Part shown: positions 1 through 64,000 of the stretch, in pieces | Layout: each line of letters starts with the position of its first letter | Numbering within the stretch: position 1 is the stretch's first letter | From: Terriglobia bacterium | GTDB taxonomy: Bacteria > Acidobacteriota > Terriglobia > JAJPHL01 > JAPKYU01 | NCBI GenBank assembly: GCA_965206645.1 | Contig: CBDBKE010000003.1 | Coordinates: forward strand, 736,001 to 800,000 | Length of the DNA stretch: 64,000 nucleotides | Reading direction: 5' to 3' | Translations under genes and position numbers: made by a program | Notes under the pieces: model-generated | Seen by the model: only the letters and a program-made list of their open reading frames with translations | Told to the model about the DNA's origin: nothing | The model's database searches: none

Positions 1-314
1 ACGGCACCGGCGTGTCCGTGCTGTGGAACCCCTGCGATGACGATTTTCTGGAAAAGCCACCGGAGCTGTTTCGGCAGGGAGTGGAGTTCGCCCTGCATGC
101 CTACCAGGAGCCTGGCTCGCGGATCTACTTTCACTGCTCGGCCGGCGTTCACCGTGGGCCCATGATGCTGCTAGCGTTTCTGAGCGCCCAGGATATGAGC
201 ATGGACGAGGCCGTGGCCCTGATCCGCACCAAGCGTCCCGGCGCCGACTTCCCCGCCGTCTACCGGAACAGCGTCGAGCGTTTCCTGGCCACCTACCGCA
301 GGCTGTCCAAGTAA
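1..314 (+). CDS. Protein tyrosine/dual-specificity phosphatase family protein (5'-partial)
   Basis: CX5R P-loop motif HCSAGVHRG. The frame is open back to the window edge. Confidence 0.8.
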   Translation, partial: GTGVSVLWNPCDDDFLEKPPELFRQGVEFALHAYQEPGSRIYFHCSAGVHRGPMMLLAFLSAQDMSMDEAVALIRTKRPGADFPAVYRNSVERFLATYRRLSK

Positions 315-365
315 CTGGGCTCGTTTTCCCGAGACTAGTCAGGCTTCCAGAATGGGCTGCCGATT

Positions 366-409
366 CCGGAACTTGCCCCACTTGGGCCCGGAATTTGCCC
401 CACTTGAGC
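366..409. repeat. 22-bp tandem direct repeat upstream of the HipA-like kinase
   Basis: CCGGAACTTGCCCCACTTGGGC / CCGGAATTTGCCCCACTTGAGC, 20/22 identical. Confidence 0.85.
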
Positions 410-424
410 TAAGATGGCGCCGTC

Positions 425-1240
425 ATGCCCAGGGCCCTCTTCCAGGTGCAGCGCATGCGCGGCGGAGCCCAATCGCACCTGATTTTCTGTGAAGATGGCA
501 GCTTCTATGTCGTGAAGTTTCAAAACAACCCCCAGCATGTCCGTGTTTTGGCCAATGAAATGCTGGCTACTTCGCTGGCAAACTTTCTTGGGCTACCGGT
601 CCCCGAGTTTGCCGAGGTAGAGGTGTCAGCGGAGCCGTTGGAGCGCGCTCCAGAGCTGAGTTTCCAGGCTGTCCAGGGACGTGTGGGTTGCGCCGCCGGC
701 CGGCACTTCGGCTCGAAGTTGCGGGTCAATCCCTCGCGCGAACCACTCTACGATTTTGTCCCGGACCAGACGCTGGCGCTGTTAGCGAATCGACAGGCCT
801 TCGCCGGCATGTTGGCCTTTGACCAGTGGACGTGCAATGCCGACGCACGCCAGGCAGTGTTCTGTCGAGCCCCGGATTCGGAGGGTCGTTACCGGGCTCT
901 GATGGTCGATCAGGGCTTTTGCTTCAACAATGGCGAGTGGAATTTCCCCGACTCGCCTCTCCGCGGGCTGTATCCGCGGTTGGTCGTTTATGAGGGCGTG
1001 ACGGGCTGGGACAGCTTTGATCCCTGGTTGACGTTGTTGCGCGAGATGGACTGGCGCGTGGCGGAAGAGTTTGCCGGCCGGGTTCCGCCCGCCTGGTACG
1101 ACGCAGAGGACGCGGCCTTACAGCAGTTGGTGGAAGCTCTGGACCGTCGTCGGCGCCGCCTTCCTGAACTCCTGGAGGCCGTGCGGCGGAGCCCGAAGAA
1201 TCCGTTCCCCAACTGGCGATTGCAACTGGCCACCAGATAA
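425..1240 (+). CDS. HipA-like (PI3/4-kinase-fold) kinase
   Basis: RGGAQSHL glycine loop, YVVKF lysine, LANE, FDQWTCNADARQ catalytic loop, VDQGFCF Mg-binding motif. Confidence 0.8.
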   Translation: MPRALFQVQRMRGGAQSHLIFCEDGSFYVVKFQNNPQHVRVLANEMLATSLANFLGLPVPEFAEVEVSAEPLERAPELSFQAVQGRVGCAAGRHFGSKLRVNPSREPLYDFVPDQTLALLANRQAFAGMLAFDQWTCNADARQAVFCRAPDSEGRYRALMVDQGFCFNNGEWNFPDSPLRGLYPRLVVYEGVTGWDSFDPWLTLLREMDWRVAEEFAGRVPPAWYDAEDAALQQLVEALDRRRRRLPELLEAVRRSPKNPFPNWRLQLATR

Positions 1241-1248
1241 TGAGTAGC

Positions 1249-1361
1249 GGCCAACGGGTGCCGGACAACGGGCCGTGGATAACCTCCAGGGAATAGCTGG
1301 CCGGTGCATAGCCGCCATTGAATAGCCGCCGCTGAATAGCCACCGGTGGATAGCCAGAAGC
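1249..1361. repeat. Degenerate 14-bp tandem array, about 8 units, consensus GRATAGCCRCCRNT
   Basis: Units start at 1249, 1263, 1277, 1291, 1306, 1320, 1334 and 1348. Confidence 0.7.
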
Positions 1362-1420
1362 CTAGAAGCGCCGCGGGCAAACTACGGCGATAGTCAGGAA
1401 GCGCAACAGGGAGGTAGCAG

Positions 1421-2206
1421 ATGGAAACGTTTCGATTTCAGTTGCTGCGCTACGTGCCCGATCCAATCAAGAACGAATTCATCAACATCGGCGTGGTGCT
1501 GCTGGATGACCTCAGCCGCTCGCTGGGCGTCCACATGGCCACTGAGGCCGACCTGAGGCGCGTGCGCTGTGTCCATCCGGGCGCCGACCTGGAGTTGCTT
1601 CGTTCTTGGCAGGCCACCGTGGAAGACGAACTGGCTCGCCAGCCCGAGGCGGCGGGCGAGTGGCTGCGTTCCCTGGAGGAGGTGGCTTCCCACTCGCTTC
1701 GCTGGACCTCGCCGGCGGGTTGCCAGGGCCGGGACGCACCGGTCGCACTGCAGGAACTCTACGAGCGGTTCGTGGCCTCACCGCCGCGGGCCGCTGTGGG
1801 CGTCCGTCCTGGGACCGCTGCCTGGGTGAAGCGGGAGGCCGACAGCGTATTCCGCGCTGCGGGGTTGCTGGAGCATTTCCAAAGCGGGGTTTGGGCCCAG
1901 CGCTTCACCCATCCGGGTGACCCATTCCGCATTCACTACGCCTATAGCAACGGCGTGCCTCGCTACATCCACATGCTCTCTCTTGAGCATTCGATACAGC
2001 AGGCCAAGGTCCTGGCATTCACCTTCGAACGCATCCAGCGCAACGGGCAGGGGGCTCTGACCGCGGTGGTGGAGCCGGAACCCCGGCCCATCCCGACGGT
2101 CCAGTTCACGCGCCAGTTGCTGGAACAGAGCGGCATTGAAGTCGTTTCACTGAACCGCATCCAAGCCTTGGTGCGGAGGGCGCGGGAGGAACTCCGCCTC
2201 GTTTAG
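1421..2206 (+). CDS. DUF3037 domain protein with C-terminal extension
   Basis: N-terminal FQLLRYVPDPIKNEFINIGVVL signature, GGAGG RBS, typical position downstream of a HipA-like kinase. Confidence 0.75.
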   Translation: METFRFQLLRYVPDPIKNEFINIGVVLLDDLSRSLGVHMATEADLRRVRCVHPGADLELLRSWQATVEDELARQPEAAGEWLRSLEEVASHSLRWTSPAGCQGRDAPVALQELYERFVASPPRAAVGVRPGTAAWVKREADSVFRAAGLLEHFQSGVWAQRFTHPGDPFRIHYAYSNGVPRYIHMLSLEHSIQQAKVLAFTFERIQRNGQGALTAVVEPEPRPIPTVQFTRQLLEQSGIEVVSLNRIQALVRRAREELRLV

Positions 2207-2224
2207 CGATCGCGTTAATCAAGC

Positions 2225-2264
2225 TTCTGCGTTTCTATCTGCGAAATCTGTGTAATCTGCGGAT
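2225..2264. repeat. 9-mer intergenic short tandem repeats (ATCTGYGNA)
   Basis: atctgcgaa atctgtgta atctgcgga. A related inverted copy lies at 7981-7998. Confidence 0.6.
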
Positions 2265-2335
2265 TGATTCCTGTCTGGATTTAAGAAACACTGATCAACT
2301 CGCGGATTTCTGCTTAGGACCGAGGAGGTCCCCTA

Positions 2336-3298
2336 GTGGGTGAGGTTATTCTGCCGGCGGCAGTGCGCGTGCCGGGCTCCAGCGCCAACCTGGGGCCGGG
2401 CTTCGACGTGCTGGGCCTGGCACTGGAAATCTACCTGGAGGCGCGAGTCGAGCGGTCGACCCCCGGCAAAACCCCGGTGCGGCTCACCGGTCCCCACATC
2501 GAAAGAATCTCCACCGACGATTCCAACCTGGTGCTGACCGCTTTTCGCACTGCCTTCCAGCGCGCGGACAAGCAGGCCCCCCCCGTCAGCCTGGAGCTGC
2601 GCAACGGGATTCCTCTGGCGCGGGGATTAGGCTCCAGCGGCGCCGCTGCCGTGGCAGGAGCCACGCTTGCCAACCACTGCGGCCGCCTGGGGTTGTCCCG
2701 AATCGACATGGTGGCGCTGGCCGCTGAACTGGAAGCTGGCCATGCGGACAACGTGGCCGCCTCCTGCCTGGGTGGTTTGGCGGTGGCCTGCCGGGGTGGC
2801 AGCGCGGAGGGCGGCGCCGCGGGGGGAATTCAAGTTCTGGCCTTGCCCTGGCCGCAGGAGATCGTACCGGTGCTGGCGATTCCGCAGTTACACCTCGAAA
2901 CCCAGGAGGCGCGCAGCGCGCTGCCGAACTCCTACAGCCGCGCCGACGCCGTGTTCAACCTGCAGCGGGTAGCGCTACTGGTGGGGGCGCTGGTTTCCGG
3001 GCGCGGGCGTGAGCTGGCCGACGACTCGGAACTGTTCGCCGCCGCGCTCGCCGACCGCCTGCACCAGCCCTACCGCGCCCCTCTGGTACCGGGACTTCGC
3101 GAAGCGCTCGGGCTCCGTGTCCCTGGCCTGCTCGGCGTGGCCCTGAGCGGGGCAGGCCCTTCGCTGATTGCCTTCGTCCGAGGCGCGTCCCAGCCCACCG
3201 TGGCCGCCCTGGAGCAGCTTTACCGCGACCTTCGGCTCGCAGCCGAGGTGCGGCCGGTGAAGGTAGACACCGAGGGCGCCAGAATGATTAACGATTAA
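2336..3298 (+). CDS. thrB: Homoserine kinase
   Basis: VPGSSANLGPGFD, GHMP motif PLARGLGSSGAA, HADN, SGAGPS. Confidence 0.95.
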   Translation: MGEVILPAAVRVPGSSANLGPGFDVLGLALEIYLEARVERSTPGKTPVRLTGPHIERISTDDSNLVLTAFRTAFQRADKQAPPVSLELRNGIPLARGLGSSGAAAVAGATLANHCGRLGLSRIDMVALAAELEAGHADNVAASCLGGLAVACRGGSAEGGAAGGIQVLALPWPQEIVPVLAIPQLHLETQEARSALPNSYSRADAVFNLQRVALLVGALVSGRGRELADDSELFAAALADRLHQPYRAPLVPGLREALGLRVPGLLGVALSGAGPSLIAFVRGASQPTVAALEQLYRDLRLAAEVRPVKVDTEGARMIND

Positions 3299-3372
3299 CC
3301 CATTGACGATTGGATCATGCGCCTGCAAGCTCCGGCTTCCGAGGAATCAATCGACAATCATTCAATCCTCAA
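3284..3372. repeat. Heptamer short tandem repeats in inverted arrangement
   Basis: atgatta/acgatta/acccatt/gacgatt facing aatcaat/cgacaat/cattcaat/cctcaa. Confidence 0.6.
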
Positions 3373-3402
3373 CGTGTCCATTCTGTGGTTTCATAAGGCT
3401 GA

Positions 3403-4713
3403 ATGAACGGCTATTTCCGCTGCGTGCAGGAGAGGTGCGGCGCCGATTTTTCCCTGAGCGAAAACATCCACACCTGCCCACGCTGCGGCGGCCTGTTGGA
3501 CGTGCTGTTCGAATTTGACCGGGACGCCGCGCGCCAGTGGCCGGAGTTGTGGCAGCAGCGCCGGGCCTCGCTCCACAACCTGGACGCCAGCGGCATCTGG
3601 CGCTTCCGCGAACTGATCCCCTTCCTGGACGACTACGGCGCGGTGGCCACGCTCGGAGAGGGGAACACGCCGCTGCTGGAGTCGCCCAGAGCAGCGCGCT
3701 TTGCCGGGGCGGAGAACCTTCGCTTCAAGCACCAGGGCTTCAACCCTACAGGCTCGTTCAAGGACAACGGGATGACCTGCGGGGTCGCCCGGGCGCGGGC
3801 GCTGGGCATGAGCCTGGTGGGCTGCGTTTCGACCGGCAACACCTCGGCTTCCATGGCCGCCTATGCGTCCCATGGGGGACTGCGTCCGGTGGTCTTCGTT
3901 CCTCACGGCAGGATCGCGATGGGCAAACTGGCCCAGGCGCTGGAGTATGGCGCCGTCACCTTTCAGGTAGAGGCTAACTTCGACGGGATCCTGCGACTCA
4001 TTTTGCAGATAGCCGACCAGGTGGGCCTCTACCTGCTCAACTCAGTGAACCCGTTTCGTCTGGAGGGCCAGAAGCTCATCATGGTTGAGCTGCTGGAGCA
4101 GTGCGGGTGGAAAGAGCCCGATTGGATCGTGCTGCCCGGCGGCAACCTGGGCAACGTCTCTGCTTTCGGCAAGGGGCTGCGGGAACTGTTGGACCTGGGT
4201 TTGATTCGCAGGCTGCCGCGGCTGGCGGTGGTGCAGGCCGAAGGGGCTGCCCCGCTGTATCGCATGCTTTCGGCAGGCGCGGAGCAACTCCAGCCGCTGG
4301 AGCACCCACGGTCGCTGGCCACCGCCATCCAGATCGGCGCGCCGGTCTCCTGGCCCAAGGCCGTCCGCGAATTACGGGCATCGGCAGGGGTTTGCGAAAT
4401 CGTCAGCGAGCAGGAGATCGCCGATGCCAAGGCGGCCATCGGCCGCGCCGGGATCGGCTGCGAGCCCGCCTCGGCCGCCAGCCTGGCCGGCGTCAAGAAA
4501 CTGATTGCCTGCGGAAAAATCTCTTCCCACGAGGACGTGGTGGCCGTGCTGACCGGCCACCTGCTGAAAGACCCCGACTACATCTTGCGCTACCACGCCG
4601 GGGAATTGGAGTGCGCCGGGCAGCTCCTGGAGAGTCGTTTCGCCAATCGCCTCCGACAGGTCCCTGCCGACAGCGCCGAGCTAGAACGCGCCATCCTCTC
4701 TATAGGGTCTTAG
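3403..4713 (+). CDS. thrC: Threonine synthase
   Basis: LGEGNTPL, PLP lysine in NPTGSFKD, STGNTSAS, PGGNLGN; adjacent to thrB. Confidence 0.95.
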   Translation: MNGYFRCVQERCGADFSLSENIHTCPRCGGLLDVLFEFDRDAARQWPELWQQRRASLHNLDASGIWRFRELIPFLDDYGAVATLGEGNTPLLESPRAARFAGAENLRFKHQGFNPTGSFKDNGMTCGVARARALGMSLVGCVSTGNTSASMAAYASHGGLRPVVFVPHGRIAMGKLAQALEYGAVTFQVEANFDGILRLILQIADQVGLYLLNSVNPFRLEGQKLIMVELLEQCGWKEPDWIVLPGGNLGNVSAFGKGLRELLDLGLIRRLPRLAVVQAEGAAPLYRMLSAGAEQLQPLEHPRSLATAIQIGAPVSWPKAVRELRASAGVCEIVSEQEIADAKAAIGRAGIGCEPASAASLAGVKKLIACGKISSHEDVVAVLTGHLLKDPDYILRYHAGELECAGQLLESRFANRLRQVPADSAELERAILSIGS

Positions 4714-4917
4714 AACTCAGAAGCAGACGCAAATCTGTGCAGTCGGGAGTTGGTCGGTGCCGACCAAAAGAAAGTCCCGTGACTTCTGCTTCCGTCAGTA
4801 AAACATTCTGCTTGTATTCTGTTTGACTCCGTTCCATCCTAAGCGTGGGCCTAAGCGAGGAACGGAAGGCCCAAGGATGGGCACCAGCAGCCATCTCCGG
4901 AGCGTTTCATAACTGAG

Positions 4918-5943
4918 ATGGCAATCCTGACTGTATCTCGACAGTTTGGCAGCCGCGGGGATGACATTGCCCGGGAGCTGGCGCGGCGCAACGGATTCCG
5001 GCTCCTCACCCGAGAAATTGTCGAGCAGCAGATGCGCGAGCTGTGCGGCGTGGAACCGCCAGCCCAAGCCACCGAAAGTGAAGAACCGGACGCCAACGGG
5101 AGTCCTAATGGACGTCCGGCCGCAGAACTGAACCTCTACGCCGACCTGGTGACCACCGTGGTGGCGGACCTGGCAACGGTTGAGGATTTTGTATTGGTGG
5201 AACTGGGCGGCCAGTGCCTGTTCCACGAGGCGTCCTGCGCGGCGCACCTGCGCGTGGTGGCGCCGCGCTCCTGGCGCGCTGCGACGGTGGCCGCCGAGCT
5301 GGCACTGGCTCCGCCCGCCGCTGCGCAACTGGTGGCCCGCCAGGACGCCGCCCAGGCGCGGTACCTTCGGACGGTTTTCAGGCGCAGCGCGGAGCGCTCC
5401 GATCTCTACCATCTGGTCCTGAACACCGCGGCGCTGGATCAGGATCACGCCATGGACCTGGCGATGTCCGCCGTGGATTCCATCCGGTTGCGCAGCGCGG
5501 GCCGGCTTTCGGCCGAGGCCGGCGAGCGCATGAAAGTGCAAAGCAAGATGCGCCTGGCCCGGCACGTTTCCGACCTGCCCGCCTCGGCGCTGCTCGAACA
5601 CGTCTCCTTTGCCCATCCCAGCGAGCGCGTCTTCGCCCGCCTGATGGACTTTTATCGCATCGAGTGGGAGTACGAGCCGCGCACGTTCCCCATCGAGTGG
5701 AACGAGCAGCGCGTCGCGGTCGAAGCCTTCACGCCCGACTTCCACCTGCCCGAACTGGGCTTGTACGTGGAATTGACCACCATGAAGCAATCCCTGGTCA
5801 CCCGCAAGAACCGCAAGGTCAAGCGGCTGCGTGAGTTCTACCCCGAGATCAACATCCGCGTCTTCTACCAGAAGGACGTCGAAGACTTGATCTTCAAGCT
5901 GGGAGCGCCGTATCGACGCGAAGAGTTGAGCGTAGGGAGTTGA
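4918..5943 (+). CDS. Cytidylate-kinase-like domain fused to a C-terminal PD-(D/E)XK-like domain
   Basis: N-terminal ILTVSRQFGSRGDDIARELA and YHLVLNT. C-terminal HPSE..WEYEP..FTPDFHLP..YVELTT. Confidence 0.65.
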   Translation: MAILTVSRQFGSRGDDIARELARRNGFRLLTREIVEQQMRELCGVEPPAQATESEEPDANGSPNGRPAAELNLYADLVTTVVADLATVEDFVLVELGGQCLFHEASCAAHLRVVAPRSWRAATVAAELALAPPAAAQLVARQDAAQARYLRTVFRRSAERSDLYHLVLNTAALDQDHAMDLAMSAVDSIRLRSAGRLSAEAGERMKVQSKMRLARHVSDLPASALLEHVSFAHPSERVFARLMDFYRIEWEYEPRTFPIEWNEQRVAVEAFTPDFHLPELGLYVELTTMKQSLVTRKNRKVKRLREFYPEINIRVFYQKDVEDLIFKLGAPYRREELSVGS

Positions 5944-6020
5944 CAATCGCGTGGTGGCGCGTGCTGGGTGGTCTTGGCTTTTAACTTCTCACGCTTCATT
6001 CTAAACTGTCCACTCATCCC

Positions 6021-6557
6021 ATGCATCCGGACGTGGAACGCATCCTGTTTCCCGAAGAAGAAATTCGTCGGCGCGTGGCCGAGGTGGCCGGCGAAATCTC
6101 CGCCGACTATGGCGGCAAGGAGCTGACGCTGATCACCGTGCTTCGCGGGGCGCTGTTTTTTGGCGCCGACTTAAGCCGCGCCCTGCGGCCGCCTGTGCGC
6201 ATGGATTTCCTGGCTGTCTCTCCTTTTCCACGCGCCGCCGACTCGGGCGTGGTCCGGATTGTCAAGGACCTGGACGAAAGCATCTCTGGAGAAGACGTCC
6301 TGCTGGTGGAGGATATCGTGGACACCGGTCTGACCCTACGCTACCTGCTCAAGACCCTGGCGGCGCGCCAGCCCAACAGCCTGGCCGTCTGCACCCTGCT
6401 GGACAAGACGCCCCGACGGCTGGTCGAGGTGCCGGTGCGCTACCGTTGCTTCGAAATCCCCGACCGCTTCGTAGTAGGCTACGGGCTGGACTACCAGCAG
6501 CGCTATCGCAACCTGCCTTACGTGGGGGTGCTCAAGGCGGAAGTGTTCCGCGGCTGA
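6021..6557 (+). CDS. hpt: Hypoxanthine phosphoribosyltransferase
   Basis: PRPP-binding motif VLLVEDIVDTGLTL, FVVGYGLDY, YRNLPY. Confidence 0.92.
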   Translation: MHPDVERILFPEEEIRRRVAEVAGEISADYGGKELTLITVLRGALFFGADLSRALRPPVRMDFLAVSPFPRAADSGVVRIVKDLDESISGEDVLLVEDIVDTGLTLRYLLKTLAARQPNSLAVCTLLDKTPRRLVEVPVRYRCFEIPDRFVVGYGLDYQQRYRNLPYVGVLKAEVFRG

Positions 6558-6595
6558 GCGTTTTACGGCATTTTGGCTTGCGAGCGTAGCGCCGG

Positions 6596-7930
6596 TCAGA
6601 ATTTTGTGACTTCGGTGAAGTGGAAGTCGCGGACCTTCATCGGGGGCACCACCATCTCGAAAGACTCTTCGCCGGCCGCGCGCTCGGCAACCCCAAGCAC
6701 TTCCACATTGTTGAGCATCTCGACCAGGCTTTGGTTGAAGCGGAAGTTGAAGATACCGCGGCGCAGTTTCCCCTCTTCCACCAGGAAGGTGCCGTCCCGG
6801 GTCATGCCCGTCAGAATCTTCTGGTACGGGTCCACTTCGCGGATGTACCAGAGGCGGGTCACCAGAATGCCGCGCCCGGTCGAGGCGATCATGCTGTCCA
6901 GCGAGGCACTGCCGCCCGCGAACACGATGTTCATGGGAGCCTCGCCGACCTCGTTGGGAAGGGGAAACCCGTGCCCGGTGGACTCAGTATTCATGACGCG
7001 GGCGGTCTGCCGGGAATAGACCAGGTTGGCGGCCACGCCACGCTCCACCAGCACCACCGGCTTGCGGCACGTCCCTTCGCCATCAAACGGGGCGCCGGAT
7101 TGCAGCGGGTGGTGGACATCATCCACTACGGTGATGTTCTCACCAAACAGCTTGGTTCCCAGGCGGCCAGTCAAGAAGCTGCGCTTGTCATACACCGAGC
7201 GTCCGGCAAAGTCGTAGAACAGGAAGCCGACCAGGTCCAGCACGGCGGAAGGCTCCAGCAAGACAGTGTAACGGCCGGGAGGAATCTCTGCGGGATCAGC
7301 GCTGAGCGCGGCCTTGGTGGAGGCGCGCAGCGCCAGCTCCTCGACCGGGATGCCCCGCACGTCCGTCGCATTGGCCTTGGCCCAGCCTGAGCTGTTCTGG
7401 GCCAGCATGGTCACGGAGAACTCCGCGTCGGTTTCCCTGTGGTAGGCGAACAGGCCGCGGGAATTCAGCATGGCCAGCATATCGGTGCCGCTGGAGAGGA
7501 TTCCGGCCGCGGTCTGGCCGTGCTGCTGGGCCACCTGGACCGCCTGGCGGACGCCGGTGGCGCGCGCTTCCGGCGTCATGGCGGCAGTGGCCTCAAAATA
7601 GCGCTCCACACCGGGACAGTTCTCCGGGCCGGGCAGGGGCGGCAGCTCGGGGTCGGGTTGCTGCTGGCGGGCCACCGCAGCTGAAGCGGCCACCACCCGG
7701 CGGATGGAATCGTCGTCGAACTTGTTGGTGGTGGCACGCGCCGTCCGAGCGCCATAGACGGTGCGCACCGAAAGCACGTAGCCCTCTTCCGCTACGTTCT
7801 GGTGAATGCTGTTATTGGCAAAGCGGGTCAGTTCGTGGACGCCGCCCTCGATCAGCGCTTCGGTTTCGTCGGCGTCGCTGAACTTCCGGACCTTCTCGAA
7901 AATTTCTTGGCAGCGTTCAGGTTCTAGCAC
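6596..7930 (-). CDS. TldD/PmbA family protein (PmbA/TldE-like subunit)
   Basis: TRFANNSIHQN, PFDGEG, LTGMTRDGTFLVE; paired with tldD. Confidence 0.85.
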   Translation of the reverse strand: MLEPERCQEIFEKVRKFSDADETEALIEGGVHELTRFANNSIHQNVAEEGYVLSVRTVYGARTARATTNKFDDDSIRRVVAASAAVARQQQPDPELPPLPGPENCPGVERYFEATAAMTPEARATGVRQAVQVAQQHGQTAAGILSSGTDMLAMLNSRGLFAYHRETDAEFSVTMLAQNSSGWAKANATDVRGIPVEELALRASTKAALSADPAEIPPGRYTVLLEPSAVLDLVGFLFYDFAGRSVYDKRSFLTGRLGTKLFGENITVVDDVHHPLQSGAPFDGEGTCRKPVVLVERGVAANLVYSRQTARVMNTESTGHGFPLPNEVGEAPMNIVFAGGSASLDSMIASTGRGILVTRLWYIREVDPYQKILTGMTRDGTFLVEEGKLRRGIFNFRFNQSLVEMLNNVEVLGVAERAAGEESFEMVVPPMKVRDFHFTEVTKF

Positions 7931-8084
7931 GAGCTTGGTCCTAATCTTTCGGAGTCAGAAGAACTGAATCGAAAAAAACCATCCGCAGATTTCGCAGAAC
8001 TAAGATCTTTGCATTCCGTGAAAACTCAGTGAGGCCACGAAAATTTGTGGATATGTTCGAAATCCGGAATCCCGAAATCCGCAC

Positions 8085-9542
8085 TCAGCCGGAATAGGCT
8101 ACGCCCACCTTCACGCCACGGAAGCGGGCCGGGGATGCGCCGTGGCCGGTCCCCATCGTCTGCGACGGCTGGCCTTTACCGCAGTTGGGGGTGCCCCACA
8201 ACACCCAGTGGTCGCGGTTGGCAATGGCGTCACAAGAGTTCCAGAACTCGGTGGTGATCCCACTGTAGCTGGGGTTCTTCACCATCCGGGTCTTCTTGCC
8301 GTTCTTGATTTCCCAGCCCACCTCGCAACCGAATTGGAAGTGGTAGCGCTTGTCATCAATGGACCAGCTCCGGTTGGTTTCCATGTAGATGCCGTCGTCG
8401 GTGGAGGCCACGAGGTCTTCCTGGCTGCAGTCTCCGGGCAGCAGGCTGACGTTGGTCATGCGGATCAGCGGGATGCGGTTCCAGCTCTCCGCCCGCATGG
8501 TTCCGTTGGAACGCGGCAAGCCGAGGGCCGGAGCCGTCTCCCGAGAGGTGAGGTAGCCTGTGAACTGCCCATTGCGAATGATGTCGGTCGATTGCGCAGG
8601 GACACCCTCGTCGTCGAACGCAAACGTGCCCAGCCCGGGGCCATGTTCCGGGCGGGCGTCGGCAACCACGTTGACGATTTCCGAGCCATACTGCAGGCGG
8701 CCAAGTTGGTCCAGCGTGAGGAAGCTGCCGCCGGCGAAATTCGCCTCGGTCCCCAGCACCCGGTCCAATTCGATGGGATGGCCGATGGATTCGTGGATTT
8801 GCAACGCCAGTTGTGAGCTATCCAGGACCAGGTCCCGCACGCCTTCCGGGCACTGGTGGGCGTGATGCAGAGCCACCGCTTCCTCGGCGATTCGTGGCGC
8901 ATTCTCCACCAGCCGCAGTTCTTCAATGAGGTCGTAGCCCCGGAGCTGGTACTGTCCGCCGAAGGAGCTGGGATAGGAGCGCTTCTGGATCTCGTTTCCG
9001 GAAAAGGCAAAGGCGGCGAATCCGCCGCCGGTCACATAGCGAGTCTGGTGAATCACCGAACCCAGCGTGCTCAGGAAGAGCTGCTCCTGGCGCCGGAAAT
9101 CCAGCGCAGCTTCTGCCAGCGTGACCCCGACCACGCGGCGCAGTTCCCTGTCCACTTCGAGCAGCAGGGCGATGTTCTCATCAATGCCGGTGGCAAACGG
9201 ATCCTTACCGACAGGGGACTCCCAGGCGGCCTCAATTTTTTCTTCGGGGGCCAACACCACATCGCGCTGCTTGACCAAGGCGGAAGCGTGTGCAATGGCC
9301 ACGGCCCTCGAGGCGGTCTCTTCGACCCTCGCCCGGGTGAGCGTGTCGGTGGAGGCAAACCCCCAGGCGCCTCCGGCCAGCACCCGGACGCCCAGCCCCA
9401 GCGTTTCGCTGACGGCGGCCTGGCCTACCTTGCCGTTCTTGGTAGAAACAAAGCGCTCTCGCGTCTCTACCACCCGGACGTCCGCATAGCTGGCACCCAA
9501 AACTTCGGCGCGGTTGAGCGCCCAAGAGCCCACGTCCCGCAT
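8085..9542 (-). CDS. tldD: TldD metalloprotease
   Basis: HESIGHPIELDR zinc motif, FDDEG, IRMTN, CGKGQP. Confidence 0.9.
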   Translation of the reverse strand: MRDVGSWALNRAEVLGASYADVRVVETRERFVSTKNGKVGQAAVSETLGLGVRVLAGGAWGFASTDTLTRARVEETASRAVAIAHASALVKQRDVVLAPEEKIEAAWESPVGKDPFATGIDENIALLLEVDRELRRVVGVTLAEAALDFRRQEQLFLSTLGSVIHQTRYVTGGGFAAFAFSGNEIQKRSYPSSFGGQYQLRGYDLIEELRLVENAPRIAEEAVALHHAHQCPEGVRDLVLDSSQLALQIHESIGHPIELDRVLGTEANFAGGSFLTLDQLGRLQYGSEIVNVVADARPEHGPGLGTFAFDDEGVPAQSTDIIRNGQFTGYLTSRETAPALGLPRSNGTMRAESWNRIPLIRMTNVSLLPGDCSQEDLVASTDDGIYMETNRSWSIDDKRYHFQFGCEVGWEIKNGKKTRMVKNPSYSGITTEFWNSCDAIANRDHWVLWGTPNCGKGQPSQTMGTGHGASPARFRGVKVGVAYSG

Positions 9543-9554
9543 TTCTATTTAGGA

Positions 9555-10829
9555 TCAGGTCCCTTCTGACCAGGAAGCCAAGTAAGCTTCCTGTTCTGGA
9601 GTTAAGCGGTCAATTTCCAAGCCCATGGACTCCAGCTTCAGCTGGGCCACGTTCTTGTCAATCGCCTCGGGCACCGGGTACACCTTGTTCTCCAGTTGCC
9701 CGGTGCTCTTCACCAGGTATTCGATCGACAAGGCCTGGTTGGCAAAGCTCATGTCCATCACTGCTGCCGGATGGCCCTCGGCCGCGGCCAGGTTAATCAG
9801 GCGGCCCTCGGCCAGCAGGTAGATCTTCCGGCCGTCGCGCATGGAATATTCGTCCACAAACTCGCGACCGCGGCGCTTGGCGGAGGCCATCTTTTCCAGC
9901 GCGGGAATGTCAATCTCGACGTTAAAGTGGCCGGAGTTGGCCAGTACCGCTCCGTTCTTCATAAGTTCAAAGTGTTCGCGGCTGATGACGTTCTTATTGC
10001 CGGTCACGGTGACGAAAATGTCGCCAATGCGGGCAGCTTCAGCCATGGACATGACGCGGTAGCCTTCCATGACCGCTTCCAGGGCCCGCGTGGCATCTAC
10101 CTCGGTGACAATAACCTCGGCGCCCAAGCCTCGCGAGCGTGAAGCCAGCCCGCGACCGCACCAGCCGTACCCGCCCACCACTATCTTGAGACCGGCCAGC
10201 AAAAGGTTGGTCGCCCGAAGGATGCCGTCAATGGTGGACTGGCCGGTTCCGTAGCGGTTGTCGAACAGGTGCTTGGTGTGGGCATCGTTCACCGAGACCA
10301 CCGGGTAGGGCAGCACACCTTCGCGGGCCATTGCGCGCAGCCGGATGACTCCGGTGGTGGTTTCCTCGGTCCCCCCGATGGCCTCGGCCAGAGCCTCGCG
10401 GCGCTTCGTCAGACCGGTGGTGATCAGGTCGGCCCCGTCGTCTACGGTGACCTGCGGCCGGTGGTCCAGGGCCGCATCGACATGCGAGTAGTAGGTTTTG
10501 TCGTCCTCACCCTTGATGGCGAATACCGGGATGCTGTAGTCGCGCACCAGCGCGGCCGCCACGTCGTCCTGGGTGCTGAGCGGGTTGGAGGCGCACAAGA
10601 CCACCTGGGCACCGCCGTCCCGCAGGGTAATCGCCAGATTGGCCGTCTCGGTGGTGATGTGGAGGCAGCCGGAAATCCGGATGCCCTGCAAAGGCTGGGC
10701 CTTGATGAACTGCTTGCGGATCAACTGGAGCACGGGCATGGATTGGTTGGCCCAGTCAATGCGCCGTCTGCCCGAGTCGGCCAGGCCAGGATCCTGAATA
10801 TCGCACGTCATCTTGGGAACAGTGGACAT
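9555..10829 (-). CDS. ahcY: Adenosylhomocysteinase
   Basis: [50 protein letters not shown]. Confidence 0.97.
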
Positions 10830-10847
10830 GGTAGTCTTCGAGTTTCC

Positions 10848-12023
10848 TCAGTGGGCTTGGGCGGTCGCGGGAACCCCGGCGGCGCTGCGCAAGTCCGCCA
10901 CCTTGTCGGTGCGCTCCCAGGTGAACTCCGGCTCGGTACGGCCGAAGTGCCCGTAGGCCGCGGTCCTCCGGTAAATCGGGCGCCGAAGCTGCAAGTGGTC
11001 AATGATTCGCAGGGGGGTCAGAGAGAAAGTGTCGCGGACCAGTTCGACCAGCCGGTCCTCAGGCATGGCTCCCGTCTCGAACGTGTCCACCATCACCGAG
11101 ACCGGCTCGGCCACTCCAATGGCATACGCCAGCTGAACCTCCGCCCGGCGGGCAAGCTCGGCTGCCACCAAATTCTTGGCAATGTATCGGGCCATATAGG
11201 CGGCGGACCGATCCACCTTGGAGGGGTCCTTGCCGGAAAACGCCCCGCCGCCGTGGCGGCCAACACCTCCATAGGTATCGACGATGATCTTTCGTCCGGT
11301 CAAGCCGGTGTCGCCGTGCGGGCCGCCGCACACGAAGCGCCCGGTCGGGTTGACGTGGAACTTGATTCTCTGGTCGCTCAAGTGGGAGGGCAGAACCGGC
11401 TTGATGACCTGTTCCATAACGTCCCGGCGGAGTTGTTCCATCCGAACCTGTTCGGCGTGCTGCGCCGAGATCACGACCGTATCCACCCGCACCGGCTGGT
11501 CCCCTTCATACTCGACTGTTACCTGTGACTTGCCATCCGGGCGCAGGTACTCCAGGAGGCCTTCCTTACGGCACTGGGTCAGACGACGGGTGAGCTTGTG
11601 CGCCAGCAATATGGGCAGCGGCATCAACTCCTCGCTCTCGTCCGAGGCGTAGCCAATCATCATCCCCTGGTCGCCCGCTCCCCCTGGATCCACGCCCATG
11701 GCAATGTCGGGAGACTGCTCGTGGATGGCGGTTAGCACGGAGCAGCTTTCATAATCCAGCCCGTACCGGGCATCGGTATAGCCCAGCTCCTTGATCGTGT
11801 TGCGAACGACCGTGGGATAGTCCACGACCGCCCTGGTGGTGATTTCCCCTGCAACCAAGGCCAGCCCGGTGGTCAGCAGGCATTCGCAGGCTACCCGTCC
11901 GGTGGGGTCTTTGGTCAGGACCGCATCCAGGACGGCGTCGGAAATCTGGTCGGCGATCTTGTCCGGGTGCCCCTCGGTAACCGACTCGGAAGTAACCAGA
12001 TAGTGAAGACGCGACTTGGCCAA
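10848..12023 (-). CDS. metK: S-adenosylmethionine synthetase
   Basis: [41 protein letters not shown]. Confidence 0.98.
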
Positions 12024-12094
12024 TGAAGATGCCTCCTTCGCTCAACCTTACATTCTAAACCAGCAGGGGAGAATCACGATAGACACCCAGCCTT

Positions 12095-12312
12095 GCCGGT
12101 GGCCAGGCGCCGGTGGCCAGGCAAGGCGTCAACCTAGCAGAGCTTTCGCGGAACTGTCAAACAATTTCCCCCGGCGGCTCTCGCGCTCCGTTCCAACTGC
12201 TTGTCATTCTTCACGGAAGGCCGCTTCGGGCTTCACCGAAGGCCGCTTGCGGATGTCCGCAGCCTTGTAATTTGAAAAGCTTACCGAGCGTAGTTTGAAA
12301 AGCTTACCGAGC
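12095..12312. repeat. Three consecutive tandem duplications (14-, 22- and 23-bp period) in the metK divergent intergenic region
   Basis: gccggtggccaggc x2 (~12095-12122); cttcac(g/c)gaaggccgctt x2 (12209-12252); tttgaaaagcttaccgagc x2 (12271-12312). Confidence 0.8.
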
Positions 12313-12440
12313 TGGCGTCGTCATGGAGCAGTCAAGCCGGAGGTCGTCCCAGCAACCTGCCACAAGCAGAACTGCACGCAACTATTAGTGACCTCGGCCC
12401 GTCTAACGTGAGCAGGACAGTTTCAAGGGAGGGCAGCGTC

Positions 12441-12701
12441 ATGGCCACTGCGCTTAAGGCGTTGAAAGAAAAGATGATACGGTCGAAGGTCTATTGCACC
12501 CTCTGCACCCGAACCGTGGAGGCCCAGGTTGGTTTGACCACCAGCGTAGTGGGCAGGCGTCGTCTTGTTGCGTCTCCCGGGCAGAAGTGCCCGCGGTGTG
12601 AGGCTCCGCTGGATGCGGCGTTCGTCCTCAATAAACTCCCATTCGTTGCAGCAGTCTGGTCCTCCCAACCCACCTTAGCCAGCAGTTCGCCGCGCCCGTA
12701 G
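12441..12701 (+). CDS. Small zinc-ribbon protein
   Basis: CTLC and CPRC pairs; GGAGGG RBS before the ATG. Confidence 0.65.
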   Translation: MATALKALKEKMIRSKVYCTLCTRTVEAQVGLTTSVVGRRRLVASPGQKCPRCEAPLDAAFVLNKLPFVAAVWSSQPTLASSSPRP

Positions 12702-12813
12702 CGCAGCCTGACCGCTGCAGCCACGGGCCTGGAACCTCCAGGCCCGTGCTGACCTTGCAGGTGCAGGACTACCCGTTCAATCATTTAGAACTTCGACAGT
12801 ACAAATTTCAATT

Positions 12814-13425
12814 TTATTGTTTGTTGCAAGATTCCAAGTGTATTTGTAACTCTTGCCATTCCGGCACATCGCGCAAGGGAACTGCCAGCTCCAGCGGCGC
12901 CTGTACCTCGCGAAAGGCGTGGGGAGCCAGCGTGCCGCGCAGTTCAAACAAGAAGGAGGCCAGCGCCGGGCGATCGTGGCTGCCAGCCTGCCGCAGGTCC
13001 ACCCGACAGGAAAGATTCTCCAGTACCTCTCTGCTATGGTTGGTGACCAGGGCCATGACGCGGGCGCGCGCGGCCCGGTCGGTGTAAATCCGCACACCGG
13101 AAACCTCCAGGGTCCCGCGAAGCGGCTCAGCGCGCTCCGGGGGCAATAGCACTAGCTGGGGGGTGGTGGGCGCTGCTGCGGGCGCCGGGCGCGCACGCAA
13201 TGGCCGCAAGAAAGCCAGCACCGGAGGCAGAGCCAGGTAGACGATAACGGCCAACATCGCCAGGATTCCACCCATCACCGCCCAGCGCCGCGGCCCGGTC
13301 ACGCGCACCCGAACACGCCTGCCGCCGGGCAAAGGTTGCTGACTGGGACGCCCGGCGCACTGCGGACATTCCGATACGGATACGTCCAAGACACGACCAC
13401 AGCTGTTGCAAATCCACTGAAACAT
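12814..13425 (-). CDS. Zinc-ribbon + transmembrane helix + extracytoplasmic beta-rich domain protein
   Basis: CNSC..CPQC, hydrophobic segment WAVMGGILAMLAVIVYLALP, Pro/Ala linker. Confidence 0.65.
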   Translation of the reverse strand: MFQWICNSCGRVLDVSVSECPQCAGRPSQQPLPGGRRVRVRVTGPRRWAVMGGILAMLAVIVYLALPPVLAFLRPLRARPAPAAAPTTPQLVLLPPERAEPLRGTLEVSGVRIYTDRAARARVMALVTNHSREVLENLSCRVDLRQAGSHDRPALASFLFELRGTLAPHAFREVQAPLELAVPLRDVPEWQELQIHLESCNKQ

Positions 13426-13625
13426 GATTGCCTCTTCCGCGACCACGCTGACGCTAGGGCATCCAGCATTTTACCGCCGCTCGCCAGCAAACGCGCCCCT
13501 TTCACCTTGACACCAACTTGATATCGGAGCTATTCTGCAGCTGGCTGATTTGCGCCGCCGACCTCCCTCGGAACGGAGCATTGGGCACCCTTTTCCGGGT
13601 GGCCAGCGGGGCCTGAGGAGGAGCA

Positions 13626-14008
13626 ATGGCCTCGACCCCCTGTATCCTCGCTGTAGTCGGTGAAGCGTCAGATTTCGGCACACCTACAACCCAGTGGGCT
13701 TACGCTGCACCGCGCGGATGGCCTGCTGGACGCCGTCCTGCGTCAGGCTGATTCCCCAGCCAGCGTAATGCTCTGCGATGCCGACGGCTTGGATTGGAAG
13801 GAAGCGGTGAATCTGTTCCGGCGCACGAAAACGCCCGGCGCGGTCGTCCTTTTGACTCGTCTGGCCGACGAGCGCCTTTGGGTGGAGACACTGGACGCCG
13901 GAGCCTTTGACCTGTTTGGAGAAACCCTACCGGCCCGAAGCCCTGTGCTGGGTGGTGTCTACTGCCCTGAAGCGCCGCTCGGCACAAGCTGCCAGCAGCG
14001 CGGCATAA
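13626..14008 (+). pseudogene. Single-domain response-regulator receiver, two frameshifts (or sequencing indels)
   Basis: MASTPCILAVV.. / ..VMLCDAD..VVLLT..GAFDL. Removing one T at ~13916 restores LLEKPYRPEALCWVVSTALKR. Confidence 0.6.
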
Positions 14009-14080
14009 GAGCTCCCTCGGCTTACTCAGGCAACTACGCGGATGCATCCCACTCAGGGGGGATGCTCTGCGCGACTGCCG

Positions 14081-14212
14081 CTACCGCGCCCGCCGCTTGT
14101 TCCTCACCCGGCTGGCGTGCAACTTAGCTTTCTTGCGTTTCGGCTTGGAAATCAGAAAGGTGCCGCTGCCCATGTTCTTCGCTTGCCAGGTCTTTTTGGG
14201 TTCCTGAGCCAT
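14081..14212 (-). CDS. 43-aa Lys/Arg-rich small protein (not in the ORF track)
   Basis: MAQEPKKTWQAKNMGSGTFLISKPKRKKAKLHASRVRNKRRAR*, GAAGAGGA RBS, hairpin GCATCCC..GGGATGC (14044-14065) downstream. Confidence 0.5.
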   Translation of the reverse strand: MAQEPKKTWQAKNMGSGTFLISKPKRKKAKLHASRVRNKRRAR

Positions 14213-14356
14213 TCAATGTCCTCTTCTTCAGGCGAGCTACAGGGCTCGCTTCGGGACTTCAATCTTACACTCTCTCACTCGACGCGTCCAGCGGGCCGCT
14301 CCGGTGACGAGGCCGGTCGTTGGTGCCTGCAATCCTCAATCGAGCACGCAGTAGCC

Positions 14357-15634
14357 TCAATCGGGCACATGGTAGATAGTTAGGCCGGAGAGAAGCTTCG
14401 GGTAGAAGTCGGTGGATTTCTGCGGAAGCACACCTCCACTGAAGGCGATCTCTCGCACTTGTTCAATCCGCACGGGGTTGAGGAAGAAGCAGGCAGCCGC
14501 CCCGTCGGCCACTGCCTTGAGACCCGCTTCAAATTCCCGCACGTACTCCAGGAACTTTTGCTCGCGGACGGCCCGCTCGTCGATCCCCAGGCAGCGGGCC
14601 AAGAGCAGATTGTGCAGCACCACCACGTCCAGGCTGCGCTGGGCGGGAGATGATTCAGCCAGCAAGGCGGCCAGATCGGTTTCCGAGCGCAAGCGGAGCA
14701 GGAAAAAATCGGGGCTGCCCACGCCGGCAAGCGCGAGGCCGAGAGCCTGGCCGGCGCCATACGTAGTCAACCGCCGCCGACCTTCCTCCGGGCTCATCGG
14801 CAGCGACTCAAAGTAACGCCCCACGGATTCCAGCAAAGCGGCTCGGTCCAAGCCCGGCAGGCGCGCCAGCAGGCGGTGGGTGGGCAGGATGGTCAGCCCC
14901 GACGCCTCCATGTTCACCAAGGTCATCATCACCGCCTCGCACCGGCCACCAGGACGGTGTTCGGGCGAGCGCCGGCATTCCTCGCGAAAGGCCAGCGCAG
15001 TCTCGTAGCGGTGGTGGCCATCGGCGATCAGCAGTTTCTTGTCGGCCATGGCCCGCTGGATGGCTTCAATGGCCGCAGGCTCTTCCACGCGCCACACCAT
15101 GTGCTCACCGCCATACTCGTCGCTCAACCTCTGGAGCGGTTCGGCGGCCGTGGCTGCGTCCAGCAGGCGCTCCACTTCTCCGGCCGGGTCGGAATAGAGC
15201 ATAAAAAGCTGGCCGAAGTGAGCGCGGGTGGATCGCAGCAATTCCAGGCGATCCTGCTTGGGACCCGATAGCGTCTGTTCGTGACGGTATACCACGCCGG
15301 CCCGATATTCTTCCAGCCGGCCGGCGGCAATAAACCCCTTGCGAGTGAGCACCTGATCCGAACCGGGCAGATGGTATCTCAAGAAGTAAGGATAAATTGC
15401 AGGGGCCGGATCAGCTCGCAGCGCGCCCTCCGCCAGCCAGCCCTTCAGACGCGCCGCCGCTCCCGCGTAGTCTGTGGTCTTGAGGACGTGCGCCAGGTTG
15501 TAGGGGCTCAGGCGCTGGTAGCGCGACAGCATCGGGGCAGTGATCTTGTCGTAGGGTTGGGTGATGACGCTCTCCAGCGGACCTACCTTTTCTGCTGCGT
15601 AACGCAGAGCCGCGAAGGGGAAGACTTGGGCCAA
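14357..15634 (-). CDS. DUF1015 family protein
   Basis: QPYDKI, HEQTL, IADGHHRYETA, LPQKSTDFYPKLLSGL; TTG start with GGAGGAG RBS. Confidence 0.88.
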   Translation of the reverse strand: MAQVFPFAALRYAAEKVGPLESVITQPYDKITAPMLSRYQRLSPYNLAHVLKTTDYAGAAARLKGWLAEGALRADPAPAIYPYFLRYHLPGSDQVLTRKGFIAAGRLEEYRAGVVYRHEQTLSGPKQDRLELLRSTRAHFGQLFMLYSDPAGEVERLLDAATAAEPLQRLSDEYGGEHMVWRVEEPAAIEAIQRAMADKKLLIADGHHRYETALAFREECRRSPEHRPGGRCEAVMMTLVNMEASGLTILPTHRLLARLPGLDRAALLESVGRYFESLPMSPEEGRRRLTTYGAGQALGLALAGVGSPDFFLLRLRSETDLAALLAESSPAQRSLDVVVLHNLLLARCLGIDERAVREQKFLEYVREFEAGLKAVADGAAACFFLNPVRIEQVREIAFSGGVLPQKSTDFYPKLLSGLTIYHVPD

Positions 15635-15672
15635 GGGTACTCCTCCGTCAGGATGATACAATAGCCCGAGCG

Positions 15673-16380
15673 ATGCAGATTCGCCTGCTGATTTTCGATC
15701 TGGACGGCACGCTGATTGACTCCAAGCTCGACCTGGCGGTGGCGGTCAACGCCACCCGCGCTTCCCTCCACCTGCCGCCCATGGACGAGGGGAAAATCTA
15801 TTCCTACGTCGGCGAAGGCGCGCCCAAGCTGATTCGGCGCGCGATTGGGCCGAAGTTTAGCGAAGAGGAGCTGGTGCGAGCGGTCGAGTTTTTCCTGGCC
15901 TACTACCGAGACCACAAGCTGGATCACACGCGTTTGTATCCCGGCGTGCCCGAATCCCTGGAGGCGCTCAGCGACCGCATTCTGGCGGTGCTCACCAACA
16001 AGCCGGTGCGCATCAGCCGGGAAATTCTGGAAGAGCTGGGAGTTGCCAGCTGCTTCCGCCACGTGTTCGGCGGAAACAGTTTTACTACCAAGAAACCTCA
16101 CCCGGAGGGTGTGTTCACGATCCTTCAAGATACCGGAGTTCCGCCCGAGCAGGCGATGATGGTGGGCGATTCCGGTGTGGACGTGCTCACCGGGCGCAAC
16201 GCAGGCATCCAGACCTGTGGGGTCAGCTACGGCTTCGCGCCGGAAACCTTCGAGCAGCACCCACCTGACTTGATGGTGGACAGCCTCTCTGAGCTGGCAG
16301 CGCTGCTGAACTCAGCCCCATCGCAATCCGGTCCGACCTTGGCTGTTCCACTGATCCAGGACAGCAAGCCCCTTCCTTAG
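15673..16380 (+). CDS. HAD-family hydrolase (phosphoglycolate phosphatase-like)
   Basis: FDLDGTLIDS, LTNKP, KKPHP, MVGDS..D. Confidence 0.88.
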   Translation: MQIRLLIFDLDGTLIDSKLDLAVAVNATRASLHLPPMDEGKIYSYVGEGAPKLIRRAIGPKFSEEELVRAVEFFLAYYRDHKLDHTRLYPGVPESLEALSDRILAVLTNKPVRISREILEELGVASCFRHVFGGNSFTTKKPHPEGVFTILQDTGVPPEQAMMVGDSGVDVLTGRNAGIQTCGVSYGFAPETFEQHPPDLMVDSLSELAALLNSAPSQSGPTLAVPLIQDSKPLP

Positions 16381-16455
16381 AAGTTCCCGTTTCCGGCAAT
16401 TCATCTCCAACACCCGCTCAGCTGTGCGCTACTGGATGTATAACGCGCTTATCGG

Positions 16456-16471
16456 AAACTGACCCACTAGC
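16456..16471 (-). repeat. Lone IS1-like terminal-repeat motif
   Basis: AAACTGACCCACTAGC, identical at 62963-62978 and similar to the ends at 22129 and 25272. Confidence 0.6.
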
Positions 16472-16724
16472 CAGCGCCGACCGAGCGGCTTAGTGGTTGC
16501 CGGTTCGGGAGGTCTTGATTAGCAGCTTTCGGGTCTACGTGCGGCAGTCAGGCCAGAGTTAAGAGCGGTCCCTAAATAGCAGTGCCACTATCTAGATGAC
16601 GGGTGGCGGAATCGCTATCCTGGGTTTCAGATGATCTTCAGTATTCATATGCGCACACTATCGCAGGGGGCCCTAGCTCTTGTTTAGGTCGCTGTAGGCG
16701 ATGGTCCAGGTTGCACACGAGACG

Positions 16725-17138
16725 CTACTCTCCTCGAATTTCCGTGAAGAAATAGAGGGTAAGACCATCCGGCTCAGACACGCAGAAACTCCGGTGGCCC
16801 CAATCCTGGTCTCTTATTTCCTGCTTGATTGCGAGCCCCTTCTCGACTGCGAGCAGATACTCTTCCTCGACGTCGCCCACCTCGATCACCATGAACACAC
16901 CTTGCGGAGGCCTGTCATCCCAGAGGTGAGATGATTCGCCGCACTTCGGCAGCGCCAGCACCTCGATCACCCCAGACGCGGCACCAAAGAGGATCCCTCG
17001 GTCATCGGGATTGCGGTCCCAGGATTCTATGACGGGAAGCTCCAACCCGTCCCGATAGAATGTGACAGTCGCCTCGTACGCGGGGGTGAAGTACGAAAAC
17101 CGGAACTGGCCTTTACTCACAACAATCCTCCGGGCCAA
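16725..17138 (-). CDS. VOC/glyoxalase family protein
   Basis: FYRDGLEL, IEVGDVEE, DWGHRSFCVSEPDG. Confidence 0.8.
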   Translation of the reverse strand: MARRIVVSKGQFRFSYFTPAYEATVTFYRDGLELPVIESWDRNPDDRGILFGAASGVIEVLALPKCGESSHLWDDRPPQGVFMVIEVGDVEEEYLLAVEKGLAIKQEIRDQDWGHRSFCVSEPDGLTLYFFTEIRGE

Positions 17139-17481
17139 TCGAGCCTAAAAACAAGGGGGCGCGCCTTAACATCCATACCCTTAGCTTCATTTTCTCCACA
17201 GGACACAGGCTAGGCAAGGCGTCTTTTCCCAAGGCGACAGGCTGCCCCATCGCCTTTTCCGAGGTCCGCGACTGGCCATGCCACGTCGCCGCTCATCCCT
17301 GACACCCCTCGATGCAAAGCAAAGCGGGGCCAGTTGGCGCAGGAACCTCTACCTGACAAGGCGGGGCCTATCTACTCTCAGCTATTAAAGTGACGCTGCC
17401 TCTAAGGTAGGCACTTGTCCGGTAAGCCGACTACACGGCCTCCAAGAGAGCCGGCCTTAAGTGGGCCGGCCGGTCACGGGA

Positions 17482-17796
17482 CTAGTGCGTGACGCGCCGA
17501 ATGTGGGCCAATTCCCGGTGCTGCTCAGGCGAGATGAGCCCCAGCTCCAGCGCTTCGTCCAGGATGTAGAGGACTTGGGGCGAGGTGGCAGCTGTGTGGG
17601 CGTAGAGGTTCCAATAGCGTTTGGAGCGCATCTGGTGCTGGTGGATCGCTTCGTCCACCGCAAACACAGTCCCCTCGCCCTCGCGCCAGCGCTGGATCGT
17701 CTCCTCCACCGGGGCCAGCGATTCGGCCAGCCTTCGCTCGTGCACCTGCGCAATCACGGCGCGGATGCGCCTCTCCAGGCTTTTGGGAAGCGCCAT
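17482..17796 (-). CDS. Hypothetical protein
   Basis: 104-aa ORF starting 1 nt after the gpmI stop; host-like codon usage. Confidence 0.7.
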   Translation of the reverse strand: MALPKSLERRIRAVIAQVHERRLAESLAPVEETIQRWREGEGTVFAVDEAIHQHQMRSKRYWNLYAHTAATSPQVLYILDEALELGLISPEQHRELAHIRRVTH

Positions 17797-17797
17797 C

Positions 17798-19345
17798 TCA
17801 GGCGGAACCTGGCAACAGGCGCAGGTCGCTGCCGCTCATCTCTTTCGGCTGGGGCAGGCCGAGCATGCTCAGGACCGTGGGAGCGATGTCGCGCAACGAG
17901 CCGTCGGTGCGCAGCTTCCAGGCGGAGGCGCCTTCGGCGGCGATCAGCAGCGGCACCGGGTTGGTGGTATGGAAGGTGTGGGGACCACCGCTGGCTGGGT
18001 CCACCATGACCTCGGCATTGCCGTGGTCGGCGGTGACGATCAGCGCGCCTCCTCTTTGTCGCAACGCGCGATGAACCCGGCCCAAGCAGGCATCCACCGC
18101 TTCGACGGCCCGCGTCGTCGGCTCCAGTTTCCCGGAGTGGCCCACCATGTCGGCGTTGGCAAAATTGACCACCAGCAGGTCAAAGGACCCGGAGGCCACC
18201 GCCTTCTCCACCGCTTCGGCGATTCCCTCCGCGCTCATCTGGGGCATCAGGTCGTAGGTGGCCACCTTGGGGGACGGCACCAGCATGCGCTCCTCCCCGG
18301 CATAAGGTTTCTCGACGCCTCCGTTAAAAAAGTAAGTGACGTGCGCGTATTTTTCCGTCTCGGCCACGCGCAGATTCTTCAAACCCTCAGCGGCCAGGAT
18401 CTGGGCCAGGATCTTGTCGGAGGTTTGGGGCTGGAGCAGGAAGGGCACCTCCAGGGTCTTGTCGTAGCGGGTCATGCCCACGAAAAAGAGGTCGCGGGGC
18501 ACGGTCGAGCGCGGGGGCTGCTCCAGTTCGGGATCGGTGAGGGCGCGCGTCATCTGGCGGGCGCGGTCGGCGCGGTAATTGAAGAAGATGACCGCGTCGC
18601 CCTCGCGGATGCGGGCCAGCGGCTCGCCGCGTTCGTCGGTCAGCACGATCGGTTCGATGAACTCGTCGGTGACGTCGTGCTCGTAGCTGGCCCGGACCGC
18701 GGCCAGCGGGTCGCGGGCGCGGAGGCCTTCGCCCAGCACCATGGCGTTGTAGGCGCGCTCGATGCGCGGCCAGCGCTTGTCGCGATCCATGGCGTAGTAG
18801 CGCCCGTTGACAGTGGCGATCTGCCCAACGCCGTAAGTGCGCATCCGCTGCTGGAGCTGCTCAAGGAACCCGACGCCGCTGTGGGGCGGCGTATCGCGGC
18901 CGTCCATGAAGGCATGGACGAAGGTGCGCTCTACCTTGTTCTCGGCGGCCATGCGCAGCAGCGCATAGAGGTGCGTCAAGTGGGAGTGAACCCCGCCGTC
19001 GCTGACCAGACCCATCAGGTGCAACTGGCGCGGCCGGGCGTGCTCCATGGCCTGGAGCAGCAGCGGCTGATGAAACAACTCGCCGTTCTCAATCATCAGG
19101 TCCAGCCGGGTCACGTCCATGTTGATCACCCGGCCCGCGCCCATGTTGAGGTGGCCCACTTCGCTGTTGCCCATCTGCCCGTCGGGCAGGCCGACGGCCC
19201 GTCCCGAGGTATGGATCAGGGTGTGGGGGAAAGACGAGGCCAGCTCTTCCCAGGTGGGTTTGCGGGCCAGGGCGATCGCGTTGTTCTCCGCCTTGGGGCT
19301 GTGCCCCCACCCATCCAGGATCACTAACACCAGCGGCCGCGGCAT
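17798..19345 (-). CDS. gpmI: 2,3-bisphosphoglycerate-independent phosphoglycerate mutase
   Basis: [43 protein letters not shown]; start set at MPRPL. Confidence 0.97.
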
Positions 19346-19355
19346 TGTTTTCTCG

Positions 19356-20717
<1,362 letters not shown>

Positions 20718-21971
20718 TCACTCGACGGCGAACGCAAGTTCTTCTCCGAACTCCCGCGTGGCGGCCTCCCGCGGCACCACCACAATCCCCGAGTCGGTGA
20801 CATGATAGCCGCGGGCCTGGTCCTGCTCCAAATTAAACCCGATCTCGCTGTTCTCCGGAATCTGCACATCGCGGTCAATGATCGCCCGGCGGATACGGCT
20901 GTAGCGCCCCACGTTCACCCCGGAGAACAGGATCGAGCTGTCCACCTCAGAGTAGCTGTTGATGCGCACCGAGTGCGACAGCACGCTGCTGATCACGCGG
21001 CCGCCGCTGATAATGCAACCCGAGCCGACGATGGAATTCATGGCAACACCCACGCGGTGGCCTTCGTCGGCAAACACGAACTTGGCGGGAGGCGATTGCG
21101 GCGGGTAAGTCCGGATGGGCCAATGCGCATCGTAAAGGTTGAACACCGGACTCACCGCCACCAGGTCCATGTTGGCTTCGTAGTAAGCGTCCACGGTCCC
21201 CACGTCGCGCCAGTAAAGCTCTTTCTTGTTCTCATCAATGAAGTCGAAGGCATGGACGCGGTACTGCCCAATGGCTCGCGGCAGGATATCATGGCCGAAA
21301 TCGTGAGCGGAGGTGGCATCCTCGGCGTCCTGGCGCAGCGCTTCGACGAGCACCTGAGTACTGAAGACGTAGATGCCCATGGAGGCGCTGATCATCTCCG
21401 GATTATACGGGGAGCGCGACTGCGGAACGGCCGGCTTCTCCTCGAAACCGATCACGCGCCCGTCGCCGTCCACCTCGACCACCCCGAAGCGGTAGGCCTG
21501 CTCGGCCTTTTCCTGAATCGTGCCCACCGTAATCTCGGCTCCGGACCGCACGTGCTGGGCCACCATCCTGGCATAATTCATCTTGTAGATGTGGTCGGCG
21601 GCCAGAACCAGCGCGTAGCGCAGCTCTTCCTGTCCTACGATGCTGTACAGGTTTTGATAGACGGCGTCGGCGGTCCCCAGGTACCAATCTTCACTGATCC
21701 GCTTCGTGGGCGGCAGGACCTCGATGAACTCACCCAGCTGCGGCGCCAGGATGCTCCAACCCTCGCGGAGGTGGCGATTGAGCGACAGCGCCTTGTACTG
21801 AGTCAAGATGAAGATGCGGCGCAGTCCGGAATTAATGCAATTGCTGAGGGTAATATCAATGATGCGGTAGCTGCCCCCAAAAGTGACGGCTGGCTTGGCG
21901 CGGTCACGGGTCAGCGGGTATAGCCGCTCGCCGGCGCCTCCCGCCAGCAGAAGAGTCAACACCTGATTCAT
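20718..21971 (-). CDS. glgC: Glucose-1-phosphate adenylyltransferase
   Basis: LAGGAGERLYPLTRDRAKPAV, WYLGTADAV, ASMGIYVF, YWRDVGT; start MNQVL. Confidence 0.96.
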   Translation of the reverse strand: MNQVLTLLLAGGAGERLYPLTRDRAKPAVTFGGSYRIIDITLSNCINSGLRRIFILTQYKALSLNRHLREGWSILAPQLGEFIEVLPPTKRISEDWYLGTADAVYQNLYSIVGQEELRYALVLAADHIYKMNYARMVAQHVRSGAEITVGTIQEKAEQAYRFGVVEVDGDGRVIGFEEKPAVPQSRSPYNPEMISASMGIYVFSTQVLVEALRQDAEDATSAHDFGHDILPRAIGQYRVHAFDFIDENKKELYWRDVGTVDAYYEANMDLVAVSPVFNLYDAHWPIRTYPPQSPPAKFVFADEGHRVGVAMNSIVGSGCIISGGRVISSVLSHSVRINSYSEVDSSILFSGVNVGRYSRIRRAIIDRDVQIPENSEIGFNLEQDQARGYHVTDSGIVVVPREAATREFGEELAFAVE

Positions 21972-22326
21972 GTCGTTTCCGGCCAGAGGACCTTCTTGCC
22001 CAGGCTGGTTCGGGCAGCGTTCACCGCAGCTCCCTCCGGCGGCCTGGGCCGGCAGGGTGCGCCAAGCGGAAAATCCCCCCCCTAGTGTACCGCACAACAT
22101 GGTTTCAAAGCCACGCCAGGCAACCCAAGGTAACGGGTCAGTTTCCCGAGAAGCCGACTATTCGTCCAACTGAAACCGGGCCAACTGACACCGGGATTGA
22201 TAAACGCTAGCCCGTTTGTGGGGACCTATCCGGCATCGCTGGAGGCAAGGCGGTGTATCTCGTGCCGCTTGGACTCCGCCAGTACAGCATCGGAAGACCA
22301 CCGTCGCGACTGGTCGGCTCCCCGCG

Positions 22327-22355
22327 TTGACTTGCCTGCGGCCGGGGCGTAGCAT
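22327..22355 (+). promoter_or_regulatory. Sigma70-like promoter inside the kinase cassette
   Basis: TTGACT-17 bp-TAGCAT. Confidence 0.6.
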
Positions 22356-22382
22356 GGCCGCCAAGAGGGAGGCTTCTTGCCC

Positions 22383-22454
22383 ATGGTCGGCCGGACGCTC
22401 GGGCACTACCGCATCCTGGAGAAGCTGAGTTGGAGCAGGGGTGTGGCTGGATGA
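22383..22454 (+). pseudogene. 23-codon relic of another kinase N-terminus, overlapping the kinase start (ATGA)
   Basis: MVGRTLGHYRILEKL resembles MVGKTISRYRVLAKL in the downstream kinase; GGAGG RBS. Confidence 0.6.
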
Positions 22455-25057
22455 AGCCCGAACGTTGGCAGAAAGTCGAGCAGATCTATCACTCCGCTCT
22501 GAAACGAGAGCCGGTCCAGCGGGCCACATTCCTAGACGAAGCCTGCGGTGGGGACGATTCCCTGCGGCAGGAGGTCGAGTCGCTGCTGACGCAGGAGGGG
22601 GCGACGGGGAGCTTCCTGGAAGCGCCGGCTCTGGAGGTGGCCGCCCGTTCCTTGGCCCAAGAGCAAGCCGGGTCAGAGGGAGATGGGGGAGGCATGGTCG
22701 GCAAGACCATCTCCCGCTACCGGGTCTTGGCGAAGCTGGGTGCCGGCGGGATGGGCGAGGTCTATCGGGCCCACGATGAACGACTCCAGCGCGATGTGGC
22801 CCTGAAGGTGTTGCCCGCCCACATTCTGGCCGATGAGACGGCTCGCAATCGCTTCCGCAAAGAAGCCCTGGCTCTCTCCAAGCTGAAACATCCCCACATC
22901 GCCACCGTGTACGACTTCGACACCCAGGACGGGGTGGACTTTCTGGTGATGGAGTATGTGGCCGGGGCCACGCTGGCGAAGCGGATCACGGACGGTGCCT
23001 TACCCGAGAAGGAAGTGGCGCAGCTGGGGATCCAGATCGCCGCGGCCCTGGAGGAGGCCCAGGAGCAGGGCGTGGTGCATCGGGACCTGAAGCCGGGCAA
23101 CGTGATGGTGACCCCGAAAGGCCAAGTGAAGGTCCTGGACTTCGGGCTGGCCAAACTGGTGCGACCAGTAGCCGACACGGCTGCGACCATGAGCATGACG
23201 GAGACACCCGCGGCGGCGGGGACGCTGCCGTATATGCCGCCGGAGCAGTTGCAGGGCAAGGTGGTCGATGTGCGCGCGGATCTGTACGCGCTGGGGGCGG
23301 TGCTCTACGAGATGGGCACCGGACAGCGGGCCTTTCCGGAGCGGGAGTCGCATCGGCTGATCGCTGCAATCTTGCAACAGACACCGCCGGCACCGGGCGA
23401 AGTCAACAGCCAGGTTTCAGCGGGGCTGGAGAGCATCATCTTCAAAGCCTTGGAGAAGGACCCGGAGCGGCGCTACCAGTCGGCCCAGGAGTTGCGGGTG
23501 GACCTGGAGCGGCTGAGCGGGCCGGAGCCATTCCTGGCGACTCCGCGCAGGCCTGGTCTGACTCGCCGACAACTCGTCGCTATGGCAGGAGTGGCGCTCG
23601 TAGCCCTGCTGGCGGTGCCTTTGGGGCTAAATGTGGGCGGACTGCGCGACCGGCTGTTGGGGACAGCCCCTGCGCCACGGATTGAATCCATCGCGGTGCT
23701 GCCGCTCGCGAACCTCTCGGGTGATCCCGAGCAAGACTACTTCGCCGCGGGGATGCACGAAGCGCTGATCACCGACCTGGCCAAGATCGGGGGCTTCAAG
23801 CGGGTGATCGCACGCTCCTCGGCGATGCGCTACCAGGACACCGACAAACCGCTGCCGCAGATTGCGCGGGAATTGAACGTGGACGCCGTCATTACCGGGT
23901 CGGTGCTGCGTTCGGGCGACCGCGTGCGGATCACCGCGCAGTTGATCAACGCGGCCACTGAGGAGCACCTGTGGGCCGAGCGCTACGAGCGCGAGCTCCG
24001 CGACGTGCTGTCGCTGCAAAACGAAATCGTGGCGGCCATCGCCCGTGAGATCAACTTGCAGCTCACCCCGGAGGAGCAGACACGGCTGGCCAGCGCCCGC
24101 ACGGTCAATCCCGAGGCTCATGAGGCCGTTCTCCGGGGCAGCTTTCACATTGACAAGCTCAACTCGGAAGACATCGAGACCGCGATGCAGTACTTCGAGT
24201 TAGCGCTGGAGAAAGACCCGAATTACGCCCGGGCCTACTTGGGTATCGGCGGCGTCTGGTTCGTCCGCACCTTACTGGAGGTCGTGCCACCCCGTGAGGC
24301 AGGGCCAAGGGCGAAGGCGGCTGTGTTGAAAGCCCTGGAATTGGATGACACGCTCTCGGAAGCGCATTCGTTTTTGGCCTATGTTAGGTTTTCTTACGAA
24401 TGGGACTGGGCTGGCGCTCAGGCAGAGTTCCGGCGGGCGATCGAGCTCAACCCCAACTCTGCGGAGGTGCGCGCACTTTACGGCGATTTTTTGACCGCGA
24501 TGAACCGTCCGGAGGAAGCGACAGCGCACCTTGAGCGAGCGTTAGAATTGGACCCGTTCAATTTCAAATACCAGGTGATTTATGGTTGGCACTTGTTTTG
24601 TGTTCGCCGGTACGACGACGCCATCTCTCAGTTCCGCAAGGTGCTCAAAAAGTCACCTAACGACCGGTTTTCGCTGTTTAGCCTGACGACCGTCTTCATC
24701 GCGGCGGGAATGTATGCGGAGCATCGGGAATTAAATAAGAAGTTCATCAATGCCGGGCTGAGTACTGATGGAGTCGCCGAAGAGATTGAGCGTGGCTACG
24801 CGCAGGGAGGGTTCCAGGAGGCGATGCGACGGGGGGCGGAGATGCTGGCAGCGCAATCGAAACTAGCCCCCCCGATGCTTGTTGCGTATATGTATACATA
24901 CGCGGGGGAAAACGACCTAGCCTTGGAATGGCTGGAGAGATCCTACGAGGCACGAACCTTCGGCTTCCATTTTCTCAAGGCGGGTCCGGAATGGGATCCG
25001 CTGCGCGACGACCCCCGCTTCCAGGACCTGCTGCGCCGCATGAACTTCCCGGAGTAA
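22451..25057 (+). CDS. Hanks-type Ser/Thr protein kinase with TM helix, TolB-like domain and TPR repeats
   Basis: GAGGMGEVY, VALK, HRDLKPGN, DFGLAK, GTLPYMPPE, SIAVLPLANLS, TPRs, DPLRDDPRF. Confidence 0.95.
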   Translation: MKPERWQKVEQIYHSALKREPVQRATFLDEACGGDDSLRQEVESLLTQEGATGSFLEAPALEVAARSLAQEQAGSEGDGGGMVGKTISRYRVLAKLGAGGMGEVYRAHDERLQRDVALKVLPAHILADETARNRFRKEALALSKLKHPHIATVYDFDTQDGVDFLVMEYVAGATLAKRITDGALPEKEVAQLGIQIAAALEEAQEQGVVHRDLKPGNVMVTPKGQVKVLDFGLAKLVRPVADTAATMSMTETPAAAGTLPYMPPEQLQGKVVDVRADLYALGAVLYEMGTGQRAFPERESHRLIAAILQQTPPAPGEVNSQVSAGLESIIFKALEKDPERRYQSAQELRVDLERLSGPEPFLATPRRPGLTRRQLVAMAGVALVALLAVPLGLNVGGLRDRLLGTAPAPRIESIAVLPLANLSGDPEQDYFAAGMHEALITDLAKIGGFKRVIARSSAMRYQDTDKPLPQIARELNVDAVITGSVLRSGDRVRITAQLINAATEEHLWAERYERELRDVLSLQNEIVAAIAREINLQLTPEEQTRLASARTVNPEAHEAVLRGSFHIDKLNSEDIETAMQYFELALEKDPNYARAYLGIGGVWFVRTLLEVVPPREAGPRAKAAVLKALELDDTLSEAHSFLAYVRFSYEWDWAGAQAEFRRAIELNPNSAEVRALYGDFLTAMNRPEEATAHLERALELDPFNFKYQVIYGWHLFCVRRYDDAISQFRKVLKKSPNDRFSLFSLTTVFIAAGMYAEHRELNKKFINAGLSTDGVAEEIERGYAQGGFQEAMRRGAEMLAAQSKLAPPMLVAYMYTYAGENDLALEWLERSYEARTFGFHFLKAGPEWDPLRDDPRFQDLLRRMNFPE

Positions 25058-25365
25058 GCTTGGGACTCCCTCCCGCCCGGTAATCCCGGTAGACCGCGCT
25101 CGCGGTATAAGACAGGGCAGCAAGCAAACGTGACGCGGCATTATGTCGCTGTAGCGAAGCTGGTTTCTCCAAACTTTTTCGATAGGTTCCCACTTGTCGG
25201 CTAGCGTTTACCGATGCTGCCACGCCGCCTACTTGGACGTAAAACGCCCCTACCGTAAATTGACCCATTACCCAACCCGAAACCCGTCCACAACTCCAGC
25301 GGGTTTCGGCTGCTGCTATTCGATTTCAGATCTGTCACTCACAAACAAGACGGCGCAGAATTCCC

Positions 25366-25393
25366 TTGACTTCGGTCGGCAAACGCCTATGAT
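25366..25393 (+). promoter_or_regulatory. Sigma70-like promoter of rpsU
   Basis: TTGACT-16 bp-TATGAT upstream of a GAGGAGG RBS. Confidence 0.55.
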
Positions 25394-25438
25394 TAGCTGC
25401 CGAAGCTAACTCCACAGCAGCGAGGAGGTGTTTTCCGA

Positions 25439-25636
25439 GTGGCCGAAATCAGGGTACAAGAGGGAGAATCCCTCGAGAACGCCCTGCGCCGGTTCAAAAG
25501 GAAGGTACAGCAGGAAGATATCATTAAGGAGGTCAGGCGGCATTCCTTCTATTTGAAACCCGGCGAAAAGCGTCGAACGAAGGAAGCCTTGGCCAGGAAG
25601 CGAAACCGCAAGAAGATGCGGCGCGAGCAGGAGTAG
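25439..25636 (+). CDS. rpsU: 30S ribosomal protein S21
   Basis: GESLENALRRFKRK..YLKPGEKRR. Confidence 0.96.
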   Translation: MAEIRVQEGESLENALRRFKRKVQQEDIIKEVRRHSFYLKPGEKRRTKEALARKRNRKKMRREQE

Positions 25637-25934
25637 CGTTGCCAAGATGGGCTCTCCGTTCTCTGTGCTGTTGTTTGAGCTGGCTAACAACCCAGGTCGC
25701 CGTGGGCAGCGTGCTGCGGCCCTGGGGTAAGTGAATGCTTCCGGGAGTTGCACATTCTTCAAGCTGTTTACAGGTTTCCCACGGGCGGGAAAAAGGCAAC
25801 CCAAAGGCTGGCAGCACCTTGCGGGGGAATTTATGTCTCGATTTGGCTCCCTTCTCAAAGCAAGGCCGGGGGCCGAACAGGTCGGAGCTGCTGGCCGATG
25901 ACTCGAAACATGGGCTAGAGGGGGCGTGTGTCCA

Positions 25935-26237
25935 ATGGTCGAATACGCGGACAGGATCTTGAAGTGCGTGGATTGCGGTGCGGAGTTCGTCTTCACCGCC
26001 GGGGAACAGCTGTTTTTCGCCGACAAAAACTTTAAGAACGAACCGAAACGCTGCAAGGCGTGCAAGGGCAAACGAAATACCGCCTTGGGGGGGGCCGGCC
26101 ACGTCCGGGTGGAAACCACCACAAAGTGTCACCAATGTGGGAGAGAAACCACCGTTCCTTTCAAGCCCACTCAGGGGCGTCCGGTCTACTGCCGTGAGTG
26201 TTACCAGCAACGCCGCACGGCCTCGGCGGCGGTCTGA
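25935..26237 (+). CDS. Double zinc-ribbon (CxxC-x17-CxxC) protein
   Basis: CVDCGAEFVFTAGEQLFF..EPKRCKAC; CHQCG..VPFKP..RPVYCREC. Confidence 0.88.
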   Translation: MVEYADRILKCVDCGAEFVFTAGEQLFFADKNFKNEPKRCKACKGKRNTALGGAGHVRVETTTKCHQCGRETTVPFKPTQGRPVYCRECYQQRRTASAAV

Positions 26238-26331
26238 AGTCGTAGCCTGGCTAAATGAAGGTTGCCGACAACCTCTAGGGTGACTGCTCTGTTGACGGTC
26301 GCTGGGGCTCATCTCCACTAGAATCAAAAAC

Positions 26332-27723
26332 ATGCCCAGCTTTTTCGTGCAAAACTTTGGCTGCCGAGCTGCCCAGGCCGATGGCGCGGCCCTGGAGCAC
26401 GAACTGGCGACTCGCGGCTTGGCCCGCGCCGCCGAGGCCCGTACGGCGGACTTGGTGGTGCTAAATACCTGCACGGTGACTGCCTCGGCCGACGAGGATG
26501 CCCGCCAGGCCATTCGCCGCCAGTTCCGCAACAATCCCGGTTGCCGCATCCTGGTCACCGGCTGTTATGCCCAGCGCGCGCCGAACGAGCTGGCTGCGCT
26601 TCCCGGGGTGACCTGGGTGGTCGGGAATTCGCACAAGACCCGGATCGGGGAGATTGTGGCGGGCAGCGGAGCTCTGGTGCCTCTGTCGGCGCTCGGCAGG
26701 GCGCCAGCCCCGACAGCTTCGCCAGATCCGCCAGCTCCCGAAGCTCCGCCAGCTCCGCCAGCTCCGAAAACTCCGCAGGTCATCATCGGGGACATCTTCG
26801 CCCACACCGAGCTGCTGGCAGCGCCCGTCTTTGGCGCTGGGGCCGAGCGCACCCGGCCGAACGTGAAAATTCAGGACGGGTGCAACAACCGCTGCTCGTT
26901 CTGCATCATCCCCGCAGTGCGCGGGCGCAGTCGAAGCCTGCGGCCGGAAGCCGTCCTCGCACAGGTGCGCGCGCTGGAGCGCGCCGGCTACCGCGAGATT
27001 GTCCTCACCGGCATCAACCTGGGCCGCTACGGCCGCGACCTGGAGCCCCGCCTTAGTTTCCTGGCCATGATGCGCGCCATCCTGAGCGAGACGGTAATCG
27101 AGCGCATCCGACTCAGCTCGGTCGAGCCGCTGGACTTTACCAACGAGCTTCTGGAGCTGATGGCCAGCTCCTCCCGGATCGCCCGGCACGTGCACGCACC
27201 GCTGCAAAGCGGCTCGGACCGCGTACTGCGTCGCATGCGCCGCCGCTACCGCGCCGCGCATTACGAGCAGCGCCTGTGGCGCGCGCACCAACTACTGCCC
27301 GAGGCAGCCTTCGGTGCTGACGTGATGGTCGGCTTTCCCGGAGAAAGCGACGAGGACTTTGAGCAGACCCGGGCGTTAGTAGAGCGCCTGCCCTTCACCT
27401 ACCTGCACGTGTTCACCTACTCGCGCCGAGAGGGGACGCCGGCCGCCACCATGCCTGACCAGGTACCCGTCCGCGTGGCGCGGGAGCGCAACCGCCTCTT
27501 GCGCGAGCTGGCCGCCCGGAAGAACCTGGAATTTCGCCGCCGCCAGGTGGGGAGCCGCCTGTCGGTGATCACGCTTGAGGCCGGCACGCTTGAGGGCGGG
27601 TCGGCGCTGAGCAACAACTACCTGAAGGTTCGCCTACGTGGATCGCGGCTCGGGCCCAACCGTCTCGTGGAGGCACTGATCACTGGCGTAGAAGAACCTG
27701 GCCTGGCGGGCGTGGTCTTCTAG
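26332..27723 (+). CDS. mtaB: tRNA methylthiotransferase MtaB (radical SAM)
   Basis: NFGC, NTCTVT, TGCYAQ, KIQDGCNNRCSFC, LHVFTYSRREGT. Confidence 0.9.
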   Translation: MPSFFVQNFGCRAAQADGAALEHELATRGLARAAEARTADLVVLNTCTVTASADEDARQAIRRQFRNNPGCRILVTGCYAQRAPNELAALPGVTWVVGNSHKTRIGEIVAGSGALVPLSALGRAPAPTASPDPPAPEAPPAPPAPKTPQVIIGDIFAHTELLAAPVFGAGAERTRPNVKIQDGCNNRCSFCIIPAVRGRSRSLRPEAVLAQVRALERAGYREIVLTGINLGRYGRDLEPRLSFLAMMRAILSETVIERIRLSSVEPLDFTNELLELMASSSRIARHVHAPLQSGSDRVLRRMRRRYRAAHYEQRLWRAHQLLPEAAFGADVMVGFPGESDEDFEQTRALVERLPFTYLHVFTYSRREGTPAATMPDQVPVRVARERNRLLRELAARKNLEFRRRQVGSRLSVITLEAGTLEGGSALSNNYLKVRLRGSRLGPNRLVEALITGVEEPGLAGVVF

Positions 27724-27748
27724 GCCAATCAAGTAAGGTCCCGAGCCT

Positions 27749-28126
27749 TCAATCTTCAAGGATCACCTGGGCCACGGCCTGCGTCTGGGTGTGGGTGAGC
27801 GATAAGGCGACGTTGCGCACCTTCTGCTTCTGGGCGATGCGCGCGGCCACTCCCGAAAGCCGAAGTTCCGGTTTCCCCCCCCGCTGGTTCACCACCTCCA
27901 GGTCACGCCACCGCACGCCGCTCCGCCAGCCGACTCCCAGGGCTTTCATGCCCGCCTCCTTGGCCGCAAAGCGGGCGGCGTAACGCTCGAAGCGATTCTT
28001 GTGGCGCTCGCAATATTCAATCTCGCGCGCGGTGAAGACGCGCTCCAGAAAGCGCTGGCCGTGCCGGGCCGTCGCCTGTTCCAGGCGCGCAACCTCGGCC
28101 ACGTCAATGCCGGTGCCGACGATCAT
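27749..28126 (-). CDS. acpS: Holo-ACP synthase
   Basis: GTGIDVAE, AARFAAKEA, GKP, SLTH. Confidence 0.95.
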   Translation of the reverse strand: MIVGTGIDVAEVARLEQATARHGQRFLERVFTAREIEYCERHKNRFERYAARFAAKEAGMKALGVGWRSGVRWRDLEVVNQRGGKPELRLSGVAARIAQKQKVRNVALSLTHTQTQAVAQVILED

Positions 28127-28188
28127 TTTGTTCCCAAGAACTTCACCCTAAGAACCTCACGAGGCTGCGAGCTATTATAACGAGCAGG

Positions 28189-28413
28189 ATGGCCAGCAGC
28201 GACTTCGTGAAGTTCCTGGGAACGGCCGGCGCGCGCTTCATGACCGCGCGCCAGTTGCGCTCTACCGGCGGCGACTGGTATTCCCTCCAGGGCTTCCAGT
28301 TTCTGCTGGGCCCCGGGCTGGGCACGCTGGTGCGCTGCGCCGCCAGACGCCCTCGTCTGGACCCGTTGAGGCTCGATGCCCTGATCCTGTCTCACAACCA
28401 CCTGGACCAGTGA
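28189..28413 (+). pseudogene. Truncated metallo-beta-lactamase-fold hydrolase (N-terminal 74 aa)
   Basis: KFLGTAGARF..STGG..GPG..LSHNHLD then stop; HxHxDH motif incomplete. Confidence 0.6.
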
Positions 28414-29228
28414 TGGGACAACCTTCAAGCTTTAACATCACAAAGACCTGGCTGGTTGCCCGCGCCTGGCAGCGGCTGCCGGCGGTCGTGCACGGCTTCA
28501 GCACGCGCCACAGCTCGCGCCGAGATTTCTTTGCTCGCGTTGCCTCAGAGGAGAAAGAGCTACGGCCGGTTGAATTGCGCCAGATTCACTCGGCGACGGT
28601 ACGGACCATAGATGTTGTGCCGGAGCGCCTCCCGGTGGGCGACGCCCCGGTTGGCGATGCCATGGTCACCGCCACGGCCGGTCTGGCGCTAGCGGTGAAG
28701 ACGGCGGACTGCCCTCCCATCCTGCTGCTGGACCCGGTGGCGCGAGCCGTGGGCATCGTGCACGCCGGCTGGCGCGGCACGGTACGCCGCATCACGGAAA
28801 AAACCGTCGGCACCATGCGCGCCCACTACCGCGCCGACCCGACGAGGATGCGCGCAGTCATCGGCCCGGGAATCCATGCCTGCTGCTATCAGGTGGGCGA
28901 GGAAGTGCTGGAGCAGTTCCGCTCCCAGTTCCCTTACGCTGAGGAACTGTTCTCGGGTTTGGAGCCCGAAAACCCCGCGGATACTCTGCTGCCACGGCAG
29001 ATCATGAGAGATCGCATCTCCATCATGCGCCCCCTCAACCCCGCCACCGCCTACCTTGACCTGGAGGAGGCCAACCGCAGGCAGTTGCTGGCGGCGGGGC
29101 TGAGGCCGAAGAACATCGTCACCGGGGCGCCCTGCACCGCTTGCCGCACCGACCTTCTCTACTCCTACCGCCGCGAAGGGACTGCCGCCGGCCGCCTTTA
29201 CGCCATGATCGCCCTCCGCCCGACGTAG
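28413..29228 (+). CDS. pgeF: PgeF/YfiH family purine nucleoside phosphorylase-like protein
   Basis: HGFSTR, QIHS, TADC, HAGWRG, IGPGI..CYQVG, YSYRR. Confidence 0.88.
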   Translation: MGQPSSFNITKTWLVARAWQRLPAVVHGFSTRHSSRRDFFARVASEEKELRPVELRQIHSATVRTIDVVPERLPVGDAPVGDAMVTATAGLALAVKTADCPPILLLDPVARAVGIVHAGWRGTVRRITEKTVGTMRAHYRADPTRMRAVIGPGIHACCYQVGEEVLEQFRSQFPYAEELFSGLEPENPADTLLPRQIMRDRISIMRPLNPATAYLDLEEANRRQLLAAGLRPKNIVTGAPCTACRTDLLYSYRREGTAAGRLYAMIALRPT

Positions 29229-29298
29229 CGGCAGGCTTCAGTCTGCCACCTACGATGGAACCCCGAAGGCGATGGCGCCCGAAGGGCGCCGCTACGTC
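29222..29298. repeat. GTAG-type REP doublet
   Basis: GTAGCGGCAGGCTTCAGTCTGCC ... GGCGCCCGAAGGGCGCCGCTAC, with an 11-bp outer inverted repeat. Confidence 0.65.
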
Positions 29299-29358
29299 AT
29301 GGCCCCGCCGCCCGAGTAGGAAATGGCCGCTCGACCCTGCGTGTTATACTCGCGGCCG

Positions 29359-30660
29359 ATGGCGCTGCGCGGTGACATTGTGCCGCGGCTGGTTGAGTTG
29401 GTTGGTCCGGAACACGTGGCTGGTGACACCGTTTTCCCCGGCACCGCTGAGGAAGTCGCCGCCGTGCTCGCGCTGGCCAACACCGAGCACCTCCGCGTCA
29501 TCCTGGCGGGAGGCTCCACGCAGCAGGAGCTGGGCGCAGCGCCCGGCGGCGGCGACCTGACCGTGTGCCTGCGGCGCCTGAACCACCTCAAGCAGTACGA
29601 ACCGGCGGACCTGACCGCCAGCATGGGAGCAGGTTTGACGATGGCTGAGCTTTCCGCCGCTCTGGCGCCGCACCGGCAGTGGCTCCCGCTGGGGGTCGCC
29701 TGCCCCGAGCACGCCACCATCGGCGGCGCGCTGGCAACCAACTCCAGCGGCCCGTTCCGTCTCTTCTACGGCACCGCGCGCGACATGGTGATCGGGATGC
29801 ACTTCGCCACCGTCGAAGGGAAGGTGGTGAAGAGCGGCGGCATGGTGGTGAAAAACGTCGCGGGCTACGACATGGCCAAGCTCATGATCGGTTCGCTCGG
29901 GACGCTGGCCGTCATCACTGACGTGACTCTTAAGCTGTTCCCACGGCCCGCGACCGAAACCAGCGTGCTGGTGTTCGGCTCGCTGGCCCATGCGCTGGAG
30001 GCGCGAGGCGCGATCCTGAGGTCGGTCCTCTCGCCGCTGGCGCTGGACCTGCTGGACGGTGGCGCCGCCTCATTGGTGGGCCAAGCCGCTGCCCGGCAGT
30101 TACCGCGCGGCGAGTTTTTGCTGGCGGTAGCCTACGGTGGCGTAGAACGTGTGATCGAGCGCAGCCGCGGCGAGGTAGCCACACTGGGCCGGGACGCCGG
30201 CGCCACCGACTCCGCCACCCTGGCCGGCGAGCAGGAGCATCACCTGTGGCAGGCCGTCTGCGACCTGCCGGCGACCTTCTCTGCCGCCCATCCACACAGC
30301 GCCCGCCTTAAGCTCTCCTCGACACTGCTAGGGATGCAACCCCTGCTGGAGACCGCCATAGGCGACCTGCGCCGGCAAGGGGCGGAAACGGCGCTGGTCG
30401 CGCGCGCAGGTTCCGGCGTATCCTATCTGTACGTCTGTGGCTTGTCCGTCAGTGGGGCGGACCTGCTCGGGTTTTGCCGAAACACTCAGCGGGTGGCTCT
30501 CTCGCTCGGTGCGCACGTCGTGATTGAATTCGCCCCGCCGCCGATTCAGGCCCAACTGGACGTTTTGGGTCCGCCTCGGGACGACTACGCCATCATGCAG
30601 AAACTCAAACAGTCCTTCGACCCCAAGGGCATCTTGAACCCAGGCCGGTTCGTATGCTGA
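29359..30660 (+). CDS. glcE: FAD-binding oxidoreductase, glycolate oxidase GlcE-like
   Basis: ATIGG, GGMVVKNVAGYDMAKLMIGSLGTL, FDPKGILNPG. Confidence 0.85.
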   Translation: MALRGDIVPRLVELVGPEHVAGDTVFPGTAEEVAAVLALANTEHLRVILAGGSTQQELGAAPGGGDLTVCLRRLNHLKQYEPADLTASMGAGLTMAELSAALAPHRQWLPLGVACPEHATIGGALATNSSGPFRLFYGTARDMVIGMHFATVEGKVVKSGGMVVKNVAGYDMAKLMIGSLGTLAVITDVTLKLFPRPATETSVLVFGSLAHALEARGAILRSVLSPLALDLLDGGAASLVGQAAARQLPRGEFLLAVAYGGVERVIERSRGEVATLGRDAGATDSATLAGEQEHHLWQAVCDLPATFSAAHPHSARLKLSSTLLGMQPLLETAIGDLRRQGAETALVARAGSGVSYLYVCGLSVSGADLLGFCRNTQRVALSLGAHVVIEFAPPPIQAQLDVLGPPRDDYAIMQKLKQSFDPKGILNPGRFVC

Positions 30661-32030
30661 CCCCTGTAGAAGAAACCACGGCCGGCACCTCCGGCGGCAC
30701 CTCTGGCTTCCGGGGTCCCGATCGGCCGCTGTGGGAGGACTACTCCAAATGCATTCATTGCGGGCTGTGCCTGAACCATTGCCCCACCTACCGAGAGCTG
30801 GGTGTGGAAATGGATTCGCCGCGCGGCCGCATCTACCAGATGATCCAGGTGGACCAAGGGCGCCTGCCGCTGGGCGACAGCTTCGTGAAGCACATTGATC
30901 TGTGCCTGGATTGCCGCGCCTGCGAAACGGCCTGCCCCTCTGGGGTGCAGTACGGAAGGCTGGTTGAGGCGGCCCGGGCGCAGATCGAACAACAGTACCA
31001 GCGGCCGCTGCTCCAGCGCGCCGTGCGACGTTTCGTCTTCCGGCACCTTCTGAACAGCCCGGCGCTGCTGCAACTGGCCGGCTGGGGCTTGTGGTTCTAC
31101 CAGGCTTCCGGCCTACAGCAGATGGTGCGGCGCGCCGGCCTGCTGGAACACCTTGGGTTGGCCAGCATCGAGGCGTTGTCGCCGCCCGCCGAGCCACCCT
31201 TCTTTTTCCGCCAGCTCGGCAGGATGTACCCGGCGCAGGGACGGCGGCGCTACCGGGTGGCGCTGTTCGCCGGCTGCATCGCCAACGTCAGCTTCGCCCG
31301 GCTGAACGAAGCCACGGTGCGGGTGCTCACCGCCAACGGGTGCGAGGTCGTTATTCCTCGTGAACAGCTCTGCTGTGGTGCTCTGCACGTCCACGCCGGA
31401 GTGCGCGACGAGGCCCAGCGTCTGGCCCGGCAAAACATTCAGGCCTTCCTGGCCGAGCCATTTGACGCGTTGCTGACCAACGCCGCCGGATGCGGCTCGA
31501 CGCTGAAGGAGTACCACGAGCTGCTGGCCGGCGATGAGGAATACGGCGAGCGCGCCGCGATTTTTGCGGAGAAGGCGAAGGACGTGACCGAGTTCCTGGC
31601 CGAAGCGGGCCTGGTGCAACCACTGGGAGAAGTGGCTGTACGGGTCACTTACCAGGACCCCTGCCACCTGATGCACGGGCAGCGTGTCCGCTCGGCGCCC
31701 CGCGAGCTGATCCGGCGCGTGCCCGGTATCGAGTTCTGCGAACTGCCTCTGGCTGAGATTTGCTGCGGCAGCGCCGGCATCTACAATATCTCGCATAACG
31801 ATCTGTCCATGGAGCTGCTGGAGAAAAAAATCCAGGCCGTCAACACCACCGGGGCCGAGCTGGTGCTGACAGCCAACCCGGGCTGCCTGCTGCAGCTTCG
31901 CGCTGGCATCGCCCGCTGGGGCCGCGGCCAGCGCGTGGGGCACGTGGTGGAATTGCTGGACCAGGCAGCTGACGCTGCCGCAGGGCGGCGGGCGGTCCGC
32001 GACCGCGTCCCGGCAGCCGGGTCCGGATGA
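30654..32030 (+). CDS. glcF: Glycolate oxidase iron-sulfur subunit
   Basis: CIHCGLCLNHCP, SPRGRI, CLDCRACETACP, two CCG domains, ANPGC. Confidence 0.88.
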   Translation: MLTPVEETTAGTSGGTSGFRGPDRPLWEDYSKCIHCGLCLNHCPTYRELGVEMDSPRGRIYQMIQVDQGRLPLGDSFVKHIDLCLDCRACETACPSGVQYGRLVEAARAQIEQQYQRPLLQRAVRRFVFRHLLNSPALLQLAGWGLWFYQASGLQQMVRRAGLLEHLGLASIEALSPPAEPPFFFRQLGRMYPAQGRRRYRVALFAGCIANVSFARLNEATVRVLTANGCEVVIPREQLCCGALHVHAGVRDEAQRLARQNIQAFLAEPFDALLTNAAGCGSTLKEYHELLAGDEEYGERAAIFAEKAKDVTEFLAEAGLVQPLGEVAVRVTYQDPCHLMHGQRVRSAPRELIRRVPGIEFCELPLAEICCGSAGIYNISHNDLSMELLEKKIQAVNTTGAELVLTANPGCLLQLRAGIARWGRGQRVGHVVELLDQAADAAAGRRAVRDRVPAAGSG

Positions 32031-32053
32031 GCCGGCAGCTGGGTCCGGATTAA
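32010..32053. repeat. 22-bp tandem duplication across the glcF stop
   Basis: CCGGCAGCCGGGTCCGGATGAG / CCGGCAGCTGGGTCCGGATTAA. Confidence 0.75.
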
Positions 32054-32058
32054 AAAAG

Positions 32059-32310
32059 ATGAAAGCCAAAGTCTTCGTCACGCTCAAGAGCACGGTGCTC
32101 GATCCGCAGGGCCAGACCATCCTGGGGGCGCTTCGTGAACTCGGGTTTTCCGAGATCGCCGACGTGCGTCAGGGAAAGTATTTTGAAATTGTGCTCTCCG
32201 ACGGCCTCAGTCACGATCAAGCCCGCGAGCAGCTCGAACGCATCGCCCGCGATGTGCTGACCAATCCCGTGATCGAACAATTCTCCTACCAGCTCCTGAA
32301 CCCAACGTAG
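32059..32310 (+). CDS. purS: Phosphoribosylformylglycinamidine synthase subunit PurS
   Basis: VLDPQG, VRQGKYFE, LTNPVIE. Confidence 0.95.
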   Translation: MKAKVFVTLKSTVLDPQGQTILGALRELGFSEIADVRQGKYFEIVLSDGLSHDQAREQLERIARDVLTNPVIEQFSYQLLNPT

Positions 32311-32527
32311 GAGCGGTCACGGCATTGGCGCCGGCGCGCTCCCAGGGTGCAATTTCGCTATTCTAGAGATCAAATCTTGTTATAGACGAGGAGGGACGGA
32401 AGGCGCCCGCTGTCCTGTATAATGGCCGGTATAATGAGCGGATGGCCGGGGAGCAAGAGCCCGGCTTCCAAACAACCCTCCTAGCCGGACGCTTAGGAAG
32501 GCTCAGGAAGCTGGAGAGTTCAGCAAT

Positions 32528-34378
32528 ATGTGTGGCATTGTGGGGTACGTAGGTAAGAAGCCGGCGGTGCCGGTCATCATCGAAGGACTGAAGCGGTTGG
32601 AGTACCGCGGCTATGACTCGGCGGGCGTGGCTGTTGTCAACGACAGCGGCATGCAGGTGCGCCGCGCGCAGGGCAAGCTGCGGAACCTGGAGGAAGCCGT
32701 CCGGCTGAATCCAATCCACGGCAGCTACGGCATCGGACATACGCGCTGGGCCACACACGGCCGTCCCAGCGAAATCAACTCCCACCCGCATCGCGACTGC
32801 ACAGGCGACATCGTTGTGGTGCACAACGGCATTATCGAAAACTACCTGGCTCTGAAAAAGCAACTGAGCGCCGAAGGCCACGTCTTTGCTAGCGAAACCG
32901 ACACCGAGATTGCAGCCCACCTGATCGAGAAGTACCTGAACGGGAATCTGGAGGAAGCGGTGTGCCGCGCCGTACAGGACATTCACGGTGTCTTTGCCCT
33001 GGGGGTGATTTCCAGCCGCGACCCCGAGAAAATCGTGGCCGCGCGCCTGGGACCTCCCGCGGTCGTAGGGTTGGGCAAGAATGAGTACTTCGTGGCCTCC
33101 GACATCCCGGCCATCCTCCACCACACACGCGATGTGTTCTTTCTCGCTGACGGCGACCTGGCCGTGATCAGCCCCAACGGCGTGAAGCTGACCGACTTTC
33201 AGGGAAACCCAATTCACCGCGAACTGCACCATATCACCTGGGACCCAATCATGGCTGAGAAGGCCGGCTACCCGCACTTCATGCTGAAGGAAATCTTCGA
33301 GCAGCCCCGGGGCGTGCGCGACACGGTTCTGGGCCGGGTCAGCCCCGACAAGACTCGTGTGGTTCTGGAGGAAATGCAGATTACCGCGGAGCAGTTCCAG
33401 AACTTCACTGAGATGAAAATTGTTGCCTGCGGGACCAGCCTGCACGCTGGCATGACTGGCAAATACATCATCGAGAAACTAGCTCGCCTGCCGGTTGAAG
33501 TGGATTACGGCAGTGAGTTCCGCTATCGAACTCCGATCATGGGCCCGCACACGCTGACGGTGCCGATCTCCCAGTCCGGCGAGACGGCCGACACGCTGGC
33601 GGCCCAGCGCGAAGCCAAGGCCAAAGGATCACCCACGCTGGCCATTGCCAATGTAGTCGGCAGCATGGTGACCCGTGAAGCGGCCGGCACCATCTACACG
33701 CACGCCGGCCCGGAAATTGGCGTGGCTTCCACCAAGGCCTTCACCTCGCAACTGACGGCCCTCTACTTGCTCGCCGTGCACCTGGCGACTCTCCGCGGAA
33801 CCATCAGCGACGAGCAAGCTCGCTTCTACCTGCAGGAGCTGATGCTGATTCCCGACAAGCTGGAATCGGTGCTGAAGAACGACGACCTGTATCAGGATCT
33901 GTCGCGCCGCTTCTACCGCGCCACAGACTTTCTGTTCCTCGGCCGCAGCATCCATTTTCCGATTGCCCTGGAGGGCGCGCTGAAGCTGAAGGAAATCTCC
34001 TATATCCATGCCGAAGGTTACCCGGCCGGCGAGATGAAGCACGGGCCCAACGCCCTGATTGACGAGAGTCTGCCGGTGGTAGTGCTGAACACTCGCGAGG
34101 ACGGCAATCCGGAAAGTGAGCTGCGCTACGAGAAGACGCTTTCCAACATCAAGGAAGTAAAGGCGCGCGATGGCATTGTGATTGCCGTTGTGACCGAAGG
34201 CGACACGGAGGCCCAGGAGGGCGCGGACCATCTGATTCCGATTCCGCGCTCGGCCGATCTACTCTCGCCGCTGCTGGCAATCGTGCCGCTGCAATTGCTG
34301 GCTTACCACATCGCCGTGCGCCGCGGCTGCGACGTGGACCAGCCCCGCAACCTGGCCAAGTCGGTAACCGTGGAATAG
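32528..34378 (+). CDS. glmS: Glutamine-fructose-6-phosphate transaminase
   Basis: [44 protein letters not shown]. Confidence 0.98.
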
Positions 34379-34517
34379 ACGGGCACAACTTCTGAGGCGG
34401 GATCAACTGGCGACGCCTCTTCAAACGAACCCACCTGGGAAATCTAGAATTGCATGACAGCCACCAGGCTGCCAGCTTCCGGCCAGACCCAATCACGGAT
34501 TCAACATCCCTACGGAT

Positions 34518-35717
34518 TCAACCCTGCGAAGACCGGTCTCCTGCGCCTCTCCTGATCTCGAGCGCAAAGGGAAGCAGGATGCAGAACAGCCAACTGAACT
34601 GTCCACCGCCGAAGAACACCAGATAAAGCTGTGCGAGAGGCAGCAGCACGACCAGCGCCACGGCCGCAGGCTTGGACTTCTCTTGACTGTGCCCTACAGA
34701 GCAGCGGCTGAACAACAGGACGGCGGGCAGCACCAACAGGCTGAGGTCATGGATAAGCGCGTGGTAGCTAACCAGCAGGGTGATCACCAGGCTTGAGGCA
34801 AACTGTAAGTCGAATGTCCGCTCCGGCCTCGCCCAAGTGCTCGTGTCCCACTTTTTCATCGACCAGAACAGAAGGGCTGCGGACCCGATCAAGACGACCA
34901 GTTGCAGAGAAGAAGCCGGAAGCCATGCGGCGAACAACGTGTGGGCGAAGCCGCGAAGGTTAGGCATCGTTGCCGGTAAGATGTGGAAGCTTTGACTTCC
35001 TGCTACGGACCTCATTTCCCAGAGCAGGCGCGGGTAGCTGAGCAGCCCCTGCCAGCCCATGAGCAGCCAGGAGACCAGCGCGAGCCATGCGCCAACGACG
35101 GCAAACCCCCAAAAGACTCTGGCTTTCTTTCTTGCGCACAATGCGATCAGGAAGGGCAGAACCAGCTGGAACCTGAAAAGACCGGCGGCTAAGAAACACC
35201 CTGCCGCAAACTGCCGGTTGCTTCTCAGGCTGAGATACACCAGCGTGTAGACCAGCAGCAGCAAGATGGAGTCCTGCCCCTGAAGGAGCACAGCCAGCAA
35301 AGGCACAATCGAGATCGCGACCACGAGAAGCCGATCCCCGGTGCCGAAATGGATTGCGTGAGGTTCCAGCAAAAAGGCCACCAGACCCAGAACGTACAGG
35401 TTGGCAAGGACCCACAGCAGATAGGCCGTCGGGTAGGAGAAATAGGTGAACGGGACGAAGAGGACGGCCTCAAACGGCGGATGGTTGAAATGGAGGGAGT
35501 CGCGGTGAACGGTGTACTCCCGCTGAACTCTTGCTTGCGTCTCGTAGTCGTAGAGATCGCTTGCTGAGCCTTGCCGGACAATCTTGCCAGCGGCGTACAA
35601 GTAACTAAAGTCGGCGGAGATGTCGCTCCTAGACGTCTTCAGTGGCCAGAGGAGCAAGAGGAAGAGAACGGAAGGTGCAACCAAAACAAAGAAGACGAAC
35701 TTCGCTCTTTGGCTCAT
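34518..35717 (-). CDS. GT87/DUF2029-family membrane glycosyltransferase
   Basis: DFSYLYAAG, LYD, FNHPPFEA, GQDS, SYHALIHDL; multiple TM helices. Confidence 0.75.
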   Translation of the reverse strand: MSQRAKFVFFVLVAPSVLFLLLLWPLKTSRSDISADFSYLYAAGKIVRQGSASDLYDYETQARVQREYTVHRDSLHFNHPPFEAVLFVPFTYFSYPTAYLLWVLANLYVLGLVAFLLEPHAIHFGTGDRLLVVAISIVPLLAVLLQGQDSILLLLVYTLVYLSLRSNRQFAAGCFLAAGLFRFQLVLPFLIALCARKKARVFWGFAVVGAWLALVSWLLMGWQGLLSYPRLLWEMRSVAGSQSFHILPATMPNLRGFAHTLFAAWLPASSLQLVVLIGSAALLFWSMKKWDTSTWARPERTFDLQFASSLVITLLVSYHALIHDLSLLVLPAVLLFSRCSVGHSQEKSKPAAVALVVLLPLAQLYLVFFGGGQFSWLFCILLPFALEIRRGAGDRSSQG

Positions 35718-35809
35718 GAAGTCTCTGCTGGCTTGCAACTCGCTATCGAGAGGCGGAGACAAGAACCCATCTCAAGTGGCAACGGTGGGGCGCCCCGGGG
35801 CATCTCCCA

Positions 35810-36742
35810 TCAGAACTCGGAGGCATGGTCCAACCTTCGAACTAAGCCCATTCGCTGCGCAACCGTCACCACGAAAATGTACATGCAGAAATATTCCACC
35901 GCAAACGGAGGAAACCCAAAATAACCAACCACTGGCATTTCAAAGATTTTTACGCTGGGCAAAATGGGAAAAACATAGATCCACTTCGCCGGCGCCCAGT
36001 AGTTCCAGAATTCCCAAAAAACTCCGCACACTGCGCCGGAGACCAGCAGCGCGTAGAGCCGTCCCCGCTGGCCCTGCGCCAGCTCGTTCCCCAGCGAGAT
36101 AGCGCCTAGCCGGGCATTCAGCGGGTCGAGCAGGAAAAAGAAAGCCAGCCAAACTAGGCCGAACAGATACGCAGCAGCAGCGCGCGGCACCACCAGCGGG
36201 ATCAGCAGCATCACCGCGCCGATCCCAGGGAATAGACGGCGGAGGCCAAAGGGAACAGCCAGCGGCGCGTAGGTCTTCTGCCACAAGCTGGCGGCGCGCA
36301 ACAGAAAGGCCGTCTCCAACATCGCCGGCCAGATGGTGGAGAAAGCCCAGGCGTAACCGAAATAGCGCACCGCCAGGTTGAGTGGCAGGTAGGGATAGAC
36401 CCAGTTGTGCAGCCGCAGGTTGTAGGCCTCAAAGATGAGCCAGAAGGGGGCCGACACGATGACGGCGGCCAGGAACTCACGTCCCCGTCCATGGAGCAGC
36501 GATTCCCCGCGCAGTGAGTAAACCGCCGCGTCCACGGCCGCGATGTAGCCGGTCCAGGCAATGGGCGTGAAGAAAGTGGCTACCGGCTCGGTCCCCTGGA
36601 ACATCAGCGCCTCGCCCAGCCCAATCACCGCGAGGCCCAGGTAGCCCTAGCGTGGGTAGGGACGCAGGTGCGGGCGGCTCAGATACAGCCACACCAACCA
36701 TCCGGCCGTCAGCACCCACAGCGCGATGCCCACTGCCGTCAT
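35810..36742 (-). CDS. Conserved multi-pass membrane protein with an in-frame TAG at 36647-36649
   Basis: FEAYN..NW.Y, WEFWNYW..KW.Y, FEMP..GY.GFPPF. The hydrophobic frame continues upstream through the TAG to ATG 36742. Confidence 0.65.
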
Positions 36743-36842
36743 GCAGCTGCGACTTTACCACGTCAGCGACGGGCAAGAACGCCTCTGCCGGCGTGCGGCC
36801 GTCATGTATAGTAAGCTTCGTCCTAGTAAGCTTGTTCGGCGC

Positions 36843-37595
36843 ATGAGCGACGTGGCCTCGCGAGTTGTGGAAGCACCGGCACTGGTGGCGATTTCCGCTG
36901 GCTGGTTCCTCATGGGCAGCCCAGAGGGACACGGCCGTGCCGAGGAACGGCCCGCGCACCGCGTCTGGGTGGACAGTTTTGAAATGGCCCGCTGCCAGGT
37001 CACCAACCGCGAGTATGTGCGCTTCCTCGAGGCCACCGGACGTCGGCCGCCGCCGTTCTGGAATCAGCCTGAATTTTCTGCGCCAGATCAGCCTGTGGTC
37101 GGCACAAGCTGGTTCGACGCCATGGCCTACTGTGACTGGCTGAGCCTGGAAACCGGCGAGTCCTACCGCCTGCCCACGGAAGCCGAATGGGAACGAGCGG
37201 CTCGGGGCGGCGCCGAAGGCTGCTTCTATCCCTGGGGCGACACCGATCCAGCCGGGCGGCCTGCCTACGCGCAGCGCTGGAAGCAGGGGCCCGAACCGGC
37301 GGCTACCGCGCCGCCGAATGCCTACGGGCTGTTTGACATGTGCGAAAACGTGCACGAATGGTGCTTGGACTGGTACAACCCCGGTTTCTACGCCACTTCG
37401 CCGGAACGCAACCCGGCGTGCGCCCAGCGGGTCACTTCCCCAGCTCGCCGCGCATCGCGTGGCGGTTCGTGGCGCCACCACATTAAGATTTCGCGTTGTG
37501 CGGCGCGCAGCAGCATCCCTGCGGAGTTTCACTACGCTGACTATGGCTTCCGCCTCGTCCGCAGTGAACTTCGTTTTCCAGCACTCGCGGTTTAG
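36843..37595 (+). CDS. Formylglycine-generating enzyme (SUMF1/FGE-sulfatase) family protein
   Basis: FLMGS, RLPTEAEWERAARGG, PNAYGLFDM..NVHEW, RGGSW, GFRL. Confidence 0.92.
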   Translation: MSDVASRVVEAPALVAISAGWFLMGSPEGHGRAEERPAHRVWVDSFEMARCQVTNREYVRFLEATGRRPPPFWNQPEFSAPDQPVVGTSWFDAMAYCDWLSLETGESYRLPTEAEWERAARGGAEGCFYPWGDTDPAGRPAYAQRWKQGPEPAATAPPNAYGLFDMCENVHEWCLDWYNPGFYATSPERNPACAQRVTSPARRASRGGSWRHHIKISRCAARSSIPAEFHYADYGFRLVRSELRFPALAV

Positions 37596-37636
37596 CGCCA
37601 CGTAATGCGCAGGCTGGCGCTACAATAAAGGCTCCC

Positions 37637-38911
37637 ATGGTCTCTGCGAATGGCAATCGTCTGCGGCGCGTGGTGGTAACGGGCATCGGCGCCGTCAGCC
37701 CAAACGGCGTGGGCCGTGAGGCCTTCTGGCAGGCGACCTGCGAAGGACGCAGCGGCATTCGCCGCATCTCCCTGTTTGACCCTTCGTCGCTGCCCGTGCA
37801 CATTGCCGGGGAAATCCCCGGCTTCGAGCCGGACCGCTACGTTACTCCCAAGGAACGCCCGCACGTGTCCCGCGCGGTGCCCGTGGCGCTGGCGGCCTCC
37901 GAGGAAGCGCTGGCCGACGCCGGCCTCGATCCGCAGGCAATGGACCTGGAGGCCAAGCGCAACGTAGCGGTGGTGCTGGGCTCGGGCGGCGGCAGCCAGG
38001 AATTCACCGAGGAGCAGTACCGGCTTTACTATGCCGGCCAGATCAAGAAGGTCAGCGTCTATACGATTCCCTCCTCCACCATTGGCACCTTGTCCAGCGA
38101 AGTCTCCATGCGCTTTGGCTTCCGGGGCTTCAGCCACCTGGTCTCCACCGGCTGCACATCCTCGACCGACGCGCTGGGCTACGCGTTCCGCAACATCCAA
38201 ACGGGAGTGATCGATACGGTGCTGGCCGGAGGCGTAGACGCCCCCATCGCCTATCTGATTTTACGCGGCTTTCACCTGATGCGGATCCTGACCACCAGTT
38301 GGAACCACGCTCCGGAGCGCGGCTCCCGGCCGTTTTCCGCCGACCGCGATGGGTTCGTGATCGCCGAAGGCGGCTGGATGCTAGTGCTGGAGGAGCGTGA
38401 ACGGGCCCTGCGCCGCGGCGCGCCGGTCTATGGCGAAATCGTCGGCTACGGCTCTTCCTGCGAAGCTTACCACCGGGTGCGTCTGGAAGAGTGCGGCGAA
38501 GAACCGGCACGCGCCATGCACCTGGCCCTGGAAGAAGCCGGCCTGCGCCCCGAGCAGATTTCCTATGCGAACCTGCATGGCACCTCCACCGTGTTGAACG
38601 ACCGCGTGGAAACGCGCGCACTGAAGCTTTGCTTTCAGAGCCACGCCCCGCGCCTGGCGACCTCCGCGTTAAAATCCATGATTGGCCACCCACAGGGAGC
38701 CTGCGGAGCCGCCGGAGTGGCGGCCACGCTGCTGGCAATGCGAGACAGCCTGGTGCCTCCTACCATCAACCTGGATGAGCCGGACCCGGAATGTGACCTG
38801 GATTATTCACCCCAGCCCGGGCGCCGGATGGAAATCCCCTACGCACTGTGCAACTGCATCGGCTTTGGCAGCAAGAATTCCGCGCTCGTGCTGAAAAATC
38901 CCAATGAGTGA
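37637..38911 (+). CDS. Beta-ketoacyl-ACP synthase (FabF/KS-alpha-like)
   Basis: VVVTGIG, catalytic STGCTSS, NLHGTST, KSMIGHPQGA, GFG. Confidence 0.9.
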   Translation: MVSANGNRLRRVVVTGIGAVSPNGVGREAFWQATCEGRSGIRRISLFDPSSLPVHIAGEIPGFEPDRYVTPKERPHVSRAVPVALAASEEALADAGLDPQAMDLEAKRNVAVVLGSGGGSQEFTEEQYRLYYAGQIKKVSVYTIPSSTIGTLSSEVSMRFGFRGFSHLVSTGCTSSTDALGYAFRNIQTGVIDTVLAGGVDAPIAYLILRGFHLMRILTTSWNHAPERGSRPFSADRDGFVIAEGGWMLVLEERERALRRGAPVYGEIVGYGSSCEAYHRVRLEECGEEPARAMHLALEEAGLRPEQISYANLHGTSTVLNDRVETRALKLCFQSHAPRLATSALKSMIGHPQGACGAAGVAATLLAMRDSLVPPTINLDEPDPECDLDYSPQPGRRMEIPYALCNCIGFGSKNSALVLKNPNE

Positions 38912-38966
38912 AGAATGGGAGTACAGCCTTTCCTTCTTCACTCTTCACTTATAACTTTTGATTGCT

Positions 38967-39650
38967 ATGTTCGTGGCCGACCGGCGCATCCATGTCCAGG
39001 AAATGCTCGACGTCGGCGCGGGTAGTGACGCCGAGGTCGCCGAGAGTCTGGCTGACCTGCGGCGAATCAACCGATTCCTGGGCGGTCGAGGTGTGCTGCG
39101 GAAGCTGTTGCGCGAACAGGTGCGGCGCACGGGTTTGCGGGCCTTTTCCCTGCTGGACGTAGCCACCGGCTCCGGTGATCTGCCGGCGGCGGTGCGGCGC
39201 TGGTACCCTCAGGCGCACGTCACCGCTCTGGAGTTGCACCTACGCCACCTGCGCCTGGCCCAGACGCCCGGCGTCGGGCTGGTTTGCGGCAACGCCTTCC
39301 ACGCCCCGTTTGCGACGCGCTCCTTCGACTTTGTGGCCGTCTCCCTGTTCCTCCACCATTGGCCCGACGTCGAGGTGCCGCACCTGCTGCACGAGCTGGC
39401 GCGGCTGGCTCGCCGCGCTCTGCTAATCAATGACCTGGACCGCCACTGGGTGCCGTTCTACTTCCTCCGCTGGACGGCGCCGCTGTTCGCACGCAGTCCG
39501 ATCACCCGTTTCGACGGGCCGGCCTCCGTGCAGCGCGCCTTCGGGCCGGGCGAGCTGAAACAGGCAGCAGGAGAGGCCGGCTTCCGCCACTTCCGCACGC
39601 GCTGGCACGTGCCTTTCCGCAGGTCGTTGGTGGTGGAGCTGGATAACTGA
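38967..39650 (+). CDS. SAM-dependent methyltransferase
   Basis: LRRINRFLGG, LLDVATGSGD, LFLHH, INDL.R, DGPASV. Confidence 0.85.
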   Translation: MFVADRRIHVQEMLDVGAGSDAEVAESLADLRRINRFLGGRGVLRKLLREQVRRTGLRAFSLLDVATGSGDLPAAVRRWYPQAHVTALELHLRHLRLAQTPGVGLVCGNAFHAPFATRSFDFVAVSLFLHHWPDVEVPHLLHELARLARRALLINDLDRHWVPFYFLRWTAPLFARSPITRFDGPASVQRAFGPGELKQAAGEAGFRHFRTRWHVPFRRSLVVELDN

Positions 39651-39722
39651 TTGTCGATTTCGGATTGTCCATTGCCTGTGGCCGAGACCTGATGGCTGAA
39701 GGCTGACACCGGAGAGCCATTT

Positions 39723-40883
39723 ATGTGGGACGTAGCAGTTGTCGGTGCTGGACCGGCCGGATGCGCCGCGGCCATCGAACTGGCGCGGGCAGGCGCCAAG
39801 ATCGGCCTGTTGGAGAAAGCGGCCTTCCCGCGCGACAAGCTGTGCGGCGAGTTTCTCTCGCCGGTGGGAGCACGCGTCGTGGAGGAACTGGGTTGTGGCC
39901 GGCAGTTTCACGCGGCGCAACCGGCCCCCATCGAGCGCGCAGTGGTGGTGACGGCCTCGGGCGCGCGATTGGAATTTCCCTTCCCTGCCCGCGCCTACGG
40001 CCTGTCGCGCCTGCGGTTTGATCACCTGCTGGCCCGAGCGGCACTGGCTGCCGGCGCGCAACTGATCGAGAAGGCTGAGATCGTCCGCCTGGAGAATGCG
40101 ACCCAGACCCTGTCGACGCGTGACGGCCGGAAGTTTCAGTCGCGAATGGTGTTGCTGGCGTCCGGGCGACACTCGCTGCTACAGCCCCTGACTTCCGATT
40201 CATCGACCGGTCGCACAGCGCTCCGGCCTGCCCGGAGAGAAAAGCAGGCCAACCCTACATATTTCGCTTTCAAAGCGCACTATCGGGGCGAATGCGCCGG
40301 CCGGGTGGAACTCTACTTCTTCCCCTGTGGCTACTGCGGCCTGGCGCCGATTGAGGGCGGACGGGTGAACTTGTGCTGCCTGGTGGAGAAAAGCCTCCTC
40401 GCTACCGGCTCGGCCGAGCAGGTGCTGGCGCGCGTCCCCGCCCTGCGCGCGCGCCTGGCCGGATGGAGGCGTGAAGAACCCTTTCTGTTCACGGGGCCGG
40501 TGTCCATGGGCTGGCGCCGCCCCCCATCCGACCTGCTGGTGGCCGGCGATGCAGCGCTGTTTCCGGATCCGTTTACCGGTCAGGGGATGTCGGTAGCGCT
40601 GGAAAATGGGCGCATGGCGGCCCGGCATGCGCTGTCCGGCAGCGAAGCTGTCTCTGAATCTAGCGAAGCTGTCTCCGAATCCATCGAAGCCTACTCCCGG
40701 GAATTGCAGAGGCGCTTCGGGGGACAACTGCGTGCGGCCCGCCTGCTTCGCGCAGCCACGACGCCCTGGCTGGAGCGTACACTGCTGCGGGTGTTCTGCT
40801 GCGTCCCACTCCGCCAAGCCGCATGTTGTGCAATCCGCCATCACAGCAGACTTGCCGTAGCCCGGCCAGGTGCGGGACAATAA
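39723..40883 (+). CDS. FAD-dependent oxidoreductase (geranylgeranyl-reductase/monooxygenase-like)
   Basis: VVGAGPAG, RDKLCGEFLS, GDAA..DPFTGQGM; 21-bp tandem duplication encoding SEAVSES x2. Confidence 0.85.
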   Translation: MWDVAVVGAGPAGCAAAIELARAGAKIGLLEKAAFPRDKLCGEFLSPVGARVVEELGCGRQFHAAQPAPIERAVVVTASGARLEFPFPARAYGLSRLRFDHLLARAALAAGAQLIEKAEIVRLENATQTLSTRDGRKFQSRMVLLASGRHSLLQPLTSDSSTGRTALRPARREKQANPTYFAFKAHYRGECAGRVELYFFPCGYCGLAPIEGGRVNLCCLVEKSLLATGSAEQVLARVPALRARLAGWRREEPFLFTGPVSMGWRRPPSDLLVAGDAALFPDPFTGQGMSVALENGRMAARHALSGSEAVSESSEAVSESIEAYSRELQRRFGGQLRAARLLRAATTPWLERTLLRVFCCVPLRQAACCAIRHHSRLAVARPGAGQ

Positions 40884-40892
40884 TCAGAGGAC

Positions 40893-40966
40893 TGCCTGGT
40901 CGTTCAATGGTAGGACGCAGGACTTTGGATCCTGTTATGGAGGTTCGAATCCTCCCCAGGCAGCCA
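40893..40966 (+). tRNA. tRNA-Gln (anticodon TTG)
   Basis: Acceptor stem TGCCTGG/CCAGGCA, anticodon arm CAGGA-CTTTGGA-TCCTG, GGTTCGAATCC T-arm, encoded CCA. Confidence 0.96.
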
Positions 40967-41048
40967 AGCAGGCCCAGGCAGCCTTGTCTCTCCACCCGGA
41001 GCCGAGAGCATCGCCCAGGAAGCGTGAAAGAGTCCGAGGACGTTTGTT

Positions 41049-41722
41049 CCGGAATTTCCTTTTTGGCCTTCCGGCGATTGAAAATATACACGCATCTGCG
41101 TCCCAGCGAGTACAATGTTTTCTCCGAGAGGACCATCGGCTCCGAGCGTCCCTTTCGGGGTCCCCTAAAACCGTCCAATCAGCATCCAAACCCAGCTTTT
41201 TCAGACAACTCTCCATACCTGGGGGATAGCGGCATCGTTTTCTTGTGTGCCGTAGCCCAGGCTATCCCGACGGGAGTGCCAATCCATCGATCCGCCCCAG
41301 CATGCTGGCAAACAGCCGTCGGGTCAAATGGCCCTCGGCCAGCAGGAGCCAGTAGTACCGTGAGTGTTTTAGGAGCCGTCCTCCGGTTTTCACCAGCCGC
41401 TGCTGGAGGCTCGTCAAGGACCATTTCTCGATTCTCTGTGGCAGCACTAGCCGTCGCCACAGGTTGCCCAGGTTGTAGGCGATGATCGTCAGCCAAAGCC
41501 GTACCTCGTTAGATCGGAACTTGTGGCAACTGAGCCGCGTCATCTTCACCGCCTGCTTGCCTTCCTTGATCCACTGTTCTGCGGTGCCGCGCTTGTTATA
41601 GAATCGCACCACCGCCCGATTCGGCAGCGTCAGATTCGTTACAATGAACCCCACTCGCGGGAACAACTCCCCGGAATGATGCTCTACTTTCGCCACCACC
41701 CTTCGAGCCGTCTTCCAACCGG
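41049..41722 (-). mobile_element. IS1380-family element, 3' fragment
   Basis: Near-identical to ~54017-54691; terminal CCGGAATTTCCTTTTTG; transposase C-terminus FYNKRGTAEQWIKEGK. Confidence 0.9.
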
Positions 41723-41805
41723 TGCGCGGGCGAAAGCACCAGGTCGTCGATGGCAAGACACCCCGAACCCACCATCCCGCTACTGTTGACATTCGCTACG
41801 ATGAC

Positions 41806-41842
41806 CGTTACTCTTGACGTAACGCATATTTTCGGGCATATT
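41806..41842 (+). promoter_or_regulatory. higBA promoter with overlapping inverted-repeat operator
   Basis: CGTTAC-7-GTAACG palindrome over TTGACG-17-CATATT. Confidence 0.6.
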
Positions 41843-41846
41843 GGGA

Positions 41847-42131
41847 ATGATCCTCAGCTATCGCGACAAGCAAACTACAGACTTCGCCGCCGGGAAACGG
41901 GTCAAGGCTTTCTCCGGTATCGAACAGGCTTCACGGCTGAAGATCGACCGACTCGAAGCGGCAACCGCTCTTCAGGACCTTGCCGCTTTGCCCGGCAACC
42001 GTTTCGAAGCGCTCAAAGGTGACCGCAAGGGCCAGTACAGCATCCGCATCAACGACCAGTGGCGGATTTGCTTCGAATGGCCCAAGGGGTCCCCCGGACC
42101 CGAGAATGTAGAGATTGTTGACTATCACTAG
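41847..42131 (+). CDS. higB: HigB (RelE-family) toxin
   Basis: PGNRFEALKGDRKGQYSIRINDQWRICFEW..VEIVDYH. Confidence 0.93.
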   Translation: MILSYRDKQTTDFAAGKRVKAFSGIEQASRLKIDRLEAATALQDLAALPGNRFEALKGDRKGQYSIRINDQWRICFEWPKGSPGPENVEIVDYH

Positions 42132-42141
42132 GAGAACTGCA

Positions 42142-42441
42142 ATGGCCGTGCCCGCAATCCATCCCGGCAAACATCTCGCCGAAGAACTGAAAGAGCTCCA
42201 CATGAGCGCGGCCACGCTTGCGCGCCAGCTCAAGGTGCCTACGAACCGCATCACCGAGATTCTGAACGGCCATCGGGCCATCACCGGCGATACGGCCCTA
42301 CGCCTGGCCCACTTCTTTGGCACCAGTGCGGAATTTTGGCTCAACCTGCAAAAGCTCTATGAGCTGCGCCTTGCCGAGAAGAAAGCCAGCAAGGCGATCA
42401 AGACCCTGCCGACGCTTAAGAACGAACACGTTCACGCCTGA
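42142..42441 (+). CDS. higA: HigA antitoxin (HTH)
   Basis: IHPG..L.EEL, NRITEI.NG.RAITGDTALRLA.FFGTSAEFWLNLQ. Confidence 0.93.
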   Translation: MAVPAIHPGKHLAEELKELHMSAATLARQLKVPTNRITEILNGHRAITGDTALRLAHFFGTSAEFWLNLQKLYELRLAEKKASKAIKTLPTLKNEHVHA

Positions 42442-43300
42442 AATCTCACTACGGACCACCTGGAAGGCTGACCCATGTCCTTCAATACCTGCTTCTCAGG
42501 GCACCCCCATCTTGACAAAGCGCGTCCTTGACGACGAGCCGGACTATTGCAGCTCGAAAACCATTACTGCAACCAGGTACGGCGCAGCCTGTAGAGCATG
42601 GCCGTGGCGGCAACCACCGTCAAAAAACCGTCAGGAAACTCACCCATCAAGAAGGCCAAGCTGTTGGCGTTGCGAGCGAAAGCAGGCGCCCCAAAACCGT
42701 GTAAGAGCAAAGAAAGGAAGGAATTGGGAGAAAACCGTGGAAGACGCCTGCCTGCTTCCGAAGTTCTCGATGAGGCCTGGAATGTGCCTTTCAGTCCACT
42801 CAGCCAGTGTGGGCGGGGACCAGAAGTGTCTGCTATCGCATCGTACTCTTCCGGCCGTTCGTCCAGAGAGACTTTCAGGTAATCGGATGCTTCGGTGCGG
42901 AGGCAAGTGACAGTATCCGGAGTCCGTGACCGAAGCGACATTATGAAACACACCCAACCGCACAGATCCTCATGCGTCAGGTCCGCAAAGCCCGTAGTCA
43001 CCATCTTGTGCCAGCCCTCGGACCCGCCGTCTTCACTGGGATCGCACTCGGGCCTGTCGGTAACTGTGGGACGCCAGAAGCGTTCCAAGCAGTGGTGGGA
43101 AAGCAGCGAGATGCTCCTCGCTTTTCCAGGACTGCGGCGGCTTCCACAGGCCAGAAAGCGAGGGTAAGGTGACCGTTCCCGCCCATGCGGCGCGATTCCC
43201 GTCATGCTTTCGGCCTCAACCGACCACCCTTGATGGACAATCACATCATCCGGAGAGTAGATTTGTCGAGCAGGTCAGCAGTTGGGATATCGGATCGAGC

Positions 43301-43948
43301 ATGAAGAAGCGTTTCCTCAGATACGCCGGCGACAAGGCCGTAGGCGCTCTATTGGAGCGTTACGCGTGTCCGACTTCATTCCATGTCGTCCGCACACGAT
43401 TCCTCGGCAACATCGCGACGCCCAAGCTCGACGCATCTCCCCTCCGGACCATAGAGAGCTTTTGGGAAGGTGAGCTGCCGGAGTTCGACAATGACAGCGC
43501 GGCCAATGAACTGTTCGAGTCCCTGACGGGGCTTTGGAACGAACTGGCAAAGCATCAGTCGGGAACTAAGCCGATCCGTTTGACGCGGATGGCCGCAAAG
43601 CCGGATTCGGACGATATTCGTCGCCTGTGCCGGACCCGCACCGAGGAGCTTGAAGGCTTCATCGAGGGCCTGTTCGGTGACGCGGAGATCATTGATCTAC
43701 CCGAACGGGCCAATGAGGCCCTGGACAATCTCGGCCAGATCAACGCCATGATCCGCGGCATTGTCGATCTCCTGGAAAGAGAGTCGGCGCCGCCGGCGTC
43801 GGAAAAGGACCTGACGGGAATTCTCAAGAACGTAGGGGAACTCTCACACATCGCGGAGCAGGAACTGCATGCGGTCATGCTTGCCTGCAAGCGAACCCGC
43901 CAACAAACCCTTTCCCCTATCGCCGTGGGCAAGCCCACCGTCCATTGA
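43301..43948 (+). CDS. Hypothetical protein, predicted helical
   Basis: 215-aa ORF with coding-like composition; no function recognised. Confidence 0.65.
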   Translation: MKKRFLRYAGDKAVGALLERYACPTSFHVVRTRFLGNIATPKLDASPLRTIESFWEGELPEFDNDSAANELFESLTGLWNELAKHQSGTKPIRLTRMAAKPDSDDIRRLCRTRTEELEGFIEGLFGDAEIIDLPERANEALDNLGQINAMIRGIVDLLERESAPPASEKDLTGILKNVGELSHIAEQELHAVMLACKRTRQQTLSPIAVGKPTVH

Positions 43949-44102
43949 GATATTCGGTGTTGCCCGACGCTCCCCGTGGCAGCCGACCGCCGGCCGCGTC
44001 GGATCGTCATGGCCGTCGCTCCGAGTGGCCTATCGCATATCGCGTTGCTGTTCGCGGAAATCGGTCGGGCTCATGTTGTCGAGCGGCCGAACCGTGTTGT
44101 CG

Positions 44103-44349
44103 TTAGTGCCCCGAGTCCTTCGCTTCCCTTTGGGCCAGGTAACGCGCCCAATCGTCCATCAGGACACGCCGCCTCTCAAACAGGTCCGAGCGTGCATAGG
44201 CCGCTTCGACCTTGTTCCGGACAACGTGCGCCAACGCCGCCTCCATGACCGCATGCGGCGCGTCCGTGCATTCAGCCGCCCAACCATCGAAGCTGGAACG
44301 AAATCCATGGGGTACGGCTCCGATGCCCAGCTTCTTGAGCAGGTGGGAC
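44103..44349 (-). pseudogene. C-terminal relic of a P4-like tyrosine integrase (not in the ORF track)
   Basis: Manual translation: VPHGFRSSFDGWAAECTDAPHAVMEAALAHVVRNKVEAAYARSDLFERRRVLMDDWARYL; cut by the IS21 end. Confidence 0.85.
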
Positions 44350-44539
44350 TGTCAAGGGCGGAGTAAAACTAGACCACTCCGGCGGAGAGAAAGTAGACCA
44401 GTTCAGGGGTGGTGGAAGCTTTGATTTGAGAGGGAGTTGCGGGGGCGGTTGGAGCGGAGGCCTGCGACGCCCGCAGGGCGGCGCGGTTAGGCCGGAGTGG
44501 AAGCCGCCCTCGCAACTCGTCGCCCAGTATTGGGTGAGA

Positions 44540-45304
44540 TCAGGCGCGAGGCTTTCCGGAACGCCTTCGTTTGCTGTCCTTGAGCCGGTAACTTTCCCCG
44601 TTCATCTCCAGGATGTGGACATGGTGGGTGAGACGATCCAGCAGGGCTCCGGTCAGCCGCTCCGATCCGAAGGCCTCCGTCCATTCGTTGAACGGCAGGT
44701 TGCTGGTCACCACGGTGGCGCTGCGTTCGTAGCGCCGGCTGAAGACCTCAAACAGCAACTCCGCCCCAGTCTTGGATAGCGGCACGAAACCCAGCTCGTC
44801 AATGATCAACAGCTCGAAACTGGAGAGCATCTTCTGGAACCGCATCAGGCGCCGCTCGTCCTTGGCCTCGATCAGCTCATGCGCCAGGGAGGCCGCCGTA
44901 GTGAACCGGACCCGGAACCCTTTCTGACAGGCGGCCAGTCCCAGCGCCAACGCAATGTGGGTTTTTCCCGTGCCCGAGTTCCCTAAAGCCAGGATGTTCT
45001 CCTTGCGTTCGATGAACTCGCCTCGGGCCAGCTCGAGCACCAAGGCCTTATTCAGCGACGGAAGGGCCAGGAAATCGAAACTGTCGAGGCTCTTCACCAC
45101 GTCGAACCTGGCTTGGTGAATGCGCCGCTCGGTGGCGCGCCGTTCCCGGTCCAGCAGCTCCAGCTCCGTCAACCGCAGCAGGTAGCGCGGGAAGTCCACG
45201 CCCTCGGCAGCGCACTGCTGCGCCACCTTGTCGTACTCACGCAAAAAGGTGGGTAATTGCAGGGCCTTCAGATGGTGTTCCAGCAACACCTGGGGCGTGT
45301 CCAT
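44540..45304 (-). CDS. istB: IS21 helper ATPase IstB
   Basis: GNSGTGKTH, LIIDELGF, TSNLPF, ALLDRLTHH. Confidence 0.95.
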   Translation of the reverse strand: MDTPQVLLEHHLKALQLPTFLREYDKVAQQCAAEGVDFPRYLLRLTELELLDRERRATERRIHQARFDVVKSLDSFDFLALPSLNKALVLELARGEFIERKENILALGNSGTGKTHIALALGLAACQKGFRVRFTTAASLAHELIEAKDERRLMRFQKMLSSFELLIIDELGFVPLSKTGAELLFEVFSRRYERSATVVTSNLPFNEWTEAFGSERLTGALLDRLTHHVHILEMNGESYRLKDSKRRRSGKPRA

Positions 45305-46803
45305 CAGCAGACTCCTTCCCGGAGCAGGGTCAGATAGTCGGCGGCGGCTGTGGTGGCCACCTGCGTCGCCGGCAGGTGCGGATAGTGCTCCAGGTCCAGC
45401 CGCGCCGGCCGCTGCTCGATCCGGCCCAGCAGCAGATGCTTGACCGCGTCAGACCAGATCGCCCCCAGCCGCAAGGCGTCCTCGACGGCCAGCGACACTT
45501 CCGTCCAACGGAACGTCTCCAGCCGTCGCAGGACCTGCACATACTCCCGCTTGCCCTTCTTGCCTAACCGCGCCTCCATCAGCCGCCGCAGTTGCGCGAA
45601 GCCTTCCGGCAACTCCCAGCCGGCCAGGGGGGCGGCCTGGTTCAACGCGTTCGGCTTCTGCTCCAGCAGCGCCAGATAGTGCAACGGATCGAAGATCATC
45701 TCTTCCCGTTCCTAGCTCCGGACATGGCGTGCGATCACTTCGCTCGCTGCACAGATCACCACTTCCTCGACGAATCCCTTCACCAGCACCTCCCGGTGCC
45801 CCCAAGCCACCGGCACCGAATAGTCGTTGGATCGATACCGCACCAGCGACAGTGACGTCACCCGTGTGGTCCGTTTGTCGCAGGCCTCATAGGGCGTCGC
45901 CGGCAGGGGCAGCAGCCTCTGTTGATCCTTCGCGAACCGCTCGCCGATCGTCTCTTGATGTCCTCGCAGACGCCGCTCTCGCCGCCGGGTGCACTGTTCC
46001 CGCAGCTTCGCGTGCAACTCCTCCCAGCTGGCACACCGCGGCACCGGCACCAGGAAGTTCCGCCGCACGTAACCCACTAGTCCTTCCACTTTCCCTTTGT
46101 CATTGCCCTTGCCCGGTCGTCCGAACTTCTCCGCAAACAGGTAGTGACTCTGCAGTTCGGAGAACGCCCGCGTCTTGTTCCGTGTTCCGTCACCCAGGAT
46201 CTGCCTCACCGCCAGCTTGGTGTTGTCGTACAGGATCGTGCGAGGCACTCCGCCGAAGTAGCCGAACGCCTGGTTGTGCCCTTCTAAGAACGCTTCGGTC
46301 GTCTCAGCCGGAAACGCCATCACGAAGCAGTCGTCCGATTGCGGCAGCTCCATCACGAAATAGTGCGCCTTGCGCTCCACCCCGCCGATCACCACTTGCG
46401 CTTCGCCAAAGTCGGCCTGGGCCTCCCCCGGTGGATGCTCCAGCGGCACGAACATCTCCCGCTGGCTCAGCTTCCGCAGCCGCACGTAGTCCTTCACGAT
46501 GGTGTAGCCGCCCGGGAATCCGTGCTCCTCCCGCAGCCGCTCAAAAACCCGCTTGGCCGTGTGGCGTTGCTTCTTGCTCTGGGCCTTATCTTGCTCCAGG
46601 ATCTGGTCGATGATCCCCACCCAGGCATCCAGCTTCGGCCGCCGCGCCGGCTGCTGCCGCCGATAGCCCGGAGGGATCGAGTACCGCAGCATCTTGCGGA
46701 CCGTCTCGCGGGCTAGCCCGAACTGCCGCGCCGCCTCCCGTTCACTGATCCCCTCAGCCTGAACTGCTCGTCGAACACGCGCATAGAGTTCCACTGTGTG
46801 CAC
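45304..46803 (-). pseudogene. istA: IS21 transposase IstA with an in-frame TAG at 45712-45714
   Basis: AQADFG, YDN, KGKVE. Reads RHVRS*EREEMIFDPLHYL in one frame. Confidence 0.88.
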
Positions 46804-47122
46804 ACCTCCGGTGTTTCACGAAACACATCAGAATCACAATGTTTGATGGAATCGAACTGCGCTGGTCTAATTTTGCACCGCCAGAAACCGCCGCTTACGC
46901 GGCGCTCCCTGGTCTATTATTGCTCCGGCGTTCTACCTTCTGCCTCGATGGTGTGCGCTGTCCCTCGACTCGGTCGCTGGTGGCCAAAGATACCAAGCGT
47001 GTCCAACCCCGGCATGGCCGCTCGCATTTTCTCGACCGTCCGGCTATCCAGACGACTACTCCACGCCAATGGTGACCGTGTTGCTGGGGCGTCTCCCGCG
47101 CAGTTAGGAACCCGAAATATTC

Positions 47123-47156
47123 ACAGTAGCACTTTGTTATAATTTCGTGCTACTGT
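47123..47156. promoter_or_regulatory. 10-bp perfect inverted repeat enclosing an extended -10 box
   Basis: ACAGTAGCAC-tttgtTATAATttc-GTGCTACTGT. Confidence 0.5.
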
Positions 47157-47368
47157 ACTTATGTGGTCGGTCTCGGTGCAAGCAAGGAATTCGGAACGGA
47201 GAACGCTGGTTTCAGAAACCCCTGGGCGAGTAGGTCCGCCCCGGTCTTTGAATCGCTGAATTTCGATCCTTCACGTTGGGTTGCGGACCCAACGGTCCCA
47301 TTTAAGCCTCTGCATTTTCGAGAGTTGACGTGTGGTGTGCAAGAAGTGTGCTGCCTTTTGGGAGCTGC

Positions 47369-47857
47369 ATGAACGAGCGCCGATCCTACTCGCGGCATGG
47401 GCTGAACGTGCTGAAGGCCAGGGTGAAGGTGCGGGGCCTGGCCGCTATTGACATGCGGACGGCGGCGGCTCAGGCCCTTGTTGCCTGGCGATGTGAACTA
47501 CTCTCGGACCTGGGCGGGGAGGAGAGTGTCAGTGCCCAGCAAATGGCCTTGGTGGACATGGCCGTCAGGACGCGGCTGTACGTGGACAGTCTGGACGCCT
47601 GGATTATGGAGCAAGAGTCTCTGGTGAACCGGAAACGCAAGTCGGTCCTGCCGGTGTTGAGGGAGCGCCAGCAACTTGTGGATTCCCTGAGCCGGATACT
47701 GGGACAGGTTGGCCTGGAGAAGAAAGCCAAGCCAGTTCCGGCCCTGGGGGAATATCTGGAGGAGAGGTACGGCGATGGGAAAGCCGACCCTGGGCGCAAG
47801 AAGAACCGACTCCGTACAACAGGAACCAAAAACACCAGTGGGCGCGATTCGCTGTAG
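47369..47857 (+). CDS. Hypothetical protein, terminase small-subunit-like
   Basis: RHGL near the N-terminus, helical core, ..L.QVGLEK tail; GGAG RBS; upstream of the TerL-like gene. Confidence 0.55.
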   Translation: MNERRSYSRHGLNVLKARVKVRGLAAIDMRTAAAQALVAWRCELLSDLGGEESVSAQQMALVDMAVRTRLYVDSLDAWIMEQESLVNRKRKSVLPVLRERQQLVDSLSRILGQVGLEKKAKPVPALGEYLEERYGDGKADPGRKKNRLRTTGTKNTSGRDSL

Positions 47858-48031
47858 GGCAAGCAAAGGCCGATTTCAGGAATCGCTTTCGGTTCCTGTT
47901 GGTTCTCTTTGTACCGAGTCGCAGATTTCAGACTGCAAGCCTGTCGCTACCAGAACCGGCCCGCCTATCGAACACAGGCCAAGCCAGATGGTAAGAACGC
48001 CCATTCCTGGTGAGGACCGAGCAGGCAAGTG

Positions 48032-49522
48032 ATGGCGGCAAGACGCACAGCGACATCACCGGCGCTGACTATCCTGGACGCGATGGCGGACCCGTCCCTG
48101 TTCGACCCGTGGTTCCAGGGCCAGAGTTGGGCAGCCTGGAAAGCGTTCCTGGCGGCGCTGTTTGGCTTGCCGATCAACAAGGCCGCCCTGGAGATCTACC
48201 GGCAGCATACTCGCTGCACGTCAGTTCCAGGATTGCCTGCCAGGGAAGCCTGGCTGGTGGTGGGCAGGCGTGGTGGAAAGAGCTTGATAGCGGCGCTTGT
48301 GTCAGTGTTCCTGGCCTGTTTCCGGGACTACCGGAAGATCCTGGCCCCGGGCGAGCGGGGAACCGTCATGGTGATTGCCGCCGACCGGCGCCAGGCGCGG
48401 GTGGTGTTCCGCTACATCGCCGGCTTCCTGGACACGGTGCCGATGCTGACCCGCATGGTGGAGAGCCGAACCAAAGAGACGATCAACCTGACCAACCGGG
48501 TGACGATCGAAGTGCACACGGCAAATTTCCGTGCTGTCCGGGGCTACACCGTTGTTGCCGCCATCTGCGACGAGATCGCCTTCTGGCGGAGCGAAGAAAG
48601 TGCCAATCCGGACACGGAGATCCTGAACGGACTGCGGCCTGGGATGGCGACGGTTCCAGGCGCTCTGCTGCTGTGCATCTCTTCGCCTTACGCCCGGCGC
48701 GGGGCGCTGTGGGAGGTCTACCGGCAGCACCACGGCCAGGACGGAGACCCGATCCTTGTCTGGCAGGCTGACACTCGCAGCATGAATCCATCGGTTGACG
48801 AACAGGTGATTGCAGAAGCCTATGCCCAGGATGAATCAGCGGCAGCGGCAGAGTACGGCGCACAGTTCCGGCGCGACATTCAGGACTTCATCCCCCACGA
48901 GGTTCTGGAATCTCTGGTTGTCGAAGGCCGGCGCGGGTTGCCGCCGGTTTCGGACCTGCGCTACTTCGCCTTCTGTGACCCGTCGGGCGGCAGCCAGGAC
49001 AGCATGACACTGGCGATCGCCCACCATGAGAACGGTCGCGCCCTGCTGGACCTTGTGCTGGAACGGCGCCCGCCCTTCTCGCCGGAAGCGGTGGTGAAGG
49101 AGTTCGTCGCAACCCTCAAGCAGTACAGCATCAACTCGGTGACCGGCGACCGTTACGGGGGCGAATGGCCGCGGGAACGTTTCCGGGAGCACGGCATCTC
49201 CTACGAACCTTCAGAGAAGACCAAGAGTGAGATCTATGGTGAAGTCCTGCCGTCGCTGAATAGCGGCAAGGTGGAGCTGCTCGACAATGCGCGGCTGCTA
49301 TCGCAACTGCGGGGCCTGGAGCGGCGCACTTCCCGCAGCGGACGGGACACGATTGACCACAGCCCCGGCGGCCATGATGACGTGGCGAACGCAGCGGCCG
49401 GCGCACTGATGCTGGCGCTGAAGCGCGGAGCGATGGTTATCCGCTGCCCTACCGGTGTTGGAAGCGAAAGTCCGTCCTTGTGGGAAGTGTTGGGAGGCTT
49501 CCGGTCGAACTACGATTTCTGA
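48032..49522 (+). CDS. Terminase large-subunit-like ATPase-nuclease
   Basis: Walker A GRRGGKS, Walker B AAICDE, coupling motif ISSP, EYGAQF, RNase H-like FCDPSGGSQD and GGHDDVANA. Confidence 0.8.
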   Translation: MAARRTATSPALTILDAMADPSLFDPWFQGQSWAAWKAFLAALFGLPINKAALEIYRQHTRCTSVPGLPAREAWLVVGRRGGKSLIAALVSVFLACFRDYRKILAPGERGTVMVIAADRRQARVVFRYIAGFLDTVPMLTRMVESRTKETINLTNRVTIEVHTANFRAVRGYTVVAAICDEIAFWRSEESANPDTEILNGLRPGMATVPGALLLCISSPYARRGALWEVYRQHHGQDGDPILVWQADTRSMNPSVDEQVIAEAYAQDESAAAAEYGAQFRRDIQDFIPHEVLESLVVEGRRGLPPVSDLRYFAFCDPSGGSQDSMTLAIAHHENGRALLDLVLERRPPFSPEAVVKEFVATLKQYSINSVTGDRYGGEWPRERFREHGISYEPSEKTKSEIYGEVLPSLNSGKVELLDNARLLSQLRGLERRTSRSGRDTIDHSPGGHDDVANAAAGALMLALKRGAMVIRCPTGVGSESPSLWEVLGGFRSNYDF

Positions 49523-49535
49523 CGTGGAAAACATT

Positions 49536-49598
49536 CGCTCGCTCGCAATCTTGGAAAAGGCCCTGGGGCCGGAGCATCCCAACGCGGCCGTTAGCCTC
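49536..49598 (+). pseudogene. About 21-codon relic of a kinesin-light-chain-type TPR repeat
   Basis: RSLAILEKALGPEHPNAAVSL. Confidence 0.6.
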
Positions 49599-50301
49599 AC
49601 TTGTTTCGCTTCAACCCTAAGACTTCCTTTTCTAGAGACTCAAGAATCTTCCGATGAGTTTCCGAATCAGTAGGCGACACAATGTAAAAACGCCTTTCCT
49701 GACTTGGAACACCAGTACGAGCTTCGATGCTTATAAGCTTACTGGCCAAAGTGACCTCGTGATCTTCTAACTTAGGGTCTGCCTCATACCTAACCTCGAA
49801 AGAGAGTTTCTTGAATGCAATAGACTTTGGAATTAAATAATTCGTCGCGAACCTAGATTGGCCATCTCGCTGTACGACTCTTAGAACAGGAGCAGCGATC
49901 AGGTCTTCAAAATCGATGTCTAGCGTCGCGACACACTCGGTTTCCTCAGCAAGAAGTAGCGGCTCTACTCTCTTAGCTTTGGGATCTTTTTGGAAGGACT
50001 CCAATAAACGAGCCAAGGTGGCTGCCACTGAGTTACCAGCCAACGAACTGTCCCGAACCTGGAGTAAAATCCTTCGTTTTTCAACCGCCAGATTCAGTAT
50101 ATGGACCAACTGCTTTCCTTCCTCAAACGTACCATTGTTGAAGATAACTTGGTTAGTTAGCGGGTCGACCTGGGCTTTGTCAAATTGGAAGGAGTTCTTG
50201 ATTATGTTTCTATTGTTAAGTTGGCGTAGCTCGTCAAGCGGCAGAGAGTCGACCGGATACAGCCTAACTTGAGTCACGGTCAGCTGTTCAATATCCTTCA
50301 T
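49597..50301 (-). CDS. Hypothetical protein, third gene of the hicAB-like operon
   Basis: 234-aa low-GC ORF with an ATGA overlap to the hicB-like gene. Confidence 0.75.
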   Translation of the reverse strand: MKDIEQLTVTQVRLYPVDSLPLDELRQLNNRNIIKNSFQFDKAQVDPLTNQVIFNNGTFEEGKQLVHILNLAVEKRRILLQVRDSSLAGNSVAATLARLLESFQKDPKAKRVEPLLLAEETECVATLDIDFEDLIAAPVLRVVQRDGQSRFATNYLIPKSIAFKKLSFEVRYEADPKLEDHEVTLASKLISIEARTGVPSQERRFYIVSPTDSETHRKILESLEKEVLGLKRNK

Positions 50302-50942
50302 TTTCCCCTTGCACTTTCTTGCTGTTCAATGCTCGATCGTGAAGGCCAGGTGTGCTGTTCCGAGGGTGAATCTACAAGAATAAATCGTCGCAGTAAGTCG
50401 TCAGAGAGTGTTTCAGAGGGTGTTGAGATGGAATACTCCCAACTCTGAACTCCAGTGGAGACAGGAAACACCCTTTGGGTCATCTGAGGATGCAAAGGCA
50501 CAAGATAAGTGACCAATTGAGCAATCTGTCCTTCAATCTCCGCCAACCTACTCTTGAGTTCACCAACCTCCTGATTGAGAGTATCTCCAATGACAGCTGC
50601 GGAAAGGAGGTGCACGATGTACTGGTTGAGGCTCGTGCCATACAGCTTTGCTTTGTCAGCAAGCATCGCGTGCAGCGAAGACGGAAGGCGCGCTAGAATG
50701 CGTCCGCTGTATCCTCGCGTACTTGACGGTGGTGGAACTGGAAGTCCGTGGTCGAGGGCGAACTGCAGCCAATCTTTCTTCACTTCCTGGGCGCTGCTGT
50801 AGGCTTCCTCAACAGTTTCCCCAGAAGCTGAACATCCCGGCAAGTCCAAGAATTCTGCAGTGAAGAGCTTATCGTCCTCGTCGAACTCGATCTTCAGTGG
50901 ATAATTCAGGGCCATGAGTTTCGCAAGGGACTCAGCACTCAT
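50298..50942 (-). CDS. HicB-family antitoxin with coiled-coil C-terminal extension
   Basis: AEFLDLPGCSASGETVEEA, PVPPP, YSGRILARLPSSLH..LA..A...GTSLNQYIV. Confidence 0.85.
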   Translation of the reverse strand: MSAESLAKLMALNYPLKIEFDEDDKLFTAEFLDLPGCSASGETVEEAYSSAQEVKKDWLQFALDHGLPVPPPSSTRGYSGRILARLPSSLHAMLADKAKLYGTSLNQYIVHLLSAAVIGDTLNQEVGELKSRLAEIEGQIAQLVTYLVPLHPQMTQRVFPVSTGVQSWEYSISTPSETLSDDLLRRFILVDSPSEQHTWPSRSSIEQQESARGK

Positions 50943-51298
50943 CAGTCCACCTCCGTGGCTTCCTGTGAAGCAATGACGGCCTTCAGGGCTTCAATCATTT
51001 GCTTTGCCTGACTCTGGTCGAGCTTGCTGATTCGATCCGCACTTCTTCGTGGGCCGTGAGGACGATAAAGGTTTCTAGGATATCTAAAGTGGGGGTCCTC
51101 TCTCAGTAATGGGTGGTAGTACATGACATGGTTCGGGTCGCTGGTGTCCTTCACCTCGAATCCGAGGGACTCTAGTTGGTTTCGGACTTCCTTAAATCGC
51201 CCTCTGCGAACAGCCTCAAGAGCGCACCTAAATTGTTCTTCTGACACTCCACCCTCTGACATCCTAGGACTTGTTCCACAAAGCCTCAGCGCGCTCAT
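50942..51298 (-). CDS. Divergent HicA-like toxin (start may be 51262)
   Basis: RFKEVRNQLESLGFEV..NHVMYYHP..RPH; overlaps the hicB start. Confidence 0.6.
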   Translation of the reverse strand: MSALRLCGTSPRMSEGGVSEEQFRCALEAVRRGRFKEVRNQLESLGFEVKDTSDPNHVMYYHPLLREDPHFRYPRNLYRPHGPRRSADRISKLDQSQAKQMIEALKAVIASQEATEVD

Positions 51299-51303
51299 TC
51301 ACT

Positions 51304-51332
51304 TGATATCACTTGCAGTATCATCTTGTCAA
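51304..51332 (-). promoter_or_regulatory. Promoter/operator of the hicAB-like operon
   Basis: TTGACA on the minus strand at 51327-51332; TGATA-10-TATCA inverted repeat at 51304-51323. Confidence 0.5.
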
Positions 51333-51439
51333 CAAAGCCCCCTCTTAGATTGGTAAGCGGAACAGTCACACCGCCCGAGCGAATTTCTAGGAAGAGAGAG
51401 TAACACGTGGGCTTGGAGAGACGTTGAGAGTTCTGGAAG

Positions 51440-51467
51440 TAGTTACATAAATCTGTTTATGTAAGTG
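51440..51467. other. dif-like (Xer-type) recombination site
   Basis: 11-6-11 layout TAGTTACATAA-ATCTGT-TTATGTAAGTG. Confidence 0.6.
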
Positions 51468-54016
51468 GAATCAATTACTTAGAAGGATTACGCAACCACT
51501 TCTAGGTACTTTCAGAAGGGTTCCTGCATGCCTGAGGGGACGCCTGCTGGCACCTGCACGTTCACCTAGTAGAGCCCCACGAATCCTGGGGCCAGGCCGG
51601 AGAAGCTCACCTGGGCAGGTAGGCCGGCAATGTTCACCAGTGGTGTGTTAAGCGTCTCTGCCAGTGGTGGAGTGCTGGGGGCAACATCTCCCCTGGAAGC
51701 CCTCCAGCGGCGTCAAACTTGAAGCGGTTCAGCTTGCCCGGAACAGGTATGATGACATGGCAGCAAGAAGCGAATGCACATGACTCACCTCGAAAACTTC
51801 CAGCCCCCCGCCGCAGTCCAGGGCATTCTGCCCGACTAAGGCGTTACAGTGGCCAGCGTGCAGTCGTCTTGCTCAGGGCGCCCATGACCAACCGATTGAG
51901 CGTGTTATGACCCGCGACAAGATCACTCTCTCCCAGCTTGAAAGCTTTCTTCTCAAATCCGCCGACATTCTTCGCGGAAAGATGGACGCCTCTGAGTTCA
52001 AGGAATTCATCTTCGGTCTGCTCTTCCTTAAGCGGCTCTCTGACGAATTTGATCGCAAGCGCGAGAATCTCCGCAAAAAGGACTTTGCCCACATCACCGA
52101 TCCTGCCCTTCTCAAAGAGCTACTCGACGATAAAACCTCCTACGGCGACACCTTCTTCGTGCTGGTCCGCCCTCGTGCCGGTCCGCGCTCGTTGGCATGA
52201 GTCCTGGAAGGACGAAAAGGGCGACGAGGTTCCTGCGCTCAAAGACCTCAAGCAAGACATTGGCAACATGCTCAGCAAGGCGCTCGCGGCCGTAGAAGAC
52301 GAGAATGACGCGCTCGCCGGCGTGCTCAAGAACAACATCAATTTCAACGCCATCAAAGGGAAGACCAAAATTCCCGACCAGAGGTGGAAAGACCTCCTCG
52401 ACCACTTCAACCAGCCGCAGTTCGTGCTGGTGAATGACAATTTCGAGTTCCCCGACCTTCTGGGAGCGGCTTACGAATATCTGATCAAATACTTCGCCGA
52501 CAGCGCCGGCAAAAAGGGCGGCGAATTCTACACACCCGCCGAAGTCGTTCGTCTGCTCGTGCAGCTCGTAAAGCCGCGCGCAGGCAATGAAATCTATGAT
52601 CCCACCGTGGGCTCCGGCGGCTTCCTGATTCAAAGCCACCTGTACATAGAAGAGCAGGGTGAAGACCCGAACGACCTCGCCCTCTACGGCCAGGATTCAA
52701 TCGGCGCCGTCTGGTCCATCTGCATCATGAACATGATCCTCCACAACATCACGCGCTTCACGATTGAGAACGCGGATACCCTGGAGGACCCCCAGATACT
52801 GGACCACGGACAGATTCGCAAGTTCGACCGCGTGCTAGCCAATCCGCCTTTCTCCCAGAACTACAGCCGCGCCACTCTGAAGTTTCCCTCGCGCTTCCGC
52901 GAATGGTGCCCTGAGACAGGCAAGAAAGCCGACCTCATGTTCGTCCAGCACATGCTGGCCAGCCTCAAGTCTGACGGTCACATGGCCACCATCATGCCTC
53001 ACGGCGTGCTATTCCGCGGCGGCAAGGAAAAGCTGATCCGCGAACTCTTTATCAACGACGATGTGATCGAAGCCATCATCAGCCTGCCCCCCGCCCTTTT
53101 CTACGGGACGGGTGTTCCCGCATGCGTCCTCGTGATGAACAAGAACAAGCCCGACGCATTGCGTGGCAAGGTGCTCTTCATTAACGCCGACCGCGAGTAT
53201 GCTGAGGGCAAAAACCAGAACAAGCTGCGCCCTGAAGACATTGAAAAGATTGATTTCGTCCTCAGCCAAAAGCGGGAGCTACCCAAATACAGCCGTCTCG
53301 TGGACAAGACGGAGATCGTTGATAAGCACGACTACAACCTCAACATCCGCCGCTACGTGGACAACACGCCCGACCCGGAACCGGAGGACGTGCAGGCACA
53401 CCTCATCGGCGGCGTGCCAGAGGGAGAAGTGAGAGCCAGACACAGCGATTTCGCCAAGTTTGGCGTCGCTGCTGACACGCTATTCCAACCCAAACGACCC
53501 GGCTATCTCGCCTTCCGCACGAACATCACAGCCAAGTCAGCAATTAAGACCACATTGGAATCTGATGCAGCGTTGAAAAAGACCTTCACCGCCCACCACG
53601 ACGCACTGGAGGCATGGTGGGGCGTCGCCCGCGACGACTTTGCCCAGCTTCGCGAGGGCAAGAAAATGCCTGAGGTCCCGCAGGAACTGCTCAAGACTAT
53701 CAAGAGCAAGCTTATTCCTCTGGGCGTGCTTGACGAATTCAAAAGTGCGGGAGTCTTCGTGAACTGGTGGCAGCAGATTCGCTACGACCTCAAGACCATC
53801 ATCTCCACCGGCTGGCATCACACGCTAATTCCCGATTCCTATCTGATCGCCGAATTCTTTCAGGCGGAAGCCGATGCCATCGAGGCGCTGGAAGCCAAGA
53901 TCGGTGAGATCCAGAGCGAACTGGCTGAAGCTGTGGAGACCGCGAAGGAAGTCGCCGCCTATGAACCGGAGGAAGACGAAACCGTCACCGCCGCGGTCAT
54001 CAAGAAAGCCCTTAAA

Positions 54017-55665
54017 CCGGAATTTCCTTTTTGGCCTTCCGGCGATTGAAAATATACACCCATCTGCGTCCCAGCGAGTACAATGTTTTCTCCGAGAGGA
54101 CCATCGGCTCCGAGCGTCCCTTTCGGGGTCCCCTGAAACCGTCCGATCAGCATCCAAACCCAGCTTTTTCAGACAACTCTCCATACCTGGTGGATTAGCG
54201 GCATCGTTTTCTTGTGTGCCGTAGCCCAGGCTATCCCGACGGGAGTGCCCATCCATCGATCCGCCCCAGCATGCTGGCAAACAGCCGTCGGGTCAAATGG
54301 CCCTCGGCCAGCAGGAGCCAGTAGTACCGTGAGTGTTTTAGGAGCCGTCCTCCGGTTTTCACCAGCCGCTGCTGGAGGCTCGTCAAGGACCATTTCTCGA
54401 TTCTCTGTGGCAGCACTAGCCGTCGCCATAGGTTGCCCAGGTTGTAGGCGATGATCGTCAGCCAAAGCCGTACCTCGTTAGATCGGAACTTGTGGCAACT
54501 GAGCCGCGTCATCTTCACCGCCTGCTTGCCTTCCTTGATCCACTGTTCTGCGGTGCCGCGCTTGTTATAGAACCGCACCACCGCCCGATTCGGCAGCGTC
54601 AGATTCGTTACAATGAACCCCACTCGCGGGAACAACTCCCCGGAATGATGCTCTACTTTCGCCACCACCCTTCGAGCCGTCTTCCAACCGGCTGCCTGGT
54701 ACAAGAACCCCTTGTACTCGACCAGCGGTTTCTTGGTGGGCCTTCCCACGGGGCGTTTCAGTAGCTCTTCGATGTCTCGCTGCAGAATATCGTTGGCCGG
54801 GATGCGAATTGCGTACTTCACACCCCGTTCCTCCAATGCCTCGTACACCTCCGGCTTGGCAAAGGCCGCGTCCGCCCGAAACGCAATCTCTTTTCCCATT
54901 CTTTGCTGGCGCTCAATCTCGGGCAACAGGAGTTTCTCCCAACCCTCGGCACTGTGCACGTTGCCCGGACGGAGCTGGGCCGCCAGACAGTCGCCGTCTC
55001 GATTGAACAAAAGCAGCGGGTGATAGCAAGTGGACTCGAAGTGTCCGTTGTAGGCGCTCTGTTCCTGCTCCCCGTAGACCGGAATCTCGGTTGAGTCCAT
55101 ATCCAGCACCGCTCGGTAGTGCCACTGGAAGGCTTCGACCTTTCCGATCAGTTCCCGGTTGATCCGGGCTAACCCGACGAAGTTCTCCACCTTCGCCAGC
55201 ATCTCCGTCTCGAAAGTTTGCAACCTGGAGGTCAGCGCCGCGCCTTGTTCCCAAGTCTTCTCTGAACCAATCAGCCGAAAGGTCGGGTCTTGCGACAGCC
55301 GCTCGGCATCATTTACATCCTCGTATCCAGCTAGGCGACTGTAGACCGACTGCCGCAGCAAGTCCGCGAAAGAAAACCGAGCATTGTTTGCCCGCGAATC
55401 GGTCAGGTGCTCGTCAATGAGTTCGCTGAATCCCAGACGCTCATCCAACTCCCGGACCAGAATCAGTCCACCATTGGAAGTCACCCGTGATCCCTGAAAT
55501 CCGACTCGCAGAAATCGGTTGAACGACAGCTGAAATCCCTGTTTTCCGCTCTCACCCATTGGGTTTACGCCTCCGAACGCTCCGATTGATGCTGCAACCA
55601 GTATCAATATTGACGTTGGAGGTTAGCTGAAGGTTGCCGCTGCGTTTTCAAAAAGGAAATCCGGG
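54017..55665 (-). mobile_element. IS1380-family element, complete (1649 bp)
   Basis: Inverted ends CCGGAATTTCCTTTTTG / CCCGGATTTCCTTTTTG; CTTAA present in both flanks. Confidence 0.92.
54231..55559 (-). CDS. IS1380-family DDE transposase
   Basis: TSNGGL, GYEDVND, LDMDST, YNGH..YHPL, LRPGN, RADAAF, RGTAEQWIKE. Confidence 0.93.
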   Translation of the reverse strand: MGESGKQGFQLSFNRFLRVGFQGSRVTSNGGLILVRELDERLGFSELIDEHLTDSRANNARFSFADLLRQSVYSRLAGYEDVNDAERLSQDPTFRLIGSEKTWEQGAALTSRLQTFETEMLAKVENFVGLARINRELIGKVEAFQWHYRAVLDMDSTEIPVYGEQEQSAYNGHFESTCYHPLLLFNRDGDCLAAQLRPGNVHSAEGWEKLLLPEIERQQRMGKEIAFRADAAFAKPEVYEALEERGVKYAIRIPANDILQRDIEELLKRPVGRPTKKPLVEYKGFLYQAAGWKTARRVVAKVEHHSGELFPRVGFIVTNLTLPNRAVVRFYNKRGTAEQWIKEGKQAVKMTRLSCHKFRSNEVRLWLTIIAYNLGNLWRRLVLPQRIEKWSLTSLQQRLVKTGGRLLKHSRYYWLLLAEGHLTRRLFASMLGRIDGWALPSG

Positions 55666-56257
55666 CTTAAGAGTTGATTGACGACCTCAAGGACAGCAAG
55701 GGAGAATCGGCGCAGAAGGAACTCAAGGCTCTTCAAGCCCAGGGAAAAGCCGTTACCACCCTTGAGAAACGAATCAAGGAGAGCAAAGCCGAACTCAAGA
55801 CACTGACTGACGAACTGGAATACAAGCTCCAGCTCAAGCGCCTCGGTGGCGGCGAATTCAAAACCGAGAGCCAGCAACTTCTCACCCAGGTGGACACCCG
55901 ACTCGGCGCCCTCGATAAGAGCAAGAAGGAGGACAAGAAGAAAATCTCCGCTCTGGAAAAGGACAAGACGACCTTGGAGGCGCGGATGGCCAAAACCGAT
56001 GCCCTTGTTGCCAGCATCGGCGGCCAGCTTACCGAGGCAGAAGCCAAGACCCTCATCCTGAAAAAGCTCTACGACCTCGCCAACCAGGAACTTAATCGCT
56101 ACCTCAATGCCGAGAAGCGGCAGCTGATCCAGATTGTCGAGAATCTCTGGGACAAATACGCAGTATCTAACCGTGTTCTGGAATCCAAGCGAACTGAAAG
56201 CCTCAAGGCATTAGATGGGTTTCTTGTTCGATTGGGGTATGTGCAGGGCGAATTGAG

Positions 56258-57487
56258 ATGAACATCGTGGAAGGATGGCAACACAAGGTATTACGACAGT
56301 TAGCCACCATCAATTACGGTAGGTCTCCTGCAGCGATCTTGGCAGATGACGGCGAGTATCCCGTTGTCGGCACCGGCGATACCGAGCGTGTCGGGAATGA
56401 CTACCTCTACGAGGGTGATTCAATCATCTTAGGTAGAAAGGGAACCATTGATCGGGTTTATTTTGCCACCGGTAGATTCTGGACAATCGACACAGCATAC
56501 TATTTGAGCGGCTTCGACGAAGCACTTCCACGCTGGCTCTTCTATTTTCTCCAAACGTTCGACCTGCGCCAACTGAACGAAGCAACGGGCGTTCCCAGCC
56601 TATCGCGAGAGTTGCTCTACAAGATCGAAATCCCTACGCCCCCCGAACCCGAACAAGCGAAACTCGCCGAGATACTCTCGACAGTGGACCGGGCAATTGA
56701 GCAGACGGAGACGTTGATTGCCAAGCACCAGCGCATCAAGACCGGCCTGATGCAGGACCTCCTCACTCGCGGCATAGACGAACACGGCAACCTGCGCTCC
56801 GAACAAACCCATGCATTCAAAGACTCCCCGCTCGGCAGAATCCCGGCGGAGTGGGATTTTTCGAGACTCGAGTCCATCGGCAGCTGGTCGAGCGGTGGAA
56901 CCCCATCCAAGGCGAATTCCGACTACTGGGGCGATGAGATCCCCTGGGTATGCCCAAAGGATATGAAGACGTTCGACATCGCTTCAACTATCGACCGGCT
57001 TACACAAGCAGGCGTGCGACATGGGAGCAGACTGATGCCCGAAAAAACAGTCTTCATCGTCGTCCGTGCCATGATATTGGCGCACACATTTCCGGTATGT
57101 ATCGCCAATCGGCCGATGGCATTCAACCAGGATGTCAAGGCCATCATCACTGGGCCTAGTGTCGAAGCGCGTTTTCTTGCTTACTGGCTCGTATCCCGGG
57201 CAGAAAACTTTCTGAAGATCACAACGACGGCTACTCACGGAACCAGACGGTTCGACATGAAGGAACTGTTCGACGTGATCATGCCCAAGCCCGAAAGGGA
57301 GGAGCAGAGCCGCGTCGTGACTCGCTTGGATGCGGCGGAAGCACAAATCGATTCCAATAGGAAGATCGCAGGCAAACTCCGCTTGCTCAAAACCGGCCTT
57401 ATGCAAGACCTGCTTACCGGCAGGAAGCGCGTCACCTCCCTGCTAGAGTCAGAACCCAAGCGCGAGAAGATTTATGCACGGCACTGA
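56258..57487 (+). CDS. hsdS: Type I R-M specificity subunit
   Basis: Two TRDs with the repeated conserved region P..EQ..I...L ... KTGLMQDLLT. Confidence 0.92.
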   Translation: MNIVEGWQHKVLRQLATINYGRSPAAILADDGEYPVVGTGDTERVGNDYLYEGDSIILGRKGTIDRVYFATGRFWTIDTAYYLSGFDEALPRWLFYFLQTFDLRQLNEATGVPSLSRELLYKIEIPTPPEPEQAKLAEILSTVDRAIEQTETLIAKHQRIKTGLMQDLLTRGIDEHGNLRSEQTHAFKDSPLGRIPAEWDFSRLESIGSWSSGGTPSKANSDYWGDEIPWVCPKDMKTFDIASTIDRLTQAGVRHGSRLMPEKTVFIVVRAMILAHTFPVCIANRPMAFNQDVKAIITGPSVEARFLAYWLVSRAENFLKITTTATHGTRRFDMKELFDVIMPKPEREEQSRVVTRLDAAEAQIDSNRKIAGKLRLLKTGLMQDLLTGRKRVTSLLESEPKREKIYARH

Positions 57488-60400
57488 TAAAACCGCGCAG
57501 AAGATCAAGCTCGACGAGCGCAACCACGTCGAGAAACCCTTCCTCGACCAACTTGACGGGCTGGGCTGGACGGTCCTTGATCTGGACAGCAAGCAACACC
57601 CCAGTGACACCTACCGAGAGAACTTCACCGAAGTGGTCATGCTTCCCGTATTGCGGGAGCAGTTGAAGGTTATCAACCCGTGGCTGGAAGACGACCAGGT
57701 GGAAGAAGTCATCAAGTAGCTCACGGCCAGCTTTCCCGGCACCGGGCTGATCCAGAACAACCAGCACGCCTTCGACCTGCTGCTGGAAAACACTAGCGTC
57801 AGCGAAAACCGCAGGACGGGCGAAAGAAGTCCGACGGTCCGATTCATTGACTTCAAACACCGGGACAACAACAGGTTCATTGCCGTCTGCCAGTACAGGG
57901 TGCGCATTCGCGGCACCGAGCATCACATCGTACCCGACATCGTCCTGTTTCTTAACGGCTTGCCCGTCGTTGTCATCGAATGCAAATCGCCGAAGGTGAA
58001 GGAGCCGATTCCCGAAGCCATTGACCAGCTCCTTCGCTACAGCGAACAGCGCGGAGCCAAAGGCGAAGGCAGTCCGCCACTTTTTTATTTCAAGCAGTTC
58101 GTCATCACCACCTGCCGGCAGGAGGCAAAATTCGGCACCATTACCAACCGCAGCGAGAAATATTTCTACCGCCTGGGCGGACCCGTTTCCGCGTTCGCTG
58201 AACGACCTGGAGCACGGCGGCAGCAGCCCCAACGACCAGCGACGCCTCGTCGCCGGTATGCTTGACCGCGACAACCTGCTCGACATCATCCGCACCTTCA
58301 CATTGTTCTCCACGAACGACAAGGGTGAGACCATCAAGATCGTCGGGCGCTACCAGCAATTCCGGGCTGTGAAACTGGCCGTGAAGCGCCTTCTGGAAGG
58401 AAAGACTTCCCGCGAGCGTAGCGGCATCATCTGGCACACGCAGGGCTCCGGCAAATCCCTGACCATGATGTTCATGGTGCGGGAGATGTATCGGCATCCT
58501 TCCCTCTCCAAGTGGAAGGTTGTCTTCGTCACAGACCGCACTCAACTAGAGACCCAGCTTTCCGAAACCAGTCAGAGCATCGGCTTCTCTGTGAAGGTAG
58601 CCGACAGCATCAAGGCGCTGAAAGCTTTGCTCTCCACCGACTCTTCCGACCTCGTGATGGCGATGATCCACAAATTCCGCGAGGTGGACCTGAAGGAGAC
58701 CTTCCCGGAATTGAACGCAAGCCCCCACATCCTCGTGATGACGGATGAGGCCTATCGCTCGCAATACTCAATGCTGGGGGCGAACCTCGATAAGGGAATT
58801 CCGAACTCAGCCCGCATTGCCTACACCGGCACCCCCATCGACAAAACCGAGCGCGTCTTCGGTGACTACATCGACAAATACCCCCTGCGTCAGTCCATCG
58901 AGGACGGTGTGACGCTGGAAATCGTCTATGAAGGCCGGACTCACAATGCGGAAGTGCCTGACAAGGCTGGCATGGACATCGCTTTCCAGGATGTGTTCAG
59001 CGACTACAACCTTCAGCAGCGCCTGGAGATTCTTGGTTATGGCTCACGGGACGCGTATCTTGAAGCCAAACCAACCATCGCGGCCAAAGCAAAAGACATG
59101 GTGACACACTACCTGACCCACGTCTTTCCGAACAGCTACAAGGCGCAGATCGTCGCTACGTCCCGCGAGGCAGCCGTGCGCTACAAGGAATACATAGATG
59201 CGGCCCTCGCCGAAGCTCTCGCAGGGCTGGAGAAGGACAACCCCGAAAACATCAATCTCGACTGCCTCAGAAAAATGAAAACGGATGTGATCATTTCCGG
59301 CAGTCATAACGACGAGCTTCACCTCAAGCTCTACACCGACAGCTCCAAACATAAAACCAGCATCAAGAGTTTCAAGTTGCCGTTCGATGCCGAGGACGAA
59401 GGCATCTTTGGCGATACCGGCATTCTGATCGTCAACAACATGCTGCTCACCGGGTTCGATGCCCCGCTGGAGCAAGTGATGTATCTCGACAAAATCGTCA
59501 TCGCGCATAGCTTGCTCCAGGCAATTGCTCGTGTGAACCGGGTGAGCGGTCCCGCGAAGGACAAGGGCTTCGTCGTGGATTACGTCGGCGTGGGCCACCA
59601 CCTGAAGAAGGCGCTCGACAACTATGATGAACGGGAACAGAACGAAGTGCTTGATGTGCTTAGTTTCCCGGAGGAGGAATTGCTTGAACTCCAGGCCAGC
59701 CATGAAGCCATCGCGGACTTCCTCAAAAACCACGGCCTCACAGACCTCACTGATCACGACGCCTTTTTCGATCTGTTTTATGACGAAGACGTCCGCTTTG
59801 AGTATATGACCCTGTTCAGGAACTTCACCAAATGCCTGAACCTCGTCTTTCCAGCCAAGGAGGCGCTCGACTTCATGGGCAACTACGAGGCGCTCATGGA
59901 GATCAATGTTCTCGCTGCAAAACACTTCCGCGACGGACGGCTCAGCATGAGGGAAATTCCGCCGAAGCTGCGGAACGTCATCGACACTTTCCTTGAATCA
60001 CGAGGCATCACGGTGAAGGTCAAGCCCATTTCAATTCTCGATCAGGACTTTCACAAGGAGGTCAAGAACCGGAACCGGGCAAAAACCAAGGCGGCCGAGA
60101 TCGAACACGCTATTCGACACCACCTCGATATCGAGCTTGAGGACGACCCCGACCTCCAAGCCTCATTTGCCGAGGCATTGAAGAAGATTCTTGAAGACTT
60201 CCAGGACAACTGGAACAAGATCTCCGAGGAACTGAAGAAGCTTCGACAGCGCATCATAAATGCTGGCAAAGAACCGACCTATGGGCTGCACCGCAAGAAG
60301 GAGATGCCTTTTTTCCGAATGCTCAAGAAAGAGATTTTCGGCGACACGGAACTGGATGACGACGCCATTTCGCCATTGGTGTCCCTCACGCATCAAGTCT

Positions 60401-60606
60401 TTGGCGACGTGGACCGCGAGCTAAAACTGACAGGTTTCTGGGAAAGCATCCCGGCCCGGAACAAACTCAAGGCGGATGTTCAAAAGACACTGCTTCAGAA
60501 CAACTTTTCCAAGTTGCCGGGTCTGGTGAAGAATCGCGCCCACATCATCAGCCGCGTGATGGAGGTCGCGGAAAAGAACAACGATACGATCCTGTACGCC
60601 CCATGA
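57474..60606 (+). pseudogene. hsdR: Type I R-M restriction subunit with an in-frame TAG (57717-57719) and a +1 frameshift (~58172)
   Basis: PDIVLFLNGLP..IECK, HTQGSGKS, DEAYRSQY, YTGTP, MLLTGFDAP, QAIARVNR. Confidence 0.9.
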
Positions 60607-62039
60607 TCGACATTTGCTACGAAATCGTGCGTTCCCCTAAACGAAAGACGCTCACCATTACGGTCGAGCGGGATAGGGCGATTACCGTCCATGCGCCGGA
60701 GGGCACATCCGACAGCGAGATACAGCGGCTTGTCGATGCAAAGCGTCAGTGGATATTGGCAAAGCTCCGCCACCTGCAGAAATATCAGGAGCGCTTGCAT
60801 CCGCCCGGCAAGGAAGTGGTGAATGGAGAATCGGCCCCCTACCTCGGAAGGGACTACCGAATCGAAATCACCAAAACTCTGAGCGGTGAAATTGAGTTCT
60901 CCAGCCTTTTTCTAATCCCACCCACGCATCAGGCCAAACGTCGTAAAGTCCTGCGGGATTGGTATATTGCGCGCGCCAGAGAAAAGATTCTCGCCCGCGC
61001 GGAAGAACACGCGCACGCGCTTGGCGTAAAATTCGTCGCAGCCAAGATTGTTGATAATCGTTACCGCTGGGGCTCCTGCACTGTCAAGGACAACGTCAGT
61101 TTCAATTGGCGGCTCATCAAAGCGCCCATGTTCGTCACTATGCCAGCTCAACCGGTCGATGACGTTAAATCGTTCTGCCGGAGTTTCAAACTTCTGACGG
61201 GGCCGTTCGTTCAGCTGACGTGCCACCTTGTTCAGATGCGCCTGAGAGTGCACCGACAAGTCCGTTCCCTTGGGGAAGTACTGTCGGAGTAGACCGTTGG
61301 TGTTCTCATTCGAACCGCGCTGCCATGGACTCTGAGGATCACAGAAGTATACGTCAATGTCGGTCGCCAACGTGAACCGTCGATGCTCGGCGAGCTCCAC
61401 GAACTCGCTCATCTCATCGAGACCAACCACACGTCCCGTTTTTTGGAACATTGTGATCTGTCCTCGTCCCGCGCAAATGAACAAACAGGCTGCGGTAGAT
61501 GGTCTCGTGAGACACGTGATAGGACGGATCCTTCCTCTAGAATGGATGCTTGGCTGACACCGCTTCGGCCGGCGGGCCCTCTCCCCGGCTTGCTCAAAGT
61601 CATTATCGCCGCCATTCCGCCGAATCTCCCGGCTCACCGGCGTAATGTGCCGCAATGCCTCGAGAGATCTCTTCGCGCTCCGACAACGTCAGTGCCCAAC
61701 ATGAACGGCGTGGTGGCCGAGGACGGATGCCTCCGTACGGAGCAAGCTTACAAAACACTCGTCCAATCGACTTGAGCGACTCCCCTCGTTTCCACCGATC
61801 CCACACCTCCTCCAGTTCCGCCAGCGTGTAACCGCGACGAGCTCTTTGCTTCATCCGCATACACTCCACCTCCTCCTTTCAAGGCAAAGTGCTACGTTAT
61901 TGTCCACGAACTCGCTCATCTCATCGAGACCAACCACACGTCCCGTTTTTGGAACATTGTCCGCGCAAATACCTCTAGAATGGAAAAGGCAAAGGCTTGG
62001 CTGAAAGAACGAGGGCAGGTTTTGGAAGAGGAAGTCTAG
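60603..62039 (+). pseudogene. M48/YgjP-like metallopeptidase interrupted by IS30
   Basis: RSPKRKTL, RWGSC, FNWRLI. C-terminus YVIVHELAHL..NHTSRFW resumes at ~61893. Confidence 0.85.
61140..61892 (-). mobile_element. IS30-family element, collapsed or degenerate
   Basis: [61 protein letters not shown]; boundaries approximate. Confidence 0.8.
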
Positions 62040-62211
62040 ACCGTTATGGAGTTCTCCAACAGCTTCATTCGACCAGTGGGGAGTTCACAATAACAAACAG
62101 CCCTGTTGCTATCAGACAGGTGTCCATTGACCTGGACAAGCGACTTCATACATTCGTGGACGAATATAGGCTACTTTGCCAGCCAACTGTTTGCAAATGT
62201 GGCCAGCGACC

Positions 62212-62607
62212 ATGCCGAGCTCTGACCCAATAGCGAGGCTGCGGAGAATCGCCCAAGACGTTTACCGAACTTTGGGCTCAGGATTTTCAGAGCAGGTATA
62301 CGATCGGGCAATGCAGGTGGGCTTGCGACTTGCAAAGATTCCATACCAAAGTCAAAAGGTGGTGGAGCTAAAGTACAAGGACCACTATGTAGGAGAGGGC
62401 TACCCGGACCTTGTAGTTCGCGTTGGGAGGAGACGGGTGGCAGTGGAGCTGAAGGCTGTTAGTGGACAATTGGGAGACTCAGAAGAGCAACAGTTGCGAA
62501 ATTACATGCGGCTACTCGGCATCAAGTGGGGGCTTCTCATTAATTTTCAGCAGCCAGGCAGGAAGAAAGGGAAGACAAAGCTGGAGATTCGGGAAAGTGA
62601 AATCTAG
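62212..62607 (+). CDS. GxxExxY protein (PD-(D/E)XK-like)
   Basis: LGSGFSEQVY, DLVV, VELKAV, QLRNYM, GLLINF. Confidence 0.9.
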   Translation: MPSSDPIARLRRIAQDVYRTLGSGFSEQVYDRAMQVGLRLAKIPYQSQKVVELKYKDHYVGEGYPDLVVRVGRRRVAVELKAVSGQLGDSEEQQLRNYMRLLGIKWGLLINFQQPGRKKGKTKLEIRESEI

Positions 62608-62962
62608 AGATGAATTCGCCCGTTCAGGTTTCATTTGAGTTCCTTTCTACCAAATCTACCCACGAAGATGTTCCCACATCGGGACCGCCCTGGGAGGCTG
62701 CCGAGATATGGTGCGAGAAGATGAGCGGCACCGAATACGGGACCTGGCGTTATCCTTCTTGTTCGCCAGCGTCTCTTCGAGAAGTCGCTATTCGTTGGTA
62801 TCCGTAGCTTTGCCGCCTTGGCCGAGGTCCTGACTGGCGACGAGGCACCACCACCACCCGCCACCTAAAAGCCTTCCTCCGCGCACCGGTTACTTAGAGG
62901 TCGTTGGGATATAGTAAGCGTTAGGGACAACGATCCTGCAACCGACAGTGACCACCACACTG

Positions 62963-62978
62963 AAACTGACCCACTAGC
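62963..62978 (-). repeat. Lone IS1-like terminal-repeat motif
   Basis: AAACTGACCCACTAGC, identical to 16456-16471. Confidence 0.6.
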
Positions 62979-63042
62979 GATTGCCCGTAGCAGCGCCAAT
63001 TGGTTAAGGTGCAAGAGAGAACTTGTGTCGTCACCGATGTGG

Positions 63043-63258
63043 TCAACAGCGGGCTGTCGGCCGTGGTCGTTTGACTCGTTGGTCCAACCGTCTGGCTTCT
63101 TCCCGGAAGGCATTGGCCATCTCGGTATACGCCAGCGCATGTAATCGCAGAAACCGGGCTCGCGCGAGGAGGGACGTTTCTGATGTAAGCTCTGCAATTC
63201 TGTCCATTGCTTGCGCTCGGCCATGTGCTTTCATTACTGATTCAAGACGCCTGCTCAT
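63043..63258 (-). CDS. Small hypothetical protein
   Basis: 71-aa helical ORF with a purine-rich RBS. Confidence 0.4.
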   Translation of the reverse strand: MSRRLESVMKAHGRAQAMDRIAELTSETSLLARARFLRLHALAYTEMANAFREEARRLDQRVKRPRPTARC

Positions 63259-63493
63259 TCGTTTCCCTTTTCTCGCGTTTCTTCGCCTCTCGCTTTCTTG
63301 CCGGACCCTGGCGCCGTCTCACTGTCTCAACTCAGGTCGCTGTTCCGGGAGTGAGGCCCGTCATCCCCACCGCCAGCACCTGATGACGAATAGCTCAGCG
63401 GACCACTAGGTCTTTCATGCCCCAGACGTGACCCGTGACCCCCGCTCAGGTCGTCCAGGAAGCGGGCGAGCCGGTAGAGGAAAGTGCGGAGGG

Positions 63494-64000
63494 TCATCGG
63501 CCCTTCCCTCCACGTTTCCTTTCCGCTTGCAGTTGGTCCTGCATGAGGGCTTTGTACCAGGACGGCCCCTGAACCTTGACTCGCAAAGGCCGGGCTTTTC
63601 TGAGTTCGGGCGGCAAAGCAACGTAAGAGGGAATCGGGTTTTCTTTTCTCCGGGTCGCCGCGATGTACTCATTTTCGTTTTTCTTCGATCTCCAGGGGGC
63701 GAACATGAGAAGTCCTTCCACCCGGCGGTTGATCTCATCCCGCTCAACGGCTCTTTGCCCCATGAAGAGACACATCGCAGCGTCCCACCTTTCTGCAAGG
63801 GGCGCATCGGAAGCAGCCAAGGTGACTCGGTAGAACCATTGCACCATCTCGTTGGTGGGACGGCCCCAGCGGTTTTCGTTACGAAAGCGTAGTAGCTCAA
63901 GCGCAGTGCTGCCGGCTTCCCACGGGAACGCCCCGGACTGCACGGACTCGGGCCAGGAAAATGAAAGGTAGGGCTGCTGTTCTGATGCTTCAAGTTTTCT
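63494..64000 (-). CDS. Hypothetical protein (probably 5'-partial)
   Basis: Coding-like ORF of at least 149 aa near the window edge; no motif recognised. Confidence 0.45.
   Translation of the reverse strand, partial: RKLEASEQQPYLSFSWPESVQSGAFPWEAGSTALELLRFRNENRWGRPTNEMVQWFYRVTLAASDAPLAERWDAAMCLFMGQRAVERDEINRRVEGLLMFAPWRSKKNENEYIAATRRKENPIPSYVALPPELRKARPLRVKVQGPSWYKALMQDQLQAERKRGGKGR

Follow-up and report, generated by a model that had tools for sequence, protein, structure and literature searches.

A Ser/Thr kinase gene between glgC and rpsU of a Terriglobia bacterium lies in an inserted, transposase-less unit, very probably a MIC with IS1-group tips

Cassettes without a transposase are already known, and are seldom documented as cleanly as the one described here. 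MIC231 of Bacillus cereus, a mobile insertion cassette (MIC) of the IS231/IS4 family, is presented in the passages cited (PMC6199540, PMC3129680) as one or more passenger genes between IS-type inverted repeats without a transposase, with a duplication as long as that of the cognate IS, related IS elements in the same genome, ends shared by different cargo, a conserved region beside the left repeat and a quoted length of 0.7-3 kb. The present cassette, which at 3144 bp is within or near that range, is alike in these respects; it differs from MIC231 as there presented by being IS1-type with an 8-bp duplication, by belonging to a family with much longer, asymmetric arms (~115-215 bp, of distinct L and R types) and members of up to 8.6 kb, and by its mobilisation in trans, which was demonstrated for MIC231 and which we infer here. 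In Xanthomonas, the cited parts of one report (PMC4337579) describe Tn3-family MICs with TALE and other effector genes, likewise a family of transposase-less cassettes with common inverted repeats and varied cargo, with tandem clusters, solo inverted repeats, other IS elements nested in or between the cassettes and one direct-repeat sequence in many copies, to which the recurrent CTGGCGGG spacer corresponds here. Those MICs, however, have Tn3-type ends and 5-bp duplications instead of IS1-type ends and 8 bp, and the cargo here consists of a signalling kinase and miscellaneous genes in a host from an environmental genus (PMC4337579, parts cited). For IS1 itself, the sections cited give 8-9-bp duplications and GGnnnTG ends (PMC10425158 Table 8; PMC6807381; PMC12428005), and a mini-IS1, with a marker between IRL and IRR, is said to transpose in work given as preliminary (PMC12428005).

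MITEs are also non-autonomous, possess terminal inverted repeats and a duplication and rely on a cognate transposase, but they are short and non-coding, whereas the unit studied here holds a complete expressed-type gene of 868 aa. An integron cassette has a single attC at one end and is inserted site-specifically by an integrase, with no duplication. Integron cassettes resemble the present ones by functional analogy only (varied single-gene units, conserved boundaries, sometimes arrays), and in contrast to them the latter have inverted transposon tips at both ends and an 8-bp duplication, and neither show nor require attC/attI logic or an integrase. A composite transposon was considered and rejected, the arms of 194 and 215 bp being without transposase and not two complete IS copies.

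Within the window, i.e. the whole stretch of 64,000 nucleotides that was analysed, the segment 22129-25272 is an insertion. We are confident, though not certain, that it is a non-autonomous MIC with IS1-group tips and a kinase passenger (22323-25057), inserted between glgC and rpsU with duplication of the 8-bp sequence CAACCCGA (Table 1). An earlier note on this DNA had reported the inverted 16-mers (14/16 matching), the direct 8-mers (7/8 matching), a TTGACT-17-TAGCAT promoter and the absence of a transposase, and all of these, including the coordinates, were verified in the window sequence.

Table 1. Features of the cassette and its neighbours (window coordinates)
Feature	Position	Strand	Evidence or remark
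glgC-like gene, left neighbour	20718..22100	-	Pfam NTP_transferase 4.7e-64 + LbH_GLGC
Left 8-bp target-site duplication copy, CAACCCAA	22121..22128	.	1 substitution vs empty site
Left terminal tip, GGTAACGGGTCAGTTT	22129..22144	+	14/16 to family consensus tip GGTAGTGGGTCAGTTT
L arm, 194 bp	22129..22322	+	Tip + L-type subterminal region common to other cassettes
Promoter-leader module, arrived with cargo	22323..22450	+	Promoter scan, repeat analysis, loci alignment
Cargo gene, 868-aa Ser/Thr kinase with TM segment, TolB_N-like domain and TPR repeats	22451..25057	+	Pfam
R arm, 215 bp	25058..25272	-	Outer 145 bp (25128-25272) match R-type end model
Right terminal tip, AAATTGACCCATTACC; inward reading GGTAATGGGTCAATTT	25257..25272	-	14/16 to consensus tip
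Right 8-bp target-site duplication copy, CAACCCGA	25273..25280	.	Identical to empty site
rpsU, right neighbour	25439..25636	+	Pfam Ribosomal_S21 9e-20

Each 16-mer is the outer tip of an arm in an imperfect inverted repeat, the L arm and the reverse complement of the R arm aligning over ~100 bp. With nhmmer the L model matches C3:758130-758274, inside the L arm, where a 15-bp tandem duplication occupies 22166-22195, and the R model matches C3:761128-761272 (E 3.7e-36). An Rfam scan of 21900-25500 (E up to 0.1) returned no match, so the arms represent no known RNA family. Other than antisense overlaps, the kinase is the sole long ORF in the unit, and tblastn with the IS1-type transposase of the genome gave no match inside C3:758129-761272, the same unit in contig coordinates. 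The promoter-like TTGACT-17-TAGCAT was located by promoter scan at 22327-22355, in a promoter-leader module that also contains a vestige of a further kinase start (~16 codons from an ATG at 22383) and that is present in 13 of the 15 other aligned loci. The cargo kinase scores 1.5e-48 for Pkinase, 2.4e-5 for TolB_N and matches several TPR families in Pfam, and its VALK, HRDLKPGN and DFG catalytic motifs all read as intact. Parts of the kinase are matched, at 0-2 differences, by contigs of one RNA library (X19); their strand and level are not given and DNA carry-over is possible, for which reason we do not count them as kinase expression.

The empty site that the earlier note had proposed to look for in relatives exists. 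In G001, the closest relative and a genome of the same genus, glgC adjoins rpsU, the unit is absent and a single CAACCCGA stands exactly at the junction; its alignment covers 20700-22126 of the window at 97.3% and 25273-26400 at 95.7%, with contiguous coordinates and a 6-base overlap. In G003, as well as in G007 and G008, which belong to another family, glgC also lies beside rpsU and the unit is absent. Read data consisted of Logan contigs from four of the 24 listed runs, among which one contig of metagenome run X9 joins 22120 to 25273 and thereby represents the empty form. A second skipping contig, from run X4, passes from 22097 through 52 other letters to 25307 and represents a diverged relative like G003. 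The right junction of the occupied form is bridged in runs X4 and X5; the left junction is bridged by no listed Logan contig of these four runs, the contigs ending within the repeated arms.

The L and R arms are a genus-restricted family. When the genome was scanned, as had been suggested, for inverted tip pairs with 8-bp duplications, using L and R end models built from the very genome that they were searched against, 59 tip-bearing ends (34 L-type, 25 R-type) were recovered, giving 24 adjacent convergent pairs. Eight of these have a flank identity of at least 7/8 (perfect in three), a level reached by 4.4% of 956 non-partner pairings; two of the eight are bounded by the recurrent junction spacer and are therefore not independent, and a good duplication is absent in the 16 remaining pairs. 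Flanking repeats that agree at 7/8 or 8/8 positions were seen for at least six L...R cassettes, with cargo as varied as an alpha/beta hydrolase, an S4-domain protein, an SBBP propeller protein, an aldo/keto reductase and ORFs without a family, and no IS1-type transposase was found among their scanned ORFs. A second precise empty site was obtained for the cassette C2:192568-195447, which is absent from G003 with one 8-mer copy there. The cassette C2:777120-778525 is also missing from the corresponding G003 region, whose divergence is too great for an exact empty site to be recognised, and for C3:194357-197663 the right flank alone was matched in the flank search of G001 and G003. One family member (C3:481914-482490) is, with 577 bp, of MITE size.

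Judged by their sequence, the cassette ends are IS1-family ends. Agreement with GGnnnTG holds for the family consensus tip (GGTAGTG) and for the right tip of the window (GGTAATG), and fails by one base for the left tip (GGTAACG); the statement in the earlier note that the IRR of E. coli IS1 begins with GGTAATG is correct for the IS1A end next to insB, the other end being GGTGATG. A 347-aa ORF in the genome matches Pfam DDE_Tnp_IS1 (PF03400) with 35.3 bits against a cut-off of 24.1, the same-genome transposase scores 73.2 bits for NCBIfam NF033558 (IS1), which is below the cut-off of 100, and relatives of the transposase are named 'IS1 family transposase' by JGI and NCBI. Intact IS1-family elements, for which the earlier note had suggested looking, were found at C4:1596644-1600092 (TSD 7/8; transposase gene at C4:1596668-1597708) and C4:1910685-1912760 (TSD 8/8), with tips that match the family consensus at 14/16 and 13/16, whereas in the element with exact consensus tips (C2:14856-19501) the transposase gene is broken by an IS1380-like insertion. 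Outside this genome, 80 foreign loci with a relative of the transposase contained 33 inverted tip pairs, flanked by perfect 8-bp duplications in 23 cases and by a 7/8 one in a single case, and pairs with the same 16-bp tips come from several phyla. The elements with partner transposases measure 1.8-4.4 kb and carry passenger genes. With E. coli IS1 they share GGnnnTG ends, 8-9-bp duplications and a partner enzyme that matches Pfam DDE_Tnp_IS1, but E. coli IS1 has insA/insB' with a frameshift, an arrangement absent from the partner enzymes here, which are single ORFs of ~275 aa and score below the NCBIfam IS1 cut-off, and the ends here diverge past the first 7 bases. Single-ORF subgroups of IS1 are listed in ISfinder. 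As IS1-family transposase genes lie between the very same 16-bp tips, we regard the cassette as a MIC of this IS1-family group, and an IS1-family transposase is the putative agent that mobilises it in trans. The insertion polymorphism shows past movement only, and the window cassette may no longer be mobile, since each of its tips deviates from the consensus at 2/16 positions, the left tip departs from GGnnnTG and the duplication has one mutated base.

Coincidence could by itself supply repeats of the kind from which this work started, as the window contains 536 pairs of inverted 16-mers, 0.5-10 kb apart, that match at 14/16 or better, with one pair alone flanked by 8-mers of at least 7/8, and six mononucleotide shuffles held 235-320 inverted pairs each, with 0, 0, 0, 0, 0 and 1 so flanked; taken alone, the observation of 16-mers and 8-mers is only weakly significant. 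It is the ~100-bp extended inverted repeat, the membership of the ends in a repeat family and the exact empty site in a relative that make the unit real, and as G001 has this empty site the chance reading is refuted and keeps a practically negligible probability. The same empty site bears on the idea that two independent solo ends or MITEs came to flank a resident kinase gene and mimic one unit. Solo and back-to-back ends of the L/R-arm family are frequent in this genome, yet separate insertions would each have made a duplication of their own and would have left the kinase in the relative, whereas G001 is without the kinase and both ends together and has one 8-mer copy; contradicted in this way, such an origin is extremely improbable.

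Precise excision leaves a single-repeat empty site as well, and the mutations in the duplication and in both tips, which indicate that the insertion is not very recent, would suit a cassette that was ancestral at glgC-rpsU and that recombination between the 8-bp repeats then removed, precisely, from G001 and in separate events from others. Against such losses stands that G003, G007 and G008 too are without the unit while glgC still lies beside rpsU, so that several independent precise losses would be required, that no close copy of the kinase occurs anywhere in G001 (best 39-50% aa) and that the corresponding gene in G002 and G003 sits at another, conserved locus; we consider this history very unlikely. 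Slightly less so, though still improbable, is that the cassette is mobile but was moved by another family making 8-bp duplications, e.g. an IS256-type enzyme, with the likeness of the tips to IS1 being coincidental. The link between enzyme and tips comes from sequence comparison, and a Mutator/IS256-family transposase does lie between the tip pair at C4:428150-430435. The flanks of that pair, however, are identical at merely 5/8 positions, IS elements of several families are nested inside other cassettes as well, and the tips that bracket IS1-family transposase genes come with the perfect 8-bp duplications counted above in the foreign pairs. Other identities for the ends were examined and dropped: a REP/REPIN-RAYT system, suggested by the GTAG within the tips and by the palindromic back-to-back junction, because the tips bracket DDE transposases with 8-bp duplications; a tyrosine-recombinase core site of the form arm-8 bp-arm, for lack of a second arm outside the 8-mers of the window; and the end of a nested IS1380-like element as the inner arm module, as the IS1380-like ends lie elsewhere in the locus concerned (L006).

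For the MIC of the IS1-family group that we favour, the following course can be proposed. An IS1-family DDE transposase supplied from elsewhere in the cell would have bound the tips and moved the cassette in trans. The cassette landed in the glgC-rpsU intergenic region in this lineage, duplicating its 8-bp target. The cargo may have been taken from a resident chromosomal kinase locus by recombination through the shared promoter module, which adjoins other L arms as well. Over 22323-23552 the cargo has 89.6% nucleotide identity to a G003 gene without cassette ends, none being found around it in the locus sequences searched, and the similarity to this non-cassette locus begins only at 22323. In the sister species G002 and G003 the corresponding kinase gene lies at a locus whose syntenic counterpart in this genome is C3:154-158 kb, and homology switches inside the promoter module. 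Out of eight Pkinase genes in the genome one is in a cassette, and the best paralogue of the cargo kinase in the same genome has 51% identity. The cargo kinase thus looks relocated from a conserved locus and not duplicated, and the earlier suggestion that cassettes expanded the kinase-TolB-TPR paralogues is unsupported, as only this one kinase is in a cassette and no duplicate exists.

Knowledge of how such elements operate is left unchanged by the window cassette. It offers a clean natural case in which a cassette devoid of transposase moved an entire regulatory gene, encoding a membrane sensor kinase and equipped with a promoter of its own; the exact states before and after are preserved in sister genomes, and the partner IS group can be identified. 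The window cassette indicates that IS1-type elements in environmental bacteria gave rise to cargo-carrying derivatives, and it provides a signature for annotation, consisting of the 16-bp tip, the 8-bp duplication and the L and R arms. Whether the L/R-arm elements amount to more than scattered MICs, namely to a genus-specific, transposon-based gene-cassette platform, we regard as doubtful. The shared promoter-leader module often follows the L arm, one insertion site, flanked by an identical duplication in both genomes, has different cargo in G001 from that found here, and in arrays neighbouring cassettes are joined by a constant R tip-8 bp-L tip junction which recurs in all three genomes searched for it. 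If such a platform existed, cargo might be exchanged via the promoter module, as with the kinase, which in G002 and G003 is at its native locus but here is cassette-borne. The constant junction could then represent, as a fixed copy, a circle or tandem junction of the IS1 type and serve as a preferred target or recombination site, somewhat integron-like without an integrase.

As to the neighbouring genes, the alignment of relatives to glgC begins at residue 24-46, while the ORF itself extends to 22100, and the true start is probably an ATG inside it, at 21971, which leaves ~157 bp to the insertion point. A consensus scan of the minus strand gave no outward promoter from the L arm towards glgC. 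On the other side, rpsU has a promoter-like site of its own at 25366-25393 (promoter scan), outside the cassette.

The window unit, a kinase gene between a left (L) and a right (R) arm in the intergenic region of a glgC-type gene and rpsU, has the termini that the earlier note described, every coordinate of which was borne out on reading the sequence: its 16-bp outermost tips are inverted and match at 14 of 16 positions, and its flanking 8-mers are direct and match at seven of eight. Taken alone, these tips and 8-mers are a weak observation, the window holding 536 inverted 16-mer pairs (at least 14/16 identical, 0.5-10 kb apart), among which the window unit alone has 7/8 flanking 8-mers, and one of six shuffled sequences also giving a pair of at least 14/16 with 7/8 flanks. 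The window unit is NEVERTHELESS real because the repeat extends well beyond 16 bp, because its ends belong to a dispersed family and, decisively, because an empty site exists. Its left end aligns, with gaps, to the reverse complement of the right end over about 100 bp (arm pair I1).

The empty site, which the earlier note had proposed to seek by aligning glgC-rpsU in relatives, was found in G001, a genome of the same genus (glgC protein 97% identical). Its matches to window 20700-22126 (97.3%) and 25273-26400 (95.7%) are contiguous with a six-base overlap, the unit is absent and one copy of CAACCCGA stands at the glgC-rpsU junction. Moreover, glgC adjoins rpsU without the unit in G003 (same genus) and in G007 and G008 (same order, another family), and in one contig from metagenome run X9 position 22120 is followed immediately by 25273. 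The window unit is a real insertion.

Searching for the 16-mer with up to three mismatches gave five matches in the window, compared to 0.79 expected, and 106 in the genome (contigs C1-C4, the window lying in C3), many of which have one of two inner sequences, L-type or R-type. End models for both classes gave 69 and 75 matches in the genome, partly overlapping because L and R ends are alike, and reduction left 59 ends that bear a tip, 34 of them L and 25 R. Flanking 8-mers match at 7/8 or 8/8 in eight of the 24 adjacent convergent tip pairs (three perfectly), compared to 4.4% of the 956 pairings of non-partners. A recurrent junction spacer delimits two of these eight, which are therefore not independent; this leaves six cassettes, in none of which an IS1-type transposase was found when their ORFs were scanned. 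Tip pairs with poorer flanks have cargo including an alpha/beta hydrolase and an S4-domain protein. The 2880-bp cassette also has a precise empty site: in G003 the alignments of its two flanks overlap by 10 bases, and the 8-mer is present once. Arm matches number 31 in G001 and 31 in G003, and none were found in G004 (72% complete), G005 and G007; present in two of five genomes searched, the arms are genus-confined as far as sampled. A solo R-type end in the window consists of tip GCTAGTGGGTCAGTTT and about 40 bp of R arm, and the identical 16-mer recurs once with no family sequence behind it. Several cassettes of this genome contain a nested IS1380-like element (DDE_Tnp_1_4; locus L006:806-1950), which at least 25 places in G003 match at 74-83% identity.

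Coordinates of the window unit and related features (window positions as read from the window sequence; C1-C4, contigs of this genome)
Feature	Location	Length	Flanks	Remarks
Left flanking 8-mer	window 22121-22128			CAACCCAA
Left tip	window 22129-22144			GGTAACGGGTCAGTTT
Right tip	window 25257-25272			AAATTGACCCATTACC
Right flanking 8-mer	window 25273-25280			CAACCCGA
Promoter-like TTGACT-17-TAGCAT	window 22327-22355
Promoter module	window 22323-22430
Cargo gene	window 22451-25057	868 residues
Solo R-type end	window 16431-16471 (-)
Second copy of solo-end 16-mer	window 62963-62978 (-)
Window unit	window 22129-25272	3144 bp	7/8	Ser/Thr kinase
Cassette	C1:52447-54040	1594 bp	7/8	ORFs without family match
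Cassette	C2:192568-195447	2880 bp	7/8	672-aa ORF, no family match
Cassette	C2:777120-778525	1406 bp	8/8	378-aa ORF, no family match
Cassette	C3:194357-197663	3307 bp	8/8	nested IS1380-like fragment; other ORFs without family match
Cassette	C4:758246-766860	8615 bp	7/8	SBBP propeller protein, aldo/keto reductase, cytochrome P460, nested IS1380-like element
IS1-family element, first	C4:1596644-1600092		7/8	tips GGTAGTGTCTCAGTTT
IS1-family element, second	C4:1910685-1912760		8/8
IS1-family element, third	C2:14856-19501			consensus tip GGTAGTGGGTCAGTTT exact at both ends
Promoter module copies	C2: 100785, 444031, 441418, 502528, 527656
Promoter module copies	C3: 440784, 168044, 156565
Promoter module copies	C4: 2128296, 764337, 2097689, 1929211
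Back-to-back R tip/L tip	C2: 436241/436250, 441258/441267, 478018/478027, 496607/496616, 522198/522207, 527719/527728, 95614/95623
Back-to-back R tip/L tip	C3: 302480/302489; C4: 68634/68643, 1915752, 2128458/2128467
Tipless arms (examples)	C1:264438-265327, C4:2194198-2195644, C4:762607-762787, C4:1928924-1929086, C4:2196796-2196925

An IS1-family transposase with nearly the same ends, as the earlier note had suggested looking for, is present in the first element on C4: its 347-aa ORF matches Pfam DDE_Tnp_IS1 above cut-off, scores 73.2 bits with the NCBIfam IS1 model (below the cut-off of 100) and has many relatives of about 275 aa, named 'IS1 family transposase' at source. In the third element the transposase gene is split by an IS1380-like insertion. 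At 80 foreign loci with a relative of this transposase, from several phyla, the tip motif was found in inverted pairs around the transposase gene; 23 of 33 such pairs have a perfect 8-bp duplication and one a 7/8 duplication, and elements with these tips measure 1.8-4.4 kb, with passengers including Bro-N, P63C and HTH_3-M78. Single-ORF IS1-family transposases with tips GGTAGTGnnTCAGTTT (foreign loci L036-L115, and L011 and L003) were seen in Acidobacteriota, Nitrospirota, Planctomycetota, Chloroflexota, Verrucomicrobiota and others, a passenger gene (Bro-N, P63C, HTH_3-Peptidase_M78 or unknown) being divergently placed. According to PMC10425158 (Table 8), PMC6807381 and PMC12428005, IS1 makes 8-9-bp duplications and has GGnnnTG ends, and the E. 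coli IS1A ends begin GGTAATG and GGTGATG. Since these published tables and ends agree with them, the IS1 facts given in the earlier note (GGnnnTG ends, a GGTAATG start, 8-9-bp duplications) were correct.

The window unit is a mobile insertion cassette (MIC) of an IS1-family group. Judged by sequence, it fits in every respect the definition given for MIC231 and the Xanthomonas Tn3-type MICs (PMC6199540, PMC3129680, PMC4337579), with which it shares IS-type inverted repeats, a passenger gene, no transposase, a cognate duplication and a related IS in the genome. The same sources hold precedents even for the odd features, namely a conserved region beside the left repeat, tandem clusters and a direct-repeat sequence common to many copies. 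For MIC231, these sources describe trans-mobilisation as demonstrated (PMC6199540, PMC3129680), and we infer that the window unit moved in trans. No description of an IS1-family or kinase-carrying MIC was found in a non-exhaustive full-text term search of the literature.

The cargo protein comprises an N-terminal region, a complete kinase domain with intact catalytic motifs, one membrane segment, a TolB_N-like domain and TPR repeats. An expansion of the kinase family via cassettes, as once proposed, is not supported: the end-model search of the genome found family ends at this gene and near none of the other seven of its eight Pkinase genes, and the best paralogue is 51% identical. The cargo gene has its closest relative in G003, a gene with 89.6% nucleotide identity over 22323-23552 and about 74% beyond, around which cassette ends were sought and not found. 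The flanks of that gene and of a fragment in the relative G002 are syntenic to C3:154-158 kb, where this genome has the same promoter module followed by a different, ankyrin-like ORF, and in G002 homology passes from this locus to the cassette within the module. The cargo thus corresponds to one promoter-plus-gene unit, which in sister species occupies a conserved locus. At five other aligned loci, too, the module comes after the L arm, and the simplest reading is that the cargo would have been captured or exchanged by recombination through this shared module, which may be a recombination point for gene swapping.

The module, a TTGACT-17-TAGCAT type promoter with a leader and the first 6-16 kinase codons, recurs as DNA before unrelated genes (kinases, an ankyrin-like ORF, a cyclase-like start) and is present at 13 of 15 other loci aligned. 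Contigs of four metagenome/RNA runs (X4, X5, X9 and X19) join kinase-end-like sequence (25056) to the module start (22323) with 4-33 letters between, a head-to-tail order that identifies 22323 and 25057 as the natural limits of a unit.

Junctions of the form R tip-8 bp-L tip, with a near-constant spacer CTGGCGGG, occur at 11 sites in this genome, five in G001 and three in G003, and at none in a reversed-pattern control. Their L tips form a distinct subtype starting CGTAGAG, and their flanks are unrelated past about 115-140 bp; such a site may represent a circle or tandem junction that has become fixed, or else a favoured target. Sequence from the inner part of both arms (60-90 bp) is also found where IS1-type tips are missing. 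Its outer boundary is sharp and shared by the copies, which lie both as convergent pairs separated by 0.9-1.5 kb and back-to-back around a spacer of about 27-35 bp, and are a second layer of the same repeat system. One insertion site with the same 8-bp duplication AAAGCGAG is shared by G001 (L124, G001:C10:899400-902400) and this genome (L005, C2:776820-778825): the G001 cassette measures 2055 bp, has a complete L arm and carries different cargo, part of which is 92% identical to C4:960399-961288, and that of this genome measures 1406 bp and includes just 28 bp of L arm. The recurrent junctions, tipless arms and differing cargo at one site allow a bolder reading, which we consider unlikely, of the L/R-arm elements as a recombining cassette platform.

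Near both ends of C3, C3:185303-197663 and C3:902161-911215 have the same tips, flanks and IS1-type transposase gene (191105-191908 and 904610-905413) in inverted order, with paired positions 185303/911215, 192406/904112 and 194357/902161, and are either a large inverted duplication or an assembly repeat. Likewise, C1:264438-265327 equals C4:3754-4642.

Follow-up and report, generated by a model that had tools for sequence, protein, structure and literature searches.

The stretch of DNA analysed here (the window, 64,000 nucleotides from a Terriglobia bacterium) contains two adjacent genes that resemble the small and large subunits of a phage terminase, and the question that it raises is how such a pair comes to stand in a chromosome with no virion gene around it. 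In complete phage, the HK97 terminase genes adjoin the portal gene. For the orphan pair the original prediction had offered a satellite-type packaging hijack module, a domesticated ATPase-nuclease or a prophage remnant. The answer that we consider probable is that a small integrative island resembling phage satellites once stood here and that the pair is what survives of it, namely its packaging module; within this reading, the identity of TerL, the architecture of its family, the occurrence of relatives bounded by att repeats and the decay of the window copy are directly supported. The two genes are the following:

47369..47857, + strand: TerS-like protein, 162 aa, all-helical, of an island-specific family directly upstream of TerL
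48029..49522, + strand: large terminase (TerL), intact, with an N-terminal ASCE ATPase and a C-terminal RNase H-like nuclease

The ORF at 48029-49522 is, judged by its sequence and its model, a TerL of phage type, with predicted motor and nuclease activity. Read from a GTG, it encodes 497 aa; the ATG that follows immediately, at 48032, is the likely start, and the database copy (P0003) has 496 aa. The ATPase and nuclease motifs that had been read in the intact ORF could all be located (GRRGGKS at residues 79-85, ICDE at 179-182, ISSP at 217-220, FCDPSGG at 315-321 and HDD at 449-451), and in an alignment of 26 family sequences they sit on invariant columns, the invariant acidic residues of the nuclease being D317, D374 and D450/D451. 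Thus Walker A (GRRGGKS), Walker B (ICDE) and the coupling motif (SSP) of the ATPase are all present. The family and fold searches agree with the motifs: TerL matches Pfam TerL_ATPase (E 8.8e-6, 26 bits, above the cut-off of 23.7) and PHROG_2 "terminase large subunit" (E 8.1e-23), and its AlphaFold model (pLDDT 85.6) finds the HK97 TerL 6z6d as the top fold match in the PDB (E 2e-19), with further similarity to the G20c nuclease domain 5m1f (TMt 0.77, rmsd 2.8) and the P74-26 ATPase domain 4znk (TMt 0.66). The GHDD motif aligns with that of the G20c nuclease, which is also the only match, at E 0.05, in a sequence search of the PDB. NCBIfam held no useful match for TerL.

The upstream ORF, which had been described as a helical protein of 162 aa ahead of TerL, is present at 47369-47857 and gives an all-helical model (pLDDT 81.9). 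It is the conserved partner of TerL, probably a small terminase of the HK97 type, and its TerS function is putative. As to position, members of its blastp cluster immediately precede TerL on the same strand in 47 of 77 loci, with a median position that abuts or overlaps the terL start, and DNA homology with relatives begins at 47368 (L001) or 47361 (L107), that is at or just before ATG 47369. All of its 223 homologues are unnamed and none carries a Pfam domain; the protein itself matches nothing in Pfam, NCBIfam or a PDB sequence search, and a PHROG_1496 TerS match (E 0.007) appears in one of the 46 family members, the remaining 45 being without sequence-family support. As to fold, the HK97 small terminase 8pop_A ranks first of 48,161 chains (Z 8.4, rmsd 2.9, 89 aa aligned), a Z only 0.8 above that of the next unrelated helical protein and in a range that helical models can reach by chance. 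A structure search of BFVD returned TerS names for 7 of the top 12 matches (E 0.37-1.2), and Foldseek against the PDB gave nothing at E<=0.001. The HK97 terminase (TerL 6z6d; TerS-DNA complex 8pop) is therefore the top fold match of both models, at an identity of only 16% for TerL and 8% for TerS. Co-folding of TerS with TerL scored 0.51 against 0.22 for the best control, which is rated as weak support; among solved complexes 116 of 157 attained the mark used, as did 2 of 215 mismatches, and only 18 of the 157 passed at 0.60 or below. The co-fold runs had at least 71% of contacts in common, with a partner pLDDT of at least 65.

No portal, capsid or tail gene accompanies the pair, as had been claimed: these families gave no match among the 30 ORFs of at least 120 aa in 1-39.7 kb, nor among the ORFs scanned in 39.7-64 kb. 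The whole genome (4.4 Mb, 97.9% complete) holds no PF05065 capsid and no PF04860 or PF05133 portal; PF13264 is equally silent in this genome and in the control genomes, so that it carries no weight. An origin from a gene transfer agent (GTA) was dropped, the genome being without capsid or portal. Were this the remnant of an ordinary prophage, the pair would have opened the head module of a temperate phage, with the portal, capsid and tail genes since deleted. The fold and motifs of TerL are those of a phage TerL, and IS-mediated damage is abundant in the region, both of which fit such a loss, but no further phage gene of any module was found in window or genome, and DNA homology with relatives is limited to the two ORFs and stops 14 bp past the TerL stop. 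The prophage layout, with a portal beside terL followed by capsid and tail genes, was not encountered at this locus.

Relatives with a portal do exist, and they are an argument for a remnant. In IMG/VR contigs a portal lies next to or near TerL in L083 (58% identity, DUF4055 plus MuF), L086 (52%) and L096 (41%), and L083 and L086 fall in the subclade of the window TerL, which is weakly resolved. Against this, the window TerS is of the island type, unlike the ORF upstream of TerL in L083 or L086: hhalign of the TerS-like family with these two ORFs gave probabilities of 0.2 and 0.1, no similarity, and tblastn of the TerS-like protein found nothing in 14 IMG/VR loci. The small IMG/VR contigs showed no terminal repeats. 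Moreover, a recognisable portal follows TerL in none of the 80 related genome loci (L001-L080), and TerL matches 2 of 50,697 GenBank phage records at an identity of at most 31.5%, so that no close relative is known from the sequenced phages searched. phiAH14b was set aside as a precedent for the same reason, as far as the accessible part of its source goes. The original prediction had named, as what would overturn it, close homologues in prophage head modules together with relaxed selection; the first part is borne out by L083 and L086, whereas the second is not, since the long-range dN/dS is 0.12-0.16. Taken together, a prophage remnant appears improbable.

The family to which TerL belongs is apparently large and undescribed. 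It comprises 3,228 cluster representatives at E<=1e-30, and 7,982 of the 8,000 candidates scored were homologues, with "hypothetical protein" as the sole name given by the source; one related locus (L047) comes from a marine MAG, and cultured strains of Acetobacter, Methylobacterium/Methylorubrum, Roseovarius, Tropicimonas and Aliidiomarina are among the carriers of att-bounded members. In the 80 related genome loci the usual module consists of a tyrosine integrase, an AlpA-like excisionase, a primase-helicase, the TerS-like protein and, at the 3' end, TerL. Among the 62 loci with at least 7 kb of upstream sequence, the integrase cluster is found in 41, a D5_N, DUF3987 or Prim-Pol replicase in 33 and the TerS-like cluster in 39, and capsid genes occur in 7 of the 80 loci. 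Four loci are discrete islands of 8.7-10.7 kb between direct repeats derived from tRNA genes, and three of these four carry an AlpA/excisionase-like gene (PHROG_66):

L031: 48-nt perfect repeats, 10,710 bp apart, tRNA-Asn
L019: 60-nt repeats, 8,852 bp apart
L026: 25-nt repeats, 8,710 bp apart, tRNA-Gly
L021: 18-nt repeats, 9,377 bp apart, tRNA-Ser

In the accessible text of PMC10085698, Gram-negative PICIs have the same order of integrase, AlpA-type regulator/excisionase, primase-replicase and small terminase. The islands of the family also share with PICIs a size of about 9-10 kb (the PICI median is 9.5 kb; de Sousa et al. 2023, SatelliteFinder, PMC10085698), integration at direct repeats and the absence of tail genes. 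PICIs usually encode only TerS, a statement of the original prediction that agrees with what this source makes available (PMC10085698); the family, unlike them, has a complete TerL, and the window copy lacks integrase (a stump aside), regulator and replicase. With cfPICIs, whose TerL is of phage origin, the family shares the possession of its own TerS and TerL; by the definition found in the accessible parts of the two sources, cfPICIs encode also capsid, portal, protease and head-tail adaptor/connector genes (PMC10085698; bioRxiv 10.1101/2022.09.08.507074). By contrast, capsid, portal, protease and connector are absent from the window, and the portal and capsid counts in the related loci given above are likewise unlike those of cfPICIs. 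VEIMEs/PICMIs (PMC9618062 / bioRxiv 10.1101/2022.07.26.501625; PMC10803314), marine satellites that are packaged in the form of concatemers, are similarly small, integrase-bearing and without capsid genes; a TerS and TerL pair as core feature was not found in the accessible part of their description, and an overlap with the family is possible. In the article texts searched, no description was found of islands with integrase, primase, TerS and TerL that lack capsid and portal.

The intact members of the family thus carry integrase, AlpA-like excisionase/regulator, primase-helicase, a dedicated TerS and a complete TerL, with no portal and usually no capsid, and from this gene set we infer that they depend on a helper. 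In such members a helper phage would trigger excision of the island, the island replicase would make concatemers, the island's own TerS would mark the island DNA, and the island TerL would dock on the portal of the helper procapsid and pump this DNA in. To our knowledge, the satellites described so far either rely on the TerL of the helper, as PICI, P4 and PLE do, or form a complete capsid themselves, as cfPICI do. If the proposed reading is true, a full terminase without capsid would represent a third satellite strategy, in which the motor is taken over and the shell is stolen, and the TerL of the satellite would be expected to fit closely the portal of its helper; phage-type relatives that bear a portal exist at 52-58% identity. 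For annotation, it would mean that a lone TerL is not equivalent to a prophage; the window bears as well on the recycling of remnants by the host.

The state of the window copy is a different matter. As a packaging hijack module, the original prediction fits the family, with its islands of integrase, AlpA-like gene, primase-helicase, TerS and TerL between att repeats and without portals; it does not fit this copy. The relevant features upstream of the pair are:

40893..40966, + strand: tRNA-Gln(ttg) (ARAGORN; Rfam tRNA, 64.7 bits)
44124..44350, - strand: island-type tyrosine integrase, reduced to a C-terminal stump of about 75 aa (tblastn)
44378..46930, - strand: IS21-family insertion sequence of 2,553 bp, with istA at 45304-46803 and istB at 44540-45304

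The tRNA-Gln gene marks a boundary between the housekeeping genes in 1-39.7 kb and an IS-rich island region, and it is a possible original integration target of the island; its 3' end occurs once, with no second copy in the window. The integrase stump was recognised by tblastn with cluster-1 island integrases as queries, which gave 17 matches (lowest E 2e-18, at most 67% identity over 57 aa); its translation has the HGFR and AAY motifs with stops upstream, and it is cut at the left end of the IS21 element. This element (Pfam IstB_IS21, E 1.2e-71, plus Mu-transpos_C_2; terminal inverted repeats at 44378-44406 and 46857-46885, plus 46909-46930) occupies the expected place of the N-terminus of the island integrase and of the replication genes. 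Its istA carries one in-frame TAG. The genome holds 11 full-length copies including that of the window, at 99-100% identity, and assembly contigs break at their ends; from these copies, IS21 is actively spreading in the genome. No replicase or AlpA-like ORF was found among the window ORFs scanned and no D5_N replicase in the whole genome, so that of the PICI set (integrase, AlpA/MerR/Stl regulator, primase-replicase), complete in relatives, the window retains the integrase stump only. Direct repeats in 43-50.4 kb gave matches of chance size only. With some 75 C-terminal residues left of the integrase, no replicase and no recognisable att sites, this copy is a stump that can no longer act as a mobile element, and it is not a working hijack module. 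The missing genes would have been lost by deletion at this locus, and the window would illustrate the death of an island by IS insertion and deletion, the terminase pair being what can remain. The stump presumably belongs to the same island as the pair; it lies on the opposite strand, a layout seen in a minority of 7 of 62 loci (e.g. L005), and could come from a different island.

On the 3' side of TerL there follow, on the other strand, a 234-aa gene, for which the protein atlas yields unnamed clusters only, and a HicB-like gene, and then a type I R-M system whose genes are broken by a DDE transposase. The neighbours named beforehand (IS21, TA and R-M) were therefore recovered as istA/istB, the HicB-like gene and type I R-M, and the pair is indeed intact amid decayed genes, with the integrase stump and a fragment of an IS1380 transposase close by. 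This intactness raises the possibility of domestication, in which the host would have kept the pair after the death of the island, either because it disturbs the packaging of invading phages, by competing for procapsids or cleaving concatemers, or because it promotes DNA transfer. TerS and TerL would then work as host genes within an island rich in defence functions. Both ORFs are whole beside an integrase stump, with all invariant catalytic columns kept, and lone intact pairs recur: the closest relative, L001 (77%), is also such a pair amid ordinary genes, as are L004, L007, L011 and L059, and the pair could thus have a life of its own. The surroundings point in the same direction, since the HicB-like gene and type I R-M adjoin, and relatives carry defence-type cargo after TerL (AbiJ, SLATT_5, Eco57I/MmeI, T5orf172).

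Selection and occurrence can be read in both ways. The dN/dS is 0.16 against another lone pair, but there is no synteny between the two lone pairs in this comparison, and the low value may date from the mobile phase; similarly, because IS21 is expanding now, the intactness of TerS and TerL may merely mark a recent event. Assembly X4, from a second study, has the same arrangement at about 99.7% identity, whereas the gene is patchy (6 of 41 related genomes) and sister genomes carry frameshifted or fragmentary copies, as does G003, which has, besides fragments, an 88% copy that is frameshifted and lacks terS. RNA-library contigs are identical to 49196-49566, a match at the 3' end only that may stem from transcription running on out of the convergent 234-aa gene or from carried-over DNA; runs X10 and X19 yielded contigs neither for terS nor for the first two-thirds of terL, which is not evidence of silence. 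PADLOC-DB 2.0 (library of 2023) has no family at E<=0.01 for TerL, the TerS-like protein or 7 neighbours. Domestication is on this evidence unlikely.

The confinement of homology to the two ORFs and the lone pairs in unrelated contexts would also suit a minimal element that is still mobile, moved in trans by integrases or IS, or a two-gene selfish cassette. No terminal repeats, target duplications or own recombinase of the pair were found, and most relatives sit in full islands, which makes this very improbable; we know of no role of TerS or TerL in mediating transposition. A bolder form of the island reading would have the stranded pair still expressed and, on infection by a compatible phage, starting to package in situ at a position close to terS and pumping the chromosome rightwards, with the HicB-like cluster and the type I R-M island, into borrowed capsids. 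A dead satellite would in that case serve as a fixed launch pad from which the neighbouring defence island could spread by lateral transduction, and the family would be a new satellite class with whole terminase and no capsid; the combination is quite improbable, and is mentioned as speculation.

The spacer between terS and terL has no unusual fold (z -1.0), Rfam gave in 40-52 kb nothing beyond the tRNA and one sub-threshold hairpin match, and a consensus scan found promoters at shuffle level (1 found, 1.0 expected), while terminator-like sites numbered 7 where 3.7 were expected, none of them decisive. The scan did not call the following element:

47123..47156, + strand: perfect palindrome with 10-bp arms and a loop with TATAAT, 210 bp upstream of terS

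The palindrome folds at -25.1 kcal/mol (z -3.0), with 2 of 200 shuffles folding equally well, and may be an operator or promoter.

The window was predicted from sequence to carry an intact large terminase gene preceded by a smaller helical ORF, and this observation was confirmed, both frames being recovered:

47369-47857, + strand, 162-aa ORF (terS)
48029-49522, + strand, 497-aa ORF with a GTG start, the following codon being ATG at 48032 (terL)

All the ATPase and nuclease motifs of the original prediction are present in the larger ORF, whose database copy (P0003) has 496 aa vs 497, and in a 26-member family alignment the invariant columns hold G79-K84, D181/E182, S218-P220, D317, D374 and H449-D451. 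The protein passes the Pfam TerL_ATPase cut-off (26 bits, cut-off 23.7) and matches PHROG_2 "terminase large subunit" (E 8.1e-23). Its predicted model (pLDDT 85.6) is closest to HK97 TerL (6z6d, E 2e-19), followed by the PhiV-1 terminase in the Avs3 complex, T4 gp17 and Sf6 gp2; its nuclease domain resembles the G20c nuclease (TMt 0.77) and its ATPase domain the P74-26 ATPase (TMt 0.66). The large ORF is a complete TerL.

Searches of Pfam, NCBIfam and PDB sequences with the 162-aa ORF gave no match, its 223 homologues are all unnamed, and the TerS PHROG is touched by only one of 46 family members, namely the window protein (E 0.007). It is modelled as a helical bundle (pLDDT 81.9), for which the HK97 small terminase ranks first among 48,161 PDB representatives (Z 8.4, rmsd 2.9 Å, 89 residues), a Z in the range that helical models reach by chance, and TerS-named proteins are 7 of the 12 top BFVD matches, at non-significant E-values. 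The co-fold with TerL scores 0.51 (best control 0.22), with at least 71% of contacts common to the runs and partner pLDDT of at least 65; of 157 solved complexes, 116 attain the co-fold mark, as do 2 of 215 mismatches, with just 18 of the 157 passing at scores of 0.60 or below, and the result was rated weak support. From position, size, predicted fold and this weak co-fold pass, the protein is termed TerS-like. A perfect palindrome at 47123-47156, 210 bp 5' of terS (10-bp arms, TATAAT in the loop, z –3.0), is a candidate operator overlying a promoter.

The TerL family is large: 7,982 of 8,000 scored candidates are homologues, many 60-78% identical and named by their sources only "hypothetical protein", and an exhaustive search at E<=1e-30 returned 3,228 cluster representatives (50% identity clusters). 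Among 50,697 GenBank phage records there are only 2 matches, neither exceeding 31.5% identity. Genome loci were studied as the best 80 of 136 (L001-L080), with crude ORF calling (longest, non-overlapping) and blastp clustering, and neighbourhoods were counted over the 62 having at least 7 kb upstream. One tyrosine-integrase cluster occurs in 41 of these (same strand in 37), a replicase (D5_N/DUF5906, DUF3987 or Prim-Pol) in 33 and the TerS-like cluster in 39; all three are found together in 15, and integrase and replicase are both absent in 11. These are undercounts: loci outside the clusters contain further replicases (AAA_25, PHROG_35045 primase), as well as integrases located downstream of TerL. 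About five of the 80 TerLs are visibly broken, a figure skewed towards intact copies because the set is the best-matching 80. One Methylobacterium cerastii contig (L040/L041) carries two back-to-back family islands, whose integrases diverge and whose TerLs are almost identical.

Of 24 scanned loci, 8 have a tRNA gene on the minus strand 1.2-2.5 kb past TerL, and four islands lie between directly repeated tRNA 3' ends:

L031, 48-nt perfect direct repeats, 10,710 bp apart
L019, 60-nt direct repeats, 8,852 bp apart
L026, 25-nt direct repeats, 8,710 bp apart
L021, 18-nt direct repeats, 9,377 bp apart

Genes inside the islands run in the order integrase, unknown gene, AlpA/excisionase-like gene (PHROG_66, in three of the four), primase and/or helicase, TerS-like, TerL, then 0-3 genes. 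Tandem or closely spaced direct repeats between replicase and terS (L026 8910-8979; L019 9053-9121; L021 9118-9222; L031 6544-6785) are candidate origins or packaging sites. According to PMC10085698, PICIs share this layout, to which the family adds TerL; cfPICIs are defined there by a capsid, portal and connector set that the layout lacks. Judged by gene content alone, the family would depend on a helper phage. Full-text literature searches found no published description of such a layout; the VEIME "motor-like ATPases" might overlap with it.

Downstream genes were collected from every locus with a TerL match as 233 same-strand ORFs of at least 130 aa within 5 kb past TerL (180 representatives), of which 150 were scanned in Pfam and the remaining 30, plus 38 unannotated, in PHROGs. 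These scans gave no portal match among representatives from L001-L080; a capsid gene follows TerL in seven loci (L013, L019, L025, L034, L062, L031, L022). Protease-like (DUF2213), tape-measure and baseplate-hub genes follow it in L051-L053, L066, L069 and L075 (Acetobacter), L041 and L067 (Methylobacterium), L029 and L033. In these relatives neither a portal nor a major capsid gene could be recognised, which leaves an unusual, partial set of virion genes.

Among the 14 IMG/VR loci compared, in L083 (TerL 58% identical) TerL is immediately followed by a DUF4055 portal gene and then a MuF-like one, L086 (52%) and L096 (41%) have portals near TerL, and portals are also present in L092-L095 (26-28%). 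A quick ML tree of 85 TerLs places the window protein with L001, next to L002 and L055, and includes L083 and L086 in the same weakly supported 13-member set; the TerL lineage is therefore shared with real phages, and the portal-bearing relatives are candidate helpers or ancestors. That the window pair is what remains of an ordinary prophage, a reading to be set beside this common lineage on one side and, on the other, the ORFs 5' of TerL in L083 and L086, which are not members of the island TerS family, is distinctly improbable.

Housekeeping genes fill 1-39.7 kb of the window, and the region before terS holds:

40893-40966, tRNA-Gln
~44124-44350, - strand, island-type integrase stump, last ~75 residues (17 tblastn matches, up to 67% identity)
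44378-46930, IS21-family element, 2,553 bp

Rightward of the tRNA lie an IS1380 fragment and then unassignable ORFs. The stump, which keeps the HGFR and AAY motifs and has stops upstream, runs up to the left inverted repeat of the IS21 element, present in 11 full-length genomic copies at 99-100% identity. Its minus-strand orientation, with terS-terL on the plus strand, is a minority layout, as in L005. The 438 bp between IS21 and terS have no recognisable homology, DNA similarity to relatives is confined to terS (from 47368 or 47361) and terL (48065-49536), and a search of the locus for a replicase, an AlpA-like gene and an att repeat found none. The simplest account of the missing genes would be IS21 insertion followed by adjacent deletion, and the terS-terL pair is most likely, and in our judgement probably, the stump of a satellite-like island. 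A minimal cassette that is still mobile would match the similarity confined to the two genes; this reading is very hard to credit.

Nei-Gojobori dN/dS for terL is 0.16 against L001 (dS 1.07) and 0.12 against L107 (dS saturated), and for terS 0.30, values that are a measure of long-term constraint and uninformative on time since stranding. Six of 41 related genomes carry terL, the window genome included. Within the genus, the pair is intact in G001 (77%), and G003 has an 88% copy with a frameshift near residue 56 and no terS, plus three fragments. In G025 (71%) an integrase lies directly upstream. A second study's assembly (X4) covers 47627-51611 with 12 differences and an identical IS junction. 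Contigs identical to 49196-49481 and 49336-49566 came from two RNA-library runs, both from one study. They are a weak hint of expression only, since they could also stem from DNA carry-over or from read-through out of the convergent 234-aa gene. Domestication of the pair, to be weighed with the constraint and this hint on one side and the decayed G003 copy on the other, is unlikely.

The istA frame of IS21 has a single in-frame TAG (45709-45711, minus strand) past codon 363, with conserved sequence for 131 aa further, which may reflect programmed read-through, a two-part transposase or copies moved in trans. RNA-library contigs (X10, X19) join 44551 to 45315, skipping istB precisely (763 nt), which points to an istB-less variant of the IS in the community sampled. 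Past terL, 49597-51298 (minus strand) holds three co-oriented genes, of 118 aa (no match), 214 aa (HicB-like) and 234 aa (no match, with only unnamed clusters in the protein atlas); a HicB-like homologue (32% identity) lies within the related island L016, so the protein may act as a regulator of the island instead of as an antitoxin. A type I restriction-modification system follows at 51938-61292 (hsdM, hsdS, hsdR, YgjP-like peptidase), its hsdM split from hsdS by a DDE_Tnp_1_4 transposase (54231-55607, minus), and G+C falls from ~0.62 to ~0.55 from 50 kb onward. At the far left, 425-2206 carries a HipA-like kinase gene and then a DUF3037 gene.
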